From sequence record OZ346158.1: a stretch of DNA of 64,000 nucleotides, one strand, 5' to 3'. Positions within the stretch are counted from its first letter, which is position 1. The number at the start of each line of letters is the position of its first letter. A program made the position numbers and the translations under genes. This stretch comes from a phage. Under the pieces are notes generated by a model. The model was not told the DNA's origin. It saw nothing but the letters and a program-made list of their open reading frames with translations, and ran no database searches. Below, one piece after another: positions 1-64,000 of the stretch.

Positions 1-333
1 AATGAAGGCGGCGTTAGTTTCAAAAATGGGAAAAAACCAGAAGCGCTTTTGAAGCGGATTTTCGAAATGTGTACGCGAGAAGGTGATTTGGTATTGGATT
101 CATTCGGTGGTTCGGGAACTACTGCCGCTGTAGCTCACAAGATGAAAAGACGTTGGATCTCCATCGAGATTGGTGATCATTGCCATACCCATATTATTCC
201 GCGCTTGGAAAAAGTGATCGATGGGGAAGATCAAGGTGGTATTTCTAAGTCTGTAAACTGGCAAGGTGGTGGTGGCTTCCGTTATTACAAACTTGCCCCG
301 ACCTTAATTGCGAAAGATAAGTCTGATCAATAA
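1..333 (+). CDS. DNA methyltransferase, C-terminal fragment (gene starts upstream of window)
   Basis: Frame open from nt 1; translation ...PEALLKRIFEMCTREGDLVLDSFGGSGTT... matches the AdoMet-binding motif I (D-x-F-x-G-S-G-T-T) found at the C-terminus of beta-class N6A/N4C DNA methyltransferases. Confidence 0.7.
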   Translation, partial: NEGGVSFKNGKKPEALLKRIFEMCTREGDLVLDSFGGSGTTAAVAHKMKRRWISIEIGDHCHTHIIPRLEKVIDGEDQGGISKSVNWQGGGGFRYYKLAPTLIAKDKSDQ

Positions 334-346
334 AGAGTACAATCAA

Positions 347-652
347 ATGATGAAACGTTATAAACCATACACTTTTGAAATCGATTTCGAACTTGACGAT
401 ATGTTCACTGTAGAAGCTCAGGCAGTTGTCCAGTTGCCAGACCCGGAGTGCCGTGATTCTGATGTTGACTATTACGGATTTAGACAGATCACTGATGTGC
501 ATGTTTACCACAACGGTGAAGAGGTGGACTTCCACCAACTGCCAAACGATATTCGCCACTCAATTTACAAACGTGCAGCCCGTGAACTAGAGTCCTATCT
601 GGATGCAGCGACGACAGCAGCTGCATTTGCCGAAGAAGTGGGAGGTTTCTGA
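347..652 (+). CDS. hypothetical protein
   Basis: ORF track 308..652; internal ATG at 347 lies just past the upstream stop (MMKRYKPYTFE...). Confidence 0.5.
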   Translation: MMKRYKPYTFEIDFELDDMFTVEAQAVVQLPDPECRDSDVDYYGFRQITDVHVYHNGEEVDFHQLPNDIRHSIYKRAARELESYLDAATTAAAFAEEVGGF

Positions 653-1050
653 TGATTACAGGTGTGAAGATTCTCCAATACCACTTAACCAAATTGGAAG
701 ATGCTGAAAAAGAGCTTGCAGAAGTTCTGAATAGTGGATATACTTTGCTATCATGCGCCTGCTCAGACACCTACGTTGTGTGGACACTTATCCGGAAGGA
801 AGAGCCTGCAGGGATCTTGGTGCCAAACCCTAAGATTATTAGTGAGGTGGATGACTATTCCCAGGACGGCCTGCCAGAAGGCTGGGAAGTATGGGAAGGT
901 GGTGAAAACCCTGCACCAGGTAAGTGGGTAAAATATAAACTACGTAGTGGTGCACAGTACGCTGACTACTCTGATGACCTAGACTGGAGTCATTCTTCAC
1001 CAGGATCGTCTGCAAGTTCATATGATATCGTTGCTTTTCAGGAAGAATAA
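652..1050 (+). CDS. hypothetical protein
   Basis: 132-aa ORF; start overlaps upstream stop (tgATGa), same-strand gene chain. Confidence 0.55.
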   Translation: MITGVKILQYHLTKLEDAEKELAEVLNSGYTLLSCACSDTYVVWTLIRKEEPAGILVPNPKIISEVDDYSQDGLPEGWEVWEGGENPAPGKWVKYKLRSGAQYADYSDDLDWSHSSPGSSASSYDIVAFQEE

Positions 1051-1062
1051 GGAGATAGTGTT

Positions 1063-1545
1063 ATGTCAGATTTTATGTGGAAAGTAGGTTACGCAGCTCC
1101 TGAAATGTGTGAGGCTTGCTTTGTGAAAATAGGCCGCGAGGATATCGACAAAGTGATCCTTAAGTTTCGTGATGTGGCTGTGATCGGCAACCGAGTGCTT
1201 AAGCACTTAAAGAATCTGAAGCTCACCAAAAAGAAATTCTTCGGGCTTTTCGAAGAGAAAGTTGATGCTTGGACCCATTGCATTCAGGAAGCTAAATCTC
1301 ACTACAGTGCTATCGTTACCCCAGAACGGGTAGCCAAGATGGAAGGACTCATCAACAGCACAGAGTTTGAGTGTCTGAAAGCTGCACTCGATAGTTATCC
1401 GAAATGCCTCAAGCACTTGGACAAGTATGTAGAAAAGGATGGGGAAATGTATCTCACCCTGGACGCATATTATGAGATGCAAGAAATTTTAAATTTAGAT
1501 TTGACATTGGTATCCACCGAGTATACAATAGGTATCCGGGTTTAA
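1063..1545 (+). CDS. hypothetical protein
   Basis: 160-aa ORF preceded by aaggag RBS-like sequence; followed by terminator hairpin. Confidence 0.55.
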   Translation: MSDFMWKVGYAAPEMCEACFVKIGREDIDKVILKFRDVAVIGNRVLKHLKNLKLTKKKFFGLFEEKVDAWTHCIQEAKSHYSAIVTPERVAKMEGLINSTEFECLKAALDSYPKCLKHLDKYVEKDGEMYLTLDAYYEMQEILNLDLTLVSTEYTIGIRV

Positions 1546-1550
1546 CACTA

Positions 1551-1578
1551 GGCCCTGCCCGAAAGGGTGGGGCTTTTT
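1551..1578 (+). terminator. rho-independent terminator (GCCCTGCCC-GAAA-GGGTGGGGC + T5)
   Basis: 9-bp stem with GAAA tetraloop followed by TTTTT; identical core recurs at about 13180. Confidence 0.7.
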
Positions 1579-2361
1579 GCATTAGGAGACAGCAAATTGA
1601 AATTTATCTACAAAGAACACTACCACAAAGGTGTTGTGTGGAGCCTATTTGACGGATCTGGTGGTGCAGTCATTGACTGGGCAAAAGCTGGATATCTGTG
1701 CCTGTGCTTTAACGCAGAAGGTGCTGACCACGGCAGTTATGCAGAGGTGATCACCGATCATCCAAATATTCACTATGTAGATTATTGGATTGATCCATGG
1801 TTCCCTCAGGAAACTTTCTGCATGTACCCAGCTCCGGACTTTGTTCTTGCATTTCCTCCGTGCACCCACTTAGCGGTGTCAGGTGCTGCACACTTTAAGA
1901 AGAAGCTGGCTAAGGACCCGTTGATCCAGATTAATGCTGTAAAGGATGCTCGGGTTGCAGAAGAGTTGGGAGAGATTTACGATTGCCCGTGGCATGTAGA
2001 GAATCCTGTGGGTGTTATGTCCACACTGTGGCGCAAACCTGATTACCGTTTTCACCCTTCTGACTATGGCGGGTATTTACCGGAGGATGATGTAAACCCC
2101 TGGTTTCCTGAATTTATAGCTCCACGTGATGCCTATCCAAAAATAACTTGCGGCTGGATAGGTAATGGATTTATAATCCCGGCCACAAAACCTGTCCCGC
2201 AAATAGTTGACGCGGTTAGCGGGTATTCCATGCAACACGCCAAGCTGGGTGGAAAGAGTGCAAGAACGAAGATGATCCGAAGCCTCACACCACGTGGCTG
2301 GGCAAAAGCCGTATTCTTAGCAAACGAGCCTGTAGTAAGGAGCAGAATTAATGGGAAGTAA
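1567..2361 (+). CDS. DNA (cytosine-5)-methyltransferase-like protein
   Basis: LFDGSGG (motif I FxGxGG), FPPCTHLAVSG (motif IV PC-type), VENPVG (motif VI ENV-like); true start may be TTG near 1597 after aggaga. Confidence 0.6.
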   Translation: MGLFALGDSKLKFIYKEHYHKGVVWSLFDGSGGAVIDWAKAGYLCLCFNAEGADHGSYAEVITDHPNIHYVDYWIDPWFPQETFCMYPAPDFVLAFPPCTHLAVSGAAHFKKKLAKDPLIQINAVKDARVAEELGEIYDCPWHVENPVGVMSTLWRKPDYRFHPSDYGGYLPEDDVNPWFPEFIAPRDAYPKITCGWIGNGFIIPATKPVPQIVDAVSGYSMQHAKLGGKSARTKMIRSLTPRGWAKAVFLANEPVVRSRINGK

Positions 2362-4429
2362 ATTTATGGCATCTGCATACAACCGTTTCGGTGAGCCAAA
2401 CCCGAAAGCAACTAAGTATAAAAGTGGGGGAAGTGTGAAACGAGACTATCGTGATGAAAAAGAGGTTGAAACTGTAGAGACTGTTTTAGAAAATACTAAA
2501 ATTGTCCCTGTTCCACAACAAAATATCGGTCTGATGGCTGCACAATATTTTGGTGTGCGATCAGCATTGTCTCAAGAAGACGGTGTGACAGTTACTGCAA
2601 CATATTTCCCATATTACGACCGCTACGGAAATCTGTCAGGTTTCAAAAAGCGTGACTGGACGATTCCTAAAGAGCAAAGGGGCCATTTCTCAGTTGTTGG
2701 CATAGTAAAGGCTAACTCTCAGATGTTTGGGCAAAAGCTGTGTGCATCTTCCAACAACCGTAAGCAAATTAACGTTTGTGAGGGGGAAGGTGATGTTATT
2801 GCAGCATGGCAGGCTGCATATCAGATACAAGTAAAAGGGATTCTCACCAACGCTAAAGCCCCGGCAAAGGTGAAGCAGTGGGCTAAAGAGGTCCAGGACG
2901 GGATCGATGCAGTTATCAACGGTGGTGATCTGGCAGGAAAACCCTGCCTACCTTTTGTTGGAATTAACTGTGGATGTGCAAACGCAGTAGATACTTTTGC
3001 AAACAATGAGAAGTTTATCCGTAGCTATGGAACAGTTGTGCTGGCAATGGATAACGATGCAGCTAACGAGGTAGAGAAGCAAAAACACGTCATTAAAGGT
3101 GTCGAGGCCACGCACAATATCGCAGCATTTTTGATGGCTGATAACGTTTACCACGTAGAATACCCTGGTGAAGTAAACGACCCTGACGGTGTAAAAGATA
3201 TCCGAGACATGCTGAAGGCTAAAAAGCTGGAAGATATTGTCAACATGTTCCGGCATCCTGTTAAATATGTGCCTGATGCTGTGTCGGATTTAGAAGACTT
3301 CTCTATCGAGTCTTTGCGGAAAAAGACTTCCAACGGGGTAGATATCAGCGCAGAGTTCCCAAAACTGCAAAAAATGCTAAAAGGCTTGCACAAAGGTACA
3401 CTCGTAATGCTTACAGGCCCATCAGGTGGCGGTAAAACAACCGTAGCTAAAAAACTGGAACACTGTATTGCAAGATACCTAATGGACCCGACATGCCCGA
3501 AGGCTGATGACTATGAAGAGGATGATCGTCTATGTATGATCCATCTTGAGGAGGACCCAGAGGAAGCAATTAACTCCTTGTATGCAAACCAGTTAGGGTT
3601 TGATGTTAAAGAGTTTGTTGAAGATCCTAGCCAGTTTTTAACTGATCAAGAACACGCAGAGATTCATCAGTCATGGGCAAAAGCTGGAAAAATCAAAGTG
3701 TTCAAACATTTCGGGTCTATTCCGGTGGATGAGTTGATTACCAAGCTTAAGCAAATGGTTTGCCTGTACCATTGCCGTTATATTGTGCTGGATCACCTGT
3801 CCATGGTAATTTCAGGGCTTAATGTTAAGGATGAGCGAAAAGAACTGGACATGGCTATGACCCAACTGGCTGCGTTTTGTAAGCAGTTTAATGTGTTTAT
3901 CTTGGTGATCGCTCACCTCAAACGTACAGAGATTGTGCCTCCTAAGGACAAGGATGGTAACCCGTTACCTTTCTGGTATCCTGTGCGAAAAGAGAATTTG
4001 CGAGGATCGGCGGGGCTTGAACAGTTGAGTTGGGTAGTCATAGGTGTCGAGGCCGAAGAAATGGTGGATCGTTCTCGTGGACGTGTCCGTCTGGTAGGTC
4101 TTAAAAACCGTCCAGCAAAAACTCTAGGTATTGCTGACACTTTGGTTATGGACCCGCACACAGGTAAGTTCCATGATGCCAGTAATTGGTACTGGGACAA
4201 AGAAATGCAAATGTTTACAGACGGAGAAGGTGGGGAGGTTGTTTGGAGACCTCAGGCTATGTTTGAGGATCAGGAGCATGCAGTTGTAGAAACACCTATG
4301 GGCAAGGTTGTGGCTGATAAGGTTGTAACACCCACTGTCAAGCCTATTGACACGCAGGAAGACCTCCAATACGATGATCCATCCTCTGATCCGGTCCCTG
4401 GTTTTGAGGATGATGAAACACCTTTTTAA
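2351..4429 (+). CDS. DNA primase/helicase (T7 gp4-like; TOPRIM + DnaB-type helicase)
   Basis: CEGEGDVIAAW (TOPRIM E-G-x-x-D), Walker A LTGPSGGGKTT, 692 aa, immediately upstream of DNA polymerase. Confidence 0.75.
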   Translation: MGSKFMASAYNRFGEPNPKATKYKSGGSVKRDYRDEKEVETVETVLENTKIVPVPQQNIGLMAAQYFGVRSALSQEDGVTVTATYFPYYDRYGNLSGFKKRDWTIPKEQRGHFSVVGIVKANSQMFGQKLCASSNNRKQINVCEGEGDVIAAWQAAYQIQVKGILTNAKAPAKVKQWAKEVQDGIDAVINGGDLAGKPCLPFVGINCGCANAVDTFANNEKFIRSYGTVVLAMDNDAANEVEKQKHVIKGVEATHNIAAFLMADNVYHVEYPGEVNDPDGVKDIRDMLKAKKLEDIVNMFRHPVKYVPDAVSDLEDFSIESLRKKTSNGVDISAEFPKLQKMLKGLHKGTLVMLTGPSGGGKTTVAKKLEHCIARYLMDPTCPKADDYEEDDRLCMIHLEEDPEEAINSLYANQLGFDVKEFVEDPSQFLTDQEHAEIHQSWAKAGKIKVFKHFGSIPVDELITKLKQMVCLYHCRYIVLDHLSMVISGLNVKDERKELDMAMTQLAAFCKQFNVFILVIAHLKRTEIVPPKDKDGNPLPFWYPVRKENLRGSAGLEQLSWVVIGVEAEEMVDRSRGRVRLVGLKNRPAKTLGIADTLVMDPHTGKFHDASNWYWDKEMQMFTDGEGGEVVWRPQAMFEDQEHAVVETPMGKVVADKVVTPTVKPIDTQEDLQYDDPSSDPVPGFEDDETPF

Positions 4430-4487
4430 TGTTTAACAAAGAGTGGGAGGGGTAGTACAACCGCCTCCCCTTTAAGGAGAACTGTAT

Positions 4488-6881
4488 ATGAGCATGTGGT
4501 CGTTCGACTTTGAGTCATCCGGTTTGCTGGAAGATCCAGATCTTTATTATCACTGCGGCCTGTTTAAAGAGCTGAATAAGAACCGTTTTATGCTGTTCCT
4601 TCCTCTAAATGACCGCACACACTACTCCGAAGAGGATATAGAGAAGGCTAAGAACTTTATTCTGGCAAAGAAAACTCTTCATAAAGATTTTGAAGTTCGC
4701 ATAGCAGATTTTTCGGAGTTGGAAGGTTGGCTTACAGGCAATTCCGACTGGTCACCAACAGCTTTGAACTGCCATAACTGCTACAGTTATGACTTTATGC
4801 TGATGGAAAGATTATCCGGTATTCATTTTGATATGTTCCGTGATCCTAAATGCATGGGGACTATCAACGACCACCAGGTTAACCTGTTTGATACGTTGGC
4901 TATGAGCCGAATCTTGTGGCCTGATCGCCCTTTACCAAAAGGTTGTCCGGACGCTGTATTCAACCCGGTTACTAAGAAAATGCAACCTGTTGGTCCTCAC
5001 GGCCTTATGGCATGGGGCTACGCCCTTGGTAACCAGAAAGTTCAAATTGATGACTGGCGCGATCTTCCGCTGTGGAAATATGTGGATCGTGTGTTCGAGG
5101 ACGTTATCATCCAGGAGTTGCTCTGGAAAGAGTTGGTAGCGGAATCAAAAGGTGTATTCTACGGCAAATCTGACATGCAGAACTTTATGTATGACCCTGC
5201 CAAAGAGAAGCCTAAAGGATTCAAGAAGATTACCTGGAAGAATGCATTACGCCGAGGCATGCTGCAGCATTTCCTGATGGAGCTGCAGGCTCGACAGGGT
5301 GTGTATTTCGACATAGATGGGGCTATTGCTTTACGTGACCGCTGCGATGCGTGGATGAAAGAGATCGCTGATCGTGTTGAACCACAACTTCCTTTAAAAG
5401 AGTTATCAATGTCTCAGCGGCCTAAGTTCCCTGAAAAGCCGTTTAACCAGGATGGGACAATCTCCAATAATGGTTGGAAATGGTTAAAAGATAAGCTTGG
5501 CTATCCTGTAGACATGAGCGCTTTAGAATTCAAAGCCCCGCCTAAGCGAGCATTTACCTCCACAGGAGATGTCAGCAAGATGGGGATAAAATGGTGCGAA
5601 GAGATGGGCTGCAAAGACCCCGACAAGATGGCTGATTTCTTGAGAGGTTATATTAAGGGCACCTCCACACCACAACCTTTACCTAAAGAGCTGATGGATC
5701 AGGCAATAAGTGATCTGCAGCAGAAGCGAATGCCTGACTGCAAGATACCTATGAAAATCAGCAATCAGGACGACATTAAGCGATACCTGATCAGTGCTGG
5801 TTGGCTTCCGACAATGTGGAGAACTAAGGATGTAACTAAGGACAGCAAGAAGAAAGCTCTACCTGATGCAGATGTTGATGCACGAGTATATGCATACATG
5901 GACGAGCTTTTAGAGTCAGAGTATTGTGACCTAATTATCAACTTCTGGAACAAAACTGATGCTAAGTTTCAGACAACAGTGCACAAGTTCCGAAGCTTTC
6001 CTAACTCCGAAAGGATTAAAAAGGAAGTGTTCGGGAAAATACGCAGAAAAGCCAGGGCACTTATTACTTCTCCGCAACTGAAAGATACGTTTGGACACCT
6101 ATGTCCGAATCTTGAAAAATTGAACGGAGAGATGGCTAAAGATATCGTCTTGTGGTTATCATTGCGAAACCGCAGATCGGTCCTTGATCCAATCAAGGAG
6201 GATAAGGTTGATACTGGTCTTCTTAATCACCCACGTTTGAAGATTGACCATAAGCTTCCTGCTAAAAGCTCTGGATTAACAAACACTTCCCGACAGAAAC
6301 ACAGTATTTGTGCAAACATGCCTAAACCATCTCCTAAAGTGGTTATGGGTAAAGAGATGCGTAGCTTGTGGGGTGTTCCTCCTGGATACTTTGAGATCGG
6401 TATTGACGGGTCCAACTTAGAGCAGCTTATCGGGGCTTGGGGTGCCTTTGAGTTCGACAACGGCTTGTACTATGATGTTGTAAGTAACGGGGACGCACAC
6501 CAAAACAATGCTGAGGCATATACAAAAGTAGCAGGCAGAGAGGTGTCTCGTAACGACGGTAAACCTATCACGTATGGGGTTATGTACGGGGCACAAAAAG
6601 ATAAAGTTGCAGATATGCTGGATATCTCCCCAGAGTTGGGGCAAAGGGTGATCGATGCACTTTGGGATGCCAACCCCGGTCTTAAGGGGCGCAAAGAGGA
6701 TCTGGAGAAATTCTGGGAAGCAACGGGTAAGAAGTTTATCTACTCTTTTGATGGTCATGCCATCTGGACCCGATCTAAACACTCTTTACTTAATGCATAC
6801 CAACAGAATGGTGGTGCATCGCTGTGTGACTTGGTTGGGATACTTATGCACCACCAAATGGTGAAGCGTGGGTGGTACGAT
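4488..6881 (+). CDS. DNA polymerase, family A (T7-like), exon 1 (ORF runs to in-frame stop at 6917 inside the intron)
   Basis: N-terminal 3'-5' exo motif FDFESSG; KPITYGVMYGAQ resembles motif B; tail GASLCDLVGILMHHQMVKRGW aligns with the segment just upstream of motif C in T7 gp5 as recalled. Confidence 0.85.
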
Positions 6882-7753
6882 GAAGGTGTTCGTCGTATTA
6901 TTTATTACCATAAATAACATTGTGGCTTCGTGCAGTGATGCACGTCGAAAACCTCTTTAATTGACGGGAAGGCTAAGTTGACTTTTACACCTAAACATGG
7001 TAAAAGCTCAATATGCTAATCCGCAGCGAAGACTAAAGGGGTGTAGTTAAAATGGCTAGATCAGTTGATTATCACGGATATACCGTGTTTGATGATGGAA
7101 CAATACCTTTATCGAAACGTGATCATACAACAATGTTCTGTTTTGATAATGGTCGAGGTTACCTTTGCGTAACCATGTTCATCGAGGGGAAGCAGTGCAC
7201 AAAAGGTGTCCACCACTTGGTTGCTGAATGCTTTGTATCAAACCCTGATCCTGAAAGGCTCACATGGGTGAACCATAAGGACGGAAACAAATACAACAAT
7301 GCATACTGGAACCTTGAATGGACCACCCCTGGTGGAAATATCAAACACGCTTATGATAATGACCTCAGAGTAAGGCCAGTCGGTGAGTATAATGCCAACG
7401 CTGTACTGACCGAGGATGAGGTAACGGAGATTTGCGAACTGTTACAAAGTGGTTTACGACAATGCGAGATTAGGGATCTTGGGTATCCTTATGAGACGGT
7501 CAGAGCCATAAAGCAAAGAAGACAGTGGAAACATATCTCTAAAAACTACACCTGGTAGTAACGTTCAGAGACTATCGAAAGCATAGCGCCAACATAAATT
7601 GGTGCGAAGAAGCGAGTAGAGTAGGCCAGCAAGTGCGGTCGAAATGGGAGGTGCCTTGGTAACAAGGTAGTGAGATAGTCCGATCCATACAGGAAACTGT
7701 ATGGCTGTGCACGTAATGGTGCGGGGTAGCTTAACGACCTACCTGAACTATTG
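6882..7753 (+). mobile_element. group I intron in DNA polymerase gene (boundaries proposed)
   Basis: Conserved core elements read directly: P-like AATTGACGGGAAGG (about 6958-6971), Q AATCCGCAGC (7018-7027), R GTTCAGAGACTA (7563-7574), S GAGATAGTCCGATCC (7672-7686), P9 hairpin with GAAA loop (7685-7704); in-frame stop just after the 5' junction; HNH ORF between Q and R. Confidence 0.8.
7052..7558 (+). CDS. HNH homing endonuclease (I-HmuI-like), intron-encoded
   Basis: VHHLVAECF...VNHKDGNKYNNAYWNLEW HNH motif; own RBS aaagggg; lies inside the polymerase intron. Confidence 0.85.
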   Translation: MARSVDYHGYTVFDDGTIPLSKRDHTTMFCFDNGRGYLCVTMFIEGKQCTKGVHHLVAECFVSNPDPERLTWVNHKDGNKYNNAYWNLEWTTPGGNIKHAYDNDLRVRPVGEYNANAVLTEDEVTEICELLQSGLRQCEIRDLGYPYETVRAIKQRRQWKHISKNYTW

Positions 7754-8107
7754 GATGAGTACCAACTTCAGGTCCCTGACACACCTAAGTATAAGACTGT
7801 GTACACCTTCGACACAATTGAAGAATTGGAAGCATTTAAGGCAGAGCAGGAGGCCAAACTTCATGTGTTCGACGGTCATAAGTACAAAAAGGCACGCAAG
7901 GATGAAAACGGAAACGAAGTGGTTGACAGAGACGGAAACACGGTGTACGATCCTATCCTGAACGATGACGGAAAGCTTGAACTTATCTGGAGCCCTGTGG
8001 GTGAAATGGTGGTGCATTGCTTCTGGCAAGCTTCTAAAATGATGGGCGTTCCATTCCAGATCACAGGTGAATACTTGTGCGGTCGTAACTGGGGTGATTG
8101 TCACTAA
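7754..8107 (+). CDS. DNA polymerase, family A, exon 2 (C-terminal part)
   Basis: Ends ...GRNWGDCH, the family-A C-terminal signature (T7 gp5 ends NWAICH as recalled); proposed junction gives ...KRGWYD|DEYQLQV resembling motif C WVHDEIQV. Confidence 0.7.
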   Translation, partial: DEYQLQVPDTPKYKTVYTFDTIEELEAFKAEQEAKLHVFDGHKYKKARKDENGNEVVDRDGNTVYDPILNDDGKLELIWSPVGEMVVHCFWQASKMMGVPFQITGEYLCGRNWGDCH

Positions 8108-8156
8108 TGTAAACTATCAGCACAGGGAGGTGCTGTTGAGCAAAGAGGAGACTTTT

Positions 8157-8441
8157 ATGGTAGTAGAGCCAACAAAAACATTTACATCCATGACCATTCC
8201 TGTTATTATGCAGGTGGAGTGTGTTCAGGTATCTCAAGTGTGGCCTGGCACCAAAATCCCAACAGGGCCTGATTTCTTTCAGGTTGGGAAAGTGTACAAT
8301 GTCTGGAAGGCACCAGATTGTTACCCTTTCATTAAAGATGACCGTGGGATGCTGTGGTATCTTGGAAATGACTTGACACTGCACCTTGGGAATGCTATTA
8401 TTGCAGTATTCAGACTTAACAAGAAGGAGACCGATCAATGA
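8157..8441 (+). CDS. hypothetical protein
   Basis: ORF track 8067..8441 overlaps polymerase end; internal ATG at 8157 preceded by aagaggag. Confidence 0.5.
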   Translation: MVVEPTKTFTSMTIPVIMQVECVQVSQVWPGTKIPTGPDFFQVGKVYNVWKAPDCYPFIKDDRGMLWYLGNDLTLHLGNAIIAVFRLNKKETDQ

Positions 8442-8665
8442 CGACTTTGGTTAAAGCTACCTTTGTAGAAGAAAAGATGACAGACCTGTCATTCTTTAAA
8501 GAAGGAAAGACCTACGAGGTTTATTACGATAAAGCTCGTGCAAACAAAATGATTAAAGACGAGGAAGGGGTTGCCTGGTATATCTCTCACCTGGCAAACG
8601 GTGAGTATCATATCTACGGAACCACTTTGCTTGCCAAGTTTGTAGTTGTTGAAGAGGACCTATGA
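8438..8665 (+). CDS. hypothetical protein
   Basis: 75-aa ORF, start overlaps upstream stop (ATGA). Confidence 0.5.
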   Translation: MTTLVKATFVEEKMTDLSFFKEGKTYEVYYDKARANKMIKDEEGVAWYISHLANGEYHIYGTTLLAKFVVVEEDL

Positions 8666-8856
8666 AAGTAAAGTATCTTGCTGAAGGTATGAATAGGTAT
8701 TTTACCCTTGGTGAAGAATATTGGCCCTTTACAAACAACGGTGATGTCTACGTGAAAGATAATTTCGGCACGCCGTGGTTTCTGCACTCTAATGGGCTGG
8801 GATACTCCATTTACTGCGGTGCAGTGAACAACACAACTCTTGCAGAGTTCGTTTAG
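8662..8856 (+). CDS. hypothetical protein
   Basis: 64-aa ORF, start overlaps upstream stop. Confidence 0.45.
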   Translation: MKVKYLAEGMNRYFTLGEEYWPFTNNGDVYVKDNFGTPWFLHSNGLGYSIYCGAVNNTTLAEFV

Positions 8857-8866
8857 AGGAGGTAGG

Positions 8867-9238
8867 ATGTTAGTAAAAGGTACCCATACAGTCAAACAAC
8901 GTATTGAAGTTGAGATTGATGATTGTGAGCTGAAGCATATTTTACGGTCATGCTCCAACGTTTTGCTCCTTAGTATTCTCCAGGAGCGAGCGGAGAACGA
9001 GTTCTTAAATGCACTGGCAGGCCGCCCTGGTGATTTCTGTGTGCGTAAGCGTGGTGACAACAAGTCATGGCTGTGGGAGATAGACGCAGAATGGGATTAC
9101 CATAAAAATGAGGGTATAGATGAACCTATTCGTGAATTGACGGACAACGAGGTTCAGATGTACAATGAAGTTTGTCAGTGGGCAAAAAGTCAACAAACTT
9201 ATCTTGATCCTTGGTGGATGATCGAAAATAGTCGTTGA
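8867..9238 (+). CDS. hypothetical protein
   Basis: ORF track 8840..9238; ATG at 8867 preceded by gaggaggtagg. Confidence 0.5.
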   Translation: MLVKGTHTVKQRIEVEIDDCELKHILRSCSNVLLLSILQERAENEFLNALAGRPGDFCVRKRGDNKSWLWEIDAEWDYHKNEGIDEPIRELTDNEVQMYNEVCQWAKSQQTYLDPWWMIENSR

Positions 9239-9314
9239 CAGGAAGTAAGATTAGATATAAGATGCTTCACACAAACAGAGCGTTGATTGTTTAACACTTA
9301 AGGAGACCGCTAAG

Positions 9315-9569
9315 ATGAAAATTACTCTGAAGCCAGAATGCGTTGAAAATGACCGAGCTTTTAAAGATTGCACAATCGGTGCAATTTATGAAGCAGAGTT
9401 TTGTGAGAACCCTTTGGTAAAAGCCCTTCTGGAAGAAGGGGCCCCTTTATCACAAGAAGAGATCGATGAGCTGGAAAACTCAGCACAGTGCCTTACCTTT
9501 AAAGATGATGAAGGAGACTCTGTCTGGTGCACTGTTAATGAAGTCGTTTTTGTAAAACCTGAACATTAA
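9315..9569 (+). CDS. hypothetical protein, paralog A (D-x-AF-x-DCT family)
   Basis: 84 aa; shares KPE/DY-x-E-x-D-x-AF-[KR]-DCT and D-[DE]-G-D-x-V-[WC]-CT with next gene; RBS aaggagac. Confidence 0.55.
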   Translation: MKITLKPECVENDRAFKDCTIGAIYEAEFCENPLVKALLEEGAPLSQEEIDELENSAQCLTFKDDEGDSVWCTVNEVVFVKPEH

Positions 9570-9632
9570 TACTTGACAACAGCGATAGGACCTAATACAA
9601 TGGTCCTATCAAAACGAAAGGGGACCACAACA

Positions 9633-9905
9633 ATGACCAAACAATACCAACGAATTAAAGCCAAGGTTAAGCCAGACTATCTGGAGAAGGACTCTGCTTT
9701 TCGGGACTGCACAGCTGACAAAGTTTACACAGGGGCCGTCCTGCTGAACGATGAACTTGAAGTAGATATTCTTGGTAAAGAGGCCACTATTAAGGACGAC
9801 CAAGGCGATTATGTTTGCTGCACCACACGTGAGCTAGAAATCTTAGAATACTTCGGTGAAATCTTCACCTCTCTTGATGATTACTTAGATGATGAGGAAG
9901 CGTGA
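9633..9905 (+). CDS. hypothetical protein, paralog B (D-x-AF-x-DCT family)
   Basis: ORF track 9573..9905; ATG at 9633 after gaaagggga; sequence similarity to 9315..9569 product. Confidence 0.5.
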   Translation: MTKQYQRIKAKVKPDYLEKDSAFRDCTADKVYTGAVLLNDELEVDILGKEATIKDDQGDYVCCTTRELEILEYFGEIFTSLDDYLDDEEA

Positions 9906-10294
9906 TGAAAAATATTTGGGATATCGATATCTTTGAAGCCTCTAAGCTTGATGGTGCTGATGGAGTGATTATGGTGTCTGATGGCAAGGCAACACTAACT
10001 TCTGGGGATATCATCTATGCCTTGGACGAGCTGGCGCTTCTGAAATCTACCGGTAACACTTTAGAGGAGCGTCTTCAAGGCTTCGCCTTCAAAGAAGGCA
10101 CAAATACCGCCATGATGTGCACCACACGGACAGTTCAAGTTGGTAACGGTGTCTATATGATCATTGCTGTGTGTCCTAAATTCAGCAACGTCAACAAAGA
10201 TGATGCTGACGCTGTCAACGATGTGGTTGTTCTCTTCGTGGGTGACGCTATGGCAGATCTGATGAATGCAGGAGAAGCAGCAAATGAAGACTGA
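9902..10294 (+). CDS. hypothetical protein
   Basis: 130-aa ORF, start overlaps upstream stop. Confidence 0.5.
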   Translation: MMKNIWDIDIFEASKLDGADGVIMVSDGKATLTSGDIIYALDELALLKSTGNTLEERLQGFAFKEGTNTAMMCTTRTVQVGNGVYMIIAVCPKFSNVNKDDADAVNDVVVLFVGDAMADLMNAGEAANED

Positions 10295-10586
10295 AAACAT
10301 CACCCCCGCAGGGTTCTTAAAAGTATACCGTGAACTGCTATATACTACAGAGGACAGTGTTCTAGAGTATCCAGAATATCTTTTGCTGTATAAGTATCTG
10401 CAGGAGGCTGGTGAAAATCTGCCAGTTAGTGCAGAAGGTGGTCCGAACTGGATATACAGCGCATGGAGAAAGGTTGACATTCTCCCCGACCCAGGTAAAG
10501 ATATGGTAGTTTGGCAGCTTATTAACAACATCGGGATTCCAATCTTTGATGAAGCTGTTAAAATCTATTTTGAACTTGACGATTAA
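10284..10586 (+). CDS. hypothetical protein
   Basis: ORF track 10266..10586; ATG 10284 after ggagaag. Confidence 0.5.
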   Translation: MKTENITPAGFLKVYRELLYTTEDSVLEYPEYLLLYKYLQEAGENLPVSAEGGPNWIYSAWRKVDILPDPGKDMVVWQLINNIGIPIFDEAVKIYFELDD

Positions 10587-10603
10587 TATCAGGAGACCTT
10601 AAG

Positions 10604-10849
10604 ATGACTGAAGTAGTTGCTCGCGCAGGACAGAAAGTACGTTGTGTTGAAGTAGGTTTTGGTGGCAAAGGGTGTCAAAACTTGACTCAAGGTAAGGAAT
10701 ACGCTGTTATTTCTGGTGGTGGCGACGAAAGTATTGTGTTCGAGGGCCACATCCTGGATGCTGAAAACTTTGAAATCTTTGACGACGATGGGGATCCGAT
10801 CACCTGCCTGCTGGACGGGAATTGGGGAACTTTCGAAGTGATTGGCTAA
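10604..10849 (+). CDS. hypothetical protein
   Basis: 81-aa ORF after caggagacc RBS. Confidence 0.5.
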   Translation: MTEVVARAGQKVRCVEVGFGGKGCQNLTQGKEYAVISGGGDESIVFEGHILDAENFEIFDDDGDPITCLLDGNWGTFEVIG

Positions 10850-10932
10850 CAAATACCTATTGTAATTTACAGAAGGGGATGCTAAAATAGTGTCTCCTTC
10901 TATGTTGTTCAAATAAAATCGGAGATTCCATA

Positions 10933-11298
10933 ATGGAACAAATGAACGATCAAGCGTCGGTTGCGATGAACGAGCAAGAACAACCTCAAGAATTTTTCTT
11001 AGGGTTAAGTAAAGATCAAGTGTCTCTTTTGCTAGTGCTTTCTTCTTTCATGGGAAGACTTCAGGAGCTCACACAACAACCGGAGGCTGAACAATTATTT
11101 CAGGCTCTGCGTGAAGAAGAAAAATATCGTCGTTTGGACTATGCCTTAGGTTGGGTAGCTCAACAACGAGATATGCTGATGGCCCTCTCTGGGACCACAA
11201 GTTTTGCAATGGGCCTGTTGGCTCAAGTTCAGGACAAATTAATTCAAGCAGGGTTTGCACACACGGCAAACACTAACGAAGAACAAGGAGACAAATAA
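10933..11298 (+). CDS. hypothetical protein
   Basis: 121-aa ORF after atcggagatt; no recognisable motif. Confidence 0.5.
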   Translation: MEQMNDQASVAMNEQEQPQEFFLGLSKDQVSLLLVLSSFMGRLQELTQQPEAEQLFQALREEEKYRRLDYALGWVAQQRDMLMALSGTTSFAMGLLAQVQDKLIQAGFAHTANTNEEQGDK

Positions 11299-12569
11299 TG
11301 AGCGTTATTCAACAATTCGCTAACCCGATGAATCCGCGTGAAACTGTTTTACTGGCTCACGGCATGATTAAACGCGTCAGCATCAAGCCTATCAAAGGTG
11401 CTGATCCTACAACAGGTATTAAAACCACTGTGTGGCAAGGTAAGAAAATTGAGTCCAGCCACACCATCTCTTTACTGATTTCTGAACTGGATTCCTCTGA
11501 TAACCTGCTTCAAGGTGGTGAAGAAGTCTGGATCAGCATGGGTGATAAACTGCTTAAACCGGGTCATCAAGACTCTGTCTCTGTTAAGATTGATGACAAG
11601 TGGGAAACCGTAACGCCAGGATGGATCGTAAATATCCCTTTGAAGGCAAACGAGCATAACGGTAAGACCTACTACAAGGGCTCACTGGCTAAGATGGTTA
11701 AGCTGGGTGCAGGGGAGGCTCCAGCAGCGACTCAGCAGCAAAAACAGCAACAAGGTGCACAATCACAAGGCCAGAAGCAGAAACCTCAGCAGAATGCCAA
11801 TCAGGACGTTTTACGCATCTATGGCGATGTGACTCAGATTGTTGGCAACGTGGTTACTGTTAATGACCACAAGATTGGCGAAGGTGCTATGGTTGTCACT
11901 GATGAGCAGCTTAAAGACCTGGTGGTAGGTGGTCGTGTTGCAGCCATTGTTGACAAAGACACCGGAAACATTATCAGTGGTTTCAAAGCCTACCCACCTA
12001 AGGCAGAGAACGGCACTCAAGGCTCTGGTGGCAAGCGTAAATCCTCTTACGACCCTATTGGTGTGGAGACGGGACATAGCATCAATGCGTTGCAAATCAT
12101 CCTGGATCGCGGGTTTAAGGTAGACGACCCACTAGGTGTGGCTAAAACACTGCACGTAGTCACCATTGAGCTTAAGAAAGAGTATGCTCAAGCCACCAAC
12201 CGAACTGAAGATGAAGTAGGTGCCAGTGTCGGTAATGCGGTGTTGAACGCTTGTCGCCGTATTGACAAGAAAACGAAAGTTGATGATTTTGCAGCGGCAA
12301 TTACTGCAGAAGCAAAAGATGTCTTGACTAATCTGGCTGAGCCGTTGTACGATTGGATCAAGAACGGTGCTGGGTCCACTGACCATCAAGAACCTCAAGC
12401 TGCCAAACAGGAAGCTGCTTCACAGCAAAATACTGTAGACGCTCCTCCTGTAAATGACGAGGAAGATGACCCAATGGATCAGAATCCAGCACAGTATGAC
12501 TTCTGTGATGACATACCTTTCGCTCCGGTGGGTTTGCAATATGGCAAAAGTAGAATCCACGCATTGTAA
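11298..12569 (+). CDS. putative ssDNA-binding protein with SSB-like acidic DDIPF tail
   Basis: Q/G-rich low-complexity linker ([20 protein letters not shown]) and C-terminal ...DFCDDIPF... resembling the bacterial SSB C-terminal DDDIPF tip; RBS aaggagac; in replication module. Confidence 0.4.
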
Positions 12570-13164
12570 GAGGTGCATCAAGTGTGGAGAGGTGAAAAAC
12601 CTCTCCGAGTTCTACAAACATCCAAAGATGTCTGACGGTCATCTTAATAAGTGCAAAGAGTGTTGCAAGAAGGCCAGCAGGGAGGCTGACCAATTTTCCC
12701 ACGACTCTTCAGAAAAAGGTGTGATCCGCGTGTTGTACAAGACTCAAAAGTGCAACAGTAAGAAGAGAGGTCACCCACCTCCGACTTACACCAAAAAAGA
12801 GTTTAAGGAGTGGCTATACCTAAACGGTTACAAAGAGTTGTATGATCAATGGGTAGCCAGCGGATACGACAAAAGGAAAAAGCCTTCTTGTGACAGGATA
12901 GATGATTTCAAAGGGTACTCTTTTGATAATATCCGTTTAACGACTTGGGGAGAAAATAAAGACAAGCAGACAGAGGATATTCTGTTACATAGAAGCACCA
13001 GCGGTAGACGGTGCAAAAATGTAAGGAGGTTGGACATGAATGGTAACGTTCTTAAAGAATGGGTATCCCACAATTCTTGCCGAAGAGAAACAGGGATATG
13101 TGTTGATTACTACATTCATGAAAAAATTCCAGCTCCCGATGGATACCTCTATGAATACTTCTAA
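12541..13164 (+). CDS. zinc-ribbon protein, possible degenerate HNH-type endonuclease
   Basis: N-terminal C-x2-C...SEFYK...C-x2-C arrangement common in phage freestanding HNH endonucleases; [12 protein letters not shown]...N...W resembles an HNH core with His replaced. Confidence 0.35.
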
Positions 13165-13179
13165 CATCTAGTTAACATA

Positions 13180-13208
13180 GCCCTGCCCGAAAGGGTGGGG
13201 CATTTTTG
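13180..13208 (+). terminator. rho-independent terminator (same hairpin as 1551-1578)
   Basis: GCCCTGCCCGAAAGGGTGGGGC followed by ATTTTT. Confidence 0.7.
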
Positions 13209-13226
13209 TATAAGGAGATCTGAAAA

Positions 13227-13643
13227 ATGACATTAGAAGATATCATTGTTAAGCCTGAGAACTATGACCAATACAACCTGTCAACTCAATCTGTAGACCT
13301 TGGATGCGCCACGGTCAGTGCGTGGCTGGTTAACGGAAAAGAGCTGGATAAATGCTTAGAAGCTCACATGTCTATTAACAAGTTTCTGGATGAAAATACT
13401 CACTGGCTTGAGGGTGCAGGCGTATATGCTTCATGGTTGGAGAGTATGGGATTCGACTACCAATCTGAAGAGGGGTGGTGGAGCTATTTAGCTATCTGCC
13501 CAGAGACGCTGCAATGCTTCATGAAATATTCTGAAGATTTAGAGTATCGCGCTGTGGTTGACAGTGCTATTGCCCGTTATAGCCGTAAACCTTTTTCCCA
13601 CGACATTAAAACTGTGGAAGAGTTTGTTGAAGTTTTCTGTTGA
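13227..13643 (+). CDS. hypothetical protein
   Basis: 138-aa ORF after aaggagatc RBS. Confidence 0.5.
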   Translation: MTLEDIIVKPENYDQYNLSTQSVDLGCATVSAWLVNGKELDKCLEAHMSINKFLDENTHWLEGAGVYASWLESMGFDYQSEEGWWSYLAICPETLQCFMKYSEDLEYRAVVDSAIARYSRKPFSHDIKTVEEFVEVFC

Positions 13644-13738
13644 CACAGGTTGAAAGGTGTGCAATTATAACTTCATAGACGGGAGGACGTGATGAACGAA
13701 GAAAACTGGGATGTATAACTAACAGGAGGCCACTGCCC

Positions 13739-13936
13739 ATGATTTATCGAATCCGTGTAAGAGAAGATGCACCAGGCTGTTACTTTGACTGGCGTGGGTG
13801 GTGGTTTCTCCACCCGATGGATGGACTCACAGATAGAATGCTGGATGCTGCCCTTTATACAGATACCGACATAGAATATAATCTCTATCTGAAGGACGGT
13901 ATAGATAACGGTCTATTTGAAGCAATTCCTGTGTAA
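13739..13936 (+). CDS. hypothetical protein
   Basis: 65-aa ORF after aggaggcc RBS. Confidence 0.45.
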   Translation: MIYRIRVREDAPGCYFDWRGWWFLHPMDGLTDRMLDAALYTDTDIEYNLYLKDGIDNGLFEAIPV

Positions 13937-14004
13937 GAGACTGTGATAGCCATGTTTTATGATCTTCCTGTAGCACCACCACCTGTTGAACCCGGAGAAC
14001 TAAG

Positions 14005-14430
14005 ATGATCTATGAAATGCCAAAACTGATTCGTGATGATGCCCAAAACGCTCACACCATTATTATGGGCAAACGTATGGATATTATTTGTCATAAAGAT
14101 TTCTGGGAAGGAAGTTACTTCACAGAGTATTTTGGTAAACTGGACAATGGTCTGCTGATCCAGTTCTACACCGATGCGGAAAACAACATTCACTGGGAGT
14201 TCGAAACTGAAGATATCCATAAACTTTTCACCTTCCTCGGTATTAAGGTCGAGGCCAAGTTTGAAGAAGGTGAGTGCGACGATTGTGGATTCTATGAGGT
14301 AACAGATTTCTACCTTCCAAGTGGTAAAAATCTCTACTACGAAAGCCACTTCGGCAACTCAAATATGCCACAGGGTTGGGATGAGTTTTTGGAAATTGCA
14401 GAAGAGGAGCTGGAATACCGTGATTATTGA
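14005..14430 (+). CDS. hypothetical protein
   Basis: 141-aa ORF after ccggagaac. Confidence 0.5.
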   Translation: MIYEMPKLIRDDAQNAHTIIMGKRMDIICHKDFWEGSYFTEYFGKLDNGLLIQFYTDAENNIHWEFETEDIHKLFTFLGIKVEAKFEEGECDDCGFYEVTDFYLPSGKNLYYESHFGNSNMPQGWDEFLEIAEEELEYRDY

Positions 14431-14878
14431 TACTGTAAAGGGAGATCTAATCTCCATTTTCAAGAAAGGGTCAGGCCACATGATCCACGGTTGTAACTGC
14501 TTTCACACAATGGGTGCAGGTATAGCGAAAGATATTGCCCGTGAGTTCCCTCAAGCACTGGCAGCCGACAAAGAGACTGCTTATGGTAATCTAGACAAGC
14601 TGGGTATGTTTTCTTGTTGGGAGCATTTTGCCAAGGCCAGGGTCGTATATGGAATCAACCTGTATACCCAGTTCTACCCAGGGCCCAATGCTGAATACTT
14701 CTCAATCATGAAAGGTTTTGAGCGAGTCAACGAGGTATTCAAAGGTATGTCATTGCCGTTCTACATTCCTAAAATCGGATGCGGTATTGGAGGTCTAAAG
14801 TGGAAACATGTAGAAGATGTAATTAATCTTGCAACCACAGATATTGATGTGGTTGTAGTAGAGTACAAAAAGTGTTGA
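14420..14878 (+). CDS. macro-domain protein (ADP-ribose binding / ADP-ribosyl hydrolase-like)
   Basis: VIIDTVKGDLISIF...HMIHGCNCFHTMGAGIAKDIAREFP, the macro-domain N-terminal signature; GTG start at 14420 after gaggag. Confidence 0.65.
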   Translation: MIIDTVKGDLISIFKKGSGHMIHGCNCFHTMGAGIAKDIAREFPQALAADKETAYGNLDKLGMFSCWEHFAKARVVYGINLYTQFYPGPNAEYFSIMKGFERVNEVFKGMSLPFYIPKIGCGIGGLKWKHVEDVINLATTDIDVVVVEYKKC

Positions 14879-15129
14879 CGACCATCTTCTGAGGTGATAT
14901 AGTTTCCACAACAACTAAGAGAGGAGAGCACTGTGGAGACTAAAATCTTAATTCTTGCTGTGGTAGATACAACCGAAGGAGCTATATTCGAATCTGCAGG
15001 AGGGTATTTCTACCTACCATACGGAAAAAGAACTTCCGAGCCAAGTAAAGATTCAATCCTCAAAGTGTTCCCGTGTGCTTTCTGGCTGGAGATTTTGGTA
15101 TAAGATTGCAGATGATTTGGGAGAGAATT

Positions 15130-15324
15130 ATGAGAAACAAGAAAGAACTTTACTCTGGTGAGTGGATCAACGATCAACAGGTGGGAGAGGTAACCTGCTT
15201 CCGATGTTTTACCAGGTACAATCTTAAAACTGCACCAAAAAGTGTTCCAAAGACTGATGGTTATTATATAAAAGAACCTCATTGCCCAAAATGTAAATGC
15301 CGATTGTACTGGAGCAATCTGTAA
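15130..15324 (+). CDS. small zinc-ribbon protein
   Basis: CFRCF...CPKCKC paired CxxC; ATG 15130 after gggagag. Confidence 0.45.
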   Translation: MRNKKELYSGEWINDQQVGEVTCFRCFTRYNLKTAPKSVPKTDGYYIKEPHCPKCKCRLYWSNL

Positions 15325-15328
15325 GAGG

Positions 15329-15356
15329 TTGACATCTGAAAACTGCAGTGTATAAT
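15329..15356 (+). promoter_or_regulatory. sigma70-like promoter (TTGACA-16-TATAAT)
   Basis: Perfect -35 and -10 hexamers with 16-nt spacer upstream of gene 15388. Confidence 0.6.
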
Positions 15357-15387
15357 ATACGCATAAACTAACAGAGAGCGATGTATT

Positions 15388-15579
15388 ATGGTAATTTTTA
15401 ACCGAGATGGTATCATAGTTAGACAGCACCCGTTCCTTGAATACTATCAAATTGAGCAATGGTGCTACGGGGATTGCAGTCACTCCTATGGGCAAAGTTG
15501 GGGATACCGTACAGTTTTTGAATCCACAGACCTTGACAAAGTAAGACAGAAAGTTTTAGAACTTATTAACAACAAGTGA
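15388..15579 (+). CDS. hypothetical protein
   Basis: 63-aa ORF downstream of consensus promoter. Confidence 0.5.
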   Translation: MVIFNRDGIIVRQHPFLEYYQIEQWCYGDCSHSYGQSWGYRTVFESTDLDKVRQKVLELINNK

Positions 15580-15586
15580 GTATGAT

Positions 15587-15919
15587 ATGGTAACATTAGA
15601 AAGACGTAAAGCTATTGCCGCCACACTGGCAGACATCTTTTGGGATTGTAATTTAAAATCTACCCGAAATTGTGGCGCATCTGTAGATGTATTATTCCCA
15701 CGGCCTACTATTGTTGCAATGGGCAACCTTCTTGATGTGGTATATGGAGCATGGGACAAGGAAGGTGGATTCTATATCTGGCAACCTGACTACGGGACTT
15801 GGAAAGAGGTTAGTGGTTCTACGGACTTCACTCCTGCAGTGGCTAAAATGGATGGCTGGAAAATCTATGTCGGTAACGACATGGAACTGAAAGGCGAAAT
15901 TGTTTACTGGTTACCTTAA
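15587..15919 (+). CDS. hypothetical protein
   Basis: 110-aa ORF. Confidence 0.5.
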   Translation: MVTLERRKAIAATLADIFWDCNLKSTRNCGASVDVLFPRPTIVAMGNLLDVVYGAWDKEGGFYIWQPDYGTWKEVSGSTDFTPAVAKMDGWKIYVGNDMELKGEIVYWLP

Positions 15920-15939
15920 GAAAGTGCAGGAGATAAAGT

Positions 15940-16185
15940 ATGAACAAAGGGTGGACATTTGTAGACGGCGTTGAAAACATGCCTCTAGGAAAGTATATTG
16001 TAGCCATGGCAGATGAGAATGGCAAGGTTGATTTCGGAGCTTGCGAGATTGTTCTTGCAGGATCTGGTGACCATGTGCACAAAACTGGGATAATTAACGG
16101 TCATTTCTACTTTGATTACAACCCTGTTGTGGCGTATATGGCTATGCCAGAGTTAGAGCTCCCAAAGGAGGGTGCAGATGTTTAA
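15940..16185 (+). CDS. hypothetical protein
   Basis: 81-aa ORF after caggagata. Confidence 0.5.
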   Translation: MNKGWTFVDGVENMPLGKYIVAMADENGKVDFGACEIVLAGSGDHVHKTGIINGHFYFDYNPVVAYMAMPELELPKEGADV

Positions 16186-16375
16186 GCTTAAATCTGCATG
16201 GAACATCGCTGTGGGGGATGAGATCCGCATCCCAGGTGGAAAGACCATTATGAAGATATCACGTATCGAGTATGAAGGTGATCGTGTATTTCATATCTTT
16301 GCAGAAGATGGTCGAGAAATTTATATACAGGCAGGCTCTCACATCTATATCAGTAAGAAAGGGGACGACAAATGA
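16178..16375 (+). CDS. hypothetical protein
   Basis: ATG 16178 after aaggaggg. Confidence 0.5.
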   Translation: MFKLKSAWNIAVGDEIRIPGGKTIMKISRIEYEGDRVFHIFAEDGREIYIQAGSHIYISKKGDDK

Positions 16376-16704
16376 CAGAGATCATCGTTTCAACTGCAGG
16401 GTATGTATTCCTGACAATCATTGCGTTGGCTATTCTGGTGGCGGTGTATGGATTTGTTATCCTGCCTATTCTTGAGACATTTAGCTTGTGTCGGTGTTGG
16501 AGAAAAGCTTACGGACCACAACCGTGGAAAGACTGGTTTCATTTGGTGCGTATAGCGTTCTCTTATGCCTATGATCACTCCAGCAGTGCATGCGTAACCG
16601 GGTACCATGCCTACAACTGGAACTGGGAAGGGCTTGGGAGATGGACTGTTACAAAAACTATACCCTTACGGTTGTATAAAGGAAAGAACACACTGGGAGC
16701 CTGA
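16372..16704 (+). CDS. hypothetical membrane protein
   Basis: Hydrophobic segment AGYVFLTIIALAILVAVYGFVILPIL; start overlaps upstream stop. Confidence 0.5.
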   Translation: MTEIIVSTAGYVFLTIIALAILVAVYGFVILPILETFSLCRCWRKAYGPQPWKDWFHLVRIAFSYAYDHSSSACVTGYHAYNWNWEGLGRWTVTKTIPLRLYKGKNTLGA

Positions 16705-16739
16705 TATTTTAAGTTATCAGATTGCCAGAGATCAGGAGG

Positions 16740-17200
16740 ATTTCTAAAATGGATTTCCTCCTTTTGATATTTTACCTACCAGGATATTTTAAAATCCTTA
16801 GAAAATCAGAAAATGGATCGAAAACTAAAATGGATTTTTCAGAGCAGGCACGACGAGATGAACCACTCATCCTATCGTCTGCACCATATTCCAGACCACC
16901 ATTACAGATTTCCCGCACATGCTCACATCCTTCTACTAGAACTTCCCCCACTTACCCTTGACCTTTTATAGTAATAATCCAACCACTACCTTGAAGTTGT
17001 GGCGCAGCTTTCCAAGTACTCGATCTGTTTTTCGTTTCAAAGATTTAATTTTCTGAAAATTTTTCTCGATAAATTTCTCAGTACTCGATCTGTTTTTCGT
17101 TTTCTGAATCGGATTTTCTGGAAATCGTTCCGGCTCTCGACCTGAAATTTTTGGGGACGAAATCGATTTTTCGTTTTCAGAAATGGATTTTTAAAATTTC
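16740..17200. repeat. AT-rich iteron-like direct-repeat region (AAATGGAT and (T)CTCGATCTGTTTTTCGTTT families)
   Basis: AAAATGGAT at about 16747, 16811, 16827, 17192; CAGTACTCGATCTGTTTTTCGTTT exact at 17014 and 17079 with degenerate copies through 17180; no ORF. Confidence 0.6.
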
Positions 17201-17295
17201 TATATGGGAATATTTTAGTGGATACTATTTTATAGGAAATTGTTACGGAGGGTAATTAGCGTGCTAATTAAATTTATTAAATGCGAGGAGTTCTC

Positions 17296-17530
17296 ATTTA
17301 GAATTTTGAATGATAATCATTCTCGTTTGCAGAATAACGGGCAGGCCCGGTGATTGTCTCCCGGCCCCTACTGCCCCGGCTTGTTATTATAGTAACACAC
17401 AGGACAAAGAAAGCAAGAAGTTTTTGCATAAATTTTTAGACGATAATGATAATCGTTCTCATTTCATGCAGCGCCCATCCCCGGTGGTTGTCTCCCCCGT
17501 CACCGGTGCCTGCCGTCCTTTCAATAGGTA
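17296..17530. repeat. duplicated structured GC-rich element (core CCGGTGATTGTCTCCC)
   Basis: Two direct copies (about 17296-17380 and 17440-17520) each with GATAATC..TTCTC..TTT..TGCAG leader and CCGGTG(A/G)TTGTCTCCC core; inverted third copy near 26461. Confidence 0.55.
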
Positions 17531-17706
17531 TATTTTGCCACCTGGCGGGGCCGCTGTCAACACTTTTCAAAAAAAAAATTCTAACCTGATGCGCTGACCG
17601 CTGCAACCTGGCAGGGCCTAACTGACCAGGTAGGAGAGAATGAAGGCTTGCAAACCTGGTGGGCCTATGCTATAGGATAGGTAACAATTGAAGAGGAGGT
17701 ACAAAA

Positions 17707-17883
17707 ATGGAAGGTAATATGATCCCCCTGGAAAATGTAGCTATTAATGACGCTGAGGCTATCGCCCTGGTTGAAAAGGCTATGGCGGGAGCGTTGGAAC
17801 ATAAAGAAGAGTACGAAAAAATGGTGGTTAACCTGGCAGGGGCGGCGGCTGGAGAATTCTACCCAAAAAATAATTTTAACTAA
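17707..17883 (+). CDS. hypothetical small protein (58 aa)
   Basis: ATG after gaagaggagg RBS; below ORF-track cutoff; TTGCAA-17-TATAGG promoter-like upstream. Confidence 0.45.
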   Translation: MEGNMIPLENVAINDAEAIALVEKAMAGALEHKEEYEKMVVNLAGAAAGEFYPKNNFN

Positions 17884-17968
17884 TGGTTGACAGCTCGGAC
17901 AGTTCTTGTTATTCTTATCCTCGCAAGGTGAACAACACCACACCAATTAACAGAGAGGATAAAAAATC

Positions 17969-18166
17969 ATGAACGCCTACGGAATTAAAGTACGTCGCAA
18001 CACTCGCCAGGTGGTCACCAATCAAGTGATTTGCCGGGTGGATGTAACCATCAACAACGGGCAAGGCCTTTATAAATTTCGTCGCGGTCATAGCTATACC
18101 CTGCAACAGCTTAACCGTTGCGCCCTGACAAAAGGTCAGATCAACCACTGGTTTAATAAAAAATAA
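17969..18166 (+). CDS. hypothetical protein
   Basis: 65 aa; RBS agagaggat. Confidence 0.5.
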   Translation: MNAYGIKVRRNTRQVVTNQVICRVDVTINNGQGLYKFRRGHSYTLQQLNRCALTKGQINHWFNKK

Positions 18167-18168
18167 TG

Positions 18169-18197
18169 TTGACATAGGGTCTGACACAAAATACACT
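18169..18197 (+). promoter_or_regulatory. sigma70-like promoter (TTGACA-17-TACACT)
   Basis: Upstream of gene 18230. Confidence 0.5.
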
Positions 18198-18229
18198 GAA
18201 ATCACAAAAGACACTAAGAGGATAAAATC

Positions 18230-18628
18230 ATGAAAACCACTACCTTTAATTTTGATAATGCGGACTTTTCTTTTTCTGATGTCAAGAACTGCCGCCGTGA
18301 TCGTGGATTTTACAAGGCTTATAATCTGGTGGGCCTGGACGATGACAATAATTTGCACGAAGTAGCTGAGATCCGGTATTATGCCGCCGCCAGTGGTAAC
18401 ACTCACTACTGCGTGTTTTGGATTCACGACAACAAGAACAATAAGTACGGTTATACTGGCGGCAAGGCGAGCGGTCACGGTTACGATAAAGCTAACGCAG
18501 CACTTGAGAGCGCATTAAATGCTATGGGGATCACTGCCGACGGCTGGATCTACGAAGAAGAGTTTTTGTCGGCACTTGCTGACCACCTGGGCTATAAAAA
18601 GCACATTGTGACATGCGCCCACGAATAA
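18230..18628 (+). CDS. hypothetical protein
   Basis: 132 aa; RBS aagaggat. Confidence 0.55.
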   Translation: MKTTTFNFDNADFSFSDVKNCRRDRGFYKAYNLVGLDDDNNLHEVAEIRYYAAASGNTHYCVFWIHDNKNNKYGYTGGKASGHGYDKANAALESALNAMGITADGWIYEEEFLSALADHLGYKKHIVTCAHE

Positions 18629-18711
18629 AAATCATTGACACGCTGCAAAATTTAAGTAAACTAGACACAAAAGGCGGGAATGTTTCCCGCCAGCACAAAG
18701 GAAAAAAGATC

Positions 18712-19107
18712 ATGAATAAGAACGTACGCCGCATCATGAACGAACTGGCAAACGATGAAAAAATTATTGACATGCATTTAGTCAACATTTGCCGCCGTTG
18801 TGTAACATATAACAACCGCGCCGCAAAAGCGCGTGAGATGAACGCAAAAGGCACCTTAAAGCCCTTTCAGGTGGTTGTAAAATCTATAACCAGTGCAGCA
18901 GGCCAGGCGCATGACCACAACAACGGGAGCACTAATATTGATCCGTCTTACGTAATGAAACGGATCCGGACTTGCAAGAATAAAGAGCAGGTGTATAATG
19001 TCATAGACTGGTTGGATTCTATGGGCGATGTGGTTTACAATAGGTTTTCTGCAGCTATCGAGATCCAGCTTGACAGGTTGGACGGTAAAGTACTGAAAAC
19101 TTACTAA
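18712..19107 (+). CDS. hypothetical protein
   Basis: ORF track 18613..19107; ATG 18712 after aaaggaaaaaag; upstream TTGACA at about 18635. Confidence 0.5.
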   Translation: MNKNVRRIMNELANDEKIIDMHLVNICRRCVTYNNRAAKAREMNAKGTLKPFQVVVKSITSAAGQAHDHNNGSTNIDPSYVMKRIRTCKNKEQVYNVIDWLDSMGDVVYNRFSAAIEIQLDRLDGKVLKTY

Positions 19108-19155
19108 GATTATTTTTAGATGGCCTTGACTTCAGGGCCATCAATAAAGTAAACT
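19107..19155 (+). repeat. 48-bp intergenic cassette copy 1 (hairpin GATGGCC-TTGACTTCAG-GGCCATC + AATAAAGTAAA)
   Basis: Near-identical sequence at 19737-19788 and 23478-23527, each directly after a stop codon. Confidence 0.7.
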
Positions 19156-19308
19156 AATCCCAGTTAAGCGAAAAAGGAGGCTTGAAGATGAGCACTACAC
19201 GCCAACACACAAAGGTAACGATTATCGTTTGCATCATTGGTTACATCCTGGCGCAAATGTTGATGGGTAGCGCCAATGATTTCGCAAAATTTTTCTTAGA
19301 CTTTTAAT

Positions 19309-19335
19309 TGACAAGCTAACTTAAATCAGTATAAT
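19309..19335 (+). promoter_or_regulatory. sigma70-like promoter (TTGACA-16-TATAAT)
   Basis: Consensus hexamers upstream of gene 19388. Confidence 0.6.
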
Positions 19336-19387
19336 ACTAAGCACATAAACGGGAAAACTTCCCAGAACACCAAAAGGAGAAAACATT

Positions 19388-19738
19388 ATGAATACTTCCA
19401 TCACTATGACCGCCGAAGAAAAAGCCCTGCAGATCGCCGCTCTGAAAAAACAGATTGCAGAACTTGAAGACAAGATCGACAATTTTGAAATCGACGAAGA
19501 CAAGTACGACGATAAATATGATGAATGGTTAGACGAGATCTACGGCGAAATTATGATCGGAAACATTTCTTTTCTTCCGTCGCGTATCCTCAAGGAGCTA
19601 GATCCTATCGCTTACCGCTGCGGATTTAGCGACTACATCGACAGCCTGGATATTGAGGACGATGAAGAATACCAGGAATTACAGACAGAGTTAGAAGAAG
19701 CAAAAGAAGAGCTTGCAGAACTGGAAGAAAACGAGTAA
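19388..19738 (+). CDS. hypothetical acidic coiled-coil protein
   Basis: 116 aa, highly acidic (E/D-rich), RBS aaaggagaaaac. Confidence 0.55.
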   Translation: MNTSITMTAEEKALQIAALKKQIAELEDKIDNFEIDEDKYDDKYDEWLDEIYGEIMIGNISFLPSRILKELDPIAYRCGFSDYIDSLDIEDDEEYQELQTELEEAKEELAELEENE

Positions 19739-19788
19739 GATTATTTTTAGATGGCCTTGACTTCAGGGCCATCAATAAAGTAAACTTT
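19737..19788 (+). repeat. 48-bp intergenic cassette copy 2
   Basis: Identical hairpin plus AATAAAGTAAACT as copy 1. Confidence 0.7.
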
Positions 19789-19827
19789 ATACTGTTAACA
19801 CTGAACTAATGCATAGGAGTTAAAACC

Positions 19828-20073
19828 ATGGCAGCACTAATCACCAAATATTATGCCCCTACCAACACCAAAAGCGCCCGTATCATGGTAAAAGGCTTCG
19901 GACGTAAAAAGGTGTACACCTGGGATTATGCCTTAGACACGGAAGACAACTACACCAACGCGATGACCGATTTTATTAATGATCTGAACACGCGGATCTT
20001 GACAAATTATAAAATTACCGATATTGCCTATATAGGGGAAGGCGGGATCTGTTTTGTCGGTATCGTCAAATAA
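19828..20073 (+). CDS. hypothetical protein
   Basis: 81 aa; RBS ATAGGAGTTAAAACCATGG identical to that of gene 24445. Confidence 0.55.
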   Translation: MAALITKYYAPTNTKSARIMVKGFGRKKVYTWDYALDTEDNYTNAMTDFINDLNTRILTNYKITDIAYIGEGGICFVGIVK

Positions 20074-20148
20074 GCTGTTTTTTCGGTGGTCCTGGTAGCA
20101 GGGCCATCTATAAAGATAGTTTATCAATACAATGAAAGGAGAAAGTAC

Positions 20149-20502
20149 ATGATCAGCGGGGCAAGTTTTATTATTGGCGCTATTGCTACGGCTTTAATTG
20201 TAAACAAGATCCAATCTAAAAACGAAAAAGATAGCAACGCCCTTACAGAATACCCGTTTTGGGTATTCAACGACAATGAAGACTATATTATCAAGTACAA
20301 GAATGAGAAGGGCGACCAGGTAACACCTCGACCGATCCCGGCTTACAAGATGCAAGAAACACTATACCGCCTAAAGGCTGGAGGCGCAAAAATCGTAGAC
20401 TTTTGGGGATACGATCACACAGATCAGGAAGTTATAAAGCGCCGTATCCGGGCTATTCAGGCCAATATTGAAGTTAGCAAGGGGGGAATATATGAAGATT
20501 AA
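20149..20502 (+). CDS. hypothetical membrane protein
   Basis: ATG 20149 after gaaaggagaaag; N-terminal TM helix ISGASFIIGAIATALIV. Confidence 0.5.
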   Translation: MISGASFIIGAIATALIVNKIQSKNEKDSNALTEYPFWVFNDNEDYIIKYKNEKGDQVTPRPIPAYKMQETLYRLKAGGAKIVDFWGYDHTDQEVIKRRIRAIQANIEVSKGGIYED

Positions 20503-20689
20503 TTTTGAGAAGATTGTAAAGCGATCTCATGCTTCCGAAGAGCTGCCGGAACGCCGCCAGCGCAACAATAAACTGAATAAGCCAAAAAGATTTGGGAAGA
20601 TCTGGCGGAATCATTATGATCGCAAATTACCGGGCCTGCTTTTGGAACGTGAACGACAGGCGGAACGATACCGCCACAAAGGCAAATAA
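20492..20689 (+). CDS. hypothetical basic protein
   Basis: ATG 20492 after aagggggg; Arg/Lys-rich. Confidence 0.45.
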   Translation: MKINFEKIVKRSHASEELPERRQRNNKLNKPKRFGKIWRNHYDRKLPGLLLERERQAERYRHKGK

Positions 20690-20695
20690 CAACCA

Positions 20696-20725
20696 ACGCC
20701 CCGCCATTGTGCGGGGCTTTTTATT
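20696..20725 (+). terminator. rho-independent terminator
   Basis: GCCCCGC-CATTGT-GCGGGGC followed by TTTTTATTT. Confidence 0.7.
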
Positions 20726-20871
20726 TCTATCCTACAAATAGCGCCCCTGGTTGGCCCTGTAAGCGCCAAAAAGGCCCCACCTATGCAATCGCCCCCCCTT
20801 TAACCTGAAAACATCGCTTAGGGCCGTTTTATGGCGTTAAAAATATCATTGACAGTGATTTTATTTAAAGC

Positions 20872-20899
20872 TTGACATCTTAAACAGGTTAGCTATACT
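20872..20899 (+). promoter_or_regulatory. sigma70-like promoter (TTGACA-16-TATACT)
   Basis: Upstream of gene 20932; second TTGACA at about 20849. Confidence 0.55.
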
Positions 20900-20931
20900 A
20901 ACCACATCAAAGAGAGAAAGGAGTAAACGCC

Positions 20932-21192
20932 ATGCGTAAATTAAAAAATTTTGATAAAGTTGATGTTGTCCTGAATAATTTTTACTACTGCAACAACAAG
21001 GCCATTTGGTGGCGTGATAGTTCCACCGATAAAGTCAAGGCGCGCTTTCTCCAGGGGCACTGGCAAGGCCGCCCAGTGATTAAAATCATGGGGCAATTGG
21101 TAGCGTTTAAAAATTGCCGCCGTGTTGATGACGTTGAAGAGATCTTGAATATTTTACGCCACAATAATTTAAAAAATAGTGTTGACAAGTAA
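20932..21192 (+). CDS. hypothetical protein
   Basis: 86 aa; RBS aaaggagtaaacgcc. Confidence 0.55.
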   Translation: MRKLKNFDKVDVVLNNFYYCNNKAIWWRDSSTDKVKARFLQGHWQGRPVIKIMGQLVAFKNCRRVDDVEEILNILRHNNLKNSVDK

Positions 21193-21209
21193 ATCTCAAT
21201 AAGTATACT
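21182..21209 (+). promoter_or_regulatory. sigma70-like promoter (TTGACA-16-TATACT)
   Basis: Overlaps 3' end of gene 20932; followed by GGCGGGAAGTTTTCCCGCC hairpin and gene 21267. Confidence 0.55.
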
Positions 21210-21266
21210 TAAGCACACAGGCGGGAAGTTTTCCCGCCACTAACAAAGAAAATAGGAGAAAATATC

Positions 21267-21890
21267 ATGACCACCGTTAACATTACCACAGGTTGCAATT
21301 TATCTTTCGACGTGCTGACCGACGAACAAAAAGAAAAAGCTATTGAAATGGTCCGCGAAAGAGAAGAACACAGCGGAGAGGATTTTTTCGCAGAAAGTGT
21401 AATTGAATATTATAAAGAACAAGTTTTTCCAGAGTACGGCCTTGAAGATACCGATGTACATTGGTCCGGCTTTTGGTGTCAAGGCGATGGCGCGTCAATT
21501 AATGCTGAAAATGTAGACTTAGAGAAATTCTTGCGTAAAGTCAAGGCCCTGACCAAGTTCCGATCAATTCGTCACTTGTTCGGCACAATGCACGATGGCG
21601 AACTATCAGCCAGTGTTGAACGCGACAAGTACAGCCATTACAGCCATGAAAACACTGTAAGCGGATATATTGATACTACCTGGCTAGATCTGACCGCAAA
21701 ACAAGAAAATAAAGTAGAAGATCTGGAAGAGCTGATCACCGAGACGGTACGGGAGCTATCCCGCAAGGTTTATGTAGACCTGGAGGAGGCCTATCTTGAA
21801 CAGTTTACTACCGAAAACCTGATCGGCCTTATTGAAGCCAATGATTGGCGGTTTGATGTGGATGAATATGGAGAAATGAGTTTTTCATAA
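21267..21890 (+). CDS. hypothetical acidic protein
   Basis: 207 aa; RBS ataggagaaaat. Confidence 0.55.
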   Translation: MTTVNITTGCNLSFDVLTDEQKEKAIEMVREREEHSGEDFFAESVIEYYKEQVFPEYGLEDTDVHWSGFWCQGDGASINAENVDLEKFLRKVKALTKFRSIRHLFGTMHDGELSASVERDKYSHYSHENTVSGYIDTTWLDLTAKQENKVEDLEELITETVRELSRKVYVDLEEAYLEQFTTENLIGLIEANDWRFDVDEYGEMSFS

Positions 21891-21981
21891 ATAAAGTGTT
21901 GCAATAATCTAAAAACCTGCTATATTAAAACTTAAGGGGGAGAGATGACTTGCCCCCACACAAAACAAAGAGGAAAACATC

Positions 21982-22362
21982 ATGAAAAACACTACTAAAG
22001 CTATTGACACCGTTATGTTTAACCTGGTTACATTCCGTGAAGATATGAAAGATCTTCCACGTGAAACAGTGTGCGACCATATCGAAAACTATCGCAAACT
22101 AATCAAAGAGTTGCCTTTAAAACGTGACCAGTACGCGGCTAACGCTATGCTTAACGCCATGATCAAGAAAATGATTCAGTGCGATTTGACTTTAGCTTAT
22201 GATTATGCAGGTGGTCGTTTTGCAGTATACAATCAGCCCGTGCCTGGTATGAGCACCACAGAAGAATTGCACGCGTTAAATCTAAAACAAGACGTATGGG
22301 ATAACATGCCCCGCGTGGTGGTGTGGGCAGAAAGCGGAAAGATTTACGGCGATAATTTTTAA
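21982..22362 (+). CDS. hypothetical protein
   Basis: 126 aa; RBS aagaggaaaac; followed by terminator hairpin. Confidence 0.55.
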   Translation: MKNTTKAIDTVMFNLVTFREDMKDLPRETVCDHIENYRKLIKELPLKRDQYAANAMLNAMIKKMIQCDLTLAYDYAGGRFAVYNQPVPGMSTTEELHALNLKQDVWDNMPRVVVWAESGKIYGDNF

Positions 22363-22371
22363 TCAGGTAAC

Positions 22372-22398
22372 AGGCGGCATATTTGCCGCCTTATTGTT
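22372..22398 (+). terminator. rho-independent terminator
   Basis: GGCGGCA-TATT-TGCCGCC followed by TTATTGTT. Confidence 0.6.
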
Positions 22399-22426
22399 AA
22401 ACAGAACTGCAAAAGAGGTACATAGA

Positions 22427-22798
22427 ATGGAATTTATTATTTTGGCTGTAGTAGTTGCCTTGTTCAACGCCTGGATCGCTGGCAAGATAGGTAGATCCGC
22501 TTTTCTATGGTTTGTTATATCTATTTTCCTGGGAGTGGTTGCAACTATTGTATTGGTTATCCTTGCAATTGTTGACAAGGGGAATAATAGAAAGGGTAAA
22601 GTATTTTCAGACCTGTACGACGCTCAAACGTTTGTCAACGCCTATTATAGTGATCTTCCAGTCTCCCTACGTTGCAGCCTTGCACAACAGGTTTTCGATG
22701 AAGCTAAAACCAGAGATCACGCCCATGAGATTTGTTTAACTGAGGCGGATCGCCTATTTGAGAGGAATAGAAAATATGTGGACCAGCCGTTTAAATAA
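22427..22798 (+). CDS. hypothetical membrane protein
   Basis: ATG 22427 after aaagaggta; two predicted TM helices. Confidence 0.5.
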   Translation: MEFIILAVVVALFNAWIAGKIGRSAFLWFVISIFLGVVATIVLVILAIVDKGNNRKGKVFSDLYDAQTFVNAYYSDLPVSLRCSLAQQVFDEAKTRDHAHEICLTEADRLFERNRKYVDQPFK

Positions 22799-22851
22799 TG
22801 CCACGTTAATTAACCCCTTTAGTGAAGATTTGAAGCCAGCCGCCTGGCGGG

Positions 22852-23136
22852 ATGGATTCAATAACGAAAGCTTTATTTTCAGGCCTGATCTTAAGGAATT
22901 TTATAACAATGGATCGAACAACGACAGAGATAATTTTTCTTGTAATGTGCGTGGTGATAATACTCCTGGGGGCCATTGCAAACCACGTCACTGCTAACAG
23001 GAGGAAAGGGGAGACGATGACACCCAAGGATAAGCCCCGTACCGATAAGGCGCGCCGTGTTATGGTATGGCTTGAGATCATCGCCCTTGAAATATTGTTA
23101 GGCGTAGGGATGTATTTTATCGCTGTAAGTAATTGA
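22852..23136 (+). CDS. hypothetical small membrane protein (start uncertain)
   Basis: Hydrophobic segments; best RBS aggaggaaagg precedes internal ATG near 23016. Confidence 0.35.
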   Translation: MDSITKALFSGLILRNFITMDRTTTEIIFLVMCVVIILLGAIANHVTANRRKGETMTPKDKPRTDKARRVMVWLEIIALEILLGVGMYFIAVSN

Positions 23137-23276
23137 TAACGGCCCCGATCCCTGGGGCCTAACTTTTCAAATTTTTTTCTCCCTGAGTGTTGCAATCCGA
23201 TCCAGAATATGGATAATAACAATCAACGGGGAGACACTCCCCACCGCATAGACAAAGTTCCAAAAGGAGAAACAAA

Positions 23277-23477
23277 ATGAGCAACAATATCCGCGTTATT
23301 AACTTCAAAAAAGAAGAAAAAATTGCCGTGCTGATTGACGGTCAAGAAATCTTTAAAGGTGATTATGAAGATCATCAAACGGCGATTAGTATCACTCGCG
23401 TGATTGGTTACCATAATTTTTACCCTCAAGGCGCTGAGGCAGCAGTAAAACGAATTAAAGAGATTGTAGGCCTGTAA
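23277..23477 (+). CDS. hypothetical protein
   Basis: 66 aa; RBS aaaggagaaac; preceded by GGGGAGACACTCCCC hairpin. Confidence 0.55.
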   Translation: MSNNIRVINFKKEEKIAVLIDGQEIFKGDYEDHQTAISITRVIGYHNFYPQGAEAAVKRIKEIVGL

Positions 23478-23527
23478 AATTTATTTTTAGATGGCCTTGA
23501 CTCCAGGGCCATCAATAAAGTAAATTT
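23478..23527 (+). repeat. 48-bp intergenic cassette copy 3
   Basis: GATGGCCTTGACTCCAGGGCCATCAATAAAGTAAAT, one mismatch relative to copies 1 and 2. Confidence 0.7.
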
Positions 23528-23568
23528 AAACCCTGTTAAAATAATCAGTGCAAAAAGGAGTAATGATC

Positions 23569-23868
23569 ATGTTTATCCAGGCTAATAATCTTTATTTCTT
23601 TGATGGTCAGATCGTAGACGGCGTGGAGGTGGAAATCACCGGGTGCCCTGGCGGTCAGGTTATGACTTTTCGGAATAATGCCTTTGATGATTCTCATATC
23701 GTTATGAGAATGGAAGTTAGTAAGCTGGATGACAAGAAAACACTCATTGATTATTCCGTGAAAGATCATCCAGACTACCACATGATCTATGGTGATTTGT
23801 GCATTGTTGACCGTGACAAGGTGGGCGGCATTGTGATCGCTATTGTGAACGATGTTTTCTCAAACTAA
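23569..23868 (+). CDS. hypothetical protein
   Basis: ORF track 23548..23868; ATG 23569 after aaaggag. Confidence 0.5.
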   Translation: MFIQANNLYFFDGQIVDGVEVEITGCPGGQVMTFRNNAFDDSHIVMRMEVSKLDDKKTLIDYSVKDHPDYHMIYGDLCIVDRDKVGGIVIAIVNDVFSN

Positions 23869-23885
23869 TTTCAGCAGGTGATTTT

Positions 23886-24236
23886 ATGAAAGTAAAACTA
23901 TATTACCTTAATGAGCTTAACCCCCTTGCCCAGGTCCGCGCCATGGCTAATACCTTGATTTGTGAGAAATCTGTATATTGTGTTGAGCTTAACTCCATGC
24001 GTGAACGTCTCAAAGGTGGTTACTTTGACATCCATGCTGCAATCAACGGCCTGAATATGGAATTTATCCGCTTACGTAACAGCCGCCAGAATCTGGGAAG
24101 AATGGAACAAGATCCGGCCCACCTTCGTAAGCTGGTTATTGAAAATCATCTAATGTTTAATGCCGATGGTGATTATTACCATTTTCACCGTAAACGCTGG
24201 TACCGTAGCGGCAATATAGGAAAGAATGCAAAATAA
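23886..24236 (+). CDS. hypothetical protein
   Basis: 116 aa; followed by terminator. Confidence 0.5.
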   Translation: MKVKLYYLNELNPLAQVRAMANTLICEKSVYCVELNSMRERLKGGYFDIHAAINGLNMEFIRLRNSRQNLGRMEQDPAHLRKLVIENHLMFNADGDYYHFHRKRWYRSGNIGKNAK

Positions 24237-24271
24237 GGCCCCTGGCAGGGCCTGCAGCGATATAATCACAT

Positions 24272-24306
24272 AAAGGCTATGCGGTTGCATAGCCTTTATT
24301 ATTTTG
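24272..24306 (+). terminator. rho-independent terminator
   Basis: AAAGGCTATGC-GGTT-GCATAGCCTTT followed by ATTATTTT. Confidence 0.7.
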
Positions 24307-24444
24307 GCGTTACAGCGGCCCCCAAGGCGCTTAAAAAAATTTTTAAAGAAGTACTTGCATCAAGTCCTACAATATGGATAATAAAGGGTGTCGGGGGGGC
24401 GGTGAGGCCTCCAATCATTAACCGGATAGATAGGAGTTAAAACC

Positions 24445-24729
24445 ATGGCTATTGTTACCGTTGGCGATGTAGTAGAAATGGAAGCCAAATACTTAAAAGC
24501 TGGTATGCATATCATACGGAATGATCAAGAATTGTTATTAACCATGGTTGAATATAATCCCGGTCAGGATTATCCAAGCATTGACTACTTTTTCCAGTAT
24601 GTTGATGAAGAATTAAAAGAGGATGAGGCTTATCAGGGTGAATTTTGTAATTTCTTTTGCCCTGATGAGGTTGTAAAAGTTATCTATCAACCTGGCGTAC
24701 CTTTCCCGCTGCACGCTATCAACAAATAA
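24445..24729 (+). CDS. hypothetical protein
   Basis: 94 aa; RBS ATAGGAGTTAAAACCATGG. Confidence 0.55.
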   Translation: MAIVTVGDVVEMEAKYLKAGMHIIRNDQELLLTMVEYNPGQDYPSIDYFFQYVDEELKEDEAYQGEFCNFFCPDEVVKVIYQPGVPFPLHAINK

Positions 24730-24784
24730 ACCTGGCGGGGCCGAAAAGGCCCCCAATTATGAAAATAAAGAGAGGCAAATCATC

Positions 24785-25018
24785 ATGATGGAACAAATTA
24801 AACGCGCCGAGGCTATTAATGGCAACGTGATCTATTTTGTCAGCAAAAACGAAAAAGGCGTACCCTATGCGGCGGTAATAGTACAGCCTGACGGCGATTA
24901 TTGGTGTACTGTGTACGGCGCTTATTCTTTTGGGCGTCCAGTGCATGATAAAATTTTGAAAGTAGCGAACCCTACCGGGAAAAATATCACAGCAGAAAAA
25001 TTTTTTGAAAATAGTTGA
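24785..25018 (+). CDS. hypothetical protein
   Basis: 77 aa; RBS aaagagaggcaaatcatc. Confidence 0.55.
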   Translation: MMEQIKRAEAINGNVIYFVSKNEKGVPYAAVIVQPDGDYWCTVYGAYSFGRPVHDKILKVANPTGKNITAEKFFENS

Positions 25019-25042
25019 CATGACCATATAAGACTGTAGTAT
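25015..25042 (+). promoter_or_regulatory. sigma70-like promoter (TTGACA-16-TAGTAT)
   Basis: Upstream of a 59-aa ORF at about 25090..25269. Confidence 0.5.
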
Positions 25043-25779
25043 ATAAATCAAAGGGGCAAGCCCCACCAACCACAAAGAGGATAAAAATCATGGCTATTAT
25101 TGCAAAGACTGAGATCGTAGGCTTGGATTCTATTCTCCTCGCATATGAGGAAGCTATAGAAATGTATGTGGTTTCCTATGGTGAGTATATCCGTGAATAT
25201 AAATCTATTGATCTGGCTTTTGAATGTTATATTCGCCAGGTTAATAAAGCGTACGATGATTATCGTTAAAATAGTTTGAAAACAAACAACCATCTTACAA
25301 AGCATAATACATAAGGCGGTGGAATGGTCCGCCACCTGGAACAAGAAGAGGAAAACAAAATGAAACAGAAATTAATTGATGCGGTGATCCTGGTTATTGC
25401 CCTGGGTATTGGCCTGATTGCAACCATGGCTAATGTGATCTTGTCTTCCAACGGTATCGGGTGAGGTTGGCAAATGATCACTAACAAAACAGGCAAGCGG
25501 AATTTTTACTCAACTTACAGATCGGCAAGCCTGAGATCTGGTATTGCACTAAAACACCACGTGACGAAATGAAAGACTTCACCGCCACGCTGCAACGGGT
25601 AAAGATATCCATCACGCAGAAAAAGGCCTTGATAGTGGTGGAAGGTGAGATCCCTCAAACCGTTGTTATAGTTGAGCGTACAGCATAGTTTAATTTATAC
25701 CGATACCCGAAAATTAACCAACAAAGCATAAACAGGCGGTTACCGCCGCCTTAAACGTAGCAGAAAGAGGATAGACACA

Positions 25780-26064
25780 ATGAAAAAGATGATCGCAGTG
25801 GTTGCCCTGGTTGTTGGACTTAATGCGCCTGTAATGGCTAAAGAGCTGGCAAAAGAGGTTAATCTAACGGATATTCATGCCGTCAATCGAATCGGGGTTA
25901 CTTATCGCTTATGCCTTGCCGCTAAAACTTTTAAGGACGGCACGACAGAGTACTACGGATTCGAAGGTGTCCGGTGCGGTGAACTTGCTCGCGACCTTAA
26001 GGAAGATCCAGACCTGGAGGATCTGCCCATCACCGTAAACGGGAAAACTTACGTAAACCGTTAA
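25780..26064 (+). CDS. hypothetical secreted protein (signal peptide)
   Basis: N-terminus MKKMIAVVALVVGLNAPVMA is signal-peptide-like; RBS aaagaggat. Confidence 0.55.
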   Translation: MKKMIAVVALVVGLNAPVMAKELAKEVNLTDIHAVNRIGVTYRLCLAAKTFKDGTTEYYGFEGVRCGELARDLKEDPDLEDLPITVNGKTYVNR

Positions 26065-26212
26065 CCATGATAAAGATAATCATCACCTTGGCATCGTGGC
26101 GGGATCGCTGGCGCTCTTTCTCCTTATGGTTAGGTATGTGCTGATCGGTATTGTCCTGGTAGTCAGTGATCTATTGGAAACGGTTGGCACCTTGTTTTAA
26201 AGAGCGGTAAAA

Positions 26213-26404
26213 ATGAATATCGAACAAGTTAGAAAGGTATTGGCGGTACTGCGTTATCATAATCATAGAAAGGTCATAGACGATCCTGATTATGTCGATT
26301 CAAGCCTGGAAGGGGATACACTACAAGCCATAAGTAACATGCAAGAATTGCTAAAGCGCATGACAGAGAAAAACCGACCGGACTACATAGGCGAAAAAAT
26401 ATAA
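26213..26404 (+). CDS. hypothetical protein
   Basis: 63-aa ORF. Confidence 0.45.
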   Translation: MNIEQVRKVLAVLRYHNHRKVIDDPDYVDSSLEGDTLQAISNMQELLKRMTEKNRPDYIGEKI

Positions 26405-26615
26405 TCCTTATAAACTACAAAACAGGGCTTGCAATGGTCCTGTTTTTTGTTATACTTGTTTCACGGCAGGCGCCTGGCGACGGGGGAGACAATCACCGGG
26501 TGTGCCTGCTATATAAAAACTATAAAAACCGTTGACATCTGCCAGGTGGTGGGGTAGCATTTATCTCGAAGGGGGCAAAAGCGCCCACACAACAACCGGA
26601 AGAGAGGAAAACGCC

Positions 26616-26888
26616 ATGTTAAGCTGGATTAACCAAGAAGTTGAATCACGTTTCAATGCTATTTGGGATCTCATCGAAAAAGAGGACGGAACATCAAGCC
26701 CTTATCTCAATAATCTTGAATTCCATTTCGTGGAAGCGATGAACGCAGAACATGATCACGAAGGTGGTGCGGATGAATTCGCTAAAGGATATGGCTTCAA
26801 CAATGCCAACGAAATGATCGAGGCGGTTGTACTCCAGGCTGAGGAAGATTATCAATTAAAAACGCTTGAATTCTGCCGCCGTAAGTAA
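26616..26888 (+). CDS. hypothetical protein
   Basis: ORF track 26532..26888; internal ATG after gaagagaggaaaac; upstream TTGACA at about 26532. Confidence 0.5.
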   Translation: MLSWINQEVESRFNAIWDLIEKEDGTSSPYLNNLEFHFVEAMNAEHDHEGGADEFAKGYGFNNANEMIEAVVLQAEEDYQLKTLEFCRRK

Positions 26889-26950
26889 TAAGATAATGAC
26901 ACGGGCCAAAAGGCCCACTAAACAAAAACCACATAAAGAGGAAAAACATC

Positions 26951-27214
26951 ATGAAACGTCTTGATCAGCTCAAATTAGTTCAATATATGGCTTATCGTGT
27001 TCTTGAAGTCCAGAAAGGTAGCAAAAAAGAGGTTTGCGAGAAAGCTTATAAGATCTTCACTCGCAAAAAAGATGATTGGATGTTACGCCAGACCAAAAAA
27101 GCCGATATCTTGGGGTACCTGGAAGAAGAGATCCGGCTTGAAGAGCAAGAAGAGATCCGCCGCAGTGAGGCAGATTATCAGGCAGCTTGGGAAAACTGGA
27201 TGAATAACAAATAA
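26951..27214 (+). CDS. hypothetical protein
   Basis: 87 aa; RBS aaagaggaaaaac; preceded by GGGCCAAAAGGCCC hairpin. Confidence 0.55.
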   Translation: MKRLDQLKLVQYMAYRVLEVQKGSKKEVCEKAYKIFTRKKDDWMLRQTKKADILGYLEEEIRLEEQEEIRRSEADYQAAWENWMNNK

Positions 27215-27280
27215 TACAACAAGTTACATGGTCAGGGGCAATAAAGCCCCTTGATCACATAAAAATTATGCCATCCTTGG

Positions 27281-27309
27281 TTGACAGGGATCGGCAGTTT
27301 TGCTATATT
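27281..27309 (+). promoter_or_regulatory. sigma70-like promoter (TTGACA-17-TATATT)
   Basis: Upstream of gene 27359. Confidence 0.55.
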
Positions 27310-27358
27310 CTTTTTTGAAGGGAAGTTGTAAGAAAATTAACTAAGAGGTAAAAACACC

Positions 27359-27778
27359 ATGAACATTAAATCTAATAATCCGGCATATAGCTTTGATAAC
27401 GCTTTTTGTCACGGTCCGGCGGCGAAAGGATTCGAAATCGATGGTAAACTAGTTATTGTCAATGTTGACGGGGAAGAGGTTGCAGTATATCCGGTGGCAG
27501 ACGTTAAAAGCCGTCTACAATGCCGCATCGATGTTACCGCCTACCAGCTTGATCCGGTCCGGGTAGTTGCCCTGGTCCTGGAAGAAGAAATTAAAGCAAT
27601 GCACCACAGCAACAAGTTTATTGGTGACGCTCAAGATAATATGAAGGTGTGCCGCCATAAAGTTAATGAAGTGCTTAAAGAATATGGCTTTAAAGATCTG
27701 ATGATCAAACGTGAGGAAAAATTCCGCTACCGTAACGACCTGGCAAATCGGATTTTTGAAATATACGAATCATTATAA
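27359..27778 (+). CDS. hypothetical protein
   Basis: 139 aa; RBS aagaggtaaaaac. Confidence 0.55.
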   Translation: MNIKSNNPAYSFDNAFCHGPAAKGFEIDGKLVIVNVDGEEVAVYPVADVKSRLQCRIDVTAYQLDPVRVVALVLEEEIKAMHHSNKFIGDAQDNMKVCRHKVNEVLKEYGFKDLMIKREEKFRYRNDLANRIFEIYESL

Positions 27779-27796
27779 TTTCTTAACTGAATTATC

Positions 27797-27824
27797 AAGG
27801 GGCTTAAAGGCCCCTTTCTTTTTG
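27797..27824 (+). terminator. rho-independent terminator ending the + strand block
   Basis: AGGGGC-TTAAAG-GCCCCT followed by TTCTTTTTG. Confidence 0.7.
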
Positions 27825-28544
27825 TCTGCTCTTCTCCTACCATAAACGGCCCTACCTGGCAAGTGGAATAATTGACTAGCCATCAATCCCACATACTGTA
27901 CAAATATACATGGAAAATAACTATTGCATAATTTTTCATTGTGTGGTAGCAAGTCCATTTTTACCCGTTTTCTCTCCCAAAAGTGCACGTAATGCCGCTA
28001 TTGCACAAATTTTAACCTGATGCACATCTCCAATATCTTGTCAACAACTAAAAATCTTTATAAGTCATACACTTACACAGCATCGAAAGCGTGTTCTACG
28101 CGAAAAATCGAGTATAACTATAGCCGCCAGATCTCAGAATTCACGTACGCACGCCATTCTATAGCCTGCAAAGTATTTATTCCAACCACAGAATAACGGA
28201 ATAGTCAATACCTGCATAAAATAATTATTCGTGTAAACTGCATAACATAAATCAGCTCAGGTGTCAACATTTTTCGTAAACAGTCCGAAATTATCACGAT
28301 GAGTTATCATAAACAGAGAAATCTTTAGTCGTCTAATGTTTACTGTACATTACTATACTGACTGGAATCATTAGATGACTAATACAATAGAACAAATTAA
28401 TAATGTAATTATTTTACCTGTAACAATAAGGCAACTATGCAAACGAATGGCATGGCGCGACGGAGTCGCGACATAATATAAAAGCAGTAACCATCACCCC
28501 CGTGATAGTTTGTCTGCAAACTATTAATCAGATCATAGTTGCCT

Positions 28545-28584
28545 TGTATTTAGTTAATCATGACATAACAAGCAAGGCAACTAT
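28545..28584. repeat. 12-bp perfect inverted repeat ATAGTTGCCTTG / CAAGGCAACTAT with third copy at about 28429
   Basis: Read directly; hairpin or operator-like, at the 3' end of the - strand gene block. Confidence 0.6.
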
Positions 28585-28591
28585 AGATATA

Positions 28592-28849
28592 CTAAACCAT
28601 AGCTTCAAAAGGAGTCATGAACGAATAAACGGCATCATCATCTGCTTCAGGGAATGCTCCCAAAGACTTCATATCTGAACCCTTGACAAATACAAGGTTT
28701 TGATCAAAGGCTTCTTGGGGGTCAATCCGATACATATTTCGTAGAATATCGCTTACCTCCTCATCAAGAGGTGAGTATGCTGTGCACGTTTTTCCGATCA
28801 AGCTTTGAGAATCAGGGTATCCACCTGAAGTTTTAAAATAAACAATCAT
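28592..28849 (-). CDS. hypothetical protein (possible distant member of small paralog family)
   Basis: 85-aa ORF. Confidence 0.45.
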   Translation of the reverse strand: MIVYFKTSGGYPDSQSLIGKTCTAYSPLDEEVSDILRNMYRIDPQEAFDQNLVFVKGSDMKSLGAFPEADDDAVYSFMTPFEAMV

Positions 28850-28940
28850 ATAGTATCACCTCTGGTAAGAGATTGGGATTCCTTTCCCACAAATAATTAC
28901 AAATCTTCCTTATCGAGGAAGTATGCTAATCCAAGCAGGA

Positions 28941-29210
28941 TTATTCCTCTACAATCTCATACACATCAGGAGTTACAATCAATTCTTCTCCGTTACCCGG
29001 TGCAACAAACACCACCAAACCTTCAGGTGTGTGCTTTTTAGCCATCTCGATAACATCTTCTCGCAGAGCTGGCTCCATCAGATCAAAACCTTCACCCAGG
29101 GCATCACGAACCACCTTCATATAGTCCACTGGTTGTGCTTCAACAATCATGCCTTCAACCAGTCCACAGTTTTTGTCTGCCAGCTCAGTTTTGAATAATT
29201 TAATTTTCAT
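28941..29210 (-). CDS. hypothetical protein, MK[VI]K-x-[LF] paralog family member
   Basis: Starts MKIKLF, ends EIVEE; RBS gaggag; family resemblance to 30467, 30711 and 34360 genes. Confidence 0.55.
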   Translation of the reverse strand: MKIKLFKTELADKNCGLVEGMIVEAQPVDYMKVVRDALGEGFDLMEPALREDVIEMAKKHTPEGLVVFVAPGNGEELIVTPDVYEIVEE

Positions 29211-29347
29211 TTAGAGGTCTCCTCAATTATTTGATATTAATAGCCGTAACCTAACACATTAACTACAACTGCGATTGCAAACATAATTTCAAAGCATGCA
29301 ATCTCTACATTTGGGACTAATTTCTTAATCACACCCATTGTAGCACC

Positions 29348-29665
29348 TCATTTTCCAAAGTCAATCTTTACTTTGCCTTTCCCCTTACCTTTCTTTCCAC
29401 CGCATTTAGCCAGCTGACGTGCTGCAACATCTACCATACGGTCAGTTGCCTCGTAAGCATCACTACCTTTAGCCTTGGCAATAACTTCTTTTCCAGAATT
29501 GTCAAAAATGAACGCCATAACTTCCTGGTGATCATTTTCAACTTTTACACTCACACGTGCATAGTTGGCAGAGGGGTGCAAACGCTCCAGTTTAGACATT
29601 TTGTTGGAAATGAAAGACACCATACCTTCAGTGATTTCTACGTTGCCAGTGATTTCAATTTGCAT
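29348..29665 (-). CDS. ribosome hibernation-promoting factor / RaiA (YfiA) family homolog
   Basis: MQIEITGNVEITEGM...KLERL...ARVSVK...D...ARQL parallels bacterial HPF/RaiA (MQLNITG...EITEAL...KLE...KHK) as recalled. Confidence 0.7.
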   Translation of the reverse strand: MQIEITGNVEITEGMVSFISNKMSKLERLHPSANYARVSVKVENDHQEVMAFIFDNSGKEVIAKAKGSDAYEATDRMVDVAARQLAKCGGKKGKGKGKVKIDFGK

Positions 29666-29747
29666 AACGTGTTCCTTTTAAAGAAGAGGGAACCAAACCC
29701 TCTTTGAAAACAATGATACTAAATCTGAAGCGTTGTGTCAACAGTTT

Positions 29748-30038
29748 TTACAGATTGTTGTCGATAGTTTTTAAAATATCCACAGCAAGATCTGCCATTT
29801 TTCGAACATACTCTGCAAACTCAACAGGATCCTTGATCAAAGAATTCACAGGGTCGTACCCTAGAGCGTTCAAAATGGCTGCAGCATCTACAACCTTCTC
29901 ATCATTTGCGAAGATCTCTCCATCAAACTTGTAGGTCCATTTTGAGTCAATCTTGGCAGGGAAGGATTGGTCAACGCTTGTTACACCATCCTTTTTAAAC
30001 GCTCCGGTGTTATCAGTGTCCAGAACTAAATCCATCAT
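29748..30038 (-). CDS. hypothetical protein
   Basis: 96-aa ORF. Confidence 0.5.
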   Translation of the reverse strand: MMDLVLDTDNTGAFKKDGVTSVDQSFPAKIDSKWTYKFDGEIFANDEKVVDAAAILNALGYDPVNSLIKDPVEFAEYVRKMADLAVDILKTIDNNL

Positions 30039-30055
30039 GTTAGTACCCCACTGTT

Positions 30056-30454
30056 TCAGTTTAGCTTTTCTTCAACAACCCCATAGCTCGGGACAGAGTC
30101 AAGAGCTTTCTGGTTTAAAAGTGGTGTAGCAGAATCTGCAAACGGTGTCCAAGTTTTTGTTCTGGCATTCCAGTAATGCTTCACTCTGGAATCTGGATGC
30201 ACTATAACAAAAACTTTTTCACTTGTCAACACATTAATTTCTTCTACACCCTTGCTGATAATTTCTCCGTCATAGCCCCCAGTCTGGTATCCTTCGTACC
30301 AGGTTCTTGCATAGGCATAGCCAGCTTGCCAGCATGCAGCCTCCTCCGAGGTGGAGACTACGTAGAAGTCTTTCTCAAATTCTGGAATACGCCCTTGCTT
30401 TATGCTCCAAGCTCCGCGAATTTTCATTGTAACTTTGAACAGTTTATTTTTCAC
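30056..30454 (-). CDS. hypothetical protein
   Basis: 132-aa ORF. Confidence 0.5.
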   Translation of the reverse strand: MKNKLFKVTMKIRGAWSIKQGRIPEFEKDFYVVSTSEEAACWQAGYAYARTWYEGYQTGGYDGEIISKGVEEINVLTSEKVFVIVHPDSRVKHYWNARTKTWTPFADSATPLLNQKALDSVPSYGVVEEKLN

Positions 30455-30466
30455 AACGGTTACCCA

Positions 30467-30721
30467 TCACAGCTCTACAATATTTGCATCTGACCCTACC
30501 CCAAAGGCATAATAGGACTCTTCCCCGAAATAATATTCAGGTGCACCAGCGGTGATCAGGTCTGCTCCTAAGATAAACACTACGTTGTGGCCTACATAAC
30601 TGTGATGTTGCCGAACAGGATCATCCCACGGCAACCCTTCAAAGTATACCGCAGGAACGACCTTTCCCTTCAGGAAGGATTGTCCCAAGTAGACGTTAGA
30701 ATCAAGAATTTTAACCTTCAT
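30467..30721 (-). CDS. hypothetical protein, MKVK-x-L paralog family member
   Basis: MKVKILDSNVYLGQ...GADLITAGA...IVEL. Confidence 0.55.
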   Translation of the reverse strand: MKVKILDSNVYLGQSFLKGKVVPAVYFEGLPWDDPVRQHHSYVGHNVVFILGADLITAGAPEYYFGEESYYAFGVGSDANIVEL

Positions 30722-30938
30722 GATTGTCCTCCACTATCTCTACATCCTCACCTAGGGCAAAGTTGTAGGTCCACTGACTGTCAAAGCATTCCTGAGATGC
30801 ACCAGCGGCAATAAGATCTGCCCCTTTTATTTTTAAAAGGTCGGGGTAATCTTCGTTAGGGACAGCAGTAAACACTTTCCCCACTAAGGGCTCCTGACCA
30901 ATATAGAAGCTCGAATCTAAAACTTTAACTTTCATCAA
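30711..30938 (-). CDS. hypothetical protein, MKVK-x-L paralog family member
   Basis: MMKVKVLDSSFYIGQ...KGADLIAAGA...EIVED. Confidence 0.55.
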   Translation of the reverse strand: MMKVKVLDSSFYIGQEPLVGKVFTAVPNEDYPDLLKIKGADLIAAGASQECFDSQWTYNFALGEDVEIVEDNHEG

Positions 30939-31222
30939 CGGTCTCCATCAGGTGGTTGTGGGACGTAAACACTGTTACGAATATCGTCCGCAGTATAGTA
31001 ATAAGTGTCTCCAACCCTATCTCTGGCTGCAATGTACTCTGCTATACCAATAAGTGCCATTGATTTGGTGGCGTATCTTCCCCACTCGTTAGCTCCCCAG
31101 TAGAATTTAGACCAGTAAGGAATAAGACCGAACAAATATACCTTTTGACGAACTTCCCAGTAAGTGCCTTTTCCGACAAGTTTAAACTCGACTTCACTAC
31201 TGTTAATCTTTTTCATTATCAA
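30935..31222 (-). CDS. hypothetical protein
   Basis: 95-aa ORF in overlapping-stop chain. Confidence 0.5.
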   Translation of the reverse strand: MIMKKINSSEVEFKLVGKGTYWEVRQKVYLFGLIPYWSKFYWGANEWGRYATKSMALIGIAEYIAARDRVGDTYYYTADDIRNSVYVPQPPDGDR

Positions 31223-31515
31223 TCTCCCTCTACCGTGGTAGGATTGTCAGTAAGAAATTGAGCATTGGCTGGAGGCACGCCTGACATTTTCCACACAACC
31301 ATAAGTTTGTAACCAGGCACTCTATTAAGTGCAGATCGAGTAGAGTTTGTGCACGTATACTTTCGCTTTCCAAACCCGTTCTCCATCATAATCCAGTACC
31401 CAGTATCTTTGTCACCAGGTATCGGTAGACCACCTTCATCAACCCACTGAATGGACCACGGCACGATGGCTACAGCTTTATATTTAAACTTTTTAAACCA
31501 CTCAAAAAGTTTCAT
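31219..31515 (-). CDS. hypothetical protein
   Basis: 98-aa ORF. Confidence 0.5.
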   Translation of the reverse strand: MKLFEWFKKFKYKAVAIVPWSIQWVDEGGLPIPGDKDTGYWIMMENGFGKRKYTCTNSTRSALNRVPGYKLMVVWKMSGVPPANAQFLTDNPTTVEGD

Positions 31516-31610
31516 AATTCAGCCTCGCATAGACATAATCACTATAAACAGGCAAACAATGAATCCGAATGCCACGCCACCCATAAACGTTAATATTGAT
31601 GCAATCATAG

Positions 31611-31796
31611 TCAATCAGCCTCGCTTGGCAACTCTTCTACCTTAACATGCCGAAAAGTGTTACCGTAATGGTTGATCCATGACATCAGCTCGCTTTCTTG
31701 CTCTTCCTCTGGGATGAACTCTCGAATGCTGACAAGTTTTAAGAAAACCCAATCACAATCTGCACCCATTCTACCAGACAGGCAATAGTGCTTCAT
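31611..31796 (-). CDS. hypothetical protein
   Basis: 61-aa ORF. Confidence 0.4.
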   Translation of the reverse strand: MKHYCLSGRMGADCDWVFLKLVSIREFIPEEEQESELMSWINHYGNTFRHVKVEELPSEAD

Positions 31797-31814
31797 AAAA
31801 CCCTCCCGCCTGGT

Positions 31815-32009
31815 TTAGAATATTGCTTCTTCCATTGCGCCTGAGAGCAACAAAGAGGTGATCTGGCTAACATTCATCTCAGACTCTACTTCCTCCCCTT
31901 TGAAAGGTTCGCGGCAGAATAGGACTGTTTCAGGACTTTTACTTCGAACAATATAATACAAATCATTCAATGTGTTGTAGTAATAAGTGTTAAAACGTAA
32001 GTTTTTCAT
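31815..32009 (-). CDS. hypothetical protein
   Basis: 64-aa ORF. Confidence 0.4.
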   Translation of the reverse strand: MKNLRFNTYYYNTLNDLYYIVRSKSPETVLFCREPFKGEEVESEMNVSQITSLLLSGAMEEAIF

Positions 32010-32293
32010 TTTCTAGTCCTCTTCTTAGATTTTTGGGGAGAAACGCTTTCTGCAATACGAGACAGACGTTCTTCTGAAGCCTTACCTACTCCAGGTTTTT
32101 TGAGTGGATTATCTTTATGACCACAATCCAACTGGATATTGGATACCTCTCCAACTTTGTAAGTCAATTCTAGCAAAAGGTTGTCGTCCTTGTCAAATGT
32201 TTTTACGATAAATTTTTTATCGTTCTCCTGAACTTCATATCTGGTACCTGCAGTATACAGCATGGTGCCATCAGCATAGGATATCCAAATCAT
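32006..32293 (-). CDS. hypothetical protein
   Basis: 95-aa ORF, start/stop overlap with neighbours. Confidence 0.5.
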   Translation of the reverse strand: MIWISYADGTMLYTAGTRYEVQENDKKFIVKTFDKDDNLLLELTYKVGEVSNIQLDCGHKDNPLKKPGVGKASEERLSRIAESVSPQKSKKRTRK

Positions 32294-32637
32294 TGAGCCT
32301 CCTTTTGCTGCAACAGCATTAACTCTTTGTTAGAAATCTTTACTGCTGTTTTTATTGTTCCATCTTCACGAAACCACGACCAGAACTCTACAGTGTCACC
32401 ACTATCAAGTAAAGCATGCCCATGGTAAAAATCTTTGTCCTTAGACAGTTTCTCATCTATATCTGCATCAACACATTCGTGATCCATAGCATTTTGCCTG
32501 AACGCATCGGTTATGCCAATGCACGCCTTGCTCTCAAGACTGGTATATCCGATATCTTTTAATTCAGTTTCCCAAGTCCAGTACCCTATAAAAGCTAAAA
32601 CAGCTACCCACAGTAATAACGTTTTAATCTTTGGCAT
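32290..32637 (-). CDS. hypothetical protein with N-terminal signal/TM segment
   Basis: MPKIKTLLLWVAVLAFIGYWTW hydrophobic N-terminus. Confidence 0.5.
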   Translation of the reverse strand: MPKIKTLLLWVAVLAFIGYWTWETELKDIGYTSLESKACIGITDAFRQNAMDHECVDADIDEKLSKDKDFYHGHALLDSGDTVEFWSWFREDGTIKTAVKISNKELMLLQQKEAQ

Positions 32638-32699
32638 TCTCTCTACCTCTTTCTTAGTTTATTTCACTATGGCACATCCTTTGTGCCATATCTCAACTA

Positions 32700-33170
32700 C
32701 TACTTAAATAGTAGTTCAAAATAGTGCAAAATTAACAGAAGTTGAACTACACCTAGTGCAACGGCGAGTATGTTAATCTTAGAATCGAAAAACTTCTTAA
32801 CTTTTACTCTAAAAGGTTCCTTAATGTCCTTTACGATCCTATCTATAGATGACCTCATATCTCTGATTACCATCCTGAACATTAAAGACGGATGCTCCCC
32901 CATCTCTGTAACGGAATCGAAAACATACTCTCTTCGGTCATAAGGGCCGCCAGCTCTGCGTATTAACCTCTCCACAGAGACCTCGAACGTCACACCTGTA
33001 ACGTAATCATCTATAACAAGTCGTGACGGGTCTTTACCTTTACTGTCAAGAGGTATCAAAGTTATCTTTCCAGATTTTGTTAAAATTTCCCCTTTTTCAA
33101 GCAAGGTGTACCAATGCTCTCTGCCAAGACTGTTGAGGCACGTTTTTACATATTTAACAAACATCGTCAC
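32700..33170 (-). CDS. hypothetical protein with C-terminal TM segment
   Basis: 156 aa; C-terminal LAVALGVVQLLLILHYF. Confidence 0.5.
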   Translation of the reverse strand: MTMFVKYVKTCLNSLGREHWYTLLEKGEILTKSGKITLIPLDSKGKDPSRLVIDDYVTGVTFEVSVERLIRRAGGPYDRREYVFDSVTEMGEHPSLMFRMVIRDMRSSIDRIVKDIKEPFRVKVKKFFDSKINILAVALGVVQLLLILHYFELLFK

Positions 33171-33370
33171 CCCTCATCACACGTCTGATATAACCACTCT
33201 ATGAAATCTTGATACCATTCGCCCTCTGAGCGCTCCGTAGGCCAATAATCTTCACCCTCTCGTGCATTAAAATCTGAGTATTCAACTTTCCACTCCTTTA
33301 CCAGCTCGTGGAGAAGGTTTTCAGCCTGTTCTAAAGATTTATTTTTTACCATTGCTGTCTCCTTTTTCAA
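33167..33370 (-). CDS. hypothetical protein
   Basis: 67-aa ORF; a likely ATG start lies a few codons in, after aaaaaggagaca. Confidence 0.45.
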   Translation of the reverse strand: MKKETAMVKNKSLEQAENLLHELVKEWKVEYSDFNAREGEDYWPTERSEGEWYQDFIEWLYQTCDEG

Positions 33371-33571
33371 GATAGTTATACATCAGAACTGCACCACCTA
33401 AGATGGCTACCAGTAACAATATCCCAGATAGCATCTCAATAAACATGGCTTGAAACACTGGAAGGTCTCCCTAAATTAACGCACCATTTTAAATACATGC
33501 TCTTTTCCCATAAAGGTGCCTGGCTAAGATCTGCGTAGAACGCAATCTCTTTAAGAACAGTATAGATAGTT

Positions 33572-33799
33572 TTAGGTGCGGTCTCCATCCCTACTCTCCT
33601 TCCTGATATTCTTGTAGTAATCAACTAGGCACATTATTACGATGAAGATAACAACAGGCCAAAAAGGTGCAGCAGTGATGATGGTGATAAAATCATCAAA
33701 CTTCACCCTTCGTCTGGACACGATGCATACACCTGTCAAGAATACCGCTGTTATAACGGACATTACCAGGTAACCTATTAGCACAACATTTATACTCAT
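33572..33799 (-). CDS. hypothetical small membrane protein (2 TM)
   Basis: Two hydrophobic helices (VVLIGYLVMSVITAVFLTGVCIV, AAPFWPVVIFIVIMCLV). Confidence 0.5.
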   Translation of the reverse strand: MSINVVLIGYLVMSVITAVFLTGVCIVSRRRVKFDDFITIITAAPFWPVVIFIVIMCLVDYYKNIRKESRDGDRT

Positions 33800-33829
33800 T
33801 GGTCCTCCCTTTGTAGGTTAAATTGTATA

Positions 33830-34363
33830 CTACAAATGGTCGCTGAGGGTGTCAAGAAAATTATCCCGTTCTTTCTCAGAGTTTTCATGTGTGTAGCTGA
33901 AAAACATATCGAGAATAACCTTATTGATATATTCCAGCTCCTCTGTGTTCAGATGCTTAGCAGGATCTACAATGACATCCCAAATATCATACAGACCACA
34001 CTCATGATACCCATAACGCCACTCAATTGTCAAGCTGAGCGGCAAATCTTTACCTTCACAAACAACCTTCCATCTACATATGTTGGTATCTGGTCGTACC
34101 TGTGCACGGTACACCTGCACAAAATCCAATTTGAATTTGAGGTACTCGTCATACAATTTAAGCACAAAGCTCTCGATTTGTGGAGACACTTTTGCAGCAA
34201 ACTGTGCGTATTTGTACTTGCACTGGATGATCTTTCTGCGTTTTGCAGTTAAATTTTTTGCCGCCAGTTGTTCTTCAGTGTATCTCCACCTACGATCAAC
34301 AAACGCAACAGGGTCTTTGTCCCCATAGAGGTCTTCCCAGTTAATCAGAAGCATACCTGTCAC
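33830..34363 (-). CDS. hypothetical protein
   Basis: 177-aa ORF. Confidence 0.55.
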   Translation of the reverse strand: MTGMLLINWEDLYGDKDPVAFVDRRWRYTEEQLAAKNLTAKRRKIIQCKYKYAQFAAKVSPQIESFVLKLYDEYLKFKLDFVQVYRAQVRPDTNICRWKVVCEGKDLPLSLTIEWRYGYHECGLYDIWDVIVDPAKHLNTEELEYINKVILDMFFSYTHENSEKERDNFLDTLSDHL

Positions 34364-34593
34364 TCCTCCACAACTTCAAGGCCTTTACCGCCTCGCTCTG
34401 GCAGATTACTTAAAGATAGGTAATACATATAATCAGGAGAGATCCTGCCAGACTCTGCACCTGCAGCTAGTAAATCCTTCCCTTTAACCAGGACAACATT
34501 CTCGTTTGCAGATAGCCGTTTTGCTTCCACAATTTTACCAACACAGTCAACCAAGGAAGGGTACCCTAAATCTGTAAGAAATTTAACTTTCAT
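34360..34593 (-). CDS. hypothetical protein, MKVK-x-L paralog family member
   Basis: MKVKFLTDLGYPSL...KGKDLLAAGA...EVVEE. Confidence 0.55.
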   Translation of the reverse strand: MKVKFLTDLGYPSLVDCVGKIVEAKRLSANENVVLVKGKDLLAAGAESGRISPDYMYYLSLSNLPERGGKGLEVVEE

Positions 34594-34630
34594 GCTACCT
34601 CCTACCTACCGTCCCTGGTAAGATAAATTA

Positions 34631-35029
34631 TTACTGAACAGAGCGCGGTGCTGGGAAGGATAACTCTTCTAAAGAGAAGATTTCATTTCCTACCACCCAA
34701 GTTGCTGGGTCATCTGGATCAACAGGTTGGATAATCATTACCTCATCCGCCTCGCACACACGTTTCCCACCCATAGTAGCGTCAGCCACTAACATACGCG
34801 GCTCTTCAGAAATGCACAGGTAGCCACCTCGGCCCACTGTTCCTTCCACGGGATCCTGCCCTTTGACCACAATGAATACCTTCTCTCCTGTGGAGATATT
34901 ACTTTTCACACTAACAGTTTGACCAACTTTAGATGTACCGATCTTGGTGGCTTCAAACATTAAATCCCGAATTACTGTTGCATAGTTGCCGGACACTTTC
35001 TTACCTTCTTTAGTAATCTCAATCTTCAT
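34631..35029 (-). CDS. hypothetical protein
   Basis: 132-aa ORF. Confidence 0.5.
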   Translation of the reverse strand: MKIEITKEGKKVSGNYATVIRDLMFEATKIGTSKVGQTVSVKSNISTGEKVFIVVKGQDPVEGTVGRGGYLCISEEPRMLVADATMGGKRVCEADEVMIIQPVDPDDPATWVVGNEIFSLEELSFPAPRSVQ

Positions 35030-35301
35030 AATCTAGGCTCCTTAAATGAATCTATGTAATCAATTAAATCCCAAGCATCGCGATGGGCTGTCAGAGGGTA
35101 TACTTCTCCGAGAGGGATCATAGCAATAAGTCTATCAAAAACCCAGTCTGGACGCAACATTTTATGGTGATATTCCCACTCACCTTCCACAGATTTTTTC
35201 TGAGTGATCAGGATCTCTGTGTAGTGTTTCGCCTGTCTTGAGTAGATTGAAAATGACTTGTACATAAATGACCCCCTCTTGTTGAAAACAACAATACACA
35301 A
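35026..35301 (-). CDS. hypothetical protein
   Basis: 91-aa ORF. Confidence 0.5.
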   Translation of the reverse strand: MCIVVFNKRGSFMYKSFSIYSRQAKHYTEILITQKKSVEGEWEYHHKMLRPDWVFDRLIAMIPLGEVYPLTAHRDAWDLIDYIDSFKEPRL

Positions 35302-35616
35302 CTACCAGGTTACTGTCAAGTAGGCAACCGTATTATTTTTCTCTGGGGAGATGCCAACAACATCTACCTGCAGACCTCCTGCCCTTAAATCTCCAACAAT
35401 GTGCGGGAAGTAATCTGAGAGATGCGAGGGTAGATTTATCGAAAATCCGCACCCCAGAAAGCCTGCTAACGCTTTATTTTGTATCTCCCCTACAATCGCA
35501 TCATAAATGGAGTTAAGCTCGTCAGGGAGCGTTACAGGGCGTTTTAGCGCTAGCTGGTGTAATTTGTCCTTAGCACTCATTTTCATTTCAGGTCTACCTC
35601 TGGGGGTGCCAACCAC
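35302..35616 (-). CDS. hypothetical protein (start probably internal, near 35586)
   Basis: ORF overlaps upstream gene by about 34 nt; internal Met codons available. Confidence 0.45.
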   Translation of the reverse strand: MVGTPRGRPEMKMSAKDKLHQLALKRPVTLPDELNSIYDAIVGEIQNKALAGFLGCGFSINLPSHLSDYFPHIVGDLRAGGLQVDVVGISPEKNNTVAYLTVTW

Positions 35617-36116
35617 ATAAACGGCGGCAAGTCTAAACGGTTTTTCTTATCCCACACAAAATATGCATATGCTTGCCCGTCAGTTCTGCCGTTTGATTGA
35701 AATGATGGACGCTTAGATATTGTGATCACAGTAGTAGGTGCATTATCAAGCCACCATTCAAATCTGGCTTTGCTTTCCAGAAAATTAAGACGCAAAAGCA
35801 TAATAACTACGTCAGCATCTTTCAACGCCTTGTCTACAAACTCACGAGCCAGGCTGTATGGTGGGTTGGTGATAATACAGTCAACATGGTTGTATTCTGT
35901 ATTCAGATAGTCAACACCTTCTTGTATTTCTCCCCATGCAGATCCTAACGGCATACGGGAGTAGAACACACCTGAGGCACTATTCCTGCAAGGCTCTAAG
36001 TAGGTCCAGTCTTCTGGGAACGGAATAAGGTCATACAGCCCTTCTGCACACCACTCCGGTGTCACATACTCATCGTAGGCGTTACGTTGTTCATCAGGTT
36101 TTCTAGCACAAGTCAT
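35583..36116 (-). CDS. DNA N6-adenine methyltransferase (small phage Dam-like)
   Basis: IITNPPYS (motif IV NPPY) and LEPCRNSASGVF (AdoMet-binding region). Confidence 0.7.
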   Translation of the reverse strand: MTCARKPDEQRNAYDEYVTPEWCAEGLYDLIPFPEDWTYLEPCRNSASGVFYSRMPLGSAWGEIQEGVDYLNTEYNHVDCIITNPPYSLAREFVDKALKDADVVIMLLRLNFLESKARFEWWLDNAPTTVITISKRPSFQSNGRTDGQAYAYFVWDKKNRLDLPPFMWLAPPEVDLK

Positions 36117-36167
36117 GCAAATCTCCAGATCATAAAAGCCCTCCGAAGAGGGCTTTAGAATTAATGT

Positions 36168-37217
36168 TTAAGCTTCTTCGACAATTCCTGCACCCAGGAT
36201 TTTTTCATTGAGCTCTTTTGCTGTTTTAATAATATTGTCCACCAGACGCTTGCGAGTCTTATCTTTCACCTTAACCTCTTCACCGCCGTTCAGAGTAGTC
36301 TTCAATTGAGACAGAATATCCTGAAGTTCAACGACAGAGAATCTCTGCAGATCTTCTGAAGTAATCTCACTCAGGGCAATTCTGACGGTCTCGCCACTTT
36401 CCATCTGCAGATTCAGGAACACAGTGTGAACATCACCTTTCGAACCACCCGCTTTTGCAGATTCAACAGCATGAACTAACTCATCTAAAGATGTGCACTG
36501 GTGAATCTCCGGAAGACCTGCTTCACCTAACACGCCTTCTTCATCACCTTTTGCCAGAAGCTTTTTCGGTTTTTGTCCGTTCTGGATGCGTTGTATGTTG
36601 CCTTCATCCAGAATAATAGCTCCAGTGCGTGCTGCCAGCTCTTCTCCGTCCAACCACACTTCGCCACCAGCTGTGATGGATGCGATCTCATCTTCTGTCA
36701 GCACCCCACCGTAGTATTTTTCGATCAGGCGTTCAAAACGTTTTTTCCAGTAGCTGACCTGAGTATTCATGTTCACACCGTTACCATAAGTGCCACCTTG
36801 ATAGTAGTGGAACATAAACTCTGTGTCCGGAGCCACAGTACGTTCTTTACAACCAAGCCATAAGATTGTTCCAGCAGAGCAGCACATCCCTTCAGCATGT
36901 GCAACAACGCTTGCCTGAGACTCTCGGAATGCCTGCAGATAAGCCATTGCAATGTGCACGCAACCCCCAGGACTATTGATGATCACCCGAATGCTTTCTT
37001 CCGGCTGAGCCATACGGATCGTCTGCAGACGAGACATATGATCTTGTAAGTCTTCCAAATCGTCGATATAAAGAACGTGGTCAACAACAGGTGTTGGGTA
37101 GCTGTATGTTTCCATGATACCGCCCGGCATACCGAACATTTTATTACTCATAGGTTCGAAACCGTTCTGTTTTTCTTTCATGCCGTGTACCATGGTTCTG
37201 CGAGGTGTTAAATTCAT
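36168..37217 (-). CDS. ClpP-like serine protease
   Basis: IINSPGG and GMCCSAGTIL match ClpP catalytic-region motifs (INSPGG ... G-x-AAS-x-G); long C-terminal extension. Confidence 0.7.
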   Translation of the reverse strand: MNLTPRRTMVHGMKEKQNGFEPMSNKMFGMPGGIMETYSYPTPVVDHVLYIDDLEDLQDHMSRLQTIRMAQPEESIRVIINSPGGCVHIAMAYLQAFRESQASVVAHAEGMCCSAGTILWLGCKERTVAPDTEFMFHYYQGGTYGNGVNMNTQVSYWKKRFERLIEKYYGGVLTEDEIASITAGGEVWLDGEELAARTGAIILDEGNIQRIQNGQKPKKLLAKGDEEGVLGEAGLPEIHQCTSLDELVHAVESAKAGGSKGDVHTVFLNLQMESGETVRIALSEITSEDLQRFSVVELQDILSQLKTTLNGGEEVKVKDKTRKRLVDNIIKTAKELNEKILGAGIVEEA

Positions 37218-37277
37218 GAGAAATCCTTAATATTGGAAGTTGAAAGCTATTTATTTAAACCTGATTCACATTTACCT

Positions 37278-37589
37278 TTATTTAGCAATCACTATGGAAT
37301 ACTTACGATTGTCAGAAGCATCACAACTCAATGATTGCCAGTCTACCACATACCACGTATCATTGTCAACAATTACTTTATCGCCTGTTCTGTAGCAAGT
37401 GCTGCTTTCAATAATTCGAGACTCGATAAAGAATCTGTGTCGGCGCTCACGTAGCAACGCTAAGTTAATTATATTACCACCGCTGTCCTTGGTCCACACA
37501 TTCTTGGATCCCTTATTTGCCAAAATTGTCTCGCCGTTATAGACAAACAGGCAGTATATTTTATTCAGTTTCTCTTGTATTGTAGCCAT
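37278..37589 (-). CDS. hypothetical protein
   Basis: 103-aa ORF. Confidence 0.5.
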   Translation of the reverse strand: MATIQEKLNKIYCLFVYNGETILANKGSKNVWTKDSGGNIINLALLRERRHRFFIESRIIESSTCYRTGDKVIVDNDTWYVVDWQSLSCDASDNRKYSIVIAK

Positions 37590-37690
37590 ACTGTCCTTCT
37601 CTCTGTTTTGTCCGATAATAATATCTAAAGCTTACCTATTTGTCAACAACTGTTTTAGATATTTAAGGGTGGAATAACCACCCTTCTGTA

Positions 37691-38479
37691 TTACTCGGAA
37701 ACAGGGGTCCAAATATGATTTGCACGATCCTCAATAAGATTGAGTGCGATCTGACGACCCAACCCAGAACGAACGACATCGTCTGGACTATCAAAGCTGA
37801 TCATTCCAACCTCAGGATCTGGATGACGAGTAAAGAAATCCGTCACCCATGCAAGGCCAGATTTACCAGGGATGTCACGTTGGCTATTATCACCCATAAT
37901 TACAAGGGTGGCTTGATCAGAGATCCTTGTGATAATTGACAACATTTCTTCAGGGTTAGTTTGCTGTGCCTCGTCAATCAGGACAAAGCATCGCTCATCG
38001 AAACTACGACCACGAATGCTTTCAACTTCACAAATCTCGATACGGCTGTTCTGACCGTCTCCCAGCATTGCGGCAAAAGCACCTTTGCCAACACGACGAC
38101 AAATCGTGTCCATCATGCTTCGAAGATAGGGCCACAGTTTCTGCATTGCATTTCCAGGTTTAAATCCTGAAGTCTTTCCTGTCTGAACGTAAGGACGTGC
38201 AACAATAATCTTATCAATCTCGTTCTTACGCAGAAGATCACCTGCATATGCAGATGCCATGAATGTCTTACCGGATCCAAACACACCGTTTACAATAATA
38301 ATCTTACGTGACCCTAGATAATCAAGATACTTTTGCTGCTTCTTATTCATTGGTCGGAGAGCTGGAGCGGTGTGCTCTCTTTCGTCAGCAAATTTCTCAG
38401 CAGCCTTACGCAGGCGATCAGATTTGCGAGCCTCTCTAGCTTCATCACGCATGCGTTTTGTTTCTTTAGCTCGACCCAT
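37691..38479 (-). CDS. phoH: PhoH-like ATPase
   Basis: Walker A GVFGSGKTF, Walker B-like VLIDEAQQT, PhoH-type length and layout. Confidence 0.8.
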   Translation of the reverse strand: MGRAKETKRMRDEAREARKSDRLRKAAEKFADEREHTAPALRPMNKKQQKYLDYLGSRKIIIVNGVFGSGKTFMASAYAGDLLRKNEIDKIIVARPYVQTGKTSGFKPGNAMQKLWPYLRSMMDTICRRVGKGAFAAMLGDGQNSRIEICEVESIRGRSFDERCFVLIDEAQQTNPEEMLSIITRISDQATLVIMGDNSQRDIPGKSGLAWVTDFFTRHPDPEVGMISFDSPDDVVRSGLGRQIALNLIEDRANHIWTPVSE

Positions 38480-38517
38480 GTTGGGACTCCTTTCAGATTG
38501 AGATGTGCCAAGTACTT

Positions 38518-38868
38518 TTACTGCAACAGTTTTTCAATAGCCGCTTCCATGCTGCTTGCAACAGCCTGAACTCGGATATTCATCTCTTCTTGGTGGATCA
38601 GCTCCTTAAGCTCTTTAATGGTAAATTCTTTAGAGAAACCTTCCACCATAATCTTGTGCAAGGCTTCTTGCGTGTCTACTTGCAAGAACTTTTCCAGTTT
38701 GTTGGCAGAGGCTTCTAAATCAGCCCGAATACGAGGGTCATCTGTGCGATTCAGCATTAGGCGTAAGCCATCAAGATTAGTAGAAATAGCATCTGCATGT
38801 TGAGTAACTAACCGTGGCAAAATGAGATCTACAAACTTATTAGCCAAATCGATACGTTCTTGTGTCAC
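38518..38868 (-). CDS. hypothetical protein
   Basis: 116-aa ORF; GTG start overlaps stop of upstream small ORF (GTGA). Confidence 0.5.
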   Translation of the reverse strand: MTQERIDLANKFVDLILPRLVTQHADAISTNLDGLRLMLNRTDDPRIRADLEASANKLEKFLQVDTQEALHKIMVEGFSKEFTIKELKELIHQEEMNIRVQAVASSMEAAIEKLLQ

Positions 38869-38978
38869 TGTTGCACCCCCTCTTCATCTTCATGATGTTT
38901 CTTTTCACGCTTGTGTTTTTTCTTAAGCTCAAGCGCAATCTCTTTCTTGTACGCCTTCTTCAAGGCTTTTTTAGCCAT
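38865..38978 (-). CDS. hypothetical small lysine-rich protein (37 aa)
   Basis: ATG preceded by agaggagg; MAKKALKKAYKKEIALELKKKHKREKKHHEDEEG; below ORF-track cutoff. Confidence 0.35.
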   Translation of the reverse strand: MAKKALKKAYKKEIALELKKKHKREKKHHEDEEGVQQ

Positions 38979-39040
38979 TTGGCACCTCCTCTGCTTTCAT
39001 TACGGCAATTATAACCAACTCAACAAAGCTTTGTCAACAA

Positions 39041-39514
39041 CTAGTCTACCTGAACCCAACCGCCTGATACTTTTTTAAACATTCTTTGGTTATCACTGCC
39101 TCGGAACGGTTTCTTGGTTGGTAAATCTTTTACATACTTACCGTCAATGATGATATCAGCCAGTTTAAGAACATCACTAGAGATATGGTCAAATGTGAAC
39201 CCAGTATATACAAGAATAGTTTTCTTGTCACCAAATTTTTCCTTAATTTTCTCCATCAGGCTAATAATATCTGGCTCATTATAGTATGCTAAGGGTTCTC
39301 CACCCAGCAGAGAGATACCGCACACAGACGGGTTATCTAAATCTGACAAGATTTTTTGCAAGTCTTCTTCAGTGAACTCCCTCCCCTTATCTTTTGACCA
39401 AAATGCCTGATTAAAGCAACCAGGGCAAGCGTGTGGGCACCCAGATACCCACAAGGCAGTTCTAATACCTGGTCCTTCGGTGTAAGATATTTCTGTGTAT
39501 CCAGCAATGTTCAT
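39041..39514 (-). CDS. nrdG: anaerobic ribonucleotide reductase activating protein (radical SAM)
   Basis: CPHACPGC radical-SAM cluster motif, 157 aa, adjacent to nrdD. Confidence 0.85.
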   Translation of the reverse strand: MNIAGYTEISYTEGPGIRTALWVSGCPHACPGCFNQAFWSKDKGREFTEEDLQKILSDLDNPSVCGISLLGGEPLAYYNEPDIISLMEKIKEKFGDKKTILVYTGFTFDHISSDVLKLADIIIDGKYVKDLPTKKPFRGSDNQRMFKKVSGGWVQVD

Positions 39515-39690
39515 AGATACTCCGCATCACATTTAGGGCAATGCCAAATAAAATCGTCTAGTGCCTTGCACCAACGAAGATTACAACTACAGCCGCACTT
39601 GCAAATTTTATAAATACCTGATGACATACTGCACCTCCTAGCTCACTGTGTGTCAATAATATGCCACATCCTTGTGGCTTTTGTCAAGAA

Positions 39691-40935
39691 TCAGCAACCA
39701 CAACTTCCGTAGTGCTTAACTCGCTCGATAACTTCCGCTTGCTTACCTTTATTGTAAGGACGGGAGTTAGGACTGGAAAGGTATCCAGACACACGTCGAA
39801 TTACACTGATCGTTCCCTCTTCATGGTTTCCACACTCTGGGCATACAAAGCCTTTAGCTGTTGCACTGAACTCACCAGAGAAACCACACTTGAGACATTT
39901 ATCCACAGGTTGGTTAATACCAAAATACATAATGTGTTTATACCCGAAGTCAACAAGAGCCTCTAAAGCATCCAGGTTGTTTTTCAGGTTAGGTGTTTCT
40001 ACGTATCCGATGTTGCCACCAGAGGAGATCATAGCAAAACCTTCCTCATACTCCCACTTATCAAAAGGAGAGCTATTTATCCATACTGGCTGATGGAAAC
40101 TGTTGGTGAGATATTCATGCTCGTGCTTCAACACTTCCGGATATTCACGATCCAGACAGGTTGCAGCTTTATAGCATAGACTCTCAGAAGGAGTGCCGTA
40201 CAAGCTAAATGCTAGTCTACTTTCCTTCTTGTATCGCTCACAAGCATCTCTCATGTGCTGAAGGATTCCAAGAGCTAAAGCCTTGTCACCCTCTCTGCCC
40301 AAAATCTGACAGGTTTCATACACACCGATATACCCAATACTGATGGAAGCGTACCCGTCATAGAAGAGTTTATCAATACTCTCTTCAGGATCCAGGCGAG
40401 CAAGAGCGCCTTCACACCACATGATGGGGTTCTGCCCTGCCTTTGTTCCTTTTAGACGATTAACCCTTACAAGGTGAGCCTCGTATGCAAGATCCAAGTA
40501 TTCGTCAAGAACTGCAAAGAAATCAACACCTTCCGTCTTGGCTTTTGCCGCAATCATTGGCAGGTTAAGGCTAACAACGCCTAAGTTAAATCTGCCAAGG
40601 TATTTCTCCTCGCCTGTTTCCAAGTCATTGTATTTGCTAAGAAAACTCCTGCAACCCATGCTAGTTACTTTGCCATCTGTCGAGCCTGTCACTTTTCTAT
40701 TTAGTGGTACAGATACGAAGTCAGGATAGATACGTTCTGCACAGCATTCCAGAGCTAATCGTTTCAAATCATAGTTAGGATCCCCAGGGTTCATGTTGAC
40801 ACCCTCTTCCAGGAAGAACAGCACTTTAGGGAACACAGGTGTGATACGTTCTTCACCAAGACCCATTTTGTGGACTTTCAGGTAGTTTTTGGTAATCATT
40901 CTACCAAAGACCGAGGTATCCAGTCCTAAACTCAA
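39691..40935 (-). CDS. nrdD: anaerobic ribonucleoside-triphosphate reductase, exon 2 (C-terminal part; 5' end approximate)
   Basis: FSLYGTPSES, C-terminal Cys cluster and glycyl-radical motif IRRVSGYL; frame continues from intron. Confidence 0.85.
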   Translation of the reverse strand: MSLGLDTSVFGRMITKNYLKVHKMGLGEERITPVFPKVLFFLEEGVNMNPGDPNYDLKRLALECCAERIYPDFVSVPLNRKVTGSTDGKVTSMGCRSFLSKYNDLETGEEKYLGRFNLGVVSLNLPMIAAKAKTEGVDFFAVLDEYLDLAYEAHLVRVNRLKGTKAGQNPIMWCEGALARLDPEESIDKLFYDGYASISIGYIGVYETCQILGREGDKALALGILQHMRDACERYKKESRLAFSLYGTPSESLCYKAATCLDREYPEVLKHEHEYLTNSFHQPVWINSSPFDKWEYEEGFAMISSGGNIGYVETPNLKNNLDALEALVDFGYKHIMYFGINQPVDKCLKCGFSGEFSATAKGFVCPECGNHEEGTISVIRRVSGYLSSPNSRPYNKGKQAEVIERVKHYGSCGC

Positions 40936-41747
40936 TGTGATGAATGGAGTCTGCTGTCTCCTCCCTGTGTTTCCACAGGGCCAGACTATCTCTTACTCTA
41001 CTTCAATAAGATAATAACCCTTTATTGTGAGATGCTTACCTTCGGCATTTCCTTCGATAGCCCTATGAACGTTACCTACGTTCAAATTTAAGGCTTTTGC
41101 ACAGGCATAGAGTGAAGGATATTCACCAACCAAGGTTTTACCTTTGTATGCCTGCACTTTCCTATAGCACTTACCTGGACAAAGTCCTGTTCGGAAAGCA
41201 TGTCTCTTATTATCTTCCGGCAAAACCCACTCTAGGTTAGACGGATGATCATTCAATGTATTGCCATCTTTATGATTCACTTCCCAGTTTTCAGGGTCTA
41301 CTGGGACATCTGGCAAACAATACAAGGCAACAACCCTTGAGGTTTGGATTCGAATCTTTTTGCCTTTGTGGTTGAAAGAGTACATATAACGGCGTTTAAC
41401 ATGCTTGTTACCTTTTCCATAACCTCCCCACAATATTGGGTGTAGCATTCCACGTTTTCCGTATACGTTTCCAACCTCATCAATCACATAGTTTGATTCT
41501 TCACCATTAAGAATGATCTTTTTCATAGAGCCTCTCCATTTCGAAGTTAGTATTTCAACTAACCCCTACACTACTTGGTTCAGAAATGTTTGTCAAGCAT
41601 CTCTGCCTTTCGTTAGTCGTTACAACCGTTCCAACTCCTGTAAGAACTAGTCACGGGATTGGCATAGCTTTCGCCTTAGCGTTCCCCGTTAGCCGGATTT
41701 ACCGACCCCTCTTATGAGGTTAGGAGAGTTTTACAACGGCCAGTTTG
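40936..41747 (-). mobile_element. group I intron in nrdD (boundaries approximate)
   Basis: On - strand: R-like GUAACGACUAAC (about 41610-41622), S-like GAGAUAGUCUGG (40981-40992), P9 hairpin CCCTGTG-GAAA-CACAGGG (40963-40980); HNH ORF embedded. Confidence 0.7.
40993..41526 (-). CDS. HNH homing endonuclease, intron-encoded
   Basis: SRVVALYCLP...VNHKDGNTLNDHPSNLEWV HNH motif; RBS ggagagg; between the two nrdD segments. Confidence 0.85.
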   Translation of the reverse strand: MKKIILNGEESNYVIDEVGNVYGKRGMLHPILWGGYGKGNKHVKRRYMYSFNHKGKKIRIQTSRVVALYCLPDVPVDPENWEVNHKDGNTLNDHPSNLEWVLPEDNKRHAFRTGLCPGKCYRKVQAYKGKTLVGEYPSLYACAKALNLNVGNVHRAIEGNAEGKHLTIKGYYLIEVE

Positions 41748-42611
41748 TTAACCGTTGACAGAAGTTAACGTATTGATTTGATAGAGCAAAGTCTGCATGC
41801 TGTCAAATACGTCTTTATCTGTCATTTGCATTGCAACAGTCTCAGCATCTGGCAACCAATGTTCCTGGCAAAATTTAAGGTTCTTCTCATAGGTCGCTTC
41901 AGCATACTGTGCCAGATAATGATCAATATGGCTCATAGTCTGACCACCATATTGAGCACTAGCTACCGCACTAGAGATTTGGCTAAGGATTGTTGTTGCA
42001 ACCCCTATTGACTTCGGCTTACTGACATGGGCGTTACCAATGTTGAATCCGTTTTCCAACATATCTGGATAATTTACCAAACAACAGTTTGTTAACGGAC
42101 TGATCAAGTAGTCAAGATCATGCACATGGATGAATCCTTTATTGTGCTCTTCGGAGACACGGTCTGGCAGGATCTGTGTTGATGCAAGGTGTTTGCTAAG
42201 AATACCTGCAAGCAGGTCGCGATGAGTGTGTACATGATTAGTAGGCTTATTTGCGTTTTCTTTTGTAAATTCATCACAAGTTCGATCCAAGAAGCCACTA
42301 ATATCTGCAAGCAGTTTTCCACCTGCCTCTCTGTTATTATCTCTTGTCTGTCTATACTGGATGTATTCTCTGGCTGCACATTTTAAACCCATATCCATAA
42401 GAGCATCTTCAACAAGGATATGGATATTTTTTACAGAGATCGTGCACTGGTCGGTTGGTAGATTGTTAGCAACAACTTCATTAACCGCGCAGGCGATCCG
42501 GTAAGCTTCTTCTTCAGTATGTCCAGACTCAAGTAAGGCGGACTCTGCCGCCTTGATCACCTTAATTCCGTTATAGAACTCTTCTCTACCGTCCCGTTTT
42601 ACAACTTTCAC
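41748..42611 (-). CDS. nrdD: anaerobic ribonucleoside-triphosphate reductase, exon 1 (N-terminal part incl. ATP-cone; 3' junction not pinpointed)
   Basis: ATP-cone start MKVVKRDGREEFYNGIKVIKA; ORF ends at a stop just inside the intron. Confidence 0.8.
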   Translation of the reverse strand: MKVVKRDGREEFYNGIKVIKAAESALLESGHTEEEAYRIACAVNEVVANNLPTDQCTISVKNIHILVEDALMDMGLKCAAREYIQYRQTRDNNREAGGKLLADISGFLDRTCDEFTKENANKPTNHVHTHRDLLAGILSKHLASTQILPDRVSEEHNKGFIHVHDLDYLISPLTNCCLVNYPDMLENGFNIGNAHVSKPKSIGVATTILSQISSAVASAQYGGQTMSHIDHYLAQYAEATYEKNLKFCQEHWLPDAETVAMQMTDKDVFDSMQTLLYQINTLTSVNG

Positions 42612-42886
42612 TTTTTCTCTCCAAAACCATTCTTAACAAAAGAGATGAAATCGTCGGCACCGCCTATATGGACACTGTCAAGATCGCTTTCTAAGAAGAT
42701 CTGCGGCAACGTTCTGGGGACAATTGGACTGCACTTCTCAATAAGCTCTTCTTTTGTGTAGCCCTCGCCAAGTGTCTTATATACAAAAGGCAGACCTTTG
42801 CTGATTGCAAATTCTTTTGCTCTGACACAATGTGGGCAGTTATCCTTACCGTAAATGATGATGAAAAAAGATTTTTCGCAGCTCAT
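42608..42886 (-). CDS. glutaredoxin / NrdH-like redoxin
   Basis: CPHC active site in IIIYGKDNCPHCVRAKE; 92 aa; between nrdB and nrdD. Confidence 0.75.
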   Translation of the reverse strand: MSCEKSFFIIIYGKDNCPHCVRAKEFAISKGLPFVYKTLGEGYTKEELIEKCSPIVPRTLPQIFLESDLDSVHIGGADDFISFVKNGFGEKK

Positions 42887-42889
42887 ATA

Positions 42890-43978
42890 TTAAAACTCCC
42901 AAATTTCTTCTTCAGCGTCGTTAACAGTTGTGTTGACGCGGTAGTCAGTGTTCGACATTTCTTGGTTCGCCGTCTGTTGTAATGAAGGTTTCATCCACAC
43001 CTGCATAAACGGTAGCGGGTCCTTTGTTGGCGGCACAAAGTCTTTGTCGATGTCGTAGTAATCATAAATCGGTGAGCAGTTATAGTCAACCCACTCTTTA
43101 AGCAACGGTGAGTTAAGACCTATAATCGCTCTTCCTTCGCTGAAAATATAGTCACTCCAACCGTACTCTTTGGTTCGTACTTCATCAAGAATCTCTTTTA
43201 ACTCCCCCTTTATCTCAAGGAAGCTTTTCTCCCATGCGGGATCATTAAGCAAGATATCAATGATGGCAAAATCACCTTTCGAATGTAGCATTTCGTCAAG
43301 CATGATTTTTTGAACAAGCTGCGCCACCTGAACAAAGATACCCTGTTCAGCTACTGCGAAAGTGCATGCAAAACTTGCAATAAACTCAATACTTTCCAGA
43401 GCTAAAAGCGCAAAAAGCGCTCTAAGAATGCATTTCCGCACAATATCTTCTTCAACACTAGAAGGATCCAGGCGGTATTTTGCACCAATAACCTCAAGCT
43501 CTTGCATGTATTTGACAATAACGCCGGATCTGCTCAGAACGTTTTGGTTTTCCTGAATCTCTTCTATAATCTCACGGGCATTGGGGAGGCATTGTCTAAC
43601 AATCTCTGAGTAAGTTAGTGCGTGAAGAACTTCAATCTCTGACTGTTTCATCAATAGAGTGAAAAGCTCACTATTAGTGATGAATGGTGAAAAGAGGCAG
43701 ATGATCGATCTTGCCGCAACGCTATCAGCCTCCCATTGCCACATCAAGGTCTGCACCATCACGTCATAAGTTGACTTTGAGCATGTTACAAAATCTGAAA
43801 TAGATTGCGACAAATCCACTTCATCCTCTGCCCAATCTTGCTCTTTTTGTTTTTTGTATAGTTCAAACAGTTGTGGATATTTTTTGTTGATAGAGTCGTA
43901 CATACCCATTTGCTGTCCCAGAAACAGCGGATAGTCACCAGTTTTATGAGCGGTGTTCTCAGCATTAAATACAGCCAT
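42890..43978 (-). CDS. nrdB: ribonucleoside-diphosphate reductase beta subunit (class Ia R2)
   Basis: Ferritin-like R2 fold with E-x-x-H pairs; ATG at 43978 after gaggt avoids overlap with nrdA (ORF track 42890..44038). Confidence 0.85.
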   Translation of the reverse strand: MAVFNAENTAHKTGDYPLFLGQQMGMYDSINKKYPQLFELYKKQKEQDWAEDEVDLSQSISDFVTCSKSTYDVMVQTLMWQWEADSVAARSIICLFSPFITNSELFTLLMKQSEIEVLHALTYSEIVRQCLPNAREIIEEIQENQNVLSRSGVIVKYMQELEVIGAKYRLDPSSVEEDIVRKCILRALFALLALESIEFIASFACTFAVAEQGIFVQVAQLVQKIMLDEMLHSKGDFAIIDILLNDPAWEKSFLEIKGELKEILDEVRTKEYGWSDYIFSEGRAIIGLNSPLLKEWVDYNCSPIYDYYDIDKDFVPPTKDPLPFMQVWMKPSLQQTANQEMSNTDYRVNTTVNDAEEEIWEF

Positions 43979-44016
43979 TATTCTACCTCTAAAATGGGGC
44001 CGAAGCCCCTTTAAAA

Positions 44017-46332
44017 TTATAGTGCACAGCTTTCGCAATACGGATCTTCAACTGAACTATCTGCAATCAAAGGATAGTTCTTTCTGGTTTCATCTTCAGC
44101 CTGTTTCTTGGCATGAAGTTCCTCTGCCAAGGAGTCACCAGCACCAACCCTAGAGTTTAAATAATACCATGTCTTCATCCCGAATTTAGTGGCACGGATA
44201 AGGTACCCTAACTGCTCCTTCATTGAAATTTTACCATCTTTCAACTTGGTGTAGTCTATGTATAAATCCGCGCTGATTGCCTGACCTGTGAATTTTTGAA
44301 TCACGGCATACATATCGATCATGTCGTTAGTATCAACGTCCCAAGCCGAGGTATAATACTCTTTCAACTCATCATAGTCAGGAACGATAAACAGCACCTG
44401 CCCTTGTGGCGACTTTTTAAAGATAATGTGCTCACGGACAGGATAAACCCCGTTAGTGGTGTTTGTTGCCAGCGAAGAGCTTTCATTAGGCATATATGCT
44501 TCAAGAACGCTATTACGTAGCCCACCATTCTCAATGATTTCTTTACGTAACCCTTCCCAATCCTGTTTAAGAGAAGGATCTTTCACCACGCTATCGACCT
44601 CTTTGTTATAGGTGTCGATTGGTAACCAACCTTCTGGATATTTTGTTTTATGCATCCACTCGCAGACACCACGCTCTTTTGCCAACCGTAAACTTGCCTT
44701 ATGCAAGCTGTAGCTGTGAAGTTCTGCAAGATCGTGAACGAGCTGTTTACTTTCAGGAGACCCGTAAGTAACCTTGTGGCTGGCAATAAAATGTGCAACA
44801 TTGGTAAGGCCAACCCCGATGGATCTGCGTTTTTTAACTGTGCTTTCCATATTTTCATACGGATATGTCATGATTTCCATAACATTGTCAATCATAAGCA
44901 CCGTATAGTATGCAACATCCTCATACTCCTCTGGAGTAACCCTCCCAGCTACAAGAGATGACAGGAAGCACAATGCAACCTCTCCATCATCAGCATCGTA
45001 CTTGAAGATATTACGCATATCTGAATAGCCTTTTGTCGGGAGGGCTATTTCTGCACACAGGTTGCTTGAATAGATCACATCTTTAAAAGGTGTATGTCTA
45101 TTCATCTCATCTGTCCAGTATACGTACAGCCTTCCCACCTCAGTGCGCTGCGTGATCAGTTCAACAGCAAGATCTCTAGCTCGGATCCATGTTTTAGGAA
45201 TACTGTCATCTTTAGCAATACGATCAACCTCTGCATCAAACTCCTCCATAGACATGGTGAAGATACCCTCATGCAGTTGAGGCGCGTGCTTATAAGAAAC
45301 AAGCATCCAATCTAAATTCTTAGCCACACGGTTGATAAACGACCTATTAATACCGATGGAGTAGTCCATGGTGTTGATTCTTTTTGAAGCAACAGTCATA
45401 GGGTTTCTCAAACGGATTAGCTCATCAATCTGCGGGTCCAGTGCAAGGAATGATACTGTTGCAGAACCACCACGTGATTGTTGTCTGTTCTCCTTAACCC
45501 CAGCATCAATACCTCGATAATATGGAATCTTACCCATATGTTTAATAGTGTTACCACGAACACCATCGCCTGCAGATCTTGAGGATAAGTAGTAGCCGAT
45601 ACCTGCTTGGTTAACCGTCATTGTGTACGCAACTTCACGTGCCACACCAATAGATTTTGCTGTATCGTCAGCTTTTATTACACAACAAGATGCATACCCT
45701 GTCTTACCTGTGCGCAGCCCGTTTAAGTACGGTGTTGGGGCATTGATCTTTAAGTCGGACAGATAAGTGTATAATTTTACAACATCGTTGATACGACGTT
45801 CTTTCGGCATATTCTTCATGACAGCCATTGCTATCCCCATAAACATCATCTGGGGAGATTCAAACAAGGTGTCTTTAAGAGTATCCTTGATCCCGTATTT
45901 GTCGCGAAACTGTTTAAGGACTGCATAGCCATAACCGAGATCTTTACTGTGGTCAATAACAGCGTCTAAAGTGTTTAGCTCGGTAAAGCTATAACCCATA
46001 TCCTCCCAATAACCTTTCTCAACCATGTCATTGTAAAATGATGGTAAGGAAGGGATCTTTGTAAACCCTCCAAAAGCCTCTTTATAGATCTGACCAATAA
46101 GAACACGACCAGCCATACGGGAATGTGCTTCGTCTTTACGGCTAACACAAGAGTCTATAATAGCTTGGTTAACTTCTTTGGTTGTACATCCATCATACAA
46201 CCGCTTGTAGGCATCCAGTGCAATATGTGACCAATTGCCGTTACCATCGTCACCGAAAATAGCTGCCTTATTTAAACGTTCTGGATCGAATGCCACTTCA
46301 CATCCGTTGCTTTTAATTACCTTGGTGATCAA
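44017..46332 (-). CDS. nrdA: ribonucleoside-diphosphate reductase alpha subunit (class Ia R1)
   Basis: ATP-cone N-terminus, active-site SNLCAEIALPT, C-terminal CESCAL, 771 aa. Confidence 0.9.
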   Translation of the reverse strand: MITKVIKSNGCEVAFDPERLNKAAIFGDDGNGNWSHIALDAYKRLYDGCTTKEVNQAIIDSCVSRKDEAHSRMAGRVLIGQIYKEAFGGFTKIPSLPSFYNDMVEKGYWEDMGYSFTELNTLDAVIDHSKDLGYGYAVLKQFRDKYGIKDTLKDTLFESPQMMFMGIAMAVMKNMPKERRINDVVKLYTYLSDLKINAPTPYLNGLRTGKTGYASCCVIKADDTAKSIGVAREVAYTMTVNQAGIGYYLSSRSAGDGVRGNTIKHMGKIPYYRGIDAGVKENRQQSRGGSATVSFLALDPQIDELIRLRNPMTVASKRINTMDYSIGINRSFINRVAKNLDWMLVSYKHAPQLHEGIFTMSMEEFDAEVDRIAKDDSIPKTWIRARDLAVELITQRTEVGRLYVYWTDEMNRHTPFKDVIYSSNLCAEIALPTKGYSDMRNIFKYDADDGEVALCFLSSLVAGRVTPEEYEDVAYYTVLMIDNVMEIMTYPYENMESTVKKRRSIGVGLTNVAHFIASHKVTYGSPESKQLVHDLAELHSYSLHKASLRLAKERGVCEWMHKTKYPEGWLPIDTYNKEVDSVVKDPSLKQDWEGLRKEIIENGGLRNSVLEAYMPNESSSLATNTTNGVYPVREHIIFKKSPQGQVLFIVPDYDELKEYYTSAWDVDTNDMIDMYAVIQKFTGQAISADLYIDYTKLKDGKISMKEQLGYLIRATKFGMKTWYYLNSRVGAGDSLAEELHAKKQAEDETRKNYPLIADSSVEDPYCESCAL

Positions 46333-46559
46333 TTTGCTTCCTCCACTTCACTAACGTATTTATCAAGGCAGGTATCAGTATCTTGCTGGATAAAAGTATC
46401 CTCTTCTACAGAGATATTTATAATTTTACCTGTATACTCGTCATAATAGACATCATCATACATTTTAATATCGTTTGTCAGGCCATTGAACCAAAGCCAA
46501 CCAACATACTCTGCCCGACTTGCAAAACCAAGATCCTTCCACTTGGAGTTATGACTCAT
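46329..46559 (-). CDS. hypothetical protein
   Basis: ORF track 46329..46637; ATG 46559 after aaggtgg avoids overlap. Confidence 0.5.
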   Translation of the reverse strand: MSHNSKWKDLGFASRAEYVGWLWFNGLTNDIKMYDDVYYDEYTGKIINISVEEDTFIQQDTDTCLDKYVSEVEEAN

Positions 46560-46569
46560 CTTCACCACC

Positions 46570-47070
46570 TTAGCTTTCAATACCGAATAATTTTTCCAGG
46601 CGATGCAGATCTTCAAAATTGAAAGGTTCATCAACAATATGAATATCTTCAGCCTTTTCAGATTGTTTTGTATACTTTCTTACATTAACACGATCCTCTA
46701 CGGGGATATCATACGGGAGATCTTGAACAAGCATTGCCTCACCAGGTGCTTTATCTACATCTAAAATATCTACACCGTTATACATTTGTGGGTATCTAAA
46801 GTCTGCACGCATGACACCAGCAAATACATCTGCCTTTCGATAATGTGTTGGCTTATTTTTGCATCGAACGTTTTTTCCACGAAGAACATCAATACTTTTT
46901 AAATCAAACCCTACGGCAAAGAGTGCAGCTCGGAGACCGTTTCGTGTGCGAACGTTAAACCCGGGGACGGTAGATAGAAAATCTAAAGTAACTGAAATAA
47001 ATGTCTTTTTAGGAATCATAACATTACTCATATCTGTCTCCATTTCTGGCTCACCAACAAAGTGAGCCAT
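46570..47070 (-). CDS. hypothetical protein
   Basis: 166-aa ORF. Confidence 0.5.
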   Translation of the reverse strand: MAHFVGEPEMETDMSNVMIPKKTFISVTLDFLSTVPGFNVRTRNGLRAALFAVGFDLKSIDVLRGKNVRCKNKPTHYRKADVFAGVMRADFRYPQMYNGVDILDVDKAPGEAMLVQDLPYDIPVEDRVNVRKYTKQSEKAEDIHIVDEPFNFEDLHRLEKLFGIES

Positions 47071-47129
47071 TATTATAGATTATCTAATACTATTAGTCAA
47101 CACAAAAGTTACCTATCGCTGTGATAGGA

Positions 47130-48113
47130 TTAACCTTTCACGAAGTGGTTATTAAGCAGTTGTCTGTGCTGAACCCACCCACAAAAGTTGGCAGACCAGA
47201 ATTTACCATCACGGTCTTGATGGGTTACACCTTCCTGCCAAGTACTGATGTCTTGTGTGATTTCACATGAAGACAGGTAGTAGTTTAAACGTTCCATTGC
47301 GTTATCGTGATCCATAGGTGTTGCCTGGTGCTCGTAAGGGCTTGCATGAATACGATCCCCACCAATCAATTTTTTAGCCACACTATCTGCCTTTTCAAAC
47401 GTGCTGTCAATATTTCGATAAGATACTTGTGCACAGCAACTAGCACTGATAGACAGAGCTTCTTTAGTATCGAGAATGCAGAGCTTTCCTTCTGTGTCAC
47501 GTACAGCGTAGTTAAACTCTCCGTCCAAATAAACGTGCTCTACATATGGGGTGTGCCATTGACCCGGTTTAAGGATTTCAGGAGTGCTATTCTCAAGAGC
47601 CTCCCACATACAATTAGCTAACATCTGAATCGTAGGATCCGCATCGTGCCAGCAACGGAGGTGGAAAAAATTATTCCACTCGGTGCTTGTTACAACTGTT
47701 TTCATGCGCTGGAACGGCTCCACTAAGCGGTTACATACTTGCTTATGGTAACCAGCAAGGGCGAACTTCTCTGCATGCCAAGCGGCGTTTTTTGCAGCTT
47801 CTTTCCAAAACTCTTCAGGAGTTAGCTCCATGTCAGTGTACTCTACACGGATCTTTTGATCGTGTTCCCCACCATCTTCCATTCCTCGCTTATTTACACC
47901 GAAGCGAACTGGCATTGCCGGATTCTCCACAATCTGTTGCAGCATCTTGCCGACAGGTACTGCACGGGAAGACATGGCGTTTCGGCTGAACACTCGGTGC
48001 GTCATAAGCTCTGAGTGAATAATTCGAGGATACTCTAGTTCAAAAGTGGTGATACGCTTACCTTTCTCGGAAATGCTGTCAGCAATAATCTTTGCAGTGC
48101 ACAGTTTTAGCAT
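47130..48113 (-). CDS. thyX: flavin-dependent thymidylate synthase ThyX
   Basis: ThyX signature HRVFSRNAMSSRA (R-H-R-x7-S). Confidence 0.8.
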   Translation of the reverse strand: MLKLCTAKIIADSISEKGKRITTFELEYPRIIHSELMTHRVFSRNAMSSRAVPVGKMLQQIVENPAMPVRFGVNKRGMEDGGEHDQKIRVEYTDMELTPEEFWKEAAKNAAWHAEKFALAGYHKQVCNRLVEPFQRMKTVVTSTEWNNFFHLRCWHDADPTIQMLANCMWEALENSTPEILKPGQWHTPYVEHVYLDGEFNYAVRDTEGKLCILDTKEALSISASCCAQVSYRNIDSTFEKADSVAKKLIGGDRIHASPYEHQATPMDHDNAMERLNYYLSSCEITQDISTWQEGVTHQDRDGKFWSANFCGWVQHRQLLNNHFVKG

Positions 48114-48313
48114 TATTTAGCTCTCCTTGTTTTAATTTTGGAAATTTCGTCTGGGTTTATGTTGGCCTTAAATGCAAGGTATCTGTTGAACATGTCAGAG
48201 CACATATCTTGGGTGATCCTAGAGGCATACACTAGCTTACCTCCTAGATCATACACCTCTAGCCAGTCACCGTATCTGACTACAGGATCGCCACCTTTAG
48301 AACATCTGCCCAT
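48113..48313 (-). CDS. hypothetical protein
   Basis: 66-aa ORF. Confidence 0.45.
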   Translation of the reverse strand: MGRCSKGGDPVVRYGDWLEVYDLGGKLVYASRITQDMCSDMFNRYLAFKANINPDEISKIKTRRAK

Positions 48314-48314
48314 T

Positions 48315-48908
48315 TCAAATACCTTCTAAAAATTTTCCTATTTTATACCAGCTATTAGCGGTATAGTCAACACTGACCTTTAACTCCTCGAATTGCTCAT
48401 AAGGCGTATCTTTTAGGATTTTAATAACTTCAGGTCGTGAAGCGAATTGGTTCAGGTATTCATGCCTGTCGTCAATTATAACATCTACAGCCACATTCCC
48501 TTTGAAATGTGTGGCGTAGAAGCCGTGGCCCTGGGTGTGATCGTCCAGATCCATAAAATCACTGGTCCAACGCTTTAAGAACCTTGATTTAGATGCAAGG
48601 TGACCTTTCTTGCATACCGAGATAAATGCAAGCTTGTGACCACGAGCCACCAAATCTTTCATAACCTCAATAGCCCCCTCTTCAGGCTTAAGGAAGTCGT
48701 AGAGGAACGGATCACTCCAGAAATCAAAAGGTCCTATGATGTTTTCTTTGGGACGATCAGGCCAATACTTTGACAGATCGTAATACATTAGCCCATTAGA
48801 AGGTTTAGCTACTGTCTTACTGGCTGGACCATACAAACGCTCCAACCACTCCCACCATGCTGTTCCTGAATCTACCAGTGTCAGATCTACATCAATTCCG
48901 ATTAACAT
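48315..48908 (-). CDS. HAD-family hydrolase, putative 5'(3')-deoxyribonucleotidase
   Basis: N-terminal IGIDVDLTLVDS (HAD motif I D-x-D-x-T), later VIIDDR. Confidence 0.45.
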   Translation of the reverse strand: MLIGIDVDLTLVDSGTAWWEWLERLYGPASKTVAKPSNGLMYYDLSKYWPDRPKENIIGPFDFWSDPFLYDFLKPEEGAIEVMKDLVARGHKLAFISVCKKGHLASKSRFLKRWTSDFMDLDDHTQGHGFYATHFKGNVAVDVIIDDRHEYLNQFASRPEVIKILKDTPYEQFEELKVSVDYTANSWYKIGKFLEGI

Positions 48909-49516
48909 TCTTCTTGGGCCTCTTTAGCATCAATATACTTGCACACAATCTCCGATGCACACTCCCAAGGTGCACCTTCAGGGTTTACAACATCAAACTC
49001 AACCCCTTTTATTCCGTTCTTTTCCAGACTTAGATAGGTTCTGGAATCATTTCCCCAGTCATATCCTACACGGTGAATACGGAACAACAACAGATCTCCA
49101 CCTGTGCTGTATGCGTACTCGCTAAGGCATGCCAGCTCCTCTTTGAATCCCCCATCGGAGTAAACAATAACCCCTTTACCTTCAGGGAAATCTTTCTTCA
49201 AAGATGCGACTGCGGCTTTACCGAAAGCATCTTCACCAAAGATAGGTTTAATCAGATTTTCACTACAATGGATCATCCATTCTCGCGGAGAAACATGCTT
49301 GCCGTCTATCATTAAGAAAGGGCAAGGCTCTTCTTTGTAGTGGCGGTCATAAAGTGCATTCCAGAGTTGAGGAGTTACACCAGCTGCCTTAATTGCCACA
49401 CTGAAGAGCATTTCCTTAACCTCACGGTGGTGTGAGTTAGGAATAGCTTCCAACAAGAGATCTGCAATGTGATCCTTACCACTGCTGGGTGGGGCGTTAA
49501 GAACAATAATATCCAT
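48902..49516 (-). CDS. P-loop dNMP kinase-like protein
   Basis: IIVLNAPPSSGKDHIAD resembles the T4 gene 1 dNMP kinase P-loop (SGKD); nucleotide-metabolism neighbourhood. Confidence 0.45.
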   Translation of the reverse strand: MDIIVLNAPPSSGKDHIADLLLEAIPNSHHREVKEMLFSVAIKAAGVTPQLWNALYDRHYKEEPCPFLMIDGKHVSPREWMIHCSENLIKPIFGEDAFGKAAVASLKKDFPEGKGVIVYSDGGFKEELACLSEYAYSTGGDLLLFRIHRVGYDWGNDSRTYLSLEKNGIKGVEFDVVNPEGAPWECASEIVCKYIDAKEAQEEC

Positions 49517-49719
49517 TAAAAACCTCCGTGGTATTCTTCAACTGCATCAATAATACTTTTACACTTATCTACCAGCTCGTTAGCCACTACAGCATCGTCT
49601 TCCCAAACAGCCTCCTCAATCTGATCAAGCAATGATCGCATCTTACTCATCATTTCTGGGATAAAGTTTTCTGAAAAGCTGTCTGGAATTGTTAACTCTA
49701 GTGTCATTTCGGTCTCCAA
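49516..49719 (-). CDS. hypothetical protein
   Basis: 67-aa acidic ORF. Confidence 0.45.
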   Translation of the reverse strand: METEMTLELTIPDSFSENFIPEMMSKMRSLLDQIEEAVWEDDAVVANELVDKCKSIIDAVEEYHGGF

Positions 49720-49734
49720 TCATACTATGCGTTA

Positions 49735-50193
49735 TTAGAAGTTTGTTTTTACACGTCCCTTCTCATCAACCTCGTTGTTAGCTAAAAGCGTTACAAAGTC
49801 TGTGAAACGAACATGAAGAACCCTTTTCTTATCAAGGTATCCTAAAGCCACCCCTGAGAAATTTAGCATCAAAGGGGCTAAAGAAGCTCTGGCACTGAAA
49901 TGCTGTTGTTCTACCCTTCCAACACCCTTAGTGTAGGATGGGTTAAGATTGTAAGTTCTGAATCCCAGTTTTGTTGGAGCTTTAGAATTAAAAACGACTT
50001 TATAGCGTTTCTTACTCAACTTATGCTCCAGGATAAGCATTCCCTTATCACCTTTGATAAGTTGAAAATCTGTAAAGTGCTCTTTTAAGACGAAAGGTAG
50101 TGCCAGTCCCATCGCCTGTCCTCTTTGTACCGCTGTCTCACCAAAAGCTTTTGCATCAGTAAGTTCTTTGGTCAAGTCTATGCTTTTGATCAT
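49735..50193 (-). CDS. hypothetical protein
   Basis: 152-aa ORF. Confidence 0.5.
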   Translation of the reverse strand: MIKSIDLTKELTDAKAFGETAVQRGQAMGLALPFVLKEHFTDFQLIKGDKGMLILEHKLSKKRYKVVFNSKAPTKLGFRTYNLNPSYTKGVGRVEQQHFSARASLAPLMLNFSGVALGYLDKKRVLHVRFTDFVTLLANNEVDEKGRVKTNF

Positions 50194-51004
50194 ACCTGGT
50201 CTCCAAAATGTATTGTAGTTCTTTCTTACCTATACTCTTCATTCCAGCAGTCTTACCTGCTTCTTCTTGAAAAGAAGAATAGCATTCAGCAAACACTCTG
50301 TCAACACCGTTAACTAAAGATTTTATGAAATATGTTGATTCTTCAGATTTTGGGTCATCATCCCCCAATACTTTTCCAGCATTATACCCAACACGTCTTA
50401 CACAGAAGTCGTAGTCATCTGGTGTGCTAAAAGAAAATAACTTATTCTCTCCAATCTCTACAGGATCCCTATTGCACGCCTTTTTCTCCCAAATTTGGAA
50501 AACACATGGCACGTCATAAGGTTTGCCATTAAGTAAAAACGAATTCTTAGGGCACCTTTCGCTGTAGACAAGGTGCATCGACATGTCCAGTTTGTTTGCA
50601 AAAAATATTTTTTCAAATGTCCGTGGCAAGATGAAGGCTATAGCCCCTCCAAGCTCTAGCAATGATGCACAATGGTTAAAGAATTTGCAAGCTAAGGATG
50701 AATTCTTGCCAAATGGTGGGTTACCTATGAAGACATCTGCCTTGGGATGCACCTCCAAGAAGTTTGCCTGAATGCACGGTGTTGGTCCTTCAAATTCAGG
50801 ATCTGGTACTAAATCGTACGACAGTATCTCTGAAAATAGTTTTGAAAAAGAACCCCTTCCAGCAGAAGGCTCAACGTATGCACAATTCCCATACTTATCT
50901 TTTACTTTACCAACAAGATATTCTGCATACTCAGGGTTTGTGTAGTATTTGTCGTTGGACTCTTTCTTGCTCAAAGTGCCTCCAAAAGGAAAAGGGAGGC
51001 GCAA
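50156..51004 (-). CDS. DNA N6-adenine methyltransferase
   Basis: YVEPSAGRGSF (motif I) and FIGNPPFG (motif IV NPPF). Confidence 0.7.
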   Translation of the reverse strand: MRLPFPFGGTLSKKESNDKYYTNPEYAEYLVGKVKDKYGNCAYVEPSAGRGSFSKLFSEILSYDLVPDPEFEGPTPCIQANFLEVHPKADVFIGNPPFGKNSSLACKFFNHCASLLELGGAIAFILPRTFEKIFFANKLDMSMHLVYSERCPKNSFLLNGKPYDVPCVFQIWEKKACNRDPVEIGENKLFSFSTPDDYDFCVRRVGYNAGKVLGDDDPKSEESTYFIKSLVNGVDRVFAECYSSFQEEAGKTAGMKSIGKKELQYILETRYDQKHRLDQRTY

Positions 51005-51019
51005 GCCTCCCTATAATTG

Positions 51020-52003
51020 TTAGATTATCTGAATCAGGGTATTTTTCATTTCTTCTCTGGTGCGGATGTTGTTACGGTCACGAACAACAGATCCACAACC
51101 TTCGCAGCGGTATGTTTTAAATGCACTCAGTTGAGTATACGCCAAAGCTTCTTCCTCGTGAAGGTGTTCTCCACCACAGCGTGGGCAACGAACTTTTGGC
51201 TCCTCATCCTGGTAGTACAATGACATGTTGGGGTGCTGCTTAGCAAACGGGCGAGCCAGCAAATACAGGCCTTCCAGAGATAGGATATCGCCAACATTGT
51301 ACTCCCGCATCTGTTTAAACGCCTCAAGATCACCGTGAACACACTTGATCCACATTTCAAATGTGTGGTCAATCAGTTTCTGTCGGGCAAGTTGGAAGTA
51401 TTTGCATGCATACTCCAAAGTGTTTGCATTCAAACGGAATGCCTTCTTGATCATTTTAAGGGTGTCAACCTCTTTGTAGGGGCTTGTTGGAGGCAATCCG
51501 TGAAATGCAAATCGTTGGTTGGCCCACCCACAGTCAAAACCTGAATTGTGGGCTACTGCGACATCACATTTATCCAGATAATACCACAAATCCTGAATCA
51601 ATTCGAGATCATTGTGAATATCCTCATCCCACATTTTGTAATCAGGAAGAGCGCAGTCAACCACACTAGGACTGTCTAACCACTTACCTGCGAAAGTTAG
51701 CATGTAGGGCATAATTTCAATACCGCAGGTTTGAATGTTGGTCTTATAGTGCCCAAAGAACCAGCCGTTTGTTGGAGATGTCTCTGTATCATACACCCAA
51801 ACTTTAGCACCTTTGTGCTCTTCAAGGAAGCGCTCCGTTGCTTCTCCTACAATCTCTGACATATTCTCTTGTGCACGTTTAAGCTGTAGTCGGATCCAGC
51901 TCTCACGTGACTCACGGCCTAAAAATTCACGAGCAATTTGTCTATTAGTGTATCCCTGTTGCTTTAGTGTTAAAATTTGCTCAAGAGTTAACTTTGTCAT
52001 CAT
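51020..52003 (-). CDS. DnaQ-like 3'-5' exonuclease with N-terminal HTH and C-terminal zinc ribbon
   Basis: VYDTET (Exo I), AHNSGFD (Exo II), DEDD-type; N-terminal LTLKQQGYTNRQIAREF HTH-like; C-terminal CPRCG...CEGCG. Confidence 0.6.
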   Translation of the reverse strand: MMTKLTLEQILTLKQQGYTNRQIAREFLGRESRESWIRLQLKRAQENMSEIVGEATERFLEEHKGAKVWVYDTETSPTNGWFFGHYKTNIQTCGIEIMPYMLTFAGKWLDSPSVVDCALPDYKMWDEDIHNDLELIQDLWYYLDKCDVAVAHNSGFDCGWANQRFAFHGLPPTSPYKEVDTLKMIKKAFRLNANTLEYACKYFQLARQKLIDHTFEMWIKCVHGDLEAFKQMREYNVGDILSLEGLYLLARPFAKQHPNMSLYYQDEEPKVRCPRCGGEHLHEEEALAYTQLSAFKTYRCEGCGSVVRDRNNIRTREEMKNTLIQII

Positions 52004-52015
52004 CGTTAAGATTCC

Positions 52016-52237
52016 TTAGTAAAACTGAAGAATGTCTTTTAAAGCGAAGTCACGATATTCGCCCTTGTCTACATCGAAGGCACGCATCAACCACTGCTCT
52101 TCTTTATGATACTCTGTAGAGCCAAACCATAAATTAGGCTCAGTAACGCAGCGATCTGCAACAACACCTTTCCAGTTACGGTATTTCATCCTGATCAGAA
52201 CTGAATCGCAAGGATTGAATACCTTTTTCATCCCCAT
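52016..52237 (-). CDS. hypothetical protein
   Basis: 73-aa ORF. Confidence 0.45.
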   Translation of the reverse strand: MGMKKVFNPCDSVLIRMKYRNWKGVVADRCVTEPNLWFGSTEYHKEEQWLMRAFDVDKGEYRDFALKDILQFY

Positions 52238-52781
52238 AGAAATCTCTCTCCTCAGTTTTCTTTATAAACTCCTGCATGTAGAACTCAATAGCCTCATGCT
52301 TGGTGCACTCCGGATTAATGACAAGATTGAGATCTGATTCTGCTCGTGCAATGATCGTAGCTTTAGAGCATCTCCTCAAGAACTTTGTCATATCATCTCT
52401 GTAGTTTTTGTGGAGCGGGAAGTCGCTGTAGTCTTTCTCCAAATAGTCAGCCATCCGGCGCAACGCCTCTGATAAACTGCAATCTGTATACTCGTTACAG
52501 TATTTCATCCAGTATTTAAGCACATACCCCTCAAAGGTATTAGTGCATTGGGACAAAACACCCCTGCAACGACCAGTCAGATGGTCATGATCCAAACAAG
52601 GCTTACGAAGTGGCTCGCACAAGATAGGATCAAGACCATCCTGCTCCTCTGACAATTCTTTTCGAAAGTTGGCTATGTCCTTAGAATCTTTTAACCACCC
52701 GTTATGAACGGGGGCTTTGACAGCTTTCTTTCTTATTTTACGCTTTGCGATAATCCCTCCAGATGCGCCCTGCCTATCCAA
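52176..52781 (-). CDS. endonuclease VII-like junction-resolving nuclease
   Basis: CLDHDHLTGRCRGVLSQCTN matches the Endo VII zinc-binding/catalytic signature (DHDH-x-TG-x-x-RG); start uncertain. Confidence 0.6.
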   Translation of the reverse strand: MDRQGASGGIIAKRKIRKKAVKAPVHNGWLKDSKDIANFRKELSEEQDGLDPILCEPLRKPCLDHDHLTGRCRGVLSQCTNTFEGYVLKYWMKYCNEYTDCSLSEALRRMADYLEKDYSDFPLHKNYRDDMTKFLRRCSKATIIARAESDLNLVINPECTKHEAIEFYMQEFIKKTEERDFYGDEKGIQSLRFSSDQDEIP

Positions 52782-53362
52782 TAAGCATCTGCGAGATCGG
52801 CCTTACCTTGTACCAAATTGATCCCATCTAGGAACCCAGGTTCAGATACTTCGCAGGCCTTAACCATCAACTTTTTATCCATCGTAACAGGTTTCTTCAC
52901 AGTATGCTCTTTACCTGTCTTTTTGTCAAGCTTTTTCTTCTCCTCGAAAGCAAGTTCCTCAGGAAGATGACCACGAGCAAACTTTTTGGCAGTTGTTGGT
53001 GTCACTGTGTGGACCTTAAACAGGCCGTCATTTTCACAATCAGCTAAGGCATCCCAAAGCATAACTTCAAGACCGTAAAACAACCCAGCCAGTTCACGTG
53101 TGGCATCCCCGCGTGATCCAAAGGAAAGCCCTTCCATAACTACAGTGTCAACGCCGTGCGTGTGGATATAATATCTGACCTGTTTGCAGATCCAGTCAAT
53201 ACGCTCAGCAGCTGTTGCAAAAGAAACCGTCCCTGGTTTCTTCTCTTTTGCAGATGAGCTTTGAGTTCGTAACACAACCTTATGAACAGGCTTTCCATCG
53301 TCCCATACAACGCAAGCTGTGTGTGTCAACGACTGGTCTATGGATAATAGACGCTCTCTCAT
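52733..53362 (-). CDS. RuvC-like Holliday junction resolvase
   Basis: LSIDQSLTHTACVV (RuvC motif I-like), ...ADLADAYWIGRAHL C-terminal catalytic Asp region. Confidence 0.55.
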   Translation of the reverse strand: MRERLLSIDQSLTHTACVVWDDGKPVHKVVLRTQSSSAKEKKPGTVSFATAAERIDWICKQVRYYIHTHGVDTVVMEGLSFGSRGDATRELAGLFYGLEVMLWDALADCENDGLFKVHTVTPTTAKKFARGHLPEELAFEEKKKLDKKTGKEHTVKKPVTMDKKLMVKACEVSEPGFLDGINLVQGKADLADAYWIGRAHLEGLSQSVK

Positions 53363-53694
53363 GCTTCCTCATCCTCCTCTCCTTCATCAGGAGCATAAGC
53401 CTTATCTTTGAACAATACGAGAGAGCAAAGCTTAACATCTGTTTCCACACTGGTGAACATGCATAACCGCTCGCCCTCAATCAGCTCACAATCCTCTTTT
53501 AAAACAGCAGACCATACACGGTCATCTGCGTAATCATCCGTGTACAGGATGTATGAAATGGTGTCATCTTCATACAACCGCCACATACCTGTGGCAACAA
53601 CGAATGTATTTTTTGTTTTAAGTGTCCCTGTTGTGTGATCATCCTCAAAAACAGCTTCCATAATTGCGTTATCTACAGAATTTTTAGTCATCAA
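53359..53694 (-). CDS. hypothetical acidic protein
   Basis: 111-aa ORF with acidic C-terminus. Confidence 0.5.
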   Translation of the reverse strand: MMTKNSVDNAIMEAVFEDDHTTGTLKTKNTFVVATGMWRLYEDDTISYILYTDDYADDRVWSAVLKEDCELIEGERLCMFTSVETDVKLCSLVLFKDKAYAPDEGEEDEEA

Positions 53695-54830
53695 ATTGCT
53701 CCAACATTTCTAAGAACGTTAACAAGTTTTGTTTGATCATTGAATGTTCGCTTCATATACAAACAGTCAAAAATTATACTCATCCATTGACCTACAGAGA
53801 TTCTACGATCAATACCATTGAAGTCAGTATACTTAACAACACCTTTCGGGAACCACTTCTTGTACTGATCAATAATAGCCACCCACATCTCCTTTGGAGT
53901 GCTGCACTGAGACAGTAGGTAGAATGCTGAGGCATCTCCGAACTTACCCTTACCGATAAGTCCTTGATACGGCTTGATGTTGTCAGCAGAGTCACCACAC
54001 AGCATTTGGTATCCGAAGAACAGCATTCCGTAACCACCAACCTCTCCATTAGGCTTCATGAAGATGTTCCCCATACCGTTATCGATCAGCATAGGGGTTT
54101 CCCTTACAAAATCTCCCTTATCGTTTCGCATGGGATCGAACACAAGCCCCGGTAGTGTTCTTTGGTCCTTATCAATAGAGATAATAAACTTGTTGAACTT
54201 ACCTGTTTTTTGGTAGTGGTTCCAACCTTCAAATTGCTGGATAGCTAACCAGTCATCAGCCTCGATACCGTTGATCACTTGAGCATTATACTGCTTTTGG
54301 AGATACTGTCTTGCATCTCCAAGCAGCAGTGGTCGAAGAGTATTGTTACGGTTGGCTTTGTATCTTTCCGGCATTGGAAGATCTAGTCTGAAGTTACCTG
54401 TGCCTCCCAACACCCCGACACATCGCTCTTCCGGAATACCAAGATAGTTAAGAACTGCATTTGCCTTACATTTTATTGTGTGCAAGCAGTTCTCTACAGG
54501 GTCAGGTGTTTGGATATCCAAGACATCAAAATCTTCACGTGTCCACGGAATAAACTCCTTACCAGACTTTTTACATGCGGCTTCACGGTTGGTATTCTCA
54601 GCTTTTAGCCAACCACCAACGGTGTTCTTCTGCCGCCCCCAGAACTCTGTTCGTGTTTTAAACATCTTCTTACGTCCGGAGGCTTTGTGTGTTACCTCAA
54701 TTGTCCTTTTTTCACAACTTGCTGCAGCTTGATATGCAACCTGATCGAAGTCATAATAAACTATAGCGTCAGGTTCAAGAAGATCAGCCAGACAATCTAT
54801 GGACTCAATAAGTGGATATTCTCTACTCAA
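53691..54830 (-). CDS. 5'-3' exonuclease / flap endonuclease (FEN family)
   Basis: GIEADDWLAI (G-x-EADD) and LCGDSADNIKPYQG (GD-x-SDNIPG-like) FEN motifs. Confidence 0.7.
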   Translation of the reverse strand: MSREYPLIESIDCLADLLEPDAIVYYDFDQVAYQAAASCEKRTIEVTHKASGRKKMFKTRTEFWGRQKNTVGGWLKAENTNREAACKKSGKEFIPWTREDFDVLDIQTPDPVENCLHTIKCKANAVLNYLGIPEERCVGVLGGTGNFRLDLPMPERYKANRNNTLRPLLLGDARQYLQKQYNAQVINGIEADDWLAIQQFEGWNHYQKTGKFNKFIISIDKDQRTLPGLVFDPMRNDKGDFVRETPMLIDNGMGNIFMKPNGEVGGYGMLFFGYQMLCGDSADNIKPYQGLIGKGKFGDASAFYLLSQCSTPKEMWVAIIDQYKKWFPKGVVKYTDFNGIDRRISVGQWMSIIFDCLYMKRTFNDQTKLVNVLRNVGAI

Positions 54831-55131
54831 AGACCCTCCTGTTAGTTATTCTGCAAGATGGTTGGATGCTGTAATGGAATGCATCATCACTCTCTGCAAT
54901 AAGTGACTCAACATCCCAATACTTTTCAAAAAGGAACGGATTAGACCCCCAGTGGTGGGTTATTTTCATCAAGGAGTCTGGTATCATATAACCACAGATC
55001 TTAATTACATCGCCAGGTTGAATTGTGTTTTCATGAAGGTTGCTTGCCTTCTTCAGAATCATACCTTTATGATTCTCGTTTGCATACAACTGGACAATAT
55101 CTTTATCTTCAACAATAAAAATTTTAAGCAT
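54823..55131 (-). CDS. hypothetical protein
   Basis: 102-aa ORF. Confidence 0.5.
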   Translation of the reverse strand: MLKIFIVEDKDIVQLYANENHKGMILKKASNLHENTIQPGDVIKICGYMIPDSLMKITHHWGSNPFLFEKYWDVESLIAESDDAFHYSIQPSCRITNRRVFE

Positions 55132-55190
55132 ACCTAGTTCTCCTAGTTTATAGATATCTGACCGATAATATCAGATTAATAACACTTTTG

Positions 55191-55484
55191 TCAAGACTTT
55201 TTAGTCTTTCTTGGAGAGCTTTTTGTTGATCTTTTCCTTTTGTGGTAGATTCCAAGTGCAGCGTTTTCTTGGGCGCACGTTTTAACAGTTCTCAGACAAG
55301 AACTTTCAGCTTTAGGCAGGTTTAACTCCCACCAACCAAGCCAGTAAAGTTCTGATTCAGACAACTGCTCAGATTCAGCCTTCCGATACAAGGATTGCAT
55401 ACCTCTGATGATGTCGTCCAGAGGTGTATCGAATACAAAAGCTGTCTTATCAAATTTCTCTTTTAAAGGTTTCTTAGCCATCAA
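55191..55484 (-). CDS. hypothetical protein
   Basis: 97-aa ORF with basic C-terminus. Confidence 0.5.
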   Translation of the reverse strand: MMAKKPLKEKFDKTAFVFDTPLDDIIRGMQSLYRKAESEQLSESELYWLGWWELNLPKAESSCLRTVKTCAQENAALGIYHKRKRSTKSSPRKTKKS

Positions 55485-55938
55485 GGTAACCCTCTATCCA
55501 CGAAAAGTCAGTCTTCCATTCTGGAACTTTACTAAGCTCACGCCACTCTGCAAAGCAGTCTCGGTAATACGCCTCTGCCATACCCTTGGTGATCTTATTC
55601 ACCTTAGCCAACTGACTAACTGCCTGAGCATACTTTCCACGGATATTTGCTAACCCAGGATGCACAGATGTGTGACAATCTGGGCACAACGCTATCAGTC
55701 CGACAAGCCGGATCACTCCCTCTTCGAAAGTGTAAAGTTCATGACACTCCACTGGGTGTTTGCTGCCTTTACCGCCGCACACCTCACAGGTGTAGTTGGC
55801 TTCTCTATAGCACTTCTTGCGGATCTTATCCCACTCACTCTTCTTTACAGCGTTTCGGAGGTTATTATACCAAGCTGTTTCTGGGATCAGTTGCACAATA
55901 AGCCTGCGTTCAGACTTCATTAAACGTCCGTCTTCCAC
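55474..55938 (-). CDS. hypothetical zinc-binding protein
   Basis: CEVCGG...H...CPDCH metal-binding arrangement. Confidence 0.45.
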   Translation of the reverse strand: MEDGRLMKSERRLIVQLIPETAWYNNLRNAVKKSEWDKIRKKCYREANYTCEVCGGKGSKHPVECHELYTFEEGVIRLVGLIALCPDCHTSVHPGLANIRGKYAQAVSQLAKVNKITKGMAEAYYRDCFAEWRELSKVPEWKTDFSWIEGYLDG

Positions 55939-55947
55939 GTATCCCCC

Positions 55948-56154
55948 TTATTCAAAGAAATGGGTGCGAGGGCAGGAACCTGCCTCGCCTTGTTTCACAA
56001 GCTCGTAGAGCTCACCTTGGCTTGTCTCATAAAGGCAAATACGTTTACCATTGTCCCGATATACATCGACAAGATACGCTGTTTCACCTGCAAACACGAC
56101 ACCACAGGCCAGACATGCTGCCATGAACAAAATTGCCAACAGAAAATCTTTCAT
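55948..56154 (-). CDS. small signal-peptide/lipoprotein-like protein (spanin candidate)
   Basis: MKDFLLAILFMAACLACGVVFAG hydrophobic N-terminus with Cys; near endolysin. Confidence 0.35.
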   Translation of the reverse strand: MKDFLLAILFMAACLACGVVFAGETAYLVDVYRDNGKRICLYETSQGELYELVKQGEAGSCPRTHFFE

Positions 56155-56222
56155 GGTTAAACCCTCCCTAACATTGTATGAGGTAACAATACCACGTCCG
56201 TGTGGTCATGTCAATGATACTG

Positions 56223-56921
56223 TTACAATCTTTCAGCAAGAGCCTTTGCGTAACACGCTTCAGCAGACTCTTTGGTGTCAAACCTGCCTAGCGTTTTTCC
56301 TCTGAAAGTTACTTTCCATTTGCCCCTATCTGCTTCAAATCTGACACCTCTAGATTTATCCCTCCCTAAAGGCTGTCCACGATATTCCCTGACAAACGTG
56401 CCACTTTCAAAAGACTTTTGAGCAGCAAGGGCCTCTTCTAAGGTATCGTATTCTCCTAGGTCTTTCTTATAGTAATGACCTACCTTACCAAAAGCAGCAT
56501 ACCTTCCAGTTCTAGCATGAAAATATACACCCAAGTGTCCAGTGTTAGATTTAGGTATCTTGCGTGCCAGGCATCCGTCATCTGCCGCCTTTTTTGCGTT
56601 TTCTTCTGGTGTTAACAGTTGTAGGTTTTCTATCCTGTCATCAGCAACACCATCGGAATAGAAAAGTGGCTTTATGTGATCAACTTCGTACCCTTCTGGA
56701 ATTGGTCCATAATGCATCTCCCACACCAATCTATGCCTGTAGTAATGCACGCCGCGATAGATTATATCCCTGTACCCGTCCATGTTAGTACATCCAGCCT
56801 CCTTTCCCATCAGTTGAGGTTTGTTTTTTGGTGGGGACTTCCAAAACAACCTTCCAGTGCCTGTATCGTATCTAAAGACACTCCACCAGTCAATCCCGTT
56901 ACTCATCTGTAACAACTCCAC
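56223..56921 (-). CDS. HNH homing endonuclease with tandem AP2 DNA-binding domains (freestanding)
   Basis: HRLVWEMHYGPIPEGYEVDHIKP...ENLQLLTPEEN HNH core; two AP2-like repeats (GVYFHARTGRYAAFGK..., GVRFEADRGKWKVTFRGK...). Confidence 0.8.
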   Translation of the reverse strand: MELLQMSNGIDWWSVFRYDTGTGRLFWKSPPKNKPQLMGKEAGCTNMDGYRDIIYRGVHYYRHRLVWEMHYGPIPEGYEVDHIKPLFYSDGVADDRIENLQLLTPEENAKKAADDGCLARKIPKSNTGHLGVYFHARTGRYAAFGKVGHYYKKDLGEYDTLEEALAAQKSFESGTFVREYRGQPLGRDKSRGVRFEADRGKWKVTFRGKTLGRFDTKESAEACYAKALAERL

Positions 56922-57387
56922 CTGCCTTCTTAAAGATCTCCAGCATCTTGTCTATACTTTCTGCTCGCTGATTGTACAGCTTTCCAGCCCCTGGCGGTGG
57001 TGGGAAGCTTGCCCAGCGGCTGCGGCATTTATAAATGGCCTGATGAATACGCCCTTCATCAATGTCGGCGAGAGCCTTGCACTCACGGATCAGTTGCAAC
57101 GCAATCTTGTCCTGACTGTCAGGGCCAAAATCTGGTAATCCTAACTGTTTCATGTAGTGTTTAGCAAACTTCTCCAAAACCTGGTAACGCCCAGCAGCGG
57201 AGGAGGTAAGTTTAGCATTTAGCTTAACGTAAACACCGGGATGCTTGCTGTAATCGCTGAACAGCTTGCCTCCGACTATGACATCGTACCCCCGATCCTT
57301 GGTAGGTTGTCTACCATTATCTGTGCCTTCCGAATATGCGATCATATCCAAGAAAGCTTTTCGTTGAACATTTTTATCAAGTTTCAT
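56899..57387 (-). CDS. endolysin (lambda R-type lytic transglycosylase)
   Basis: QRKAFLDMIAYSEGTDNGRQPTKDRGYDVIVGG...FSDYSKHP nearly collinear with lambda R (QRKAFLDMLAWSEGTDNGRQKTRNHGYDVIVGG) as recalled. Confidence 0.85.
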   Translation of the reverse strand: MKLDKNVQRKAFLDMIAYSEGTDNGRQPTKDRGYDVIVGGKLFSDYSKHPGVYVKLNAKLTSSAAGRYQVLEKFAKHYMKQLGLPDFGPDSQDKIALQLIRECKALADIDEGRIHQAIYKCRSRWASFPPPPGAGKLYNQRAESIDKMLEIFKKAGGVVTDE

Positions 57388-57511
57388 TTTTCATACTCTC
57401 CAGTTTACTCATAACTAACCCGATCAACAACACTGCATAGTGTGGTTATGTAGGTGCCAATTGAAAAACCATCATTCAATTGGCTACCGTTACCTACTGA
57501 ACCTCCCTACA

Positions 57512-58795
57512 TCATTCCAGCACCTCCCAAGTGTCTGGGTTAACATTTCGGACGCAGATACCGACAGGGAATTGGTAGTTGTTGTCTTCTGTCCTTGCTT
57601 GATATTTGAAGGTGACAAACTTGCCGATCATTTCCTGCATCCTGTCATAGCTACGCTCCTCGTGCGTGCCTTTCATCTTCATTTTAACAATAACACCTTC
57701 CTTGTCAACACAGATAAGAACACCTTCATCATTCTTATCTTTCTCAACGTCAATAACTTTCACCTCTGCGTCGTTGAACTTTTTCCATTTCAATGCTTCA
57801 GATGTTCGCTGACCGTACTCGTATTTACCGCAGAAATTACGCATGATAGTACCTTCATATCCTTCGGACATGAATATACCAACAGATTCTTCGCAATGAT
57901 CAACTGTGTACGCAAGCTCTGCGTCAACAACCTTGATATGGTCAAGCATCAGAGTGGTAACGGTATCCTCTGCATCCATAAGATCCTTGCAGCGTCCAGA
58001 CTCTGTTTCTGGATCCCACCACACCTTGTCGCTAGGAATATCAAAAATGTGATACTCCAGATCGTAGCTACAGTACCCACCGTAACGCAAATCATCACGA
58101 ACAGGCTCAACATCGACAGGAATATCTACCTTGTTGAAGTTTTTGTATGTTGATAAGCCTGCCTTAATTGCTGCATGACGGCGTTTTTTATCTGCCTCAT
58201 AGTCTTTATCGATCTCGGCCTGAATCTCTTCCTGTGTGCGCCACCGTTTAGCAAGAGACACTATTTTCTGCAAAGGAAGACCATGAATGTATAGTTCCCC
58301 ATCAAGTTGTTTAATCCCAGTGGTAGAATGGAAAGAACGAAGTTGCTCTAAAAGCTTTCCTTGAATAGGGTAGGACTTATTACCACGGGAAATAAATTTA
58401 GGCTCACCATTTTGGAAAACAACAAGCAGACGAAGGCCATCTAACTTACGCAAGATCCAGCAAGGTAATTTAAGTGCCTTGCCACGCTTCAGGTAGTCAT
58501 GCACCAGCATGGGTAAAAGATCAACACCCTGCTCGCAATCTTCCATGTTTTCAACATACCCCAGACGGACTTGTTTTTCCCACTTGCTGATAGCCTCAAG
58601 CTCGGCCTGTTGCTCAGCTGTAGTCTCGTTGGCACGACCTACGTTCTTAGGTGTGCATACCGTCTCTTTGTACTGCAGTTTACCATCAAGCTTGCCAAAC
58701 TCTACGATAACCTTATCACCATCCGTGAATACTTTCCACTGTTGGTAGCTGCCATCTTTATTCAGTGCGTACAGTGTTGTTTTGATCTGATGCAT
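57512..58795 (-). CDS. ATP-dependent DNA ligase
   Basis: Motif I KLDGLR (K-x-DG-x-R), DGELY, EGTIM, KWKKF nucleotidyltransferase motifs. Confidence 0.85.
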   Translation of the reverse strand: MHQIKTTLYALNKDGSYQQWKVFTDGDKVIVEFGKLDGKLQYKETVCTPKNVGRANETTAEQQAELEAISKWEKQVRLGYVENMEDCEQGVDLLPMLVHDYLKRGKALKLPCWILRKLDGLRLLVVFQNGEPKFISRGNKSYPIQGKLLEQLRSFHSTTGIKQLDGELYIHGLPLQKIVSLAKRWRTQEEIQAEIDKDYEADKKRRHAAIKAGLSTYKNFNKVDIPVDVEPVRDDLRYGGYCSYDLEYHIFDIPSDKVWWDPETESGRCKDLMDAEDTVTTLMLDHIKVVDAELAYTVDHCEESVGIFMSEGYEGTIMRNFCGKYEYGQRTSEALKWKKFNDAEVKVIDVEKDKNDEGVLICVDKEGVIVKMKMKGTHEERSYDRMQEMIGKFVTFKYQARTEDNNYQFPVGICVRNVNPDTWEVLE

Positions 58796-59064
58796 TACTC
58801 GGCCTCTTCCTTAAAAATTTTAAACATCTCTTCTTTACTCATTACCAACCAGTCTCCCATAAAGTCAACTAGCCAATCTCCCTGGTACAAGACAAGGTTA
58901 CCAAAAGGCTCGACAAGCTCACACATGCGACGAAGATCTCTGGTCCGAACAGGTGACGATGTAAACACACCTGTATCAATCCACCGTTGCAGATCAGATA
59001 CTGATGAAGAGCTTCCGTCAAACTGATGTGCTTCTACAGGTTTAGCAAGATTAAATAACGGCAT
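58795..59064 (-). CDS. hypothetical protein
   Basis: 89-aa ORF. Confidence 0.5.
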   Translation of the reverse strand: MPLFNLAKPVEAHQFDGSSSSVSDLQRWIDTGVFTSSPVRTRDLRRMCELVEPFGNLVLYQGDWLVDFMGDWLVMSKEEMFKIFKEEAE

Positions 59065-59359
59065 TGCAGTCCTCCTTCTGTAGTAGGTCTTTTATAGGAT
59101 AAACAAGTAAGTGTGGGTCGTAATAACGTATAGTCCTATTCTGCCACACTATGAACTTTATTACAACCAAATTTACAATATCTTTATCACCATGTAGCCC
59201 AACACACACATTTGTCCATATTTTGTGGTTGAAGACCTTGCTATCGATGTAGATTTTAGTGTCAAACTTATCTTCCATTCTACCAATAAGTTTGATCAGC
59301 TCCTTCATCTGGTCGCCAAACACAGCATCTTTTTCAAGATCTCTGGAATGCTTGTACAT
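59051..59359 (-). CDS. hypothetical protein
   Basis: 102-aa ORF. Confidence 0.5.
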   Translation of the reverse strand: MYKHSRDLEKDAVFGDQMKELIKLIGRMEDKFDTKIYIDSKVFNHKIWTNVCVGLHGDKDIVNLVVIKFIVWQNRTIRYYDPHLLVYPIKDLLQKEDCNAVI

Positions 59360-59421
59360 AACTGACTACCTCACTGCATACTTTCCATAATAAGTAAAGC
59401 CGGGTAATCCCGGCTATGTTG

Positions 59422-60135
59422 TTAAATATACTCTGTTACATCCTTGAAGCTCGAAGGCTTCATAATCTTACCTTTACTGTCAAGGAATATAATAACTTTA
59501 TTGCCGTTGTAGAACTCCTCTTTAGCAACGAAACCTTCGTAGCGACCACCAAAACGACGCTCAAGATCTTTAATCTCCAACTCGATGAGTTGTTCAGCAG
59601 GCATATCTGCACTGGCACCGTGTGAATGCCGTAGATGGTTGATCCGTGCAAACTTACTGTCATTAGATTTTAGAACCTTCCGCATCATCCCACACACATC
59701 CCCGCTAAGCTGGAACAGCAAAGCTGTTGATAACTCCGCTAGTCGGTAAGCTGACGCTCTTTGCTTGGATGTGTTTTTCGCAGCGATCAGTGTATCATAG
59801 AACTCACCGATCTTGAACTTAAGACCTCGCGGATTATCAAACAGGTTTGACCACTTTTCGTGGTTATCATTAACAAGATAAGCTGCATAACTTGTGACAA
59901 CGTGAAGATCGCAGGCCTCTTTTAGCAGGTGATCTCCACCATCACCTTTCTCCAGCTCTTCCAAAACCTCATTGAACTCTTCCTCAATGAAGCTAAGCTG
60001 TAATTCGAATGGTGTGTATGATTTTTTCACTTTAGCTGCCACACGGTTCCAGTTTTCCACCCAGTTGGCAGACCAAAGGTAGTTTTCAGGCTGGGACAGT
60101 TTTTCCAGGTTGTCGATCAGTTTAGTATTCAGCAT
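59422..60135 (-). CDS. putative MazG-like nucleotide pyrophosphohydrolase
   Basis: EEEFNEVLEELEKGD resembles the MazG E-E-x-x-E metal-binding helix; weak. Confidence 0.35.
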   Translation of the reverse strand: MLNTKLIDNLEKLSQPENYLWSANWVENWNRVAAKVKKSYTPFELQLSFIEEEFNEVLEELEKGDGGDHLLKEACDLHVVTSYAAYLVNDNHEKWSNLFDNPRGLKFKIGEFYDTLIAAKNTSKQRASAYRLAELSTALLFQLSGDVCGMMRKVLKSNDSKFARINHLRHSHGASADMPAEQLIELEIKDLERRFGGRYEGFVAKEEFYNGNKVIIFLDSKGKIMKPSSFKDVTEYI

Positions 60136-60148
60136 TAAAGGTCTCCTT

Positions 60149-60910
60149 TTAAAGTTCCATAAAGTTTTCTACAGTTTCAATAAATGCTTTATCAGAGAAA
60201 GCGTCAACAGCACCGTTAAACCATACAGGGATCCCGCGATCCTCATATTGATAAAGGTCGCTACGTGAAATGCCACTTCCATCTGCACTCTGCGAATCAT
60301 ACTTGTTTACAATCAGCAGTTTTGTGCCTTTACAAGTAGCAGGAAACAATTCCCAGTTAAAATTAATAACTGTGTTAGAACAACCTACCAGGATCACCAT
60401 ATCATTGCTTGTGAGAGATGTCAACAGGTCATACATGTCTGTATACTTAGGAGCAACCTCACCGAAGAACACTACATTGGGCTTAACCCAGGTATACTTG
60501 CCTGTATCTACCTCCGTGTATCCGATATTTTTAATTACATCATTACCTTCAGCATCTTCGTAGGTGATTTCAGGCAAATACCCGTGGACATGTAAAATAT
60601 CTTCATGTTTTACACCAGCACGCTCCAGCAAATCATCTACATTGGTAGTAAGGTTGATCACACGACCAGACCAGCGGGAATACCACTCAGCGATCCGAAG
60701 ATGTGCAAGGTTAGGATCAACACTGCCCAGAGCTACACGACGTGCATTGTAAAAGTCATGCACCTTATAGTAGTTCTTGGCAAAGGTGTGGATGTTGCAC
60801 ACCTCATCGATGCTGAAATTCTCCCACATTGCAGTGCTACCAGATCGGAAAGTGGGAATACCAGATTCAGCGCTCAAACCAGCACCGGAGATAATAATCA
60901 GTCGTCGCAT
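60149..60910 (-). CDS. Sir2-family NAD-dependent deacetylase-like protein
   Basis: ISGAGLSAESGIPTFRSG (Sir2 NAD-binding G-A-G-x-S-x-x-S-G-I-P-x-F-R) and ...HVHGYL. Confidence 0.8.
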   Translation of the reverse strand: MRRLIIISGAGLSAESGIPTFRSGSTAMWENFSIDEVCNIHTFAKNYYKVHDFYNARRVALGSVDPNLAHLRIAEWYSRWSGRVINLTTNVDDLLERAGVKHEDILHVHGYLPEITYEDAEGNDVIKNIGYTEVDTGKYTWVKPNVVFFGEVAPKYTDMYDLLTSLTSNDMVILVGCSNTVINFNWELFPATCKGTKLLIVNKYDSQSADGSGISRSDLYQYEDRGIPVWFNGAVDAFSDKAFIETVENFMEL

Positions 60911-60918
60911 AAGTGTCC

Positions 60919-61269
60919 TCAGTAGATGTTTTGTTTAATCTCTATTCCAAACTTCTTGAATGAGTCAGCAGCAAGCATAAATTTACGAGCTGCCGATGGA
61001 TTAGAAGTATGCACGAAAATAATCACGTTGTCAATAAGTGGTGGCTTTCCGAATACAAGTTTCTCCTCTAGCGCAGAGAAGCAGTCGTACCCTTCAAGCA
61101 CTTCACCTAGATCATTGTCAAAATGCCACTCAGAAACGCGCCTGTAGAGCTTTCTATTATCGTTAATAAAATCCATGAACTCAGAAGAGTTCTTCAGCCA
61201 AAGAGCATCTTGGATTCCGTAATTTGACGGATCTCTCAAGTCATCTAGCCACACAATCAACTTCTTCAT
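60919..61269 (-). CDS. hypothetical protein
   Basis: ORF track 60919..61299; ATG at 61269 overlaps RNA ligase stop (ATGA). Confidence 0.5.
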   Translation of the reverse strand: MKKLIVWLDDLRDPSNYGIQDALWLKNSSEFMDFINDNRKLYRRVSEWHFDNDLGEVLEGYDCFSALEEKLVFGKPPLIDNVIIFVHTSNPSAARKFMLAADSFKKFGIEIKQNIY

Positions 61270-62201
61270 TGCATATAGTCCTCGTTGTGAAAATAGCAAT
61301 CAAGTATCTCACGGCGTTCCTGCTCCAGGAGGCAGTTCCACACATCTTCTGTGTAATTGCTACGAATGAAGTTTACCATGCCATAAAACTCTTCGTCAAT
61401 ACGTTTAAAGATATCATCATCCCAAATCTTCCAAGCTTTACCCCTCATTACGGCCTTCCGTGCCAAATAGTATGGAGACTTGATCTTCAGCTGCAGGTCA
61501 TAAGGGTAGTAAGGCTTACGGATCATATACCCTTCGCCCCTTGTTTCTGCAGCTAATTCTTTTGCATAGCTGAACGGGATTTCACGCAAAGTGTGAGGAC
61601 GTTTTGCACCAAGGTATTTGGCAATCCCATCTAAAGCTGCTTCTGGTAGCATTATTCCAGAATCATTATATCTGCAACCTATCAAATATGCGCCATGGTC
61701 TTCTTGAACAATATGCGGATCTGAAGGGTGACAAATTTCAAACATGAATGTCATGTTTTCATTGCCCATAACCTTCTTGATAAGATCTAAATTACCACAT
61801 TGCTCTTGGATGGTTTCCTTTGCAAGGTTACAATATGGAGAATCAAGAGACCCGGTTGTTGAGAACAATAGGTCACCTTTATGAGATGATACCACACCAA
61901 GGAATCCGTTCTTTTTCTCTACCGCAGTCACAAGCTTATTGTCAGGCAGGTTGGTGGAGTTTTCTCCCAAGTTAAACACTTTTGTGAAGGGCCATGCCAC
62001 AACATTTCCTTCATTACCTACAACAATGCCTCGGCACTCCAGTAAACGAGGGGACAAATGCCATAAATTGTTGTAAAATACTTTTCTAGCATATTTATAG
62101 ATCTTTAACCCGAGATCTGGGTAATACCTACTGGTTACAAGACCTTTGTCAACTAGGTCGTCTGCATTAAAATACTTCATCATACGTTCCTCATTTGTCA
62201 T
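61266..62201 (-). CDS. RNA ligase, T4 Rnl1-like
   Basis: LLECRGIVV / KVFNLGEN / KKNGFLGVV parallel T4 Rnl1 ALECRGIMF / KFFNLNEN / KEDGSLVST (motif I K-x-[DN]-G) as recalled. Confidence 0.75.
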   Translation of the reverse strand: MTNEERMMKYFNADDLVDKGLVTSRYYPDLGLKIYKYARKVFYNNLWHLSPRLLECRGIVVGNEGNVVAWPFTKVFNLGENSTNLPDNKLVTAVEKKNGFLGVVSSHKGDLLFSTTGSLDSPYCNLAKETIQEQCGNLDLIKKVMGNENMTFMFEICHPSDPHIVQEDHGAYLIGCRYNDSGIMLPEAALDGIAKYLGAKRPHTLREIPFSYAKELAAETRGEGYMIRKPYYPYDLQLKIKSPYYLARKAVMRGKAWKIWDDDIFKRIDEEFYGMVNFIRSNYTEDVWNCLLEQERREILDCYFHNEDYMQ

Positions 62202-62244
62202 TTTGTCAGTCTATCCTGCCACACAAATAACCTAGTGTCAACAC

Positions 62245-62273
62245 TTGAAATTAACAAAACAGTTAGATATACT
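62245..62273 (+). promoter_or_regulatory. sigma70-like promoter (TTGAAA-17-TATACT) in divergent intergenic region
   Basis: Upstream of + strand kinase gene; - strand RNA ligase diverges from the same region. Confidence 0.5.
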
Positions 62274-62301
62274 ATCGTTGAAATTAAAACGGAGGGTCAC
62301 T

Positions 62302-62712
62302 ATGTCTAAAATGCTATATATCGTGCGTGGTCTACCAGGGTCTGGCAAATCAACACTGGCAAATGCGCTATCTTTAGAGGGTCTGTATCCACATTTTGAG
62401 AACGACATGTTCTGGTATGACGATGACGGCAATTACAACTGGGATGCAAGTAAAGTAACACTCGCAGCGAAATGGTGCAAAGATAACGTAGAAGATATGA
62501 TGCGTATGGGATACGACCGTATCGTGGTAAGTAATACGTTTACAAAAGAAAAACATGTGCAGGAATATGTTGACATGGCAATCAGTCATGGGTATAGTTA
62601 TACCGTGATCGTGGTTGAAAACCGCCACGGTAATAAAAGCATTCATGATGTTCCAGACAAGGTTGTGGATCGTATGGAACGCCAGCTTAAAAACTGCATT
62701 AAACTTAAATGA
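62302..62712 (+). CDS. P-loop polynucleotide kinase-like protein (AAA_33-type)
   Basis: Walker A GLPGSGKST near N-terminus; ATG 62302 after ggaggg (ORF track 62245..62712); next to RNA ligase and phosphatase. Confidence 0.55.
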   Translation: MSKMLYIVRGLPGSGKSTLANALSLEGLYPHFENDMFWYDDDGNYNWDASKVTLAAKWCKDNVEDMMRMGYDRIVVSNTFTKEKHVQEYVDMAISHGYSYTVIVVENRHGNKSIHDVPDKVVDRMERQLKNCIKLK

Positions 62713-62719
62713 GGAATGT

Positions 62720-63274
62720 ATGAAATACTTTGTAACAAGCGACACACACTTTCTCCACCAGCGGGTCATGGAGTTTGATTCATGTCAAAAACACAGATCT
62801 CAGTATGATCACAATCTTGACAGTATGAATGCGGGAATCATCGCCGAATGGAACTCTGTTGTGTCACCTGCAGACACTGTGTTCCACTTGGGAGATATTG
62901 CGTGCACTAATGATAAGAATATCAACAACTTACTTCCAGATATTCTAAATATGTTGAACGGACATATTATTCTTGTTCGTGGCAACCATGACACACGGAC
63001 GACTGTCAGAATTATGAAAGAGTTCGGTCATGAGGTTGTAGATTATTACGAGCTTCGCCACAACAAGAATTTGATCTGTATGAGCCATTACCAATTTGCA
63101 AAGTGGAACAGAAAGCCTCACGGATCAGTCCAACTGTTCGGTCATGCTCACGGAACCACACAACAGTTGTTTGGCAGGCAGCTTGATGTCGGTTGGGATG
63201 TGTGGGGGAGACTCTTACCATTAGAAGAGGCATACCGTATTGCAATGAGTCTTGCTATTGACAGCGGGGAGTAA
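62720..63274 (+). CDS. calcineurin-like metallophosphoesterase
   Basis: VTSDTHF, GDIACTND, RGNHD, GHAHG metallophosphatase motifs; ATG 62720 (ORF track 62615..63274). Confidence 0.65.
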   Translation: MKYFVTSDTHFLHQRVMEFDSCQKHRSQYDHNLDSMNAGIIAEWNSVVSPADTVFHLGDIACTNDKNINNLLPDILNMLNGHIILVRGNHDTRTTVRIMKEFGHEVVDYYELRHNKNLICMSHYQFAKWNRKPHGSVQLFGHAHGTTQQLFGRQLDVGWDVWGRLLPLEEAYRIAMSLAIDSGE

Positions 63275-63321
63275 TCCCTGCTATTTTAAAGAAAATTGCC
63301 ACACAAGGAGAATCAGGAGAT

Positions 63322-63672
63322 ATGAAAGATGGGGATAAGCTGCTATATCTTAAAGTCCCCCTTGAAATACTGTCTATGTCAAAAGTTTTGAATGACACAA
63401 CTGGGGAGGTTGTTGTTCTTGACTTGTATGACAAGATCGTATACTGCTACCTGCACAACTGGTATAAGCTTGGAGGAAGTTCACGCTTCACACCCAGCAC
63501 AAGGAAAATTGCAGCAGATGTTGGGATAAAGAAAACAAAAGCAGCAGCGTGCGTTAAAACTTTAGAATGTGCAGGAGTGGTTGAAATATCCACACAAGGG
63601 AGAGGTAAAAGATGCACATTTTCCAAAGTTTTGCCACCAGAAGAGGTTATTCGAATGTCAACAACTGGTTAG
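63322..63672 (+). CDS. putative HTH DNA-binding protein
   Basis: STRKIAADVGIKKTKAAACVKTLECAGVV helix-turn-helix-like segment; followed by iterons. Confidence 0.45.
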   Translation: MKDGDKLLYLKVPLEILSMSKVLNDTTGEVVVLDLYDKIVYCYLHNWYKLGGSSRFTPSTRKIAADVGIKKTKAAACVKTLECAGVVEISTQGRGKRCTFSKVLPPEEVIRMSTTG

Positions 63673-63749
63673 ACCAGTAAAAACTTAAATATCTGTACTA
63701 TAAGGATTCGTATGTTTTATGTTCGCTCTGGAACAGAGGTTAGTAACTG

Positions 63750-63830
63750 TCCGTGATACGGACACTACTGTCCGTCACGCGGACACATCTGCCCGTAATA
63801 CGGACACTAACTGTCCGTGATACGGACACA
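63750..63830. repeat. four tandem palindromic iterons (CTGTCCGTGATACGGACAC family) followed by AT-rich tract
   Basis: CTGTCCGTGATACGGACAC at about 63757 and 63808 (exact), variants CTGTCCGTCACGCGGACAC and CTGCCCGTAATACGGACAC between; each has GTCCGT/ACGGAC dyad. Confidence 0.7.
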
Positions 63831-64000
63831 TAAAGAATATAACTAAAATAACTAAATAATAAAAAATAAAAGATCTAGTACTTATGGTACTAAGTACATA
63901 TACTTAACTTATGTAGAATATACTAGATCCTAAGTACCATGTTTTAAATTTATTACTTACTATGGGTAGTGTCGGCCCTTCATTGGCACTCGCCTACGAG

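Follow-up and report, generated by a model that had tools for sequence, protein, structure and literature searches.

Why would a single phage carry several DNA methyltransferase genes, and what could their products do for it? The question is raised by a stretch of 64,000 nucleotides (sequence record OZ346158.1; hereafter the window), which derives from a Vequintavirus (that is, rV5-like) phage of E. coli and, over bases 1–6000, shares 99.1% identity with Escherichia phage MaxBurger. The first-pass annotation had counted at least four DNA methyltransferase (MTase) genes in it, and four open reading frames (ORFs) with the motifs that it named are indeed present, listed here together with one neighbouring element:

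1..333, + strand: 3′ end (110 of 441 aa) of a predicted type III Mod-like beta-class MTase gene, by PF01555
1550..1575, + strand: terminator-like hairpin and T-run, 3′ of the gene 1063..1545, by a terminator scan
1597..2361, + strand: putative C5-cytosine MTase, 254 aa, TTG start with AGGAG at 1584–1588
35583..36116, − strand: predicted gamma-class core with NPPY, 177 aa, by phrog_799 and a family profile compared with M.TaqI
50156..50974, − strand: predicted TaqI/BseCI-like gamma-class protein with NPPF, 272 aa, by motifs and a two-domain structural match

We consider it very probable that the window is part of an rV5-like genome with four solitary (that is, orphan) SAM-dependent DNA MTase genes, found genus-wide, and that any protection they afford to progeny would be narrow. 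The four genes are conserved across the genus and previously annotated (an annotation survey found the MTase label already attached to all of them, in over 100 records), and the observation is real, ordinary and already known. As multiple orphan MTases are known and conserved in rV5-like phages and their relatives, which serve in phage-therapy and BASEL-type studies (the former group), the significance of the set lies mostly in its correct annotation. Besides the two gamma-class genes, a regular-expression scan for [DN]PP[YFW] across the full set of 265 ORFs with a length of 70 aa or more detected no further ORF, and a wider pattern ([DNS]PP[YFWH]) added one match in the same 265 ORFs, SPPH in an 85-aa ORF (23220..23474). 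The 152-aa ORF 49735..50193 was considered as a fifth MTase and rejected, as its sole match is phrog_9938, a family of unknown function, and MTase motifs are absent from it; its counterpart in phage nimi carries the label 'N6-adenine methyltransferase', which looks like annotation propagation.

The first gene enters the window with its last 110 codons and stop, encoding a C-terminus that contains motif I (DSFGGSGTT), the position expected for a beta-class N6/N4 enzyme. This fragment matches Pfam N6_N4_Mtase (PF01555) well above threshold (E = 1.5e-18; 68 bits, the cut-off being 26.7) as well as phrog_67 (3.5e-28), and the full-length MaxBurger homologue of 441 aa matches PF01555 over residues 67–393 (E = 1.5e-42, 146.5 bits). 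Among proteins of solved structure, it is most similar to the Mod subunits of type III systems, with significant matches to 6k0w (1.2e-28) and EcoP15I Mod (2.7e-24); unlike these, it is an orphan, with no Res subunit annotated adjacent to it in MaxBurger, and it is shorter (441 versus 618–644 aa). On sequence grounds, the protein is classified as an orphan type III Mod-like beta-class N6-adenine (N6/N4) DNA MTase.

For the two gamma-class proteins, every match of either to Pfam and NCBIfam, including those of the 177-aa protein to EcoRI_methylase and Dam, falls below threshold, and direct BLASTP between the 177-aa and the 282-aa protein (the longer form of the 272-aa product) gave nothing significant. 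The 177-aa protein has the gamma-class motif order (TP, LEPC-x-N/G and TNPPYS) and amounts to a minimal catalytic core with no recognisable target-recognition domain, and its fold is assigned through a family profile of 51 sequences, for which M.TaqI is the best match (1.1e-5), alongside ErmC′ (5e-5 to 1e-4) and other DNA adenine MTases. The 272-aa protein carries motif I (EPSAGRGSF) ahead of motif IV (GNPPFG), and its predicted model combines a Rossmann MTase fold with a compact C-terminal domain; PF26055 is a precomputed assignment for its homologues. The motif order TP, ExxxGxG and NPP[YF] is common to both proteins and to M.TaqI, M.BseCI, CamA and the MTase part of MmeI, although the window proteins are far smaller (177 and 272 aa versus 382–751 aa for the matched chains).

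Alternatively, the 272-aa NPPF protein, and possibly also the 177-aa NPPY protein, could be an RNA m6A MTase of the METTL5/Erm/KsgA kind, with rRNA or tRNA and not DNA as its substrate. The best matches of the catalytic domain of the 272-aa protein are RNA m6A MTases, the best profile matches of its family are Ta1320 (4.5e-4) and METTL5 (0.03), JGI gives some of its homologues the name 'predicted RNA methylase', one homologue matches RrnaAD, and the ErmC′ match of the 177-aa family points in the same direction. Against this, when the 282-residue model was compared with solved structures across both domains, only the DNA adenine MTases BseCI, MmeI, TaqI and CamA aligned over 225–252 residues, that is, including the C-terminal domain; the top-ranking match of the 177-aa family is a DNA enzyme, M.TaqI; and both proteins match phrog_799 'DNA methyltransferase' (8e-67 for the 177-aa protein). 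We therefore regard the RNA reading as unlikely, and favour the view that both are probably N6-adenine DNA MTases, judged from motifs and profiles for the 177-aa protein and from the structural model for the 272-aa protein.

What these enzymes might do for the phage was put broadly in the first-pass annotation, namely that the four MTases together form an anti-restriction shield, with extensive self-methylation countering most host restriction–modification (RM) systems. The presence of four genes of three classes in the early and replication modules is in keeping with such a shield, and a role of this kind has been stated, by inference, for the relative BME3 (PMC12210895) and also for CB7, whose DNA gave a ClaI digest pattern that fits methylation of the Dam type (PMC7344957). 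However, Vequintavirinae were found to be 'exceptionally susceptible' to six RM systems of types I, II and III, apparently without effective protection, and within Drexlerviridae resistance to restriction did not simply track the possession of MTase genes (PMC8594841). MaxBurger (locus tags bas54) itself belongs to the BASEL collection; because the BASEL Vequintavirinae are highly RM-sensitive and MaxBurger is nearly identical to the window here, any protection is likely to be narrow and motif-specific. The anti-restriction reading is thus partly supported and weakened by the BASEL phenotype data, and a broad shield seems to us quite unlikely. Literature searches found no methylome data for Vequintavirus. 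Site counts set against base-composition expectation revealed no avoidance of GATC (1.54×) or CCWGG (1.67×), a comparison that is too crude to indicate specificity.

The C5-like protein is the member of the set with an experimentally tested relative, and also the one that standard searches miss: it has zero matches in Pfam and NCBIfam, PF00145 included, and only 5 of 76 members of its family reach PF00145, weakly (best E = 0.0039). The motifs that the first-pass annotation had listed (FxGxGG, PC and ENV-like) are present, but in the form FDGSGG, PPC and ENP and not in the textbook form FxGxG, PC and ENV. The protein reads SLFDGSGG at motif I, FPPC (Cys89) at motif IV, VENP (Glu135) at motif VI and RSLTPRG near the C-terminus. 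An alignment in which the catalytic Cys and its surroundings were missing had been named as one observation that would refute the first-pass reading; Cys89 is present in all 76 members of a diverse family sample, and its counterpart in HaeIII, DNMT3A, Dcm and HhaI is the Cys of motif IV. In motif VI, which aligns with the ENV of Dcm and HhaI, Glu135 is invariant among the 76 members, Asn136 is retained in 95% and Pro137 in 99%. Motif I, the SAM-binding loop, aligns with LFSGAGG of HaeIII and SLFDGIATG of DNMT3A, and degenerates to the consensus LFDxTG deeper in the family. With hhalign, RSLTPRG aligned at low confidence with motif IX of HhaI, no motif VIII (QxRxR) was identifiable and nothing corresponded to a separate motif X (GN.V), the chain ending about 20 aa past RSLTPRG.

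Profile–profile comparison of the short family with C5-MTases nevertheless aligned motifs I, IV and VI with their counterparts (probability 94%, E = 1.4e-7), and the structure model of the window protein, which is of high confidence, has the C5-MTase fold, nearly all of its fold matches being C5-MTases. Searches of PDB sequences with the single sequence and with profiles returned non-significant matches only: nine with the shallower profile, all of them C5-MTases (E = 0.19–0.26), whereas with the deeper profile the C5-MTase matches were lost among SDR noise. The family is invisible to Pfam and NCBIfam, and its recognition needs fold or profile–profile methods. The protein matches phrog_757 (7e-87) and shares full-length homology, length and catalytic residues with the short phage 'Dcm-like' family. 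This very large family retains motif I, the nucleophile in PPC, the Glu of ENP and, towards the C-terminus, RxxTPRG; it comprises 2,081 clusters at 50% identity, of which the 150 listed are almost without exception 200–280 aa long, and occurs in 1,529 of 50,697 phage records. The protein had been called unusually short, which holds against classical enzymes (HhaI, 327 aa; HaeIII, 330 aa; overall about 70–220 aa shorter than HhaI, HaeIII and Dcm) and fails within a family of 210–261 aa (median 237 aa); shortness is a family trait and no anomaly.

The tested relative is the Dcm-like enzyme of phage K42, which at genome level shares 95.4% identity with KarlJaspers (Bas06); the window protein is 53% identical to the KarlJaspers Dcm-like protein bas06_0055 over its full length (E = 4e-86). 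The 711-bp dcm gene of K42 raised 5-methylcytosine (5mC) on msDNA in E. coli MG1655, as measured by LC-MS (10.1101/2023.08.16.553469; restated in PMC12916289), and the effect depended on C82, E128, K175 and K176 (10.1101/2023.08.16.553469). The K42 enzyme triggers retron Ec86/Eco1 and is in this way a liability to its phage (10.1101/2023.08.16.553469), and its CCWGG specificity was assumed rather than mapped. Three of the four residues are shared with the window protein (C82 = C89, E128 = E135 and K175 = K182), whereas the second lysine, K176, is replaced by Ile183. Both proteins are short (236 and 254 aa) and the genes for both lie close to a helicase or primase gene in a replication module, although the carriers differ, the rV5-type phage being a 136-kb myovirus and K42/KarlJaspers a 51-kb T1-like siphovirus. 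By analogy with this tested enzyme, we infer that the window protein would make 5-methylcytosine in DNA.

The analysis itself establishes the presence of the genes, the folds, the conservation of catalytic residues and the homology to a tested enzyme; the activity, target motifs and biological role of the four proteins can be envisioned as follows. Cys89 would attack the C6 position of a flipped-out cytosine, whose C5 would receive the methyl group from SAM, so that 5mC would arise on phage DNA during replication and on whatever other DNA is accessible, while the adenine enzymes would place m6A at motifs of their own. The most likely benefit would be that the DNA of the progeny is shielded from certain cognate RM systems, rather than broad anti-restriction, and the cost may be that the 5mC activity is sensed by retron Eco1.

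A different role for the C5-like protein could also be read from its architecture. It lacks a large target-recognition domain: conservation across residues 150–200, the usual position of the variable recognition domain, equals that of the catalytic motifs, and variable positions number only about 16. The architecture of the family is closest to the catalytic domain of DNMT3, because a short, highly conserved segment replaces the variable target-recognition domain; relative to DNMT3A/3B, M.HhaI, M.HaeIII and E. coli Dcm (PF00145), the window protein falls below the Pfam threshold, has ENP for ENV and lacks a separate motif X. Given that the family has neither a variable target-recognition domain nor motif X, and that its segment after motif VI is highly conserved, it could be a DNMT3-like oligomeric enzyme whose specificity is very relaxed or depends on DNA structure (its substrates being, for instance, replication intermediates that are single-stranded or form hairpins) and not a sequence-specific protector of double-stranded DNA. 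Such relaxed specificity would explain the methylation of retron msDNA and would, near-identical phages being highly restriction-sensitive, give the C5 enzyme a role other than anti-restriction; we nonetheless consider it very unlikely.

Phage CmoX enzymes, which transfer carboxymethyl from Cx-SAM to cytosine C5, are recognized by SPPC and by an Arg that replaces Asn304 of HhaI, usually with phage CmoA and amide-ligase genes nearby (PMC12783734). That the short protein transfers another group in this manner, or is a catalytically dead DNA-binding relic, is extremely unlikely, as the tested K42 homologue made 5mC in E. coli MG1655 (10.1101/2023.08.16.553469), the window protein has FPPC where CmoX has SPPC, its R233 is less than 85% conserved in the deep family (that is, not family-wide) and is not placed at motif X by hhalign, which put RSLTPRG on motif IX, the MaxBurger annotation lists no CmoA or amide-ligase gene in the homologous region, and the catalytic Cys and Glu are invariant. 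An Arg at the motif X position also occurs in DNMT3A (R891), an enzyme that uses SAM. Plain methyl transfer to cytosine remains our preferred assignment.

A useful outcome of the analysis is that two start codons need correcting, those that the first-pass annotation had placed at 1567 and 51004 being probably wrong. The GTG at 1567, which would give a C5-like protein of 264 aa, lies inside the terminator-like hairpin 1550–1575 (an 11-pair stem, in which 7 of the pairs are GC, and then TTTGCATT); the likely start is the TTG at 1597, which has AGGAG 8 nt upstream and gives a length of 254 aa, in agreement with the GenBank annotation and a 254-aa cluster representative. Similarly, the TTG at 51004 proposed for the NPPF gene lies in the loop of a terminator-like hairpin (GGAGGC-TTGC-GCCTCC), and the annotated start is the TTG at 50974, giving 272 aa. 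The 177-aa gene begins with ATG and has GGAG 6 nt upstream.

We recovered all four methyltransferase (MTase) ORFs proposed in the first-pass annotation, each with its motifs, after correcting two start codons; no other [DN]PP[YFW] ORF was found among all 265 window ORFs of at least 70 aa. These ORFs and two small neighbours are as follows.

1..333 (+): 3′ part of a Mod-like MTase gene, encoding the C-terminus of a 441-aa protein; Pfam N6_N4_Mtase
308-652 (+), annotated start about 350: small protein between the Mod-like MTase and the C5-MTase
1597..2361 (+): C5-cytosine-MTase-like (C5-like) protein
35583..36116 (-): NPPY MTase, with a good ATG and Shine-Dalgarno sequence
49735-50193 (-): 152-aa ORF with a 38-nt overlap with the 3′ end of the NPPF MTase gene
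50156..50974 (-): NPPF MTase

The GTG proposed for the C5-like ORF (1567) falls inside a terminator-like hairpin (1550-1575), and we take TTG 1597, which has AGGAG 8 nt upstream and is the start in GenBank and in the 254-aa cluster representative, so that the protein has 254 aa. The TTG proposed for the NPPF ORF (51004) lies within the loop of a GGAGGC/GCCTCC hairpin, and the start is most likely TTG 50974, giving 272 aa. The 1..333 fragment exceeds the Pfam N6_N4_Mtase threshold (E 1.5e-18), as does its full-length homologue in phage MaxBurger (1.5e-42); among proteins of solved structure, type III Mod subunits are nearest to the latter.

The 177-aa NPPY protein (phrog_799, 8e-67) appears from its sequence to be a bare catalytic core; its family profile matched M.TaqI (1.1e-5, with the TP, motif I and NPPY segments aligned) and ErmC′ (~1e-4). 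For the 272-aa protein, the best family-profile matches were Ta1320 and METTL5, ahead of TaqI, which would suit an enzyme acting on RNA. We nevertheless consider an RNA substrate unlikely: RNA m6A MTases match its confident model (pLDDT 90.7) over the catalytic domain only (~150 residues), whereas the DNA adenine MTases BseCI, MmeI, TaqI and CamA match 225-252 residues including the C-terminal domain, and this agreement across both domains favours a DNA N6-adenine MTase.

The C5-like protein had no match in Pfam or NCBIfam and matched phrog_757 ('DNA methyltransferase', 7e-87). Its catalytic Cys context is retained: the family HMM lines up in register with HaeIII, DNMT3A and Dcm at motif I, at the PC cysteine and at ENP/ENV, and hhalign of the family against a four-sequence canonical alignment (provisional HhaI, HaeIII and DNMT3A sequences; Dcm taken from MG1655) returned a probability of 94% (E 1.4e-7, 206 columns) and put the C-terminal RSLTPRG on motif IX at low confidence. 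In contrast to classical C5-MTases, no separate motif X was found in it, and it has no variable recognition domain. Its length, previously remarked on as unusually short, is accounted for by membership of a short family (210-261 aa, median 237, in 76 diverse members), for which a word-indexed search gave 3,522 matches and an exhaustive profile search 2,081 clusters at 50% identity (of the 150 listed, almost all measure 200-280 aa). Matches to a family member were found by tblastn in 1,529 of 50,697 phage records, including Drexlerviridae, Dhillonvirus, Vequintavirus and related large myoviruses, and T1-like Klebsiella phages. Six residues (Cys89, Glu135, Pro154, Tyr180, Trp187 and Pro195) are invariant in the 76 members, conservation over residues 150-200 equals that of the catalytic motifs, and variation is confined to ~16 residues (201-216); this conservation, together with the missing variable recognition domain, suggests that target specificity is common to the whole family and not diversified.

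Escape mutants of phage K42 (genome 95.4% identical to that of BASEL phage KarlJaspers) from retron Ec86 have a 711-bp 'Dcm-like C5 cytosine methyltransferase' gene disrupted or potentially disrupted; when it was expressed, LC-MS showed increased 5mC on msDNA, the C82A/E128A/K175A/K176A mutant had no activity, and the authors superposed the predicted structure on DNMT3A (10.1101/2023.08.16.553469; finding restated in 2026, PMC12916289). The CCWGG target of this enzyme is an assumption, not a mapping. KarlJaspers bas06_0055, exactly 711 bp long, encodes a protein with 53% identity to the window protein over its full length (E 4e-86), and the window protein has C89, E135 and K182 at the positions of C82, E128 and K175. 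Because the K42 gene raised 5mC and bas06_0055 is homologous to the window protein, 5mC formation by the short family is experimentally supported. Transfer of a carboxymethyl group from Cx-SAM, as by CmoX, is very improbable, as the host used for the tested homologue supplies Cx-SAM and the product there was 5mC, the motif is FPPC rather than SPPC, the deep family does not conserve the candidate Arg233, which hhalign places in motif IX, and the annotation of the homologous MaxBurger region lists neither CmoA nor amide-ligase genes.

The four MTases are already known and are conserved in a phage genus that has been well sampled. Over bases 1-6000 the window shares 99.1% identity with Escherichia phage MaxBurger (BASEL Bas54) and 97-98% with ~100 other rV5-like Vequintavirus phages, and the NPPY and NPPF regions match phages slur16 and rV5_ev147 at 99.9-100% identity. 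All four genes already carry methyltransferase annotation in public records of relatives: bas54_0070 and bas54_0170 of MaxBurger ('putative N6 adenine methyltransferase'), bas54_0074 ('Dcm-like C5 cytosine methyltransferase') and the fourth-gene homologue, likewise named in BASEL phages WalterGehring, JohannBauhin and JeffSchatz.

The genes lie in early and replication modules, and no restriction partner is annotated beside these solitary MTases in the homologous MaxBurger region. It would be natural to suppose that the phage DNA is self-methylated; papers on relatives suppose the same from annotation, for BME3 with its four MTases (PMC12210895) and for CB7, which has cytosine and adenine methylases and gives a ClaI pattern that fits Dam-type methylation (PMC7344957). 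A literature search found no Vequintavirus methylome data. Although the gene identities of the first-pass annotation hold, the putative anti-restriction role that it attached to them is weakened by the published exceptional susceptibility of Vequintavirinae to six restriction–modification systems (PMC8594841); if these MTases protect at all, they must do so against different specificities, cognate to them. As the K42 enzyme shows, Dcm-like activity is also a known liability to a phage, because retron Eco1 is triggered by it; the list of 35 phages sensitive to Ec86 consists of Drexlerviridae, Siphoviridae and Demerecviridae (10.1101/2023.08.16.553469).

Best matches shift from MaxBurger at the left end to slur16 and rV5_ev147 farther right, which points to a mosaic phage. 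The C5-MTase and 177-aa MTase genes are ~4.3 kb closer than in MaxBurger (MZ501093.1), and thus the two phages differ by indels in the small-ORF region. ARAGORN found no tRNA genes in the whole window. Between 16 and 20 GenBank records titled 'Campylobacter phage' (MG065xxx, host C. jejuni) match bases 1-6000, 35000-37300 and 49500-52100, those listed at 97.7-99.9% identity, and are probably mislabelled or contaminant assemblies, not true Campylobacter phages.

The 152-aa ORF, called 'putative DNA N6-adenine methyltransferase' in phage nimi and others, has no MTase motif and matches solely phrog_9938 (unknown function); the label is probably a propagated mis-annotation, and the ORF could be a translationally coupled partner of the NPPF MTase. 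The small protein at 308-652 strongly matches phrog_4240 (unknown function) and weakly matches small 'DNA methyltransferase' PHROGs (phrog_1573, 3.6e-5; phrog_2060, 0.009); it is too short for an MTase, and those labels may therefore be guilt-by-association.

A near-consensus sigma-70 promoter-like site (TTGACA-17-TACAAT, 11/12; 1501-1529, +) lies within the 3′ end of the ORF upstream of the C5-MTase gene and precedes the strong hairpin at 1550-1575, so that its transcript would need to read through; the pair could represent attenuation or merely overlapping signals. Directly upstream of both minus-strand MTase genes are GC-rich hairpins with T-runs (51002-51010, GGAGGC-TTGC-GCCTCC; 36136-36155, AAGCCCTC-TTCG-GAGGGCTT; both -) that look like terminators of the preceding DnaQ-like exonuclease and ClpP-like genes, so that each of these MTase genes may form a regulatory unit of its own.

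Follow-up and report, generated by a model that had tools for sequence, protein, structure and literature searches.

Introduction

The introns in the td, nrdB and nrdD (sunY) genes of phage T4 are of the IA2 type, and their endonuclease ORF sits in a loop that extends from a peripheral helix. Just inside these introns lies an in-frame stop, and RNA structure controls translation of the endonuclease. The T4 enzymes are of the GIY-YIG family (I-TevI, I-TevII) or a defective HNH type (I-TevIII), and the genes that host them differ from the one considered here. An nrdD intron is also present in the 64,000-nucleotide stretch of phage DNA analysed in this study (sequence record OZ346158.1), hereafter the window.

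Introns of the I-HmuI type, like the window's intron, are group I introns in a family-A polymerase gene and are accompanied by a nicking HNH endonuclease, but they occupy site 674 (E. coli numbering), in the finger subdomain, and come from phages of Gram-positive hosts (PMC3428280). The introns of phages PhiI and W31 are closer in position: they belong to subgroup IA2, carry an HNH ORF in P6a and interrupt the polymerase at site 881, numbered as in E. coli Pol I (PMC3428280). This is the same polymerase site as in the window, a likeness drawn from the published description (PMC3428280); unlike the phage studied here, PhiI and W31 are T7-like podoviruses with genomes of about 40 kb. Splicing at this site has been observed in Pectobacterium phage CB7, where RT-PCR demonstrated in vivo removal of an intron whose HNH gene, CB7_50, lies between exons CB7_51 and CB7_49 (PMC7344957). 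The introns of CB7 and PhiTE (Certrevirus, Vequintavirinae) share the window's insertion site (YYH^DE; here and below a caret marks the insertion site or splice junction), have homologous P1-P3 and P7-P9.2, and are 73-75% identical to the window's intron at the nucleotide level in the 3′ part. They differ from it in a 127-aa endonuclease ORF, a divergent P4-P6 region and the presence of a second polymerase intron upstream.

The intron of the window is itself already known, being annotated in sister phages. Among the BASEL phages, to which WalterGehring (MZ501111) also belongs, EmilHeitz (MZ501062) has a 100% identical intron, its polymerase annotated as a two-piece join with a "putative homing endonuclease"; HeinrichReichert (MZ501073) has an 842-nt intron at the same site, likewise with a two-piece joined polymerase CDS and a "putative homing endonuclease". 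These two phages, together with WalterGehring, FV3 and APECc02, have the same site and the same HNH ORF as the window and show no difference of substance from it. Intron boundaries in the BASEL genomes were annotated by comparative genomics (PMC8594841). In the records of rV5 and many other phages, the gene is left as separate fragments or hypothetical proteins. We describe here the computational evidence that positions 6912-7753 of the window are, very probably, a mobile group I intron of IA2-type architecture, which interrupts a T7-like family-A DNA polymerase gene at its catalytic motif C (HDE), after the His codon and before the Asp codon.

The polymerase gene and its exon junction

The family-A DNA polymerase gene of this Vequintavirus (rV5-like) E. 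coli phage occupies positions 4488-8107 on the plus strand, the strand that also carries the parts of the gene and intron listed below. The polymerase ORF at 4488..6917 was noted earlier to be incomplete, and it is: it terminates at a TAA (6915-6917) and covers only positions 137-261 of the 381 in the Pfam DNA_pol_A profile. The missing C-terminal signature, GRNWGDCH, ends a second ORF (7751..8107) in a different frame from exon 1. From the ORF and its alignment to uninterrupted alleles, exon 1 runs from 4488 to 6911 (808 codons, ending ...RRIIYYH, with U6911 as its last base); exon 2, colinear with uninterrupted homologues, runs from 7754 to 8107 (117 codons plus stop, DEYQLQV...GRNWGDCH). 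The 842-nt intron between them (6912..7753), IA2-like in architecture, begins with AAAUAA, which contains the in-frame stop at 6915-6917, and its terminal base is G7753, the omega-G, as previously assigned.

The end of exon 1 was fixed by six uninterrupted Vequintavirus alleles (JES2013, DrSchubert, nomo, Murica, EI-SP-GF and NHEP1), all of which read ...TATTACCAT^GAYGARTAY... at the insertion site. The bases flanking the boundary differ, and thus the boundary cannot slide. The ligated RNA is predicted to read ...UAUUACCAU^GAUGAGUAC... (also given as ...UAUUACCAU^GAUGAGUACCAA...), that is, U6911^G7754, and the predicted peptide of the spliced polymerase across the junction is ...IIYYHDEYQLQVPDTPK. 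A 179-aa peptide spanning the junction is 100% identical to the product of uninterrupted genes, where it is encoded in one 537-nt piece. In the sister phage HeinrichReichert, the spliced polymerase matches the uninterrupted DrSchubert/nomine polymerase at all 925 residues; the spliced polymerase of the window is found verbatim in the protein collection, and its ...RRIIYYH^DEYQLQV... agrees residue for residue with the polymerases of sister phages.

The predicted spliced product is a 925-aa protein reading ...GWYDEGVRRIIYYH^DEYQLQV..., in which the motif C HDE and the C-terminal ...NW..CH are contiguous parts of one chain. It scores 31.8 bits against Pfam DNA_pol_A, just short of the 34.3 cut-off. 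Alignment of the product to T7 polymerase (E=2e-13) sets ...yyHDEyql opposite T7 ...wvHDEIQV(658) and matches its HDE to T7 H653-D654-E655. We take site 881 of the PhiI and W31 introns to be the motif C His (Klenow H881, D882, E883), the same position as the window's intron (T7 H653^D654). Since bases 6882-6911 are retained as codons, motif C is the normal, canonical HDE; the YDDE variant suggested in the earlier note does not exist, and the "WYDE" there read as motif C falls opposite T7 "W-DG", which comes before the true motif. The excess of exon 2 over T7 gp5 that had also been pointed out is real, at about 65-66 residues after motif C (exon 2 encodes 117 aa, and T7 polymerase ends 49 residues past E655). 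An intein was considered as the interruption and ruled out: relative to exon 1, every frame of the insert contains stops, and exon 2 is read in another frame.

The ribozyme fold

A covariance-model search with Rfam RF00028 matched the full model (positions 1-253) at 38.9 bits, with an E-value of 3.4e-8 in a local search and 2.1e-6 when the whole 64-kb window was searched; by these E-values the match exceeds chance. An Rfam scan of the whole window in gathering mode returned no match, the intron's 38.9 bits standing against a gathering score of 50 bits, which is an operational cut-off and not a biological feature. The lower score is plausibly caused by the 510-nt ORF insert in P6a. In phage JLBYU08, which has a 329-nt, ORF-less allele of this intron, the score is 72.5 bits and exceeds the gathering cut-off, and same-site relatives in other phages score 64.7-91.2 bits against RF00028. 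The four core elements read directly from the sequence in the earlier note are all present: P (AATTGACGGGAAGG, 6959-6972), Q (AATCCGCAGC, 7018-7027), R (GTTCAGAGACTA, 7563-7574) and S (GAGATAGTCCGATCC, 7672-7686). Together with the GAAA-capped P9 hairpin (7685-7704), they align with the matching consensus positions of RF00028.

The helices can be followed from the 5′ end. P1 (6908..6925) pairs CCAUAA (6908-6913) with UUGUGG (6920-6925), the splice falling after U6911 in a U6911·G6922 wobble; it follows the Rfam alignment, which places P1 at 6906-6927, and 6/6 of its pairs are kept in 11/11 same-site introns. By complementarity, the guide bases CAUU (6918..6921) can form a 4-bp P10 with GAUG at the start of exon 2 (7754-7757). 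The exon 2 GAU is found in 10/11 aligned introns, and the P10 columns are nearly invariant, without covariation. Both P1 and P10 are invariant across homologues, and their support is that of position and complementarity rather than of covariation. P2 (6929..6944; CGUGCA/UGCACG with a GUGA loop) has changes on both sides in 5/6 pairs. The 5′ strand of P3 (CCUCUU, 6952..6957) pairs with GGGAGG at 7646-7651, with 3/6 pairs compensatory. Elements P and Q form P4 (6962-6967/7020-7025), within a P4-P5 domain at 6962..7025 that also contains P5 (6971-6973/7015-7017), both helices resting on the Rfam alignment and pair counts; a P5a/b extension (6977-6988/7000-7012) comes from the minimum-energy fold and a compensating sequence in Av-05. 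P6 (7026-7028/7562-7564) leads into P6a, a long-range helix that closes the ORF loop (7032-7035/7556-7559, and GGUGUAGUU at 7040-7048 with AACUACACC at 7544-7552).

P7, built from elements R and S and forming a pseudoknot with P3, joins CAGAGACUA (7566-7574) to UAGUCCG (7676-7682); two of its pairs are compensatory (G-C to A-U and U-A to C-G), and it has zero broken cells. The pairs of both P4 and P7 are preserved in the 11 homologues. P7 encloses P7.1, the GUA linker, P7.2, the 3′ strand of P3 and P8. P7.1 (7575-7615) is placed by the minimum-energy fold only. It is followed by a GUA linker (7621-7623) conserved in the alignment, then by P7.2 (7624-7640) and P8 (7652-7669, GUAA loop), both with many compensatory changes. 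Compensatory pairs number 4/7 in P9, 2/3 in P9.1 (7710-7721) and 3/6 in P9.2 (7724-7744), after which a 3′ tail runs to the omega-G at 7753. A criterion for subgroup IA2 is the presence of extra P7.1 and P7.2 helices, linked by G-U-A, in the stretch from P7 to the P3 3′ strand (PMC3428280), and this is the arrangement seen in the window's intron; in recent literature the subgroup is treated as heterogeneous (PMC11878797).

Pairing was counted over 11 same-site introns from Vequintavirus, Avunavirus, Seunavirus and phage A5-4 (all Vequintavirinae), Salmonella phage R7, and Aeromonas, Pseudomonas and Vibrio phages, in a hand-trimmed alignment of ORF-deleted sequences. Across these introns 98.0% of cells pair, as compared with 35-39% when partners are slid, and changes on both sides occur in 34/68 pairs, the P3/P7 pseudoknot included, a count reached by 0/500 shuffles. 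The core has been kept by compensatory substitutions across several phage genera, which argues for selection for folding. A helix proposed by RNAalifold (columns 321-325/396-400) was rejected as spurious, the P3/P7 pseudoknot being beyond what that program can represent, and was replaced by P7, which the pair counting confirmed.

The endonuclease gene in P6a

The loop of P6a contains an ORF for an I-HmuI-like HNH homing endonuclease (7052..7558, 168 aa), situated between Q and R as stated earlier. Its likeness to I-HmuI also held up: the best solved relative is PDB 1U3E (E=4.5e-6, residues 12-100), and the HNH motif in the N-terminal half, HHLVAECF...NHKDGNKYNNAYWNLEW, lies opposite I-HmuI HRLVAIHF...DHKDGNKDNNLSTNLRW. 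The protein matches PHROG 59, "HNH endonuclease" (E=9e-38), scores 17.7 bits against Pfam HNH_3, under the cut-off of 24.8, and is present exactly in public databases as "Homing endonuclease" of Vequintavirus.

A Shine-Dalgarno-like AAGGGG that precedes the HNH start is buried in P6a, and the helix also takes in the final codons of the ORF and its stop. The energy of the duplex is -17.7 kcal/mol, as compared with -6.9 ± 2.6 kcal/mol for 300 control segments inside the ORF. An equivalent helix was found in 6/6 HNH-bearing lineages examined, that of Av-05 with compensating changes (GGUAUAGU/ACUAUACU). A scan of positions 6800-8300 for promoters and terminators gave nothing above chance, and thus no sign that the HNH gene has a promoter of its own.

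Proposed splicing and alternative explanations

The fold, the covariation, the junction and the endonuclease family together bear out the central proposal of the earlier note, that a group I intron bearing an I-HmuI-like HNH endonuclease interrupts the polymerase gene. We infer the following course of events for the window copy, including self-splicing. In the pre-mRNA, the intron would fold as a P1-P10 ribozyme; an external guanosine would attack after U6911, which the U6911·G6922 wobble keeps in P1; once released, exon 1 would attack after omega-G 7753, with the 4-bp P10 aligning exon 2. The ligated mRNA would encode the 925-aa polymerase (...IIYYH-DEYQLQV...). The P6a loop holds the 168-aa endonuclease gene, with the putative ribosome-binding site hidden inside the helix. 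By analogy with I-HmuI, I-TslI, I-PfoP3I and I-BasI (PMC3428280), the endonuclease would be expected to nick or cut intron-less alleles near the insertion site in a mixed infection, and repair from an intron-bearing genome would copy the intron in, completing homing.

Alternatives to this reading differ in the 5′ boundary, in whether splicing occurs at all, and in whether the intron is autonomous and mobile. The earlier note had the intron spliced after U6881, with P1 formed by ACGAU (6877-6881) and GUCGU (6892-6896), giving ...KRGWYD^DEYQLQV with a YDDE motif and the RNA junction GGUACGAU^GAUGAG. The 5-bp complementarity is indeed present in the sequence, and "WYDE" bears a superficial likeness to "VHDE", but we give this boundary almost no credence. 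Bases 6882-6911 (EGVRRIIYYH) are kept as codons both in the six alleles that lack the intron and in all relatives with an intron at this site, so the proposed P1 lies wholly inside the coding exon and the proposed splice site is 30 nt too early; intron-less sister alleles and the Rfam placement of P1 agree on U6911^A6912. Moreover, splicing after U6881 would yield a 916-aa product without 10 residues found in all uninterrupted homologues, and WYDEG falls upstream of motif C in the T7 alignment. That the gene is instead truly split, two polypeptides (809 aa and about 118 aa) assembling without splicing beside a free-standing HNH gene and a decayed intron remnant, is very improbable. Split phage polymerases do occur in other phage groups, many GenBank records list two separate "DNA polymerase" CDSs, and a candidate TTG start for the downstream piece exists at 7751. 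However, the break lies between the H and D of the catalytic HDE triad, compensatory substitutions in several phage genera have preserved a complete ribozyme core, ORF-less alleles retain the 254-329-nt ribozyme and nothing else, and the exon junction reproduces the uninterrupted proteins exactly. The in vivo splicing of the same-site CB7 intron (PMC7344957) also argues against a split gene.

A real intron that depends on a protein or on translation for splicing, or one whose endonuclease is inactive, leaving a fixed, immobile passenger, is unlikely on balance. Another HNH-bearing phage intron, CB7_245, was unspliced under the conditions tested (PMC7344957), and ORF-less derivatives are common, so the endonuclease gene must often be lost. 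Against this, the HNH ORF is intact, with 94-100% DNA conservation in 33 full-intron records, its catalytic HNH residues align with those of I-HmuI, and the core is likewise whole and includes a canonical G-binding P7, an omega-G and a U·G wobble.

The main consequence of the intron is for annotation: many Vequintavirus genomes, including that of the type phage rV5, record a truncated polymerase and "hypothetical" fragments, where the correct product would be an enzyme of 925 aa whose HDE active site is normal, and the correct junction U6911^G7754. The intron adds to the cases in which a homing-endonuclease intron targets an essential phage gene where its codons are most conserved, and it shares its polymerase position with the PhiI and W31 introns of T7-like phages; it leaves current understanding unchanged.

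Alleles at the insertion site

Population counts were drawn from the phage GenBank collection. The full 842-nt HNH intron is present in 33/117 Vequintavirus records, the remainder having an ORF-less intron of 276 or 329 nt or none; in an evenly spaced sample of 60 Vequintavirus records, 28 alleles were uninterrupted, 15 had the ORF-less intron and 17 the HNH intron. The 842-nt introns of the 33 records are 100% identical to the window's in EmilHeitz and 94-99.6% identical in the 32 others. A pattern scan of a viral contig collection for the intron-bearing junction returned one contig. The insertion site is identical in all compared alleles, and the endonuclease gene lies within the intron; such presence/absence polymorphism at one site among closely related genomes is a mobility signature.

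The intron-less alleles fall into two classes, separated by four synonymous differences within the 12 nt that follow the insertion site: the JES2013 type reads ...CCAT^GACGAATATCAG and the Murica type ...CCAT^GATGAGTACCAA. Viewed as flanking markers for co-conversion, the first 12 nt of exon 2 are GATGAGTACCAA in 6/7 intron-bearing alleles and GACGAATATCAG in 5/6 intron-less ones, in a small sample open to other explanations. One ribozyme backbone occurs at the site in several forms: ORF-less (254-329 nt), with HNH in P6a, or with LAGLIDADG in the P7.1/P7.2 region. We suggest, tentatively and as a somewhat doubtful reading, that this allele series may document, in nature, how endonuclease genes invaded one intron repeatedly and independently, how ribozyme cores recombined with one another, and how target-site escape came about in an essential active-site codon. 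The series could serve studies of how introns and endonuclease genes are assembled. In the 276-nt form, which includes the intron of rV5, the ends match the Vequintavirus intron, the core is only about 60-75% identical, and P9 is identical to that of the Seunavirus intron.

Location and boundaries of the intron

The phage behind the window is an rV5-like E. coli myophage of the genus Vequintavirus; in nucleotide comparison, positions 4488-8107 were 97-99% identical to the BASEL phages WalterGehring and HeinrichReichert and about 120 further records. Downstream of the primase-helicase gene, an 809-codon ORF (4488..6917, + strand; TAA stop at 6915-6917) covers the family-A DNA polymerase profile only in part. 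A second ORF of 118 codons, in another frame (7751..8107, +), supplies the C-terminus GRNWGDCH, and between the two lies a 168-codon ORF (7052..7558, +). More than 12 related records (MG0656xx; 'Campylobacter phage C7, C12, A147 ...') are labelled as Campylobacter jejuni phages; their 87-99% identity with E. coli Vequintavirus genomes over the polymerase and nrdD regions makes these host labels look doubtful.

Six uninterrupted Vequintavirus polymerase alleles were compared (JES2013, DrSchubert, nomo, Murica, EI-SP-GF and NHEP1). All six read ...TATTACCAT|GAYGARTAYCAR..., while the window at the same site reads ...TATTACCAT[842 nt]GATGAGTACCAA.... The insert begins with A and ends with G, with G and T as the exon bases beside it; because these differ, the boundary is unable to slide. 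The intron is therefore 6912-7753, with U6911 the last base of exon 1 and G7754 the first of exon 2. For a 179-aa peptide across the predicted junction, the match in uninterrupted genes was one 537-nt piece with 100% identity, the spliced HeinrichReichert protein was identical to the uninterrupted DrSchubert / nomine polymerase over 925/925 residues, and the window's own spliced protein has a verbatim copy in the protein collection. The P1 helix placed by the Rfam group I model, CCAUAA (6908-6913) with UUGUGG (6920-6925) and U6911·G6922 at the splice site, fits this junction; a P10 is possible between CAUU (6918-6921) and GAUG, the first four bases of exon 2.

The earlier note was right that a group I intron splits the polymerase gene, but it had placed the 5' splice after U6881, 30 nt upstream; that position is wrong because intron-less alleles, proteins and Rfam P1 agree on U6911. 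Its P1 pairing (6877-6881 with 6892-6896) was rejected, both strands lying wholly inside the coding exon. Alignment of the spliced protein with T7 DNA polymerase (E = 2e-13) set ...W-YDEGVRRIIYYHDEYQL against T7 ...W-DGDFAYMAWVHDEIQV(658) and placed the insertion point between the counterparts of T7 H653 and D654. The note's reading of motif C is wrong as well: the alignment gives an ordinary HDE. The predicted surplus of about 65 residues in exon 2 held (117 residues; T7 has 51 from D654 onward).

Group I identity and fold

Every core element named from the sequence is present on the + strand: P (6959-6972), Q (7018-7027), R (7563-7574), S (7672-7686) and a GAAA-capped P9 hairpin (7685-7704). 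A gathering-mode Rfam scan of the window gave no match. The covariance-model search that had been proposed found the group I model RF00028 in E-value mode only, matched end to end (model positions 1-253) at 6902-7703 with 38.9 bits (E = 3.4e-8 local, 2.1e-6 over the whole window). The low score is plausibly due to a 510-nt insertion within P6 of the alignment, since the same intron without its ORF in JLBYU08 (329 nt, 93.5% identity over shared parts) reached 72.5 bits against a threshold of 50.

Eleven same-site introns were aligned structurally, their ORFs taken out beforehand. RNAalifold recovered P1, P2, P3, P4, P5, P6, P6a, P7.2, P8, P9, P9.1 and P9.2, with 32 compensatory pairs in the consensus. 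After one spurious helix was dropped and P7 put in as a pseudoknot, standard pairing was found in 98.0% of 748 cells, falling to 35-39% when partners were slid by 1-3 columns; two-sided changes occurred at 34 of 68 pairs, a count equalled in 0 of 500 shuffles. In P7 itself, compensation was seen at two pairs (G-C to A-U and U-A to C-G). P7.1 and P7.2, linked by a conserved GUA (7621-7623), separate P7 from the 3' strand of P3, an arrangement quoted as a mark of subgroup IA2 (PMC3428280). Among mobile phage introns of the IA2 type, this is an ordinary one.

Endonuclease gene and P6a

The 168-aa product scored under the cut-off for Pfam HNH_3. Its nearest solved structure was I-HmuI (1U3E; E = 4.5e-6, HNH motif aligned) and it matched PHROG 59 'HNH endonuclease' (E = 9e-38), as expected for the I-HmuI-like ORF that had been recognized inside the intron. 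The ORF occupies the loop of a long-range helix, P6a, in which GGUGUAGUU (7040-7048), directly before the start codon and sharing bases with a Shine-Dalgarno-like AAGGGG, pairs with AACUACACC in the last codons (7544-7552); a second part, ACUA (7032-7035) with UAGU (7556-7559), spans the stop codon. Duplex energy was -17.7 kcal/mol, compared with -6.9 +/- 2.6 for control segments. An equivalent helix of other sequence was found in all six HNH-bearing lineages examined, and in A5-4 and SSE121 it covers the start codon as well. From the pairing, its energy and these equivalents, we infer that the folded ribozyme would hide the ribosome-binding site of the endonuclease gene; translation through the ORF end would open P6a. 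A promoter scan of the region revealed no separate promoter for the gene.

Distribution and mobility

The 842-nt form was present in 33 of 117 Vequintavirus records. In an evenly spaced sample of 60, 28 were uninterrupted, 15 carried an ORF-less intron (276 or 329 nt) and 17 the HNH form. The first 12 nt of exon 2 (window 7754-7765) read GATGAGTACCAA in 6/7 intron-bearing alleles and GACGAATATCAG in 5/6 intron-less ones, the four synonymous differences clustering within this stretch; Murica has no intron, yet has the 'intron-type' flank. In this small sample of 7 + 6 alleles, co-conversion, a need for U7756 in P10, precise intron loss and escape from the endonuclease at its target site are all possible explanations.

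The 276-nt intron occupies the same site in EPFV3 (787-1062 of its locus segment), rV5 (DQ832317), LL12 and RudolfGeigy. It matches the Vequintavirus intron in 58/60 first and 54/55 last aligned columns, its core is only ~58-76% identical, and its P9 is identical (19/19) to that of the Seunavirus and A5-4 introns, which suggests a mosaic from recombination between intron lineages.

Introns at exactly the ...YH|DE... site were found in many phages: Avunavirus (Av-05, 24-2-1), A5-4 (Vequintavirinae), Seunavirus SSE121, Salmonella phage R7, Certrevirus (PhiTE, CB7), Aeromonas phage phiA019, Pseudomonas phage SPA01 and Vibrio phage K412. In R7 (vB_Sen_SG_WM_RUS_R7, 401-1319 of its segment) the same backbone holds an ORF for a LAGLIDADG endonuclease (197 aa), located in the P7.1/P7.2 region, in place of an HNH ORF in P6a; one ribozyme was thus invaded independently by two endonuclease families. 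Upstream of their HDE-site intron, Certrevirus polymerase genes have a further group I intron that also contains an HNH gene (PhiTE 362-565, RF00028 40.8 bits; CB7 CB7_53/52/51), without counterpart in the window.

Precedents and annotation

The intron is not new: sister genomes already have it annotated. GenBank gives the polymerase as a CDS joined from two pieces, along with a 'putative homing endonuclease', both for EmilHeitz, whose intron is 100% identical to the window's, and for HeinrichReichert, with an 842-nt intron at the same site. We take the Klenow residues to be H881, D882 and E883, which would put site 881 of phages PhiI and W31 at the position of the window intron. The introns of these T7-like phages are described as IA2, with an HNH gene (I-TslI) in P6a and, by E. 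coli Pol I numbering, insertion at site 881 (PMC3428280). RT-PCR has demonstrated splicing of the CB7 intron at this site, in which HNH CB7_50 stands between exons CB7_51 and CB7_49 (PMC7344957), and the BASEL paper derives its intron boundaries from comparative genomics (PMC8594841). The practical value here is annotation correction. Many records still list a truncated polymerase and hypothetical fragments, among them the type phage rV5, whose 276-nt ORF-less intron region is annotated as hypothetical ORFs 225-227 plus a truncated polymerase, described as 775 aa.

Other insertions

Some Vequintavirus polymerase genes contain an in-frame 323-aa insertion after ...NGDAH (VB-EcoM-WM, 501-3899 of its locus segment; also NHEP1), absent from the window, where the equivalent point follows base 6500. 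Mangalyan probably carries it too, its match spanning the same extra ~970 nt. Its first residue is Cys, and its end, ...VAVCGN, has a Cys directly after it, an intein-like signature; Pfam gave no match to it, so the candidate intein is called from these end residues.

A second mobile group I intron of 797 nt (40954-41750, - strand) splits the anaerobic ribonucleotide reductase gene nrdD between ORFs 41748..42611(-) and 39691..40935(-). It scored 27.8 bits against RF00028 (E = 1.5e-4 local), and encodes a 177-aa HNH protein (40993..41526, -; Pfam HNH_3 29.1 bits, weak I-HmuI NUMOD-like match). Comparison with the uninterrupted JES2013 allele gave the junction ...AACGGU|CAGACU..., the intron beginning UAA and ending in G. 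Sister phages have the full intron, an ORF-less one (~257 nt) or none at this site, and in WalterGehring the locus is annotated as 'class III anaerobic NTP reductase' together with a 'putative homing endonuclease'.

What the first reader, a model, noticed from the sequence alone, without database searches (positions are those of the whole stretch)
16740..17200. AT-rich iteron cluster between the replication module and the early-gene block
About 460 bp without ORFs contain repeated AAAATGGAT units and two exact copies of CAGTACTCGATCTGTTTTTCGTTT plus degenerate relatives (TCTCGACCTGAAATTTTTGG, AAATCGATTTTTCGTTTTC). Direct repeats in an AT-rich non-coding tract next to the primase-helicase/polymerase module fit a replication origin, or alternatively a packaging or terminal-repeat boundary.
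Basis: partly seen in the sequence, partly recalled or inferred. Interest (0 to 1): 0.5.

Follow-up and report, generated by a model that had tools for sequence, protein, structure and literature searches.

The report
Conserved repeat module, candidate phage origin
The repeats are real and form part of a roughly 0.9 kb gene-free module kept in the same layout across a whole subfamily of large E. coli-type phages, most likely a replication origin but unproven, and it is not the end of the genome.

Summary
The window is an rV5-like coliphage (Vequintavirus).

**Observation: confirmed.**
- An exact 23-mer occurs at 17015 and 17080, with a third degenerate copy at 17154.
- 17022-17321 is the most AT-rich 300 bp in the 64 kb.
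- None of the small ORFs here is conserved.

**What comparison adds.** The tract is one part of a module with fixed geometry in six Vequintavirinae genera, with related versions in Phapecoctavirus and Aeromonas phages:
- GATATT repeats, then a variable spacer.
- Exactly three homologous 62-74 nt units.
- An AT-rich stretch, then palindromic boxes matching the Fur-box consensus at 14-17 of 19 positions.
- Two promoter-like sites on the opposite strand, aimed back at the repeats.

The first AAAATGGAT lies inside a terminator hairpin.

**Interpretation.**
- The terminal-repeat or packaging reading is refuted. The 459 bp terminal repeat of relatives maps about 11.5 kb downstream.
- The origin reading fits best: promoters firing into AT-rich DNA, as at the T7 origin, with iterons added. 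No experiment or initiator protein supports it (confidence about 0.4).
- The main rival is an operator array controlling transcription.
- I found no conserved RNA fold, no Rfam match and no DnaA boxes.
- The polymerase/helicase genes lie about 10 kb away, not next door.

I found no published description of this module.

The parts
16734..16775 (+). Rho-independent terminator of the upstream + strand gene block: AGGAGGAtttctaaaatggattTCCTCCT followed by TTTTGATATTTT. The first AAAATGGAT (16746-16754) lies inside it.
   Evidence: Folds at -14.7 kcal/mol in the window and at -9 to -15 in all 15 genomes. In slur16 the stem changes from GGAGGA/TCCTCC to GGAGAA/TTCTCC, a compensatory change. YP-6 has a different sequence that still forms a hairpin.
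16702..16790 (.). Cluster A: three GATATTT motifs at 16703, 16766 and 16783, overlapping the terminator.
   Evidence: Only 12 + strand GATATTT occur in 64 kb, and 3 of them are here. GATATT occurs 3-6 times at -651 to -459 from the palindromic box in all six Vequintavirinae genera, twice in ESCO13 and once in PhAER-3.
16800..16842 (.). Conserved block AGAAAATCAGAAAATGGATCGAAAACTAAAATGGATTTTTCAGAG with two AAAATGGAT half-units (16810, 16827).
   Evidence: Diversity pi is 0.05 here against 0.2-0.28 on either side. The (A/T)TGGATTTT motif is the 3' sub-motif of repeat units 2 and 3 and of all three Hena1 units.
16843..17010 (.). Variable spacer, C-rich on the + strand, not AT-rich.
   Evidence: Pi is 0.2-0.28, with 1 nt and 2 nt indels among 15 genomes. 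ORFs across it change frame and length.
17015..17079 (.). Repeat unit 1: AGTACTCGATCTGTTTTTCGTTT...CTGAAAATTTTTC.
   Evidence: It is the least conserved unit within the genus, with TG>AC and G>A changes in about half the genomes.
17080..17153 (.). Repeat unit 2: AGTACTCGATCTGTTTTTCGTTTTCTGAATCGGATTTTC...CTGAAATTTTTG.
   Evidence: Pi is 0.01 for 17050-17099.
17154..17225 (.). Repeat unit 3: GGGACGAAATCGATTTTTCGTTTTCAGAAATGGATTTTTAAAATTTC.
   Evidence: Pi is 0.016 for 17150-17199. It contains an AU/GU-rich hairpin flagged as terminator-like on the + strand.
17174..17300 (.). Most AT-rich stretch of the module, a candidate DNA-unwinding element between unit 3 and the palindromic box.
   Evidence: The 60 bp window at 17174 is 80% AT (99.9th percentile). 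The 100 bp window at 17183 is 76% AT, second highest in the 64 kb.
17306..17324 (.). Palindromic box 1, TTGAATGATAATCATTCTC. It contains the 15 bp perfect palindrome GAATGATAATCATTC and resembles a Fur box.
   Evidence: 15 of 19 matches to GATAATGATAATCATTATC. The same position scores 14-17 of 19 in Vequintavirus, Seunavirus, Mydovirus, Henunavirus, Avunavirus, Phapecoctavirus and an Aeromonas phage; POP15 falls below 14. blastn finds this segment in 271 phage records.
17339..17377 (.). GC-rich element 1, with the conserved core GGTGATTGTCTCC.
   Evidence: RNAalifold finds no conserved hairpin.
17386..17416 (-). Weak promoter-like site P1 (TTGCTT, 19 nt, TATAAT). It is the positional counterpart of the - strand P1 site of other genera.
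   Evidence: Read from the sequence. It fails the scan criteria here because of the 19 nt spacer. Sites at +80 to +111 pass the criteria in GAP31, KpS8, POP15, Hena1, L031 and L034, and one at +103 to +131 passes in PhAER-3.
17442..17460 (.). Palindromic box 2, GATAATGATAATCGTTCTC, the second copy of the box plus GC-element unit.
   Evidence: 17 of 19 matches to the Fur consensus. 0.01 hits with up to 3 mismatches are expected in 64 kb.
17470..17516 (.). GC-rich element 2 (CCCGGTGGTTGTCTCCC...). It includes TCACCGGTGCCTGCC, an inverted repeat of 17341-17354.
   Evidence: A third copy lies on the - strand at 26463-26518.
17532..17560 (-). Promoter-like site P2: TTGACA, 17 nt, CAAAAT with an extended -10 TG, firing leftward toward the boxes and repeats.
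   Evidence: A - strand site of 9-12 of 12 matches lies at +224 to +318 from the box in 11 of the 12 scanned loci; PhAER-3 has none there.

Best explanation
The tract is the repeat-bearing core of a candidate replication origin shared by the rV5-like phages.

Shown:
- A module of about 0.9 kb with no conserved gene runs from roughly 16700 to 17560.
- Its order is: terminator of the upstream genes, GATATT repeats, a variable spacer, three homologous units of about 65-74 bp, the most AT-rich DNA of the window, one or more palindromic boxes, and sigma-70-type promoter-like sites on the opposite strand pointing back at the boxes, the AT-rich DNA and the repeats.
- This order and spacing are kept in six genera whose surrounding DNA is otherwise not alignable.

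Inferred mechanism:
- Host RNA polymerase starts at the leftward promoter sites and transcribes into the AT-rich stretch.
- The transcript, or the opening it causes, lets the phage DnaB-type helicase (and the primase assumed to accompany it) and the family A polymerase start DNA synthesis, as at the T7 primary origin.
- The three units and the GATATT cluster bind an unidentified phage or host protein that organises or licenses the complex, as iterons do at lambda and plasmid origins.
- The palindromic boxes, which resemble host Fur sites, would gate transcription into the origin.
For: - Repeats are far above chance and confined to this locus within the window.
- Three-unit arrays of 62-71 nt, spaced about 75 and about 67 nt (76 and 52 in POP15), occur in GAP31, KpS8, Hena1, Avunavirus 19-1-2 and POP15. 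The window's spacing is 65 and 74 nt. The units align to the consensus GGTTCTCGATCGATTTTTCGATTTCnAAATCGTATTTTCT...GAAAAAATTTTT.
- The second sub-motif changes in parallel within a genome. It is GGATTT-type (GGAATT in unit 3) in all three Hena1 units and in window units 2 and 3, and TCGTATT elsewhere. That pattern is expected when sites co-evolve with one binding protein.
- GATATT clusters lie at -651 to -459 from the box in all six Vequintavirinae genera.
- 17022-17321 is the most AT-rich 300 bp in 64 kb.
- - strand promoter-like sites lie at about +80 to +111 and +224 to +318 from the box across genera, including a 12 of 12 consensus site in the Avunavirus (window site also).
- No conserved ORF lies downstream of those promoter sites.
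- Within the genus, units 2 and 3 and the box region vary less (pi 0.01-0.03) than the neighbouring coding sequence (about 0.09).
- The replisome genes are a DnaB-type helicase and a family A polymerase. The rV5 record annotates them as similar to the SIO1 primase/helicase and the T7 polymerase.
- The rV5 authors looked for an origin by skew analysis and could not define one, so no mapped origin competes with this site.
Against: - There is no experimental evidence of any kind.
- No initiator or DNA-binding protein was found. Ten upstream window proteins have no informative Pfam match. The conserved protein of about 275 aa that sits upstream of the module in other genera has no homolog in the window.
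- Unit spacing of 65-76 bp is unlike the 20-24 bp phasing of classical iterons.
- There are no DnaA boxes.
- GC skew falls from about 0.13 to about 0.07 across the module with gene direction unchanged. That is opposite to the simple expectation for a bidirectional origin and may only reflect a change of gene class.
- In pairwise comparison with rV5 the tract is no more conserved than the genome average of 94%.
- In the window P1 has a poor 19 nt spacer, and only P2 passes the promoter criteria.
- All promoter calls are consensus matches only.
Confidence: 0.4

Rival explanations
1. Transcription-control region. The three units, the GATATT cluster and the palindromic boxes are operator sites for a phage-encoded or host regulator. 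The regulator controls promoters at the border between the upstream gene block and the block of small genes at 17.7-28.6 kb, for example by shutting early transcription off or by controlling antisense transcription.
For: - The module sits exactly at a transcription-unit border. A conserved terminator lies at its left edge, and promoter-like sites and the start of a run of small genes with sigma-70-type promoters lie to its right.
- The palindromic boxes lie between a TTGAAT and a CAGAAT hexamer 18 nt apart on the + strand, the usual position of a repressor site.
- A copy of the GC-rich element lies next to another promoter-like site at about 26.5 kb.
Against: - Three composite units of about 70 bp, 70 to 300 bp from the nearest promoter-like site, plus a second repeat cluster 500-600 bp away, is an unusually large operator array.
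- The leftward promoter sites lead to no conserved gene.
- The unit motif occurs nowhere else in 64 kb, so it is not a general promoter or operator element of this phage.
Confidence: 0.25
2. Another DNA-level structural role. The module could be a pause or stop signal for stepwise DNA injection, like the repeat-rich non-coding signal that bounds the first-injected segment of T5. It could instead be a site for DNA condensation or partition, like the tandem repeat units of F sopC.
For: - The module bounds the roughly 11 kb gene block next to one physical end of the genome.
- The tandem units contain palindromic TCGATCGA-type cores and A/T-tract junctions such as GAAAAAATTTTT at about 70 bp intervals. 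That pattern would suit wrapping around a protein.
- A complete Vequintavirus genome has been deposited as a circular 137.6 kb 'plasmid' of an E. coli isolate.
Against: - No two-step injection is known for these phages, and their terminal repeat is only 459 bp.
- No partition genes were seen.
- The comparison with T5 and sopC rests on my own knowledge, not on a test.
Confidence: 0.1
3. Non-coding RNA gene or genes. The leftward promoter sites make a regulatory RNA whose body includes the box, the AT-rich stretch and the repeats, or the + strand makes a small RNA starting at the GC-rich element.
For: - Conserved promoter-like sites are followed by conserved sequence with no ORF.
- 17290-17600 folds somewhat better than shuffles (z -1.95 on the + strand and -2.77 on the - strand).
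Against: - The repeat tract folds no better than shuffled sequence on either strand (z -0.33 and +0.08).
- RNAalifold across 14 sequences from several genera gives -5.4 kcal/mol with a covariation term of -0.29, and no hairpin at the GC-rich element.
- There is no Rfam match at E up to 1 in the window region or in three other genera.
Confidence: 0.08
4. Small protein genes, as annotated in several GenBank records (for example rV5 ORF 199 and ORF 198, and bas55_0098-0100).
For: - ORFs of 34-95 aa exist.
- The one at 16749 follows a strong AGGAGGA ribosome-binding sequence.
Against: - Across 15 genomes the ORF at 16749 is 7 to 99 aa long, with frameshifts.
- The ORF at 16999 has a start codon (GTG or TTG) in only 5 of 15 genomes.
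- In the ORF at 17310 nearly every substitution changes the amino acid, and its length varies from 91 to 132 aa.
- Annotators disagree on which ORFs exist.
- The AGGAGGA is one arm of the terminator stem.
Confidence: 0.03
5. Genome end, terminal repeat or packaging site.
For: The length of the flagged region (460 bp) happens to equal the published terminal repeat length of 458-459 bp.
Against: - EdH4's 459 bp repeat lies at its record ends, and EdH4 position 685 aligns to window 28595. Gotham and bov10K2 align to the window in the same way.
- The EdH4 repeat aligns to JeffSchatz 91999-92457, in DNA that the window lacks.
- It has no similarity to 16740-17200.
Confidence: 0.01

Closest known systems
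Primary origin of phage T7 (tandem promoters phi1.1A/phi1.1B followed by an AT-rich region; own knowledge)
   Same: Promoter-like sites in tandem fire into the most AT-rich DNA of the region. The replisome is built from a DnaB-type helicase and a family A polymerase.
   Different: The promoter sites are host sigma-70 type, because the phage has no RNA polymerase of its own. The AT-rich DNA is followed by three composite repeats and a second repeat cluster, and palindromic boxes lie between the promoters and the AT-rich DNA. T7 has none of these. Function is untested.
Iteron origins of lambda and of plasmids (direct repeats bound by a cognate initiator next to an AT-rich unwinding element; reviewed in PMC4980987)
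   Same: Several direct repeats lie at a single locus next to an AT-rich stretch, and a sub-motif changes in parallel within each genome.
   Different: The units are 62-74 bp composites spaced 65-76 bp apart, not 17-22 bp repeats about 22 bp apart. There are exactly three in every genus. No initiator gene lies next to them or is identified. There are no DnaA boxes.
Phage T4 origins: oriE with short iterons, and oriF/oriG with a promoter plus an unwinding element primed by an R-loop (own knowledge)
   Same: A virulent myovirus with both repeats and promoter-driven entry into easily opened DNA. The leftward transcript would be G-rich just before the AT-rich DNA.
   Different: There is no sequence or protein similarity, and R-loop formation is untested.
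Escherichia coli Fur box, GATAATGATAATCATTATC (PMC2189734 describes clusters of such sites)
   Same: The boxes match 14-17 of 19 consensus positions, are palindromic, occur singly or in clusters of up to four, and are kept at the same position in phages of hosts that share the Fur consensus.
   Different: Many copies carry a symmetric G/C deviation (GAGAAT...ATTCTC), which could instead indicate a different, phage-encoded binding protein. Binding by Fur is untested. I found no report of Fur sites in these phages.
F plasmid sopC and the phage T5 injection-stop region (own knowledge)
   Same: Tandem units tens of base pairs long, each with a palindromic core (sopC). A repeat-rich non-coding tract bounding the gene block next to a genome end (T5).
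   Different: No partition genes and no evidence of stepwise injection. The terminal repeat is 459 bp, not about 10 kb.

Membership tests
Iteron-type replication origin | Multiple direct repeats at a single locus, above chance | tested here: met
   Three units at 17015, 17080 and 17154. The motif has 3 hits against 0.14 expected and occurs nowhere else in 64 kb.
Iteron-type replication origin | Adjacent AT-rich DNA-unwinding element | tested here: met
   17022-17321 is the most AT-rich 300 bp of the window, and 17174-17233 is 80% AT. Actual unwinding was not tested.
Iteron-type replication origin | Cognate initiator protein that binds the repeats, usually encoded nearby | tested here: not met
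   Ten upstream proteins have no informative Pfam match. The conserved upstream protein of other genera has no Pfam family and no homolog in the window. Binding itself cannot be tested here.
Iteron-type replication origin | Supports initiation of replication (copy-number peak, autonomous or phage-dependent replication) | not testable with these tools
   This needs marker-frequency sequencing or plasmid assays.
Iteron-type replication origin | Short repeats of about 17-22 bp phased about two helical turns apart | tested here: not met
   Units are 62-74 bp with 65-76 bp spacing in all genera.
T7-type transcription-primed origin | Promoter or promoters firing into an AT-rich region | tested here: inconclusive
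   Consensus - strand sites are positionally conserved in all genera. In the window only P2 (17560-17532) passes the criteria, and activity is untested.
T7-type transcription-primed origin | Primase-helicase plus family A polymerase replisome | tested here: inconclusive
   2351-4426 matches DnaB_C and AAA_25 above their cut-offs. 4488-6914 matches DNA_pol_A at 27.9 bits, below the curated cut-off of 34.3. The rV5 annotation calls them similar to the SIO1 primase/helicase and to the T7 polymerase.
Direct terminal repeat or packaging boundary | Coincides with the physical genome ends | tested here: not met
   The ends of EdH4, Gotham and bov10K2 align about 11.5 kb downstream, next to window 28595. 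Published repeats are 458-459 bp.
Fur-regulated operator | Match to the 19 bp Fur consensus | tested here: met
   17 of 19 at 17442 and 15 of 19 at 17306. 0.01 hits with up to 3 mismatches are expected by chance. Other genera score 14-16 of 19 at the same position, except POP15.
Fur-regulated operator | Bound by Fur and iron-responsive | not testable with these tools
   This needs a gel-shift or ChIP assay and infection of a fur mutant or of iron-starved cells.
Fur-regulated operator | Overlaps the -35/-10 region of the controlled promoter | tested here: inconclusive
   Box 1 fills the 18 nt spacer of a + strand TTGAAT...CAGAAT pair kept in most genera. That pair scores only 8 of 12, and KpS8 has CTGAAT. 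Relative to the - strand P1 site the box lies about 60-80 nt downstream.
Rho-independent terminator (first AAAATGGAT copy) | GC-containing stem-loop followed by a T run, kept across relatives | tested here: met
   16734-16775, -14.7 kcal/mol, followed by TTTTGATATTTT, with a compensatory stem change in slur16.
Known RNA families (Rfam 15) | Covariance-model match | tested here: not met
   No match at E up to 1 in window 15000-19500, none at gathering score in the whole window, and none in three other genera.
DnaA-dependent origin | DnaA boxes TTWTNCACA | tested here: not met
   Five boxes in 64 kb (8.3 expected), and none between 16500 and 17800.

The most novel reading that the evidence does not exclude
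The module is an origin whose firing is gated by the host iron regulator. Fur would bind the conserved palindromic boxes that lie between the primer promoters and the unwinding and repeat tract, coupling the start of phage DNA replication (or the early-gene switch) to the iron status of the cell. This would hold across the Vequintavirinae and related phages of Escherichia, Salmonella, Klebsiella, Cronobacter, Pectobacterium, Erwinia and Aeromonas. A variant is that the box clusters act as decoys that draw Fur away from host promoters.
Probability: 0.1. Interest if true: 0.8.

Novelty: new variant of a known kind. Interest (0 to 1): 0.55.

Why it matters
- **Open question.** The origin of replication of rV5-like phages is unknown. 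The rV5 authors tried skew analysis and could not place it. These phages are widely used for biocontrol and therapy of pathogenic E. coli and Salmonella.
- **A testable target.** This work delimits a single module of about 0.9 kb with fixed geometry across a subfamily. That gives a precise target for marker-frequency mapping, deletion and protein pull-down.
- **A link to host iron.** If the Fur-like boxes are real host-factor sites, they would connect virulent phage development to host iron physiology.
- **Annotation clean-up.** Many 'hypothetical protein' annotations in this region of GenBank records are probably spurious.

Tried and rejected
- **Terminal repeat.** Tested by aligning record ends of EdH4, Gotham, bov10K2 and JeffSchatz to the window, and rejected.
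- **Known RNA families.** No Rfam hit in the window or in three other genera. No tRNA or tmRNA in the window.
- **RNA structure.** The repeat tract folds no better than shuffles. The box and GC-rich element show no covariation-supported structure.
- **Host origin of the sequence.** No blastn match in 5,426 E. coli genomes.
- **General promoter motif.** The unit motif is unique in 64 kb.
- **Exceptional conservation.** Only partly true. Pairwise identity to rV5 is ordinary. The claim rests on the 15-genome diversity profile and on conservation between genera.
- **Candidate binding protein.** Pfam and PHROGs on neighbours here and in other genera gave nothing useful.
- **GATC (Dam site) enrichment in the units.** Two- to five-fold in four genera, absent in Hena1 and ESCO13, and weak here, so not a defining feature.
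- **A second genomic copy.** The '2 places per record' in the BLAST tables is most likely the off-diagonal match between units, not a second locus.
- **Literature.** No paper on an origin, iterons, transcriptome or Fur sites of these phages was found. One search was badly specified and wasted.

Full report
**Identity of the window.** The region 16300-17700 matches 122 phage records, nearly all Escherichia phages of the genus Vequintavirus (rV5-like myoviruses). Identity is 98-99% to JeffSchatz, C12 and the bov10K2 group. + strand genes fill 1-28.6 kb and - strand genes the rest. The helicase (2351-4426, DnaB_C and AAA_25) and the family A polymerase (4488-6914) lie about 10 kb upstream of the finding. 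The finding sits in a gap of about 1 kb after a 110 aa gene that ends at 16704. The next gene all records agree on starts at 17707.

**The observation.**
- The exact repeat is 23 nt (AGTACTCGATCTGTTTTTCGTTT, at 17015 and 17080).
- The core motif is far above chance and occurs nowhere else in 64 kb.
- The repeat tool aligns three copies, spaced 65 and 74 nt.
- AAAATGGAT occurs at 16746, 16810 and 16827, with a variant at 17181.
- 17022-17321 is the most AT-rich 300 bp of the whole window.
- ORFs exist mechanically and are annotated differently in almost every record.
- Across 15 genomes, the ORF at 16749 ranges from 7 to 99 aa with frameshifts. The ORF at 16999 has a start codon in only 5 of 15. 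Almost every substitution in the ORF at 17310 changes the amino acid. I treat the region as non-coding.

**Not the genome end.** Vequintaviruses have direct terminal repeats of 458-459 bp (EdH4 and HdK5 in PMC6563267; Gotham in PMC7471380). EdH4 carries that repeat at both record ends, and its position 685 aligns to window 28595. Gotham and bov10K2 align in the same way. The physical end is therefore about 11.5 kb downstream of the finding. That the flagged region is 460 bp long is a coincidence.

**Variation within the genus.** In an alignment of 15 Vequintavirus genomes the region splits into distinct blocks:
- A conserved block at 16740-16840.
- A highly variable spacer at 16843-17010 (pi 0.2-0.28, with 1 nt and 2 nt indels).
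- A well-kept stretch at 17050-17550 (pi 0.01-0.06, against about 0.09 in the adjacent coding sequence).

Unit 1 is degenerate in about half the genomes, while units 2 and 3 barely vary. Pairwise identity to rV5 is not exceptional against a genome mean of 94%, so the within-genus argument is only moderate.

**The first AAAATGGAT has its own explanation.** It lies in the stem and loop of a hairpin, AGGAGGA...TCCTCCT, followed by TTTTGATATTTT. The hairpin folds at -14.7 kcal/mol. It is kept in all 15 genomes, has a compensatory stem change in slur16, and is replaced by a different hairpin in YP-6. This is the terminator of the upstream gene block.

**The decisive evidence is between genera.** A 75 nt segment just right of the finding (17291-17365) is found by blastn in 271 phage records from other genera, almost always in unannotated DNA. 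I fetched the loci from these phages:
- Phapecoctavirus ESCO13
- Seunavirus GAP31
- Mydovirus KpS8
- Certrevirus POP15
- Henunavirus Hena1
- an Aeromonas phage (PhAER-3)
- an Avunavirus (19-1-2)
- ten IMG/VR contigs

The five other Vequintavirinae genera (GAP31, KpS8, POP15, Hena1, 19-1-2) each have exactly three tandem units of 62-71 nt upstream of that segment. Spacings are 76/67, 74/67, 76/69, 75/67 and 76/52 nt, against 65/74 in the window. ESCO13 and PhAER-3 have AT-rich direct repeats in the same place, but they are not clearly homologous to the units.

All 18 units align to GGTTCTCGATCGATTTTTCGATTTCnAAATCGTATTTTCT...GAAAAAATTTTT. Between GAP31 and KpS8 the units are similar position by position, so the triplication is old. 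The second sub-motif is GGATTT-type (GGAATT in unit 3) in all three Hena1 units and in window units 2 and 3, and TCGTATT elsewhere. Sites that track one binding protein would behave this way.

Further left, GATATT motifs occur 3-6 times at -651 to -459 from the box in all six Vequintavirinae genera, twice in ESCO13 and once in PhAER-3. The window's three are at 16703, 16766 and 16783.

**To the right of the units.** Each genome has one to four palindromic boxes. In the window these are GAATGATAATCATTC within 17306-17324, and 17442-17460. They match the E. coli Fur consensus at 14-17 of 19 positions at the same place in nearly every genus. A GC-rich element with the core GGTGATTGTCTCC follows.

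Scanning with fixed sigma-70 criteria finds - strand sites at about +80 to +111 in six of the nine non-Vequintavirus loci scanned (PhAER-3 has one at +103 to +131). It finds sites at +224 to +318 from the box in 11 of the 12 scanned loci, including a 12 of 12 consensus site in the Avunavirus. The window's site is 17560 to 17532. Both classes point leftward, toward the box, the AT-rich stretch and the units, against the direction of all flanking genes. No conserved ORF follows them.

In Vequintavirus the box plus GC-element unit is duplicated. It replaces a GC-rich segment that the other genera share.

**RNA explanations are weak.**
- The repeat tract folds no better than shuffled sequence on either strand.
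- The consensus fold of the box and GC-rich region across 14 sequences is -5.4 kcal/mol, with almost no covariation.
- Rfam finds nothing.

The constraint therefore looks like it acts on DNA.

**What it most likely is.** The layout is promoter-like sites firing into the most AT-rich DNA of the region, followed by protein-binding repeats, at a single locus, in a phage with a DnaB-type helicase and a family A polymerase. It most resembles a transcription-activated origin such as the T7 primary origin (my own knowledge of T7), with iterons added.

Arguments against:
- No initiator was found.
- The unit spacing is atypical for iterons.
- There are no DnaA boxes.
- The GC-skew change across the module does not help.
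- Every promoter call is a consensus match only.

An operator array at the border of two transcription units explains most of the same facts. I give the origin model 0.4 and the regulatory model 0.25. Structural roles, RNA genes, small proteins and the genome end follow at lower values.

**Literature.** I found no paper describing this module, an origin, a transcriptome or Fur sites for these phages. The rV5 paper states that skew analysis did not define an origin.

Noticed in passing
window 28595|28596: Similarity to every relative breaks sharply here. Compared with JeffSchatz the window lacks 6,479 bp (record 91788-98266). That stretch holds the DNA matching the 459 bp terminal repeat, its non-coding surroundings and about 17 small genes. 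None of the listed records, nor the plasmid-filed genome, shares this junction. It could be a natural deletion (some 'complete' records are about 131 kb) or an assembly join.
   Followed up: partly
window 17306-17324 and 17442-17460: Two palindromic boxes match the E. coli Fur-box consensus at 15 and 17 of 19 positions. The same box is kept in 271 phage records across several genera, with up to four in a row in ESCO13. I found no report of Fur sites in these virulent phages.
   Followed up: partly
window 26463-26518 (- strand): A third copy of the GC-rich element (CCCGGTGATTGTCTCCC...) lies in inverted orientation next to a + strand TTGACA, 17 nt, TAGCAT promoter-like site inside the small-gene block. 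The element therefore seems to travel with promoters.
   Followed up: partly
window 19105-19155, 19736-19786, 20071-20121, 23476-23526: A 51 nt intergenic cassette is repeated four times, two copies identical: TAAGATTATTTTTAGATGGCCTTGACTTCAGGGCCATCAATAAAGTAAACT. It is a GC hairpin with a TTGACT hexamer inside it, probably combined terminator and promoter units between small genes.
   Followed up: no
L022 2120-2270, L023, L021, L024, L025, L027 (not in the window): The other genera share a GC-rich segment, ACTACCGGCGATCCACCTTCCRACC...GGTAYGTTAGCCCCGCCTTTWCGCCGTGGGGTGGCG. It lies downstream of the strong - strand promoter-like site and is preceded by tandem CTTTACA motifs. There is no Rfam match. 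Vequintavirus lacks it.
   Followed up: no
CP057073.1 (locus L039): A complete Vequintavirus genome, 99.7% identical over the module, is deposited as a circular 137,565 bp non-mobilizable 'plasmid' of E. coli RHB39-C03 from cattle faeces. This is either phage carry-over in the culture or a carrier state.
   Followed up: partly
GenBank MG0656xx records: Sixteen to nineteen unannotated records named 'Campylobacter phage' are 91-99% identical to this coliphage genus, so their host label is doubtful.
   Followed up: no
window about 29.8 kb (- strand): Relatives annotate a ribosome hibernation factor (sigma-54 modulation/S30AE family) gene just right of the junction.
   Followed up: no
unit arrays of GAP31, KpS8, POP15, Avunavirus 19-1-2 and L034: GATC (Dam) sites are two- to five-fold enriched inside the three units in these genera. 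They are absent from the arrays of Hena1 and ESCO13, and only two occur in the window's array.
   Followed up: yes
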